A stretch of DNA of 17,424 nt from Gemmatimonadota bacterium (GTDB taxonomy: Bacteria > Gemmatimonadota > Gemmatimonadetes > Longimicrobiales > RSA9). Position numbers and translations under genes: made by a program. Positions 1 to 17,424 of this stretch are shown one piece after another (within the stretch, counting starts at the first letter, position 1; each line of letters begins with the position of its first letter). The notes beneath the pieces were generated by a model. It made no database searches and was not told the DNA's origin. It saw only the letters and a program-made list of their open reading frames with translations. Location of the stretch: the NCBI GenBank assembly GCA_040905425.1, contig JBBDRO010000102.1, positions 1 to 17,424 of the forward strand, written 5' to 3'.

Positions 1-2
1 CC

Positions 3-635
3 TGGTGGCTGGACAACAGCCGGCTGGACTTCCCGCGCGGCTACCACATCGAGGTGTGGGGGGGGCTGGGCGAGCCGGGTAGCGGCTTCATGGGCGGCAT
101 CCAGCGCTACCCGGGCGGCGGCGGCTACGGCGCGGAGCTGAAGGCGCAGTATCGGAAGTACTACGGCACCTCCATCGGCTTCTCGGGCCGGGGAGAGATG
201 ATCCCCAATGACAACTCTTACTGCGAGATCGATCCGGAGGTGACGGACCGGTTCGGGATCCCCGTGCTGCGCTTCCACTGGGAGTGGACGGACCACGAGG
301 TCAACCAGGTCAGGCACATGCAGGAGACCTTCCGCGAGCTGCTCACGCGGATGGGCGGGGAGGTGCGGGGCAGCATGCCGTCCCGGGAACGCGGCTACGG
401 CATTGCCACGGGCGGCAGCATCATCCACGAGCTGGGGGGCACGCGCATGGGCAGCGATCCCGCTACCTCGGTGACCAACGGCTGGGGGCAGACGCACGAC
501 GTCGAGAACCTCTTCGTGGCCGACGGCGGGCCCTTCGTCTCCCAGCCGGACAAGAACCCCACCTGGACCATCCTGGCGCTCTCCTGGCGCCTGAGTGACT
601 ACATCACCCAGCAACGCAACGCGGGGGCGCTATGA
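3..635 (+). CDS. GMC family oxidoreductase, C-terminal part (5' end outside window)
   Basis: Frame is open from position 3 (WWLDNSRLDFPRGYHIEV...). GMC C-terminal motifs: D-x-FGIPVLRF, IIHELGGTRMG, GQTHDVENLFVADG, KNPTWTILALSWR. The stop overlaps the next ATG (ATGA, 632-635). Confidence 0.93.
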   Translation, partial: WWLDNSRLDFPRGYHIEVWGGLGEPGSGFMGGIQRYPGGGGYGAELKAQYRKYYGTSIGFSGRGEMIPNDNSYCEIDPEVTDRFGIPVLRFHWEWTDHEVNQVRHMQETFRELLTRMGGEVRGSMPSRERGYGIATGGSIIHELGGTRMGSDPATSVTNGWGQTHDVENLFVADGGPFVSQPDKNPTWTILALSWRLSDYITQQRNAGAL

Positions 636-1240
636 CACCGGTGAATCGACGCGACGCGCTCAAGATGATGGCCGCGGCGCCGCTGCTCGGCGTCCTGGAG
701 TGGACGCCCGACGAGGTGAAGCGCTCGGCCATGCAGATCGACGCGCTCAGGACGCAGTACCAGCCGCAGTTCTTCAACGACCACGAGTGGCGCACGGTGC
801 ACGTCCTGGTGGACCTCATCATCCCCGCCGACGAGCACTCCGGCAGCGCCACGGACGCGCAGGTGCCCGAGTTCATGGACTTCATGCTGAACGAAGGATC
901 GCGGGGGCGGCAGAACACCATGCGCGAGGGCCTGGCGTGGCTGGACGCCGAGAGCCGCGCGCGCTTCGATGCCGACTTCCTGAGCGCCACCGATGCCCAG
1001 CGGCGCGCCATCCTGGATGACATCTCCTGGCCGGACCGCGCCCCGGAATCGGTGCGGGAGGGTGTGGGCTTCTTCAACAGCTTCCGGGACATGACGGCGG
1101 CGGGCTTCTTCTCCAGCCGCATCGGCTACGACGATCTCCAGTACATGGGCAACGCCTACGTACCCGAGTGGACCGGCTGCCCCGAACCTGCCCTGCGCAA
1201 GTTGGGCGTCAGCTACGACCTCATGGAGACGCGCCGATGA
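632..1240 (+). CDS. Gluconate 2-dehydrogenase subunit 3 family protein with Tat signal
   Basis: Twin-arginine signal VNRRDALK. Family motifs FF-x-DHEW, DLIIPAD, SATDAQVPEFMD, GFFSS-x-IG and LQYMGN. Lies directly downstream of a GMC large subunit. Confidence 0.9.
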   Translation: MTPVNRRDALKMMAAAPLLGVLEWTPDEVKRSAMQIDALRTQYQPQFFNDHEWRTVHVLVDLIIPADEHSGSATDAQVPEFMDFMLNEGSRGRQNTMREGLAWLDAESRARFDADFLSATDAQRRAILDDISWPDRAPESVREGVGFFNSFRDMTAAGFFSSRIGYDDLQYMGNAYVPEWTGCPEPALRKLGVSYDLMETRR

Positions 1241-2499
1241 GCCGGGAGCGCCTCGGCATCGGCTTCATCGGCAGCGGCTTCATCACCCGGTTCCACCTGC
1301 GCTCCCTGGTGGGCGTGCGGGACGCCGATGTCTTCGGCGTGTGGAGCCCCACCCGCGCGAATGCAGAGGAGGCGGCCGCGCTCGCGCGCGAGCTGGGCGT
1401 GGGCCCGGCGGAGGCCTTCGACTCGATCACGGACATGGTGGCGGATCCGCGCATCGACGCCATCTGGCTGTGCGGCCCCAACCACGCGCGCATCCAGAAC
1501 GTGCAGGAAATCGTGGACACGCTCGCGAGCGGCAAGGGTGAGCTCAGCGCCATTGCGTGTGAGAAGCCGCTCGCCAGGAACGTGGCCGAGGCGCGCCAGG
1601 TGCTGCGGCTGGTCAATGACGCGGGGCTCCAGCATGGCTACCTGGAGAATCAGCTCTTCGCGCCGCAGGTGGAGACCGGCCGTGCGCTGTCATGGGGCCG
1701 CGGCGCGGCCGCCACCGGCCGGCCCTACCTGGCGCGCGCCGCCGAGGAGCACGGCGGGCCGCACATGCCGTGGTTCTGGCAGGGCAGCCTGCAGGGCGGC
1801 GGCGTGCTGAATGACATGATGTGCCATTCCGTGGAGGTCGTGCGCCACCTGTTGACCCGGCCCGGTGAACCGCGCGCCTCCCTCACGCCGCTCAAGATCA
1901 CCGGCCACATAGCCAGCCTGAAGTGGACCCGTCCGGAGTACGTGGAGCGCCTGGCCCGGACCATGGGCGCGGAGGTGGACTACGGGCACGCGCCGGCGGA
2001 GGACTTTGCCAGCGTGGTGATCGAGTTCGGCTCCGCGGATGGCCACATCGTGGTGGGGGAGGCCACCACCTCCTGGAGCTTCGTGGGCGCGGGGCTGCGC
2101 CTCTCCGCCGAGCTCCTGGGGCCGGAGTACTCCATGAAGTGGAACACGCTGGACACCGGCCTCGAGCTCTTCTTCAGTCGGGAGGTGGCCGCCGAGGCGG
2201 GGGAAGACCTGATCGAGAAGCAGAACGCCGAGGTGGGCCAGATGCCGGTCGTGGCCCAGGAGTGGGTCGCCTACGGCTACGAGGCCGAGAACCGCCATTT
2301 CGTGCGCGCCTTCCTGGAGGGCCGAGCGCCCATGCTGACCTTCGAGGACGGCGTGGAGGTGGTCCAGCTCCTCATGACGGCCTACCAGAGCGCCGAGGAG
2401 GGCCGCACGCTGGCCTTCCCACCGCCCGGGCTGGACGACTTCGTTCCGGCCGTGGCCCGCGGCGCGTGGCAGCCACCGCAGCACCCGAGCGCCGGCTAA
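1237..2499 (+). CDS. Gfo/Idh/MocA family NAD(P)-dependent oxidoreductase (no signal peptide)
   Basis: Start placed at ATG 1237 (ATGA overlap with the upstream stop). Rossmann [14 protein letters not shown] motif, [11 protein letters not shown]. Confidence 0.92.
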
Positions 2500-2536
2500 G
2501 GCGCCCGGTTCACCCACCACCCGGGAGCAGGCACGC

Positions 2537-4036
2537 ATGTCCAACAAGGGAATGAGCCGCCGCAGCTTCGTGGCGGGTACCAGCAAGGCCGCGCTCGGCG
2601 CCTCCCTGGCCCCGCTGGTGGTGCCGCGCCACGTGCTGGGCGCCGGCTACCAGGCGCCCAGTGACACGCTGAACATGGCCGTGGTGGGCATGGGCCAGCA
2701 GGGCACGGAGAACATCGAAGCGCTCATCCGCACGGAGAACCTGGTGGCGGTCTGTGACGTGGACTTCGGCTTCGCGGAGCGCACCGTCCGGAACAAGCGC
2801 ACCAACCGGGAAGGCGAGCCGCGCGAGACCGGCGTGCTGCTGAATGACGCCTTCGACCGGGCGGCGCGCTTCACGGACTTCCGCGTGATGCTCGAGCGGC
2901 AGCCCGATATCGATGCCGTCATCGTGGCCACGCCGGACCACCTGCACGCGCACATCGCCAAGGCCGCCATGGAGCTGGGCAAGCACGTCTACGTGCAGAA
3001 GCCGCTCACCTACTCGGTGCACGAGGCGCGCGTGCTGCGCCGCGTGGCGGCCGAGACGGGCGTGGTCACGCAGATGGGCAATCAGGGCCACTCAGGGGAC
3101 GACGGCCGGCGGGTCAACGAGTGGCTCGAGGCGGGCGTGATCGGCACGGTGGACGAGGTGTACATCTGGACCAACCGGCCCATCTGGCCGCAGGGCGTGC
3201 CGTGGCCGGCGGGTGCGGAGATGGAGGCCGTGGACGCGGACGCCGGCTGGGGCCGCGGCGCCCTGAACCGCCGGGTGGCGGCCGGGCTCGGCGGCTCCTA
3301 CGCGCCGCCCGACGGCATGGATTGGGAGCTCTACCAGGGACCCATCGCCGCGGACGTGCCCTACCATCCCATCTACCACCCGTTCAACTGGCGTGGCTGG
3401 GTGCCGTTCGGCGTGGGCGCGCTCGGGGACATGGGCGCGCACCTGCTGGACCACCCCTACTGGGCGCTCGGTCTGACCTACCCCACCAGCATCGAAGCCA
3501 CCTCCACGCCGTGGGGCGGTAGCCGGCGCAACCCCGCTTCCTACCCGCTGGCCACGGCCGTCCACTACGAGTTCCCGGCACGTGGTCTGCTGCCTCCCGT
3601 GCGGCTGCACTGGTATGACGGCGGCCTCATGCCGCCGCGGCCGGCCATGCTGCCCGATGACGTGCGGCTGAACGCCGAGGGCGGCGTGCTTTACGTGGGA
3701 CGCAGGGGCCTGCTGATGCACGAGACGTACGGCAACAACCCGCGCCTCTTCCCCGACCACCTGCAGGCCGAGGCGGACGCCGTGCCTGAAACGTACCGGC
3801 GCATCGAGGGCGGCCATCAGGAGAACTTTGCCCGCGCCTGCAAGGGGGAGGATGAGGCGACGTCCCCGTTCGACTACGCGGCGCCGCTCACCGAGACCAT
3901 GCTCCTCGGCATCGCCGCGCTGCGTGGGGGTGCGGGGCAGAAGGTGCTCTATGACGCCGAGCGCATGGAGTTCACGAACATGCCGGACGCGAACCAGTAC
4001 CTGACGCGGGAGTACCGCGCCGGCTGGACCCTTTGA
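2537..4036 (+). CDS. Tat-exported Gfo/Idh/MocA family oxidoreductase
   Basis: Signal MSRRSFV. Motifs [36 protein letters not shown] and GALGDMGAH. Purine-rich GGAGCAGG upstream. Confidence 0.93.
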
Positions 4037-4065
4037 ATTGACGCCCGGAAGGAGCACGCCCATCC

Positions 4066-4818
4066 ATGCTGCGGTCATCCTGGCTGATCCCCCTGGCGGG
4101 CGCCGCGGCGCTCGCGTGCGCGAGCGAGCCCCGCGCCGCCGCCACCCCGGACACGGCGGGGGCCAGCGCCGCCACCGCTGACGTGGCGGCGCCCAACACG
4201 CTCTCGGCGGCGGAAGTACAGGAGGGCTGGCGCCTGCTCTTCGACGGCACCACCACCGCGGGGTGGCGCGGCTACAAGCAGGACACCATGCCCGCCGGCT
4301 GGGAGGCCGTGGACGGCGCGTTCACGCGCGCCAGCCGCGCGCGGGACATCATCACCACGGAGCAGTTCGAGGACTTCGAGCTGACCCTGGAGTGGAAGAC
4401 GGTGGAGGGCGGCAACAGCGGCGTGTTCTTCCGTGTCATCGAGGGTGAGGGGCCCATCTACCACTACGCGCCCGAGATCCAGGTACTGGACGATGGCGGC
4501 CACCCCGACGGTCGCAGCCAGCTCACCTCCGCGGGCGCCAACTACGGCCTGCATCCTGCACCCAGGGGGGTGGTCCGTCCGGTCGGCCAGTGGAACACCA
4601 TCCGCCTGCTGGTGGAGGGCCCGCGCGTGCGCCACTGGCTGAACGGCCAGCTGATGGCGGACTACGAGATCGGCAGTGAGGACTGGCAGCGCCGGGTGGC
4701 GGAGAGCAAGTTCGCCGCGTGGCCCGACTACGGCCTGGCGCCGCGCGGCCACATCGGCCTCCAGGAGCACGGTAGCTGGGTGGCCTTCCGCAACATCAAG
4801 CTGCGCGAACTGCCATGA
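4066..4818 (+). CDS. DUF1080 (3-keto-disaccharide hydrolase family) lipoprotein
   Basis: Lipobox ALAC. Motifs GWRLLFDG, DFELTLEWK, GNSGVFF, GQWN, GHIGLQEHG and FRNIK. RBS AAGGAG upstream. Confidence 0.92.
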   Translation: MLRSSWLIPLAGAAALACASEPRAAATPDTAGASAATADVAAPNTLSAAEVQEGWRLLFDGTTTAGWRGYKQDTMPAGWEAVDGAFTRASRARDIITTEQFEDFELTLEWKTVEGGNSGVFFRVIEGEGPIYHYAPEIQVLDDGGHPDGRSQLTSAGANYGLHPAPRGVVRPVGQWNTIRLLVEGPRVRHWLNGQLMADYEIGSEDWQRRVAESKFAAWPDYGLAPRGHIGLQEHGSWVAFRNIKLRELP

Positions 4819-5051
4819 GCGAGCGCATCCGCACCGAGAAGTGGTGGCTGTCCCGCGGCTCCGAGAGCTGCCCCGTCTGCTTCCACCGCTACGTGTACGA
4901 GATGGAGGTGCGGTGCACGGCGTGTGACGGCCCGCTGTGCTCCCAGTGCGCGGTGACGGTGTGGGAGACCCACGAGCGCTTCTGCCCGGGGTGCCAGGAG
5001 GACGGGCAGGTGGAGGAGCGGACGAAGATGGAGGCGGGGACGTCGCTTTAG
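4815..5051 (+). CDS. Small 8-cysteine (4x CxxC) putative zinc-binding protein, 78 aa, function unknown
   Basis: CPVC, CTAC, CSQC and CPGC motifs. ATGA overlap with the DUF1080 stop and a 7-bp gap to ku. It fills the intergenic space exactly, with GC-rich third codon positions. Confidence 0.8.
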   Translation: MSERIRTEKWWLSRGSESCPVCFHRYVYEMEVRCTACDGPLCSQCAVTVWETHERFCPGCQEDGQVEERTKMEAGTSL

Positions 5052-5058
5052 AGGAAGC

Positions 5059-5838
5059 ATGGCACGAGCCATCTGGAAGGGTGTGATCCGCTTCGAGGAC
5101 GAGGAGGTGCCGGTCAAGCTGTACGCGGCCGTGGAGGATCGGTCCGTCCATTTCCGGTTGTTGAACGAGCGCACGAAGCACCCCGTGAAGCAGCGCATGG
5201 TGCACCCGGAGACCGGCGCGGAGGTGCCCTACGACGAGGTGCGGCGCGGGTACCAGACCGAGGACGGGCGTATCGTGCTGCTGGACGAAGAGGAGCTGGC
5301 GGCGCTCGAGTCCGAGGCCGCCCGGGACATCCACATCACGCGCTTCGTCCCCCCCGAGAAGCTCAATCATCAGTGGTACGACCGCCCCTACTACCTGGGA
5401 CCCGACGGCGCCGAGGGGGCGTACACGGCGCTGGCGCGCGCGCTGGAGCGGCAGGGGCGCGAGGGCGTGGCGCGCTGGACCATGCGCAAGAAGGAGTACC
5501 GCGGCGCGCTGCGGGCGGAGGACGGGCACCTGCTGCTGATCACGCTGCGCAGCGCCGATGAGGTGGTGGCCGCCGCGGAGCTGCCCCGCCCCGAGGGCCG
5601 CAAGCTGGACGCGCGCGAGCTGAAGATGGCGCACCAGCTTATCAGCGCGCTGGAGGACGCGTGGGAGCCCGCCGCCTGGCAGGACGAGTACCGCGAGCGG
5701 GTCATGGAGCTGGTGGAGGCCAAGGCGGCGGGCAAGACGGTGACGTTCAGGAAGCCGAAGGCGCGGCGGGAGGAGAAGTCGCTGGAGGAGGCGCTGAAGA
5801 AGAGCGTGGCGGCAGCCAGAAAGGGCAAGGCGGCGTAA
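5059..5838 (+). CDS. ku: Ku protein (NHEJ DNA end-binding), copy 1, divergent, 259 aa
   Basis: MARAIWKG-x-I-x-F, VPVKLY, RGYQ, RFVP, YDRPYYLGPD and DEYRERV motifs. Short basic tail. RBS GAGGA. Confidence 0.93.
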   Translation: MARAIWKGVIRFEDEEVPVKLYAAVEDRSVHFRLLNERTKHPVKQRMVHPETGAEVPYDEVRRGYQTEDGRIVLLDEEELAALESEAARDIHITRFVPPEKLNHQWYDRPYYLGPDGAEGAYTALARALERQGREGVARWTMRKKEYRGALRAEDGHLLLITLRSADEVVAAAELPRPEGRKLDARELKMAHQLISALEDAWEPAAWQDEYRERVMELVEAKAAGKTVTFRKPKARREEKSLEEALKKSVAAARKGKAA

Positions 5839-6752
5839 TGCCCGGCGCCTTCTGGTCCGGCACCATCACCTTCGGCCTGGTGAACGTGCCCGTGGCGCTC
5901 TTCCCCGCCAACCGCGCCGGCGGCGTGTCCCTGCGCATGCTCGCGCCCGACGGCACGCCGCTGGAGCGCCAGTACTACGACCCCGAGACCGGCAAGCGCG
6001 TCCTCTACGACGAGGTCGTGCGCGGCTACGAGATCCAGAAGGGGGAGTTCGTCGTGCTCGACGACGACGAGCTGGAGGCGCTGGAGCCGGAGAAGACGCG
6101 CGAGATCGACCTGCGCCGCTTCGTCCCCGTGGCTGACATCGACCCCATGCACTTCGAGCGCGCCTACTTCCTGGTGCCCGACTCCGGTTCGAACAAGGCC
6201 TACCGACTGCTGGCCGAGGCCATGGAGAAGACCGGCATGGCGGGCATTGCCACCTTCGTCATGCGCACCAGGGAGTACCTGGTGGCCATCCTGGCCGAGG
6301 AGGGCATCCTGCGCGCTGAGACGCTCCGCTTTGCCGACGAGCTGCGCGCGCCCGAGGCCGCCGGCCTGGACGCCCTGCCCAGCGCCAAGCCCGCCGACGT
6401 GAAGCGCTTCGAGAAGGCCATACGCGCTCGCGCTAAGGCGGACATCGACGAGAAGGAGCTACGCGATGACTACGCCGAACGGCTGCTGAAGCTGGTCCGC
6501 CGCAAGCAGAAGAAGGGGGAGGACGTGGTGGACGCGCCGGCGGGGGACGGCGAGCGTGACACGGACGTCATCGACCTCATGGCGGTGCTGAAGCGGAGCA
6601 TGGCGCAGGCGGGGGAGACCACGGGCGGCGGCGGCTCGCTGAAGAGTCTCACCAAAGAGGAGCTCTACGAGCGCGCGCAGGCGATGGACATTCCCGGCCG
6701 CAGCTCCATGACCAAGGCCCAACTCATCCGCGCCATCGAGCGGGTAGCGTAG
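5838..6752 (+). CDS. ku: Ku protein, copy 2, 304 aa, with C-terminal HeH/Rho_N/SAP-like domain
   Basis: Start at ATG 5838 (TAATG overlap with the ku1 stop). Motifs WSGTITFGLVNVPV, VRGYE, IDPMHFERAYFL, LRFADE and VIDLMAVLKRS. A Gly linker leads to LTKEELYERAQAMDIPGRSSMTKAQLIRAI. Confidence 0.95.
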   Translation: MPGAFWSGTITFGLVNVPVALFPANRAGGVSLRMLAPDGTPLERQYYDPETGKRVLYDEVVRGYEIQKGEFVVLDDDELEALEPEKTREIDLRRFVPVADIDPMHFERAYFLVPDSGSNKAYRLLAEAMEKTGMAGIATFVMRTREYLVAILAEEGILRAETLRFADELRAPEAAGLDALPSAKPADVKRFEKAIRARAKADIDEKELRDDYAERLLKLVRRKQKKGEDVVDAPAGDGERDTDVIDLMAVLKRSMAQAGETTGGGGSLKSLTKEELYERAQAMDIPGRSSMTKAQLIRAIERVA

Positions 6753-6763
6753 TAAGCGACGTC

Positions 6764-6827
6764 CCCGTTCACCTTCCCGTTCACCTTCCCGTTCACCTTC
6801 CCGTTCACCTTCCCGTTCACCTTCCCG
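6764..6827. repeat. Perfect 12-bp tandem repeat (CCCGTTCACCTT)x5 plus CCCG
   Basis: Units start at 6764, 6776, 6788, 6800 and 6812. The array begins just after the ku2 TAG-TAA stops. Confidence 0.97.
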
Positions 6828-6867
6828 GCGCCCACCCCGACGGCTCCCGACGCCCCTTGGCGTGGCC

Positions 6868-7066
6868 GGGTGTAAATCTGCGCAATGGCGGCCTGCAGGG
6901 CGGCCGTTGTGCATGATGGCCCGCCTGGGGCGCCAGAATGCGCAATGGCGCTCAGCAGGCAATCGCGGTTGTCCGTTTTGACCCGCAGGGCGGGTCGAAC
7001 TGCACAAGCGCCAGGTGCAGCGGGCGTCGATGTGCATTGCAGCCCGCCGAGGCGCTGAAACCGGAC
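6868..7066. repeat. Degenerate ~61-bp-period array of alternating inverted motifs (REP/BIME-like hairpins)
   Basis: Forward arms TTGTGCATGATGGCCCGC (6907), TTGTCCGTTTTGACCCGC (6969) and ATGTGCATTGCAGCCCGC (7030). Reverse arms end in TGCGCAA (6879, 6939) or TGCACAA (7001). TGCGCAATGGCG is exactly duplicated at 6879 and 6939. Confidence 0.65.
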
Positions 7067-7106
7067 TCGCCCCCGCGCCGTAGTCCCTGACCAGAGCACA
7101 GTACGC

Positions 7107-7136
7107 TTGTCGTGCCCCCCTGTGGAGTCGTATTGT
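7107..7136 (+). promoter_or_regulatory. Candidate sigma70 promoter for the ABC operon
   Basis: TTGTCG (7107-7112), 18-bp spacer, TATTGT (7131-7136). Confidence 0.4.
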
Positions 7137-7222
7137 CGCACGGGGGCCGGCTCGCCCGCCCCCGCCGCCGCGTCCGGCTGCTTCGGGACGGGGCGCTCCC
7201 CACTCGCCACCATGGAGGCCCG

Positions 7223-8164
7223 GTGCCGCTGCTGCGTGCCGACAATCTCACCAAACGCTACCCGGGTGGCGTGCTGGCGCTGGATGACTTCACGCTGGCG
7301 CTCGAGCCGGGGCTGATCGGCCTGGTGGGCGCCAACGGCGCCGGCAAGAGCACCTTCATCAAGATCCTGCTGGGGCTGCTGCAGCCCACTGCCGGGAGCG
7401 TGAGCGTGCTGGGGCTCGATCCCACCTCGGACCCCATTGCCGTGCGCCAGCGCATCGGCTATCTGCCGGAGCACGACTGCCTGCCGTCCGATCAGAGCGC
7501 GGCGGACTTCATCACGCACATGGCGCGCATCTCGGGGCTGCCGCAGAACTCGGCGCGCGAGCGGGCCGCGGAGATGCTCCGCCACGTGGGGCTCTACGAG
7601 GAACGCTACCGCCTCATGGACGGCTACTCCACGGGCATGAAGCAGCGCGTCAAGCTGGCGCAGTCGCTGGTGCACGACCCGGCTCTCCTCCTGCTCGACG
7701 AGCCCACCAACGGGCTGGACCCCAACGGGCGGGACGAGATGCTGGACCTGATCAAGCGCACGGGGGAGGAGTTCGGCATCAGCGTGGTGGTCTCCTCGCA
7801 TCTGCTGGGTGAGATCGAGCGCGTGTGCGGCTACCTGGTGTCCATCGACAACGGCAAGCTGGTGCACTCGGCCGCCATCGGCTCCTTCACGGCCGAGACC
7901 GCGGTGCTGGCGGTGGAGGTGGACGAGGGCGCCGAGGCGCTGGCGGCGCGGCTCACGTCCGCGGGGCTCGAGGTCCGCATGGACGCGCGCGGCGGCCTGC
8001 ACATCGGCATGCCGGACGAGCGCCCCTATGACCTGGTGCGGGACATGGTGGCCGAGCTGGGCCTGCCGCTCGTGCGCGTCCAGCGGACGCGCCAGCGGCT
8101 GGACGAGCTCTTCCGCGCTCCGGAACCGACCACCGCGGCCACCGCCGCACGAGAGGAGGGCTGA
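7223..8164 (+). CDS. ABC transporter ATP-binding protein (ABC-2 exporter type)
   Basis: GTG 7223 follows GGAGG (7214-7218). Walker A GANGAGKST, signature YSTGMKQR, Walker B LLLDEPT, H-loop SSH. Confidence 0.93.
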   Translation: MPLLRADNLTKRYPGGVLALDDFTLALEPGLIGLVGANGAGKSTFIKILLGLLQPTAGSVSVLGLDPTSDPIAVRQRIGYLPEHDCLPSDQSAADFITHMARISGLPQNSARERAAEMLRHVGLYEERYRLMDGYSTGMKQRVKLAQSLVHDPALLLLDEPTNGLDPNGRDEMLDLIKRTGEEFGISVVVSSHLLGEIERVCGYLVSIDNGKLVHSAAIGSFTAETAVLAVEVDEGAEALAARLTSAGLEVRMDARGGLHIGMPDERPYDLVRDMVAELGLPLVRVQRTRQRLDELFRAPEPTTAATAAREEG

Positions 8165-9053
8165 TGGCCACCGCCGCGCAGGGTGCCGCGGGCACCATCT
8201 ACGATATCGGCTACCAGCACTACGACGGGCCGCGGCTCGGCCGCCCGTACGCCATCCGCTCCCTCTTGCTGCACGGGATCGGCGTGGTGTTCGGGGTGGG
8301 ACGGGGACCGCGCGCGCGGCTGGTGCCGATCGTCCTCACCATCATTGCCATCCTGCCCGCCGTGATCCAGGCGGCGGTGACGGCGTACGCGGGCGAGGCC
8401 GTGCAGCTCGTGGGCTACGCCGACTACTTCGTACAGCTCTCCGTGATCTACGTGCTCTTCTGCGCCGCGCAGGCGCCGGAGCTGGTGAGCGCCGACCAGC
8501 GCAGCCGCTCGCTGGTGCTCTACCTGGCGCGGGCGCTGCGCCGCGATGACTACGTGCTTGCCAAGCTCTTCGCGCTGGCCGTGGGCGTGTTCGCCCTGGC
8601 GCTGGGCGCCCAGCTGGTGCTCTTCACCGGCCGCGTGCTGGGCTCGCTGAACGCCTGGGAAGCCCTGCGCTACGAAGCGCCGCAGCTGGCGCCCATCTTC
8701 GGCGTCTCGGCGCTGGTGTCCCTGGTGCTGGCCTCCCTCAGCGTGGCCATTGCCTCCCTGACCCCGCGGCGCGCGCTGGCCACGGCGGGCATCGTGGGTT
8801 TCTTCATCCTCTCCTCGGCCATGGCCGGCATCCTGCGCGAGGCCATCGAGGGCGCCTGGGACCGCTGGCTGACGCTGCTGAATCCCTTCATTGCGGTGGG
8901 CGGCGTGAGCAACTGGATCTTCGAGGCGGAGCCCGGCCCGAACAGCCCGCTGGCCCGCCTGGACCTGCCCGGCTGGGCCTACGCGGGCGCGTGCCTGACG
9001 TACATGGCCCTGGCCATGGGCATCCTGTGGGTGCGCTACCGGAGGATCGACGC

Positions 9054-9057
<4 letters not shown>
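8164..9057 (+). CDS. ABC-2 type transporter permease
   Basis: About six hydrophobic segments, N-terminal IYDIGYQHYDG, and LYLARALRRDDYVLAK loop. TGATG coupling to the upstream gene. Confidence 0.88.
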
Positions 9058-10039
<982 letters not shown>

Positions 10040-10043
<4 letters not shown>

Positions 10044-10795
10044 GCGGCAGCGTGGAGTGGACCGTGGCGCGGGTGACCTGGCGTCTCCTGCTGGGCCAGC
10101 GGCGGTGGATCCTGGCGCTGGTGGCCTCCCTGCTGCCGGTGCTGGTGGCCTGGCTGTTCGTCACCCAGGGCGGGGAGAGCAATCCGGTGCAGCAGGCCAA
10201 CTTTTTCGTGGGTCTCATGGCCATGCTGGTGCTCACGGCGCTGCTGCCGCTGGCCGGGCTGGTGCACGGCACGGCTGCCTTCGGTACCGAACTGGATGAC
10301 GGCACCCTGCGCTACATCCTGGCCAAACCCGTGGCGCGCTGGCGCCTGGTGGCCGCCAAGCTGGCCACGGCGGCGCTGGCCACGGTGGTGACCGTACTGC
10401 CGGGCGTGGTGGTGGCCGCGGTCATCATCTTCGGCACGCCGGACAACTGGCTCCTGCGGGGGTTCGCGGCGGCTGTGTTGGTAGGCAGCGTCCTGTACGC
10501 GGCCATCTTCCTGGTGCTCTCGCTGCTTACGCGGCGGGCGCTGCTCATCGGGCTGCTCTACGTGATCGCGTGGGAGGGAGCGCTCTCGCGCGCCTTCAGC
10601 GGCATGCGGTCGCTGAGCGTCCGCGAGTACGCCATGGCCATCGCGGAAGCGGCCGCGGGCGCGCCCGTGGGCGGCCCGCTGCAGGCCGGCCTGGAGAGCG
10701 GCACGGTGGTGTGGCTGGCGGTGGGCATGCTCACCCTGGCCACGGCGGGTGCCATTGCCCGGCTGCGGGTGCTGGAGGTGGCCGAGGAGGTCTGA
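10040..10795 (+). CDS. Second ABC-2 type transporter permease
   Basis: ELDDGTLRYILAKPVARW motif, about six TM segments, ATGA overlap. Confidence 0.9.
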
Positions 10796-10868
10796 GCGGC
10801 GGGAGGTGCCCTGGCCCCGCCCGAGCGCTATCTTGGGTGGCAGGGAGGGGATCGGGACGAGGGGAGGC

Positions 10869-10907
10869 TTGCCGGGATGCGCGCTATCAATAATAATTAT
10901 CGTTATG
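10869..10907 (+). promoter_or_regulatory. Probable promoter with overlapping Fur-family (Fur/PerR) operator
   Basis: TTGCCG (10869-10874), 17-bp spacer, AATAAT (10892-10897). 7-1-7 inverted repeat CAATAAT-A-ATTATCG (10888-10902). Reverse complement of 10889-10907 matches GATAATGATAATCATTATC at 15/19. It is an AT-rich island in GC-rich DNA. Confidence 0.7.
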
Positions 10908-12872
10908 TCTGATAACGACGCCCGCGCCCGCACCCTGCGGCTGGACTTCCTGCTCACCGCGCTCACGCTGGCCGGCACCGTGGCCGGCTTCGTGGCCGAG
11001 GCCCGCGGCAGCACGCCGGGCATGTGGCTCTGCTTCGGCACCGCCTTCCTGGCGGGCGGGGTGCCCGCGGCGCGTACGGCGCTGGTTGAGCTCGTGGCGG
11101 ACCGCAAGCTGGACGTGGACCTGCTCATGGTGGTGGCCGCGCTGGGCGCCGCGAGCGTGGGTGAGGCGGGCGACGGCGCCATCCTGCTCTTCCTCTTCTC
11201 CCTCTCCAACGCCCTCCAGGACTGGGCCTTCACCCGCACCCGGGACGCCATCCACGCCCTCATGGAACTCAGCCCGGAGGGCGCCACCGTGGAAGCGGCG
11301 GACGGCTCCCATGCCTTCCGGCCGCTGGAGGAGATCCGCCCGGGGGACGTGGTGCTGGTGCGGCCGGGCGAGCGCTTCCCCGCCGACGGCGCCATCCTGA
11401 GCGGCTACACGAGCGTGGACGAGAGCGCCCTCACCGGCGAGTCCACCCCCGTGGAGAAGGAGCCCGGCGCCGCGGTCTTCAGCGGCACCCTGAACGGCCA
11501 GGGCGTGGTGCGGGCGCGCGTGGAGCGGCCCGCCTCGGAGAGCACGCTGGCCCAGCTGGTCCGGCTCGTGGAGAAGGCCCAGGCGGAGAAGTCACCCACG
11601 GAGCAGTTCGCCGCCCGGCTGGAGGGGCCCTACTCCATGGTGGTGCTGGCCTCGGCGCCGCTGGTCTTTGCGGTGCTCTACTTCCTATTCCAGTTCACGC
11701 CGGGGGACGCCTGGTACCGGGCCATGACCTTCCTGGTGGTGGCCTCCCCGTGCGCGGTGGTCATCAGCACGCCCGCGGCGGTGCTCTCCGCCATGGCGGC
11801 GGGGGCGCGGGCGGGCACGCTCTTCAAGAGCGGCGCGGCGCTGGAGGCGCTGGCGGCCACCCGCATCGTGGCGCTGGACAAGACGGGCACCCTGACGCGC
11901 GGGCAGATGCGCCTGGTCGAGGTGCGCGCCTTTGACATGCCGGAGGCGGAGGCGCGCGCCCTGGCCGCGGGGCTCGAGCGGCACAGCGAGCACCCCATTG
12001 CCCGGGCTGTGGCCAGCGCGTGGTCCGGGCCGGCGCCCGAGGTGGCCGACGTGCAGGGCATCCGCGGCAAAGGCGTGCGCGGCCAGCTGGACGGGGCCAC
12101 GGTCTGGGCCGGCACGCGCCGCATGGCGGAGGAGGCGGACGCCCTGGTAACCGCCGAGCATGAGGCCGTGCTCACCGCCTGGGAGCGCGGGGGCATCACC
12201 ACCCTCCTGCTCGGCCGCGAGCGCCAGGTGCTGGCGGCGCTGGCCGTGGCCGACACGGAGCGGCCCGAGGCGGCGGAGGCGGTCCGTCTGCTGCGCGCCC
12301 GCGGGCTGCGCGTGGTCATGCTCTCCGGTGACCGCGCCGAGGTGGCCCGCCACATCGCCGCCGACCTGGGCATCGACGAGGTCATGGCGCCCTTGCTGCC
12401 CGAGGAAAAGCTCACCGCCATCGAGGCGCTGCGCCGCGAGGGCCGCGTGCTCATGGTCGGTGACGGCGTGAACGACGCCCCGGCCATGGCGGGCGCGGAC
12501 GTGGGCATGGCCATGGGCACCGGCTCGGACGTCTCCCTGGAGAGCGCGGACGTGGTGCTCATGAAGGATGACCTGCGCCGCATCGCCGGCGCCTGGGATC
12601 TGGCGCGCTCCGCCGCCGCCACCATCCGCTTCAACCTGAGCTTCGCGCTGGGCATCATCGTGGTGGTGGGCGTGCTGGCGCTGGCCGGCAAGGTGCCGCT
12701 GCCGCTGGGTGTGGTGGCCCACGAGGGTGGTACGCTCTTCGTGGTGGCGGTGGGCCTGCGGTTGTTGCTGCACCGGGTGGGACGCGGCGCGGACGAGGCG
12801 GGCCCGGCCGCGGGCGCCCGGGCCGAAGACGATGAGGCCACGGCGGCCGCCAGGGTGGCGGCGGCCGCCTGA
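10905..12872 (+). CDS. Heavy-metal P-type ATPase, P1B-4 subclass (Fe2+/Co2+/Zn2+ efflux; PfeT/ZosA/CoaT-like)
   Basis: TGES, SPC in the metal-site helix, DKTGTLT, SEHP, GDGVNDAP, and HEGGT in the last TM. No N-terminal CxxC domain. Start at ATG 10905. Confidence 0.93.
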   Translation: MSDNDARARTLRLDFLLTALTLAGTVAGFVAEARGSTPGMWLCFGTAFLAGGVPAARTALVELVADRKLDVDLLMVVAALGAASVGEAGDGAILLFLFSLSNALQDWAFTRTRDAIHALMELSPEGATVEAADGSHAFRPLEEIRPGDVVLVRPGERFPADGAILSGYTSVDESALTGESTPVEKEPGAAVFSGTLNGQGVVRARVERPASESTLAQLVRLVEKAQAEKSPTEQFAARLEGPYSMVVLASAPLVFAVLYFLFQFTPGDAWYRAMTFLVVASPCAVVISTPAAVLSAMAAGARAGTLFKSGAALEALAATRIVALDKTGTLTRGQMRLVEVRAFDMPEAEARALAAGLERHSEHPIARAVASAWSGPAPEVADVQGIRGKGVRGQLDGATVWAGTRRMAEEADALVTAEHEAVLTAWERGGITTLLLGRERQVLAALAVADTERPEAAEAVRLLRARGLRVVMLSGDRAEVARHIAADLGIDEVMAPLLPEEKLTAIEALRREGRVLMVGDGVNDAPAMAGADVGMAMGTGSDVSLESADVVLMKDDLRRIAGAWDLARSAAATIRFNLSFALGIIVVVGVLALAGKVPLPLGVVAHEGGTLFVVAVGLRLLLHRVGRGADEAGPAAGARAEDDEATAAARVAAAA

Positions 12873-12876
12873 TCCC

Positions 12877-12906
12877 TTGATCGCGCGGGGGCCCGCCCCC
12901 TACCTT
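12877..12906 (+). promoter_or_regulatory. Candidate sigma70 promoter for the M28 peptidase
   Basis: TTGATC (12877-12882), 18-bp spacer, TACCTT (12901-12906). Confidence 0.4.
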
Positions 12907-12954
12907 CCCTGCCCCCTCCCAGACGCTACGCGAACCGGAACATAGAGGACGCCC

Positions 12955-14646
12955 ATGAAGCGGTTGAAGATGGCGGCCGCCGCGCTGCTGGTAGGCGCGT
13001 GCGCCGGTGATGACACGGGCCGGAGCGGCGGGGACATCTCGCCCGAAGCCATGGCACCGGCGGTGGAGAGCATCAGCGCCGATGAGCTGATGACGCACAT
13101 TGCCGTGCTGGCGGATGATACCATGGAAGGAAGAGGCCCGGGGACGGTGGGTGAGGAACGGACCGCGGCTTACCTCACCTCGGTCTTCCAGCAACTGGGA
13201 CTCGCGCCCGGCAACCCGGACGGCAGCTGGGTCCAGGAGGTACCGCTCGTGGGCTTCACACAACAGCGGAGCGCCTCGGTGGAGGTGGGCGGCCAGACAC
13301 TCGAGCTGAGCTTCCCGAGCGACTACCTGGCCGACACCCGGCGCATGGCGCCGGAGGTGAGCGTGGAGGGCTCCGAGATGGTCTTCGTGGGCTATGGCGT
13401 GCGTGCTCCGGAGTACGACTGGGACGACTACAAGGGCATGGACATGACGGGCAAGACGCTCGTCATGCTCGTCAACGATCCGGCCATCCCCGACCCGAAC
13501 GATCCGGCCGCCCTGGACACCACCATGTTCAACGGCCACGCCATGACCTACTACGGGCGCTGGACCTACAAGTACGAGATCGCCTCGGAGGTGGGCGCGG
13601 CCGCGGCGCTGGTCATCCACGAGACGGGCCCCGCCGGCTATCCGTTCGAGGTGCTGAGCGGCGGTGCGGGGCAGGAGAGCTTCGACATCGAGCCCGCGGA
13701 CGGCAACGAAGACCTGGTGGCGGTGCAGGGCTGGCTGCCGGAGTCGTCGGCCCGCCGTATCCTGAGCGCCGCGGGCCACGACTTCGACCAGCTGAAGCAG
13801 GCCGCCCTCTCGCCGGACTTCGAGCCCGTGCCGCTGGGCGCCACGGCCGACTTCCAGATCAGCAATGAGACGCGGCGCGTGCTGTCCAAGAACGTCGTGG
13901 CCAGGGTGGCAGGAGGCGCCGCACCCGACGAGTACGTGGTGTACACGGCGCACTGGGACCATCTGGGCATGAACCCGGAGCTGGCCGGGGACCAGATCTA
14001 CAACGGCGCTCTGGACAACGCCTCCGGTACGGCGGGCATGCTGGAGATCGCCGAGGCGTTCACCCGCCTGGAGACGCCGCCGGACCGGTCGGTGCTCTTC
14101 CTGGCGGTGACGGCGGAGGAGAAGGGGCTGCTCGGCGCCAAGTACTACGCCGCCAATCCGCTCTACCCGCTGGAGAAGACCGTAGCCAACATCAACATGG
14201 ACGGCGTCAATCAGTGGGGCCGCACCGAGGACATCGTGGTGGTGGGGATGGGCAACTCCACGCTCGATGACGTGCTGGCGGAGGCCGTGGCGGGCCAGGG
14301 CCGCACCGTGGAGCCCGATGCCGAGCCGGAGAAGGGCTTCTTCTACCGCTCCGACCACTTCGAGTTCGCCAAGCAGGGCGTGCCCGCACTCTACACGGAC
14401 GCGGGCATCCGCTTCGTAGGCAAGCCTGCAGGGTACGGGCAACAGAAGCGGGACGAGTACACGGCCAACGACTATCACAAGCCCAGTGACGAGATCAAGG
14501 ATGACTGGGACCTGAGCGGCGCGGTGGAGGACCTGCGGCTGCTCTTCGAGGTCGGCTACCGCGTCTCCCAGACGCCGGCCTTCCCCGAGTGGAAGCCGGG
14601 CACCGAGTTCAAGGCCCGCCGGGACGAGATGCTCGGGGGCATGTAA
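12955..14646 (+). CDS. M28 family metallopeptidase with PA-like insert, lipoprotein
   Basis: Lipobox LVGAC. Motifs [50 protein letters not shown] and YHKPSD. Confidence 0.94.
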
Positions 14647-14652
14647 AAGGCG

Positions 14653-14695
14653 CGCGTTCCGGCCGGCGGCGTACGCGTTCGCCGGCCGGGGCGCG
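14653..14695. terminator. GC-rich hairpin between convergent genes, possible bidirectional terminator
   Basis: CGCGTTCCGGCCGGCG (14653-14668) pairs with CGCCGGCCGGGGCGCG (14680-14695), including two G-U pairs. TTTT follows a few bases after the stem on the - strand (AAAA at 14645-14648). No + strand U-tract. Confidence 0.55.
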
Positions 14696-14712
14696 GGCGG
14701 GCCTCGTGTGCC

Positions 14713-15714
14713 TCAGAGCAGGAGCACCGTGAAGAGCACCACGCCCACCATCACCGCCACCAGCGCGGTACCGTAGCTCACCAGCAGGAAAAGCATGCGC
14801 ACGGCGGTCCCCGCGCGCGAACCCTGATAGACCCGGCGGAGCGCCACGAAGAGATAGAGCAGGATCAGCAGCACGGTGAGGCCGCCGATCCACTCGGCGT
14901 GGAACAGCGCCTCCGCCAGAGCGCTCAGGGTGAGCAGCTGAAAGCCCGCCGCGTGCACGTGGAGCGCGAAGACGAAGTGCTCCACGTAATACTGGCGCCG
15001 GTCCAGATAAGCGAAGCCGAGGAGCAGCGCGAAGGCCGGCACGAGCAGGAACACGCCCGTGGGGAGGCGGTTCCGGACGCCCTCACCGATGGCCCGGGCC
15101 GCCTCCTCGCGCTCCATCTCGTTCAGACGCAACAGGCGGCGCTTGCCCCACGCCACGATGGCGTTGTCATCTTTGTTGACCACCATGTAGAGCCATGTAT
15201 CATCTTCGGGCGCGGCATCCTCTCCGGACGCCGTCTCCTGTCCGGGCGCTGCCTCCTCTCCAGCCGGCGTCTCCTCCCCGGGCGCCGTCTCCTCCCCGGG
15301 CGCAGTCTCATGCTCATCGATCCGGACGCTGACGGGTGCACCCCGCTCGGAGTCGTCCCTCGACCCCATCTCGAACACACCGGTCTCGTCCACCAGGGCC
15401 AGGGTCACGAAGCACACGATGCTGGCCATGAGATAGAGTCGGAACGGCGGCACGTAGCGCACGATCCGCCCGCGCACGTACTCCTCGGTGAGTTTGCCCG
15501 GCTGGAGGAAGAGGGCAGCGAGCGTGCGCGGCAGCGCGGAATTCAGGGAGAGTTGATCGTCGAGCGCCTCCCGGAGCATGCTCCAGACGGATACGCGCAC
15601 GTCCACTTTGCGCTGCCCGCATGTGGGGCAGTAGAGGCCCGGCGCCGGATCCCCGCAGTTGGGGCACGGCTGCAGCGGCCTGGCGCGGGCAGGCATCCGG
15701 GTCGTGGACGTCAT
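14713..15714 (-). CDS. DUF3667 domain-containing membrane protein
   Basis: CPNCG...YCPTCGQ zinc ribbon, TL-x-x-LFLQPGKLT-x-EY-x-x-G-x-x-VRYVPPFRLYL, YYVEHFVFALH, and C-terminal TMs. Start at ATG 15714 or 15696. The open frame extends to 15921 through a RecQ remnant. Confidence 0.88.
   Translation of the reverse strand: MTSTTRMPARARPLQPCPNCGDPAPGLYCPTCGQRKVDVRVSVWSMLREALDDQLSLNSALPRTLAALFLQPGKLTEEYVRGRIVRYVPPFRLYLMASIVCFVTLALVDETGVFEMGSRDDSERGAPVSVRIDEHETAPGEETAPGEETPAGEEAAPGQETASGEDAAPEDDTWLYMVVNKDDNAIVAWGKRRLLRLNEMEREEAARAIGEGVRNRLPTGVFLLVPAFALLLGFAYLDRRQYYVEHFVFALHVHAAGFQLLTLSALAEALFHAEWIGGLTVLLILLYLFVALRRVYQGSRAGTAVRMLFLLVSYGTALVAVMVGVVLFTVLLL
15202..15309 (-). repeat. Six degenerate 18-bp in-frame repeats (ETAPGE-like) in the DUF3667 loop
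   Basis: Encodes ETAPGE ETAPGE ETPAGE EAAPGQ ETASGE DAAPED. Confidence 0.85.
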
Positions 15715-15732
15715 GGGACCAATATCGACGGT

Positions 15733-15906
15733 CCGCTCCGCTTTGCGATAGAGGATGCTGCACAGTGCGAGCTGGCCATCCCGACCCGCGCGGCCCGCTT
15801 CCTGATAGTCAGCCTCGGATGAGCCGGGATAGTCATTGTGGACCACATAACCTATATCCGAATTGTCTATCCCCGGGCCAAACTCACTGGTGGCGATGAC
15901 GCCCAG
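15733..15906 (-). pseudogene. recQ: Degenerate fragment of a RecQ-family helicase (motifs V-VI)
   Basis: VIATSEFGPGIDNSDIGYVVHNDYPGSSEADYQEAGRAGRDGQLALCSILY resembles the RecQ consensus VATNAFGMGIDKPDVRFVVH-x-D-x-P-x-S-x-E-x-YYQEAGRAGRDG-x-x-A-x-C-x-LLY. Conserved positions are substituted and there is an in-frame stop at 15937-15939. Confidence 0.8.
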
Positions 15907-16008
15907 ACGTTTCCTGGGCACACGGGGAGCGCCTGACTACGGACACAGCTGTTTATCTGTTGCGCCGGCCTTCGCCACCGATGAGTGGACCCACTGCGCT
16001 CGGAGGAC

Positions 16009-16031
16009 AATTGTACATCTTACTGTACATT
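16009..16031. promoter_or_regulatory. Paired TGTACA palindromes, 12 bp centre-to-centre (YefM/Axe-type operator-like)
   Basis: TGTACA at 16012-16017 and 16024-16029. A TACAAT -10-like hexamer overlaps on the - strand. Confidence 0.5.
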
Positions 16032-16032
16032 G

Positions 16033-16275
16033 CTAGAGGCCGGGATCTTCCACCGTGAATTCCCGCTCCCTGCCTGGCTCTTCCGGCATCAGGTACCACA
16101 GCGCCAGATACACCAGGATGCCCGGGAACCCGGTGGACAGGATGGACACGATCACGTACCCGATGCGTACCTTCCGCGGTGACCATCCCAGATGGCGGGC
16201 CAGGCCGCCCAGCACGCCGGCCAGCACCCGGTCCGTACGCGAGCGGGTCAGTTTATTGTCTTCCTTGTGGTCCAC
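16033..16275 (-). CDS. PspC domain-containing protein
   Basis: KLTRSRTDRVLAGVLGGLA, one TM ending YLALWYLMPEE. RBS AAAGGAG before the GTG. Confidence 0.92.
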   Translation of the reverse strand: MDHKEDNKLTRSRTDRVLAGVLGGLARHLGWSPRKVRIGYVIVSILSTGFPGILVYLALWYLMPEEPGREREFTVEDPGL

Positions 16276-16303
16276 GATCAGACTCCTTTCGTAGTAGGGC
16301 GGC

Positions 16304-17224
16304 TCACGCCATCAGCAGGAACCCCGCGCCGGCCACCCAGCAATATACCGCAAAGTACCAGAATTCCTGCCGCTTGAGCAGGGCCACGAAGAAGCGGATG
16401 GCCAGTATGCCGGCCAGCAGGGCCGCCACCGAGCCTAGCAGCAACGGCAGCGCGCCGACCAGACCGCCCCCCGCCGTCAGCTCCGGCAACTTCAGTACGG
16501 CCGCGCCCAGAATGGCCGGGATGCTCATCAGAAAGGAGAACTCCGCGGCGGCCACGGGGTCGATACGCCGCCAGAGGCCGGTCACCACCGTGCTGCCGGA
16601 GCGGCTGATCCCCGGCATGATGGCCATGGCCTGCGCCACGCCCATGAAGGCGGCGGCGCTCCAGCCGGGCGTCTCGGCCCATGCGGCGGGCGCGGTGCGG
16701 CGCGCCGTGCTCATGAGCAGCGCCTCGGCCGCCAGGACGGCCGTGAACGGCACGACGGTGCCGGCCAGGTAGCTCACGACCGCGGCCACCACGATGGGCA
16801 GGAATTCGAGCGCCCGGGAGCGCTGCTCACCGCGCGCCCAGCGCGTGCTCCACACGAAGCATCCGGTCACCAGGATCATGGTGCCGGCGTAGATCGGGTC
16901 TTCGAAGCGCGCCTCGAACCAATCCTCGAAGGTCAGACCGGCAACCGCGGCCGGCACCGTGGCCAGCGCGAGCAGGCCTACGTAGCGCCACGAATTCACG
17001 TCCCGGTGCACGAAGCAGCCCAGGAAGAGCCCCCACAGGCGCGCGCGATAGACCACCACCACGGACACGAGCGTGGCCACGTGCAGCGCCACGTCGAAGG
17101 CCACGCCGGGGATCGATAGGCCCAGCAGACTCTCGGAAAGGACCAGGTGGCCGGAACTGGACACGGGGAAGAACTCGGTCAGCCCCTGCACCACGCCCAG
17201 CACGACGGCTTCCCACCAGCTCAT
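16304..17224 (-). CDS. uppP: Undecaprenyl-diphosphate phosphatase (BacA family)
   Basis: QGLTEFFPVSSSGH, PGISRSGST and AAEFSFLMSIP motifs. RBS GGAGG. Confidence 0.95.
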   Translation of the reverse strand: MSWWEAVVLGVVQGLTEFFPVSSSGHLVLSESLLGLSIPGVAFDVALHVATLVSVVVVYRARLWGLFLGCFVHRDVNSWRYVGLLALATVPAAVAGLTFEDWFEARFEDPIYAGTMILVTGCFVWSTRWARGEQRSRALEFLPIVVAAVVSYLAGTVVPFTAVLAAEALLMSTARRTAPAAWAETPGWSAAAFMGVAQAMAIMPGISRSGSTVVTGLWRRIDPVAAAEFSFLMSIPAILGAAVLKLPELTAGGGLVGALPLLLGSVAALLAGILAIRFFVALLKRQEFWYFAVYCWVAGAGFLLMA

Positions 17225-17369
17225 GGACCTCCCTCGGCGGAACGCACGGCTCCCCTGCCTTGCGATGGTTCAGCGATTCACCCCGACCCCCGGGGGGGCG
17301 GACGCGGGGTTGCGCAAGGAAGGTACCGTTTCGGGAGCGTGGCGCGAGCGCGGGACGCCGGCCGCGGCG

Positions 17370-17397
17370 GCCGGACAGCCGGACAGCCGGACAGCCG
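17370..17397. repeat. 8-bp tandem repeat (CCGGACAG)x3
   Basis: Units at 17371, 17379 and 17387, flanked by partial copies. Confidence 0.85.
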
Positions 17398-17424
17398 AGC
17401 GGCCGGGCGGATGGCGGCGGCCGA

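What the first reader, a model, noticed from the sequence alone, without database searches (positions are those of the whole stretch)
4815..6752. Three-gene module: 8-Cys zinc protein plus two divergent coupled Ku genes, no ligD nearby (candidate heteromeric Ku system with an accessory factor)
Seen: a 78-aa 4xCxxC ORF, a 7-bp gap, ku1, a TAATG overlap, then ku2. The two Ku proteins are clearly divergent, so this is not a recent duplication, and no LigD-like gene is in the window. Known: most bacterial NHEJ uses a homodimeric Ku with LigD. A tandem ku3-ku4 pair proposed to act as a heterodimer exists in Sinorhizobium meliloti, and eukaryotic Ku is the Ku70/Ku80 heterodimer. Inference: coupling suggests 1:1 synthesis of a heterodimer, with the zinc protein as an uncharacterised partner. 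The module could serve repair, end protection or anti-phage/anti-nuclease functions.
Basis: partly seen in the sequence, partly recalled or inferred. Interest (0 to 1): 0.8.

Follow-up and report, generated by a model that had tools for sequence, protein, structure and literature searches.

The report
Zinc-finger plug for heterodimeric bacterial Ku
A small acidic eight-cysteine protein is encoded directly in front of two different Ku DNA-end-binding genes in bacteria of four phyla; the two Ku proteins likely form a one-way ring like the eukaryotic Ku70/80, and the small protein is predicted to sit in the ring's DNA channel as a removable plug, a control on bacterial break repair that my literature searches did not find described.

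Summary
Observation confirmed. The 78-aa 4xCxxC gene, kuA and kuB form a conserved module. Searched by the small protein alone, 60 of 62 genome loci have kuA next and 57 then kuB, in four phyla. LigD is encoded elsewhere in this genome.

KuA and KuB are old, separate clades, not orthologues of Sinorhizobium Ku3/Ku4 in a quick tree. They lost complementary parts of the canonical ring: KuA the synapsis-loop leucine (0/31 vs 33/33), KuB the partner helix. This points to a polar heterodimer.

The small protein has an acidic core (120/122) and a FYVE-like predicted fold. It is predicted to bind KuA+KuB: score 0.86, best control 0.03; the mark was reached by 116/157 solved and 2/215 mismatched pairs. 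The contacts include the residues that hold DNA in B. subtilis Ku.

Best reading: a DNA-mimicking plug or assembly chaperone of a likely sigma54-controlled end-joining Ku. Nothing is shown at the bench. The TAATG overlap itself is not conserved. This scan noted the same module twice before on other DNA.

The parts
4815..5051 (+). 78-aa eight-cysteine zinc protein of an unnamed family (W-W-L...CxxC...E-x-R-CxxC-D...CxxC...CxxC); acidic core; predicted binuclear FYVE/RIM-like finger; predicted plug of the KuA-KuB DNA channel
   Evidence: 7 Cys and D38 invariant in 122 rows; C60, W11, L12, R33 at 90% or more; core pLDDT 90-94; Z about 5 to the RIM zinc finger and FYVE domains
5052..5058 (+). 7-bp purine-rich spacer, likely the ribosome-binding site of kuA; the tightest conserved junction of the module
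   Evidence: sequence; 10 bp or less in 111 of 121 loci
5059..5838 (+). kuA, 259 aa: Ku that keeps the DNA-gripping residues of its own barrel and helix alpha3 but has lost the FGLV synapsis loop (residues 12-16, nt 5092-5106) and the R188 equivalent
5838..6752 (+). kuB, 304 aa: Ku that keeps the FGLV loop (nt 5871-5882), R188 and the V-I-D-L C-terminal helix, and has a remodelled alpha3
6639..6740 (+). C-terminal Rho_N domain of KuB (residues 268-301); helix-extension-helix type and analogous to the SAP tail of Ku70 (that likeness is recalled)
   Evidence: PF07498, 28.3 bits, cut-off 24.9; motif in 23 of 102 KuB, 0 of 125 KuA, 0 of 30 single Ku
4066..4818 (+). Context, not part of the module: 3-keto-disaccharide hydrolase gene whose stop overlaps the zinc gene's start (ATGA). 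Here the module appears to hang on the end of a sugar-oxidation operon instead of having its own promoter
   Evidence: no recurrent cluster of this neighbour among 79 loci; the same junction sequence in the closest relative L132; no promoter pattern on the sense strand of the window

Best explanation
This is a conserved three-gene operon whose two Ku proteins likely form a polar heterodimeric ring for end joining with a LigD encoded elsewhere, and whose small acidic zinc protein is predicted to plug that ring's DNA channel until it is displaced. Shown: gene order, linkage, two separate Ku clades, reciprocal residue losses, acidity of the small protein, and a LigD in the genome. Inferred mechanism: (1) The arm built from the KuB barrel and KuA helix alpha3 keeps the Ku-Ku synapsis surface; the arm built from the KuA barrel and KuB's R188 keeps the full DNA grip but has no synapsis loop. 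The ring would load one way round, KuA arm on the inner duplex and KuB arm toward the break, and two rings would pair KuB-to-KuB across the break instead of growing the open filament of homodimeric Ku. (2) A small-for-large swap (KuA L142 to Ala, KuB A210 to Phe/Ile/Leu/Met; B. subtilis numbering) would favour hetero- over homodimers. (3) KuB's intact V-I-D-L helix would recruit LigD. (4) The zinc protein, translationally coupled to kuA, would bind both subunits on their DNA-binding residues, so that it selects and stores the heterodimer in a closed state. Release by DNA ends or by oxidation of its cysteines is a guess. (5) In most relatives the operon likely runs from a sigma54 promoter; this copy lacks it. 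Odds by step: heterodimer 0.85; direct binding of the zinc protein 0.8; binding in the DNA channel in competition with DNA 0.6-0.65; redox release 0.25.
For: Linkage led by the zinc protein: 60 of 62 genome loci have kuA next and 57 have kuB after it; 74 of 80 and 58 of 80 metagenome loci, with most misses at contig ends. Linkage led by Ku: 23 of 24 Pyrinomonadales pairs, 13 of 20 Longimicrobiales pairs and 3 of 3 new gammaproteobacterial KuA carry it; 0 of 35 single-Ku loci and not the S. meliloti pair. No intact solitary KuA or KuB among 20 further Ku loci checked. KuA and KuB are each 100%-supported clades with stems of about 1 change per site. Residue counts at 70% dereplication (31 KuA / 33 KuB / 18 single Ku), mapped onto the B. 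subtilis structure (PMC12784961 Results; maps): L30 as Leu 0/33/18; R188 as Arg 0/32/17; L142 Ala in 29 KuA vs Leu 33/18; E206 as Glu 30/5/18; A210 as Ala 31/0/18; C-terminal D250 (M. tuberculosis numbering) at most 4/32/18. L30G abolishes oligomers in B. subtilis and L13A/V14A in M. tuberculosis (PMC12658125 passages). Complex prediction: score 0.86 in three runs, best of 3 controls 0.03 (replacing KuA gives 0.03); the mark was reached by 116 of 157 solved complexes and 2 of 215 mismatched pairs; runs agree in at least 84% of contacts, partner pLDDT at least 79. The interface holds 10 of the 12 positions of B. subtilis DNA motif 1 (6 in KuA, 4 in KuB) plus the R126 and R161 equivalents of both chains. 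Invariant D38 meets KuA R109/Y111, E29 meets KuB R143-R145, W11 meets KuB R62. The core is net negative in 120 of 122 family members, median -5. Pattern GG[CA]A-N6-[TA]TGC lies upstream of the zinc gene in 60 of 86 dereplicated loci, vs 6 antisense, 1.1 shuffled, 4 of 76 further upstream and 1 of 30 single ku; rpoN is in this genome.
Against: No experiment. The complex is a model: my own alignments and a zinc ligand lie outside its calibration, no DNA was included, and an acidic protein in a basic ring is where a model would tend to put it (the unrelated controls also made 90-123 contacts, none confident). Homodimer controls could not be run (one job). Four intact pairs with room upstream lack the zinc gene (L044, L045, L049, L051), as does 1 of 24 Pyrinomonadales pairs, and their interface residues look unchanged: the protein is dispensable and has left no clear imprint on Ku. 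Predicted interface residues of the zinc protein are only slightly more conserved than the rest (0.55 vs 0.47), and this copy's core is only -2. K23 and K36, lost in KuB, are Lys in only 9 of 18 single Ku, so that part of the polarity argument is weak. The B. subtilis paper calls alpha2/alpha3 poorly conserved and peripheral. Against its closest relative the zinc gene shows 4 synonymous and 7 non-synonymous codon changes, no purifying signal by itself (KuA 22 and 8). The promoter pattern was chosen by eye from 27 of these upstream regions, so the 60 of 86 is partly circular; it matched 13 of 24 Ku-led loci strictly and is absent on the sense strand of this window and near this genome's ligD. 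Loci are dominated by two related groups and are not independent.
Confidence: 0.55

Rival explanations
1. The zinc protein is a permanent third subunit or end cap. It stays on the KuA-KuB ring at a DNA end, limits inward sliding or protects the end, and may replace the zinc site that these Ku proteins lack in their bridge.
For: Tight coupling to kuA; predicted binding to both chains; KuA and KuB lack the bridge His/Cys seen in the B. subtilis and M. tuberculosis chains (their role as a zinc ribbon is recalled); basic N-terminal tail, median +2.
Against: The predicted contacts cover DNA motif 1 and the R126/R161 equivalents on both arms, leaving no room for a duplex; the core is acidic; many single Ku also lack the bridge cysteines with no such partner; five intact pairs lack the gene.
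Confidence: 0.15
2. The zinc protein is only an assembly chaperone. It templates the interlocked KuA-KuB ring and prevents homodimers, leaves passively when DNA binds, and has no regulatory role.
For: Asymmetric contacts to both chains; the score falls to 0.03 when KuA is replaced; subfamily-specific invariant residues KuA Q45 and KuB R44 lie in the interface; co-translation with kuA.
Against: Pairs without it exist and look intact; homodimeric Ku rings are purified and solved with no such factor. It overlaps my best reading and differs only in lacking a gating role.
Confidence: 0.15
3. The zinc gene is a co-regulated passenger of a sigma54 stress operon (a metal or redox sensor, or a regulator) and does not touch Ku; the complex score is a false pass.
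For: The tool's own note that 7 of 44 blind neighbours passed; weak conservation excess at the interface; shared promoter element; dispensable in some lineages.
Against: Apart from one weak match and one locus with an inverted copy, it is not found away from kuA where there is room to look; flanking genes change from lineage to lineage while this junction stays at 10 bp or less; the score is 0.83 above the best control.
Confidence: 0.1
4. KuA and KuB are independent homodimers with divided tasks, or the module protects DNA ends or acts against phage without LigD.
For: LigD lies within the fetched flank in only 1 of 62 genome loci and 1 of 80 metagenome loci; the kuA/kuB gap exceeds 10 bp in 63 of 108 loci; 25 of 27 Pyrinomonadales pair-bearing genomes also have a third Ku (count includes two unpublished genomes).
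Against: Each homodimer would lack half of each trans-built surface; no intact solitary copy was found; here they are the only Ku beside one LigD; neither the zinc protein nor KuA-type Ku was found in viral contigs, and recurrent neighbours are not defence genes.
Confidence: 0.05

Closest known systems
Sinorhizobium meliloti ku3-ku4 operon with LigD4 (Dupuy et al., PMC6379672; passages and section 26 read)
   Same: Two divergent tandem ku genes, ligD unlinked, heterodimer proposed from genetics. By my mapping the first gene also lacks the loop leucine and the V-I-D-L motif that the second keeps.
   Different: Not orthologous in a quick tree: the three pSymB Ku form their own clade (99) apart from KuA and KuB (thin sampling). 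No zinc gene upstream. Controlled by RpoE2/EcfG there, by a likely sigma54 element here. It lacks the alpha3/R188 remodelling seen here.
Homodimeric bacterial Ku-LigD end joining (B. subtilis, PMC12784961 Results read; M. tuberculosis, PMC12658125 passages read)
   Same: Ku core over the TIGR02772 cut-off; DNA-contact arginines kept; LigD in the genome.
   Different: The symmetric ring that forms filaments from both arms is split over two genes, each keeping one half of the trans-built surfaces. A third, dedicated protein is attached, and ku is not next to ligD.
Eukaryotic Ku70/Ku80
   Same: Likely a polar heterodimer that does not form open filaments, with a small helical DNA-binding tail on one subunit only (Rho_N on KuB, SAP on Ku70; PMC4889933 passages).
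   Different: No vWA domain in Pfam scans; bacterial-type Ku sequences. An analogy, with no evidence of ancestry.
Vaccinia C16/C4 inhibitors of Ku70/80 (PMC9674614; abstract and outline only)
   Same: A protein that binds a Ku heterodimer and sterically blocks DNA entry to the ring.
   Different: Those are viral antagonists of a host; here the predicted blocker is a 78-aa zinc finger encoded in the cell's own ku operon. No sequence or fold link was found or tested.
FYVE / RIM-rabphilin / PHD / RING cross-brace zinc fingers
   Same: Eight cysteines in four CxxC pairs; best fold matches RIM zinc finger 2cjs_C (Z 5.1, rmsd 2.3, 50 aligned) and FYVE 2yw8_A (Z 5.0, rmsd 3.0, 51 aligned).
   Different: No Pfam family reaches its cut-off; the Z values are middling; acidic, stand-alone and bacterial.

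Membership tests
Bacterial Ku (TIGR02772 / PF02735) | Score above the curated cut-off over the full profile | tested here: met
   249.9 and 250.3 bits vs 150; PF02735
Canonical homodimeric Ku-LigD system | One Ku carrying the GLV synapsis loop, R188 and alpha3 in the same chain | tested here: not met
   Features split between KuA and KuB
Canonical homodimeric Ku-LigD system | LigD encoded in the genome | tested here: met
   C20:47277-49043, 699.8 bits
Canonical homodimeric Ku-LigD system | ku next to ligD | tested here: not met
   1 of 62 genome loci within the 4-kb flank and 1 of 80 metagenome loci within 3 kb (many contigs short)
Canonical homodimeric Ku-LigD system | End binding and LigD stimulation | not testable with these tools
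   needs purified proteins
S. meliloti Ku3/Ku4 type | Two divergent ku genes in tandem that co-occur | tested here: met
S. meliloti Ku3/Ku4 type | Orthology to Ku3 and Ku4 | tested here: not met
   Separate clades in a quick IQ-TREE run of 85 rows; careful search unfinished, only three alphaproteobacterial rows. Profile scores lean the same way (first gene to KuA 162 vs 138; second to KuB 159 vs 132), but both score higher on the single-Ku profile
S. meliloti Ku3/Ku4 type | EcfG/RpoE2 promoter | not tested
   No EcfG scan run; a sigma54-type element was found instead
S. meliloti Ku3/Ku4 type | Both genes needed for one repair pathway | not testable with these tools
   needs genetics
Eukaryotic Ku70/Ku80 | N-terminal vWA domain | tested here: not met
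   259 and 304 aa; Ku core from residue 12-14; no vWA hit
FYVE/RING/PHD zinc-finger families | Pfam gathering score | tested here: not met
   Best 17.8 bits vs 27.3; weak scattered hits over 15 members
FYVE/RING/PHD zinc-finger families | Binuclear cross-brace fold | tested here: inconclusive
   Z 5.0-5.1 to RIM/FYVE chains, tied rows; no Foldseek match at E 0.001 or better
FYVE/RING/PHD zinc-finger families | Two bound zinc ions | not testable with these tools
   Inferred from eight conserved cysteines

The most novel reading that the evidence does not exclude
Bacteria of at least four phyla evolved, independently of eukaryotes and of rhizobia, a polar Ku heterodimer that pairs broken ends without forming filaments, and they keep it off DNA with their own DNA-mimicking zinc-finger plug, an endogenous anti-Ku released when damage or oxidation calls for end joining.
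Probability: 0.4. Interest if true: 0.9.

Novelty: new variant of a known kind. Interest (0 to 1): 0.8.

Why it matters
Bacterial end joining is taught as one symmetric Ku plus LigD. The one proposed bacterial heterodimer, in S. meliloti, rested on genetics in the paper I read. This module gives a compact, testable case with residue-level predictions for how a homodimeric ring becomes polar, the step that separates bacterial Ku from Ku70/80. It also names a candidate third component that would answer how a cell keeps Ku off replication-derived ends until it is needed. If the plug is real, it is a small natural on/off switch for bacterial end joining, useful in genome editing of laboratory strains, and an unusual bacterial use of a FYVE-like zinc finger.

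Tried and rejected
Chance neighbour: rejected. Recent duplication: rejected. Absence of LigD: rejected. TAATG overlap as evidence: rejected as not conserved. Fusion of the zinc domain to Ku or LigD: none among 4276 longer candidates (weak evidence); the best 150 of 511 representatives are 58-127 aa. Phage or defence link: no zinc-protein relative in viral contigs; the 7 viral Ku found with the KuA alignment all score best as single-type and have no zinc gene; PADLOC was not scanned. Phylum-wide search: 2 of 301 genomes, but only 20 candidates per genome were scored, so it is a lower bound. Sigma70 promoter and terminator scan of 3900-7300: none. Expression: no RNA holder listed. ESM Atlas: nearest clusters are unnamed hypothetical proteins. 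Single-sequence homologue search found only one relative. Rows set aside: L130 (22 bits, probably not a member) and L191 (zinc gene followed by an inverted copy of itself, probably an assembly artefact) count as misses and were dropped from the promoter count; L053 (divergent KuA-like gene with a KuB fragment) was left out of the Ku alignment. The H19 row was mapped one residue off and was corrected. Literature searches that found no description of the module or of a bacterial Ku plug: (open-licence papers and preprints only).
Full report
OBSERVATION. The window is contig C102 of a 4.1-Mb, 96.7%-complete genome. Record titles of same-order relatives place it in Gemmatimonadota, order Longimicrobiales (inference). 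Both Ku pass TIGR02772 and share 39% identity. KuB ends in a Rho_N domain. The small ORF also overlaps the stop of an upstream 3-keto-disaccharide hydrolase gene. These are the genome's only two Ku matches, and one full LigD (ligase + primase-polymerase, 627 aa) lies on another contig.

LINKAGE. Among 61 genomes (own plus 60 relatives), 58 have a Ku match and 21 show a tandem pair (my count from the table). The small protein was found in 15 of the 61; every copy lies directly upstream of a Ku match except one at a contig end. An alignment of 15 then found 62 loci in genome contigs and 170 stretches in metagenomes, of which the best 80 were returned. With no Ku in the query, kuA follows in 60 of 62 genome loci (1 contig end, 1 weak non-member) and kuB follows it in 57 (2 contig ends, 1 truncated kuA). 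In metagenomes kuA follows in 74 of 80 (5 ends, 1 probable artefact) and kuB in 58 (16 ends). Carriers are Gemmatimonadota, Acidobacteriota (Blastocatellia, Thermoanaerobaculia), Planctomycetota and Gammaproteobacteria. In the reverse direction, chosen by Ku: 13 of 20 Longimicrobiales pairs carry the zinc gene (4 lack it with room upstream, 2 are at contig ends, 1 is a divergent broken pair). So do 23 of 24 Pyrinomonadales pairs; these are 24 of the 27 pairs, leaving out the centre genome and two unpublished genomes, and only the tallies include those two. So do 3 of 3 new gammaproteobacterial KuA. None of 35 single-Ku loci has it, and 20 further Ku loci held no intact solitary KuA or KuB. The family is sizeable: 511 representatives at 50% identity. 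Flanking genes differ by lineage. The zinc-gene/kuA gap is 10 bp or less in 111 of 121 loci; the kuA/kuB gap in only 45 of 108, and the 1-bp overlap occurs in 2. Kin are not independent, and two groups dominate these counts.

THE TWO KU PROTEINS. KuA and KuB are each a 100%-supported clade with a long stem. The three S. meliloti pSymB Ku group together (99), apart from both (quick tree, careful search unfinished, 85 rows). In the B. subtilis structure (PMC12784961, Results read in full) each arm of the ring is built in trans. The filament/synapsis surface is the GLVNIP loop and alpha2 of one chain plus alpha3 of the other; the second DNA motif is one chain's barrel plus R188 of the other. L30G abolishes oligomers there, as L13A/V14A does in M. 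tuberculosis (PMC12658125, passages). I mapped these positions through and counted at 70% dereplication (31 KuA / 33 KuB / 18 single Ku from the same order): L30 as Leu 0/33/18; L142 Ala in 29 KuA but Leu 33/18; E206 30/5/18; A210 31/0/18 (Phe, Ile, Leu or Met in 30 KuB); R188 0/32/17; C-terminal D250 at most 4/32/18. So the arm made of KuB barrel and KuA alpha3 is intact for synapsis, the arm made of KuA barrel and KuB R188 is intact for DNA, and neither homodimer would have both. K23 and K36 (Lys in 29 KuA each, not among the common residues in KuB) fit, but are Lys in only 9 of 18 single Ku. The inference is a polar heterodimer that pairs KuB-to-KuB at the break and cannot extend a filament. 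By my mapping the first S. meliloti gene has also lost the loop leucine and the V-I-D-L motif, which suggests convergence. The C-terminal helix residues modulate DNA and LigD binding in M. tuberculosis (PMC9638933 and PMC13717202, passages); the effects reported for single changes on LigD affinity are modest, so assigning LigD recruitment to KuB is an inference.

THE ZINC PROTEIN. No Pfam or NCBIfam family reaches its cut-off. In 122 aligned members seven cysteines and D38 are invariant; W11, L12, R33 and C60 are at 90% or more. The model has core pLDDT 90-94 and matches RIM and FYVE fingers at Z about 5, suggestive only. The core is net negative in 120 of 122, median -5; this copy is -2. Folded with KuA, KuB 1-258 and two zinc ions, it scored 0.86 in three runs against a best control of 0.03. 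The mark was reached by 116 of 157 solved complexes and 2 of 215 mismatched pairs; the counts hold only roughly because I supplied the alignments and a ligand. The runs agree in at least 84% of contacts and partner pLDDT is at least 79. The KuA-KuB part resembles solved Ku dimers; I know of no solved complex like the partner's. The confident contacts include KuA 32, 33, 34, 44, 45, 63 and KuB 32, 34, 44, 62 (10 of 12 positions of DNA motif 1), and KuA 3, 5, 6, 109, 111, 143 and KuB 108, 143 (motif 2). The protein is therefore predicted to fill the DNA cradle. This supports binding but does not show it. Against: no DNA or homodimer control; interface conservation 0.55 vs 0.47; pairs without the gene show the same interface residues; 4 synonymous vs 7 non-synonymous changes against L132.

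REGULATION. Upstream regions showed a GG-N10-GC element, the spacing of sigma54 -24/-12 promoters (recalled consensus). The pattern GG[CA]A-N6-[TA]TGC occurs within 200 nt upstream in 60 of 86 dereplicated loci, mostly 27-53 nt before the profile match, against 6 antisense, 1.1 in shuffles and 4 of 76 further upstream. It matches 13 of 24 Ku-led loci strictly, with one-base variants visible in several more, and 1 of 30 single ku. The pattern was picked by eye from part of the same data. This copy lacks it and seems to be read through from a sugar-oxidation operon whose start is off the contig; rpoN is present.

MECHANISM AND RIVALS. Best reading (0.55): a polar KuA-KuB heterodimer for LigD-dependent end joining, with the zinc protein as a co-made plug that selects and closes the ring until displaced. 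Rivals: permanent cap (0.15), pure assembly chaperone (0.15), passenger with a false pass (0.1), independent homodimers or a non-repair role (0.05).

COMPARISON AND NOVELTY. It works like S. meliloti Ku3/Ku4 (PMC6379672; passages and section 26) and, by analogy, Ku70/80, but fails the orthology and domain tests for both. The plug works like vaccinia C16 on Ku70/80 (PMC9674614; abstract only) but is the cell's own. Eight searches of open papers found no description of the module. Passages of PMC7719229, PMC11936186, PMC4889933 and PMC5124664 and the first third of bioRxiv 2023.09.30.560322 did not mention it. I read no supplements: the genome table of PMC7719229 and Figure 6 of PMC6379672 could list such pairs, and subscription papers were not searched. 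Two earlier notes of this scan (e1-1253092, e1-760466) report the same three-gene module on other DNA. They are not independent support, and their short texts do not mention the residue asymmetry, the plug or the promoter. Class: new variant of a known kind. Interest 0.8.

Noticed in passing
window 6764-6827: 5.3 perfect copies of a 12-bp unit right after the kuB stop; a longer, less perfect array sits at the same place in the closest relative L132; no second array in this genome (7 unit copies in all).
   Followed up: partly
window 3-4818: Overlapping run of GMC oxidoreductase, gluconate 2-dehydrogenase subunit 3-like, two Gfo/Idh/MocA and 3-keto-disaccharide hydrolase genes, likely a 3-keto-glycoside pathway; the Ku module is attached to its end.
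   Followed up: partly
window 5838-5850 vs L132:4000-4080: This KuB is about ten residues shorter at the N-terminus than its closest relative's, and has Gly at a position that is Arg in 31 of 33 KuB.
   Followed up: partly
L040, L044, L050 upstream: In three Longimicrobiales genomes the module, with or without the zinc gene, abuts the 3' end of the same upstream gene, which looks like isocitrate lyase (name recalled, not scanned).
   Followed up: no
table; G000 C20:47277-49043: Eleven pair-bearing genomes (own included) have a high-scoring LigD (630-720 bits) on a contig or region with no ku, while a lower-scoring LigD sits beside their single ku where they have one; possibly the dedicated partner ligase. 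My count.
   Followed up: partly
L259 (G011 C96), L257 (G033 C330), L053 (G017 C60): Broken copies of the module: zinc gene with truncated kuA, fragmented kuA with a kuB start at a contig end, and a divergent kuA-like gene with a kuB fragment.
   Followed up: no
Pyrinomonadaceae loci L071-L202, upstream: A Crp-like regulator, response regulators and a sensor kinase recur near the operon within this family, candidates for its control (labels from sequence appearance, not scanned).
   Followed up: no
window 14713-15921 (-): DUF3667 membrane protein ORF whose 5' extension has a weak helicase C-terminal match, perhaps a gene remnant; an 18-bp repeat at 15203-15309 encodes an acidic linker.
   Followed up: no
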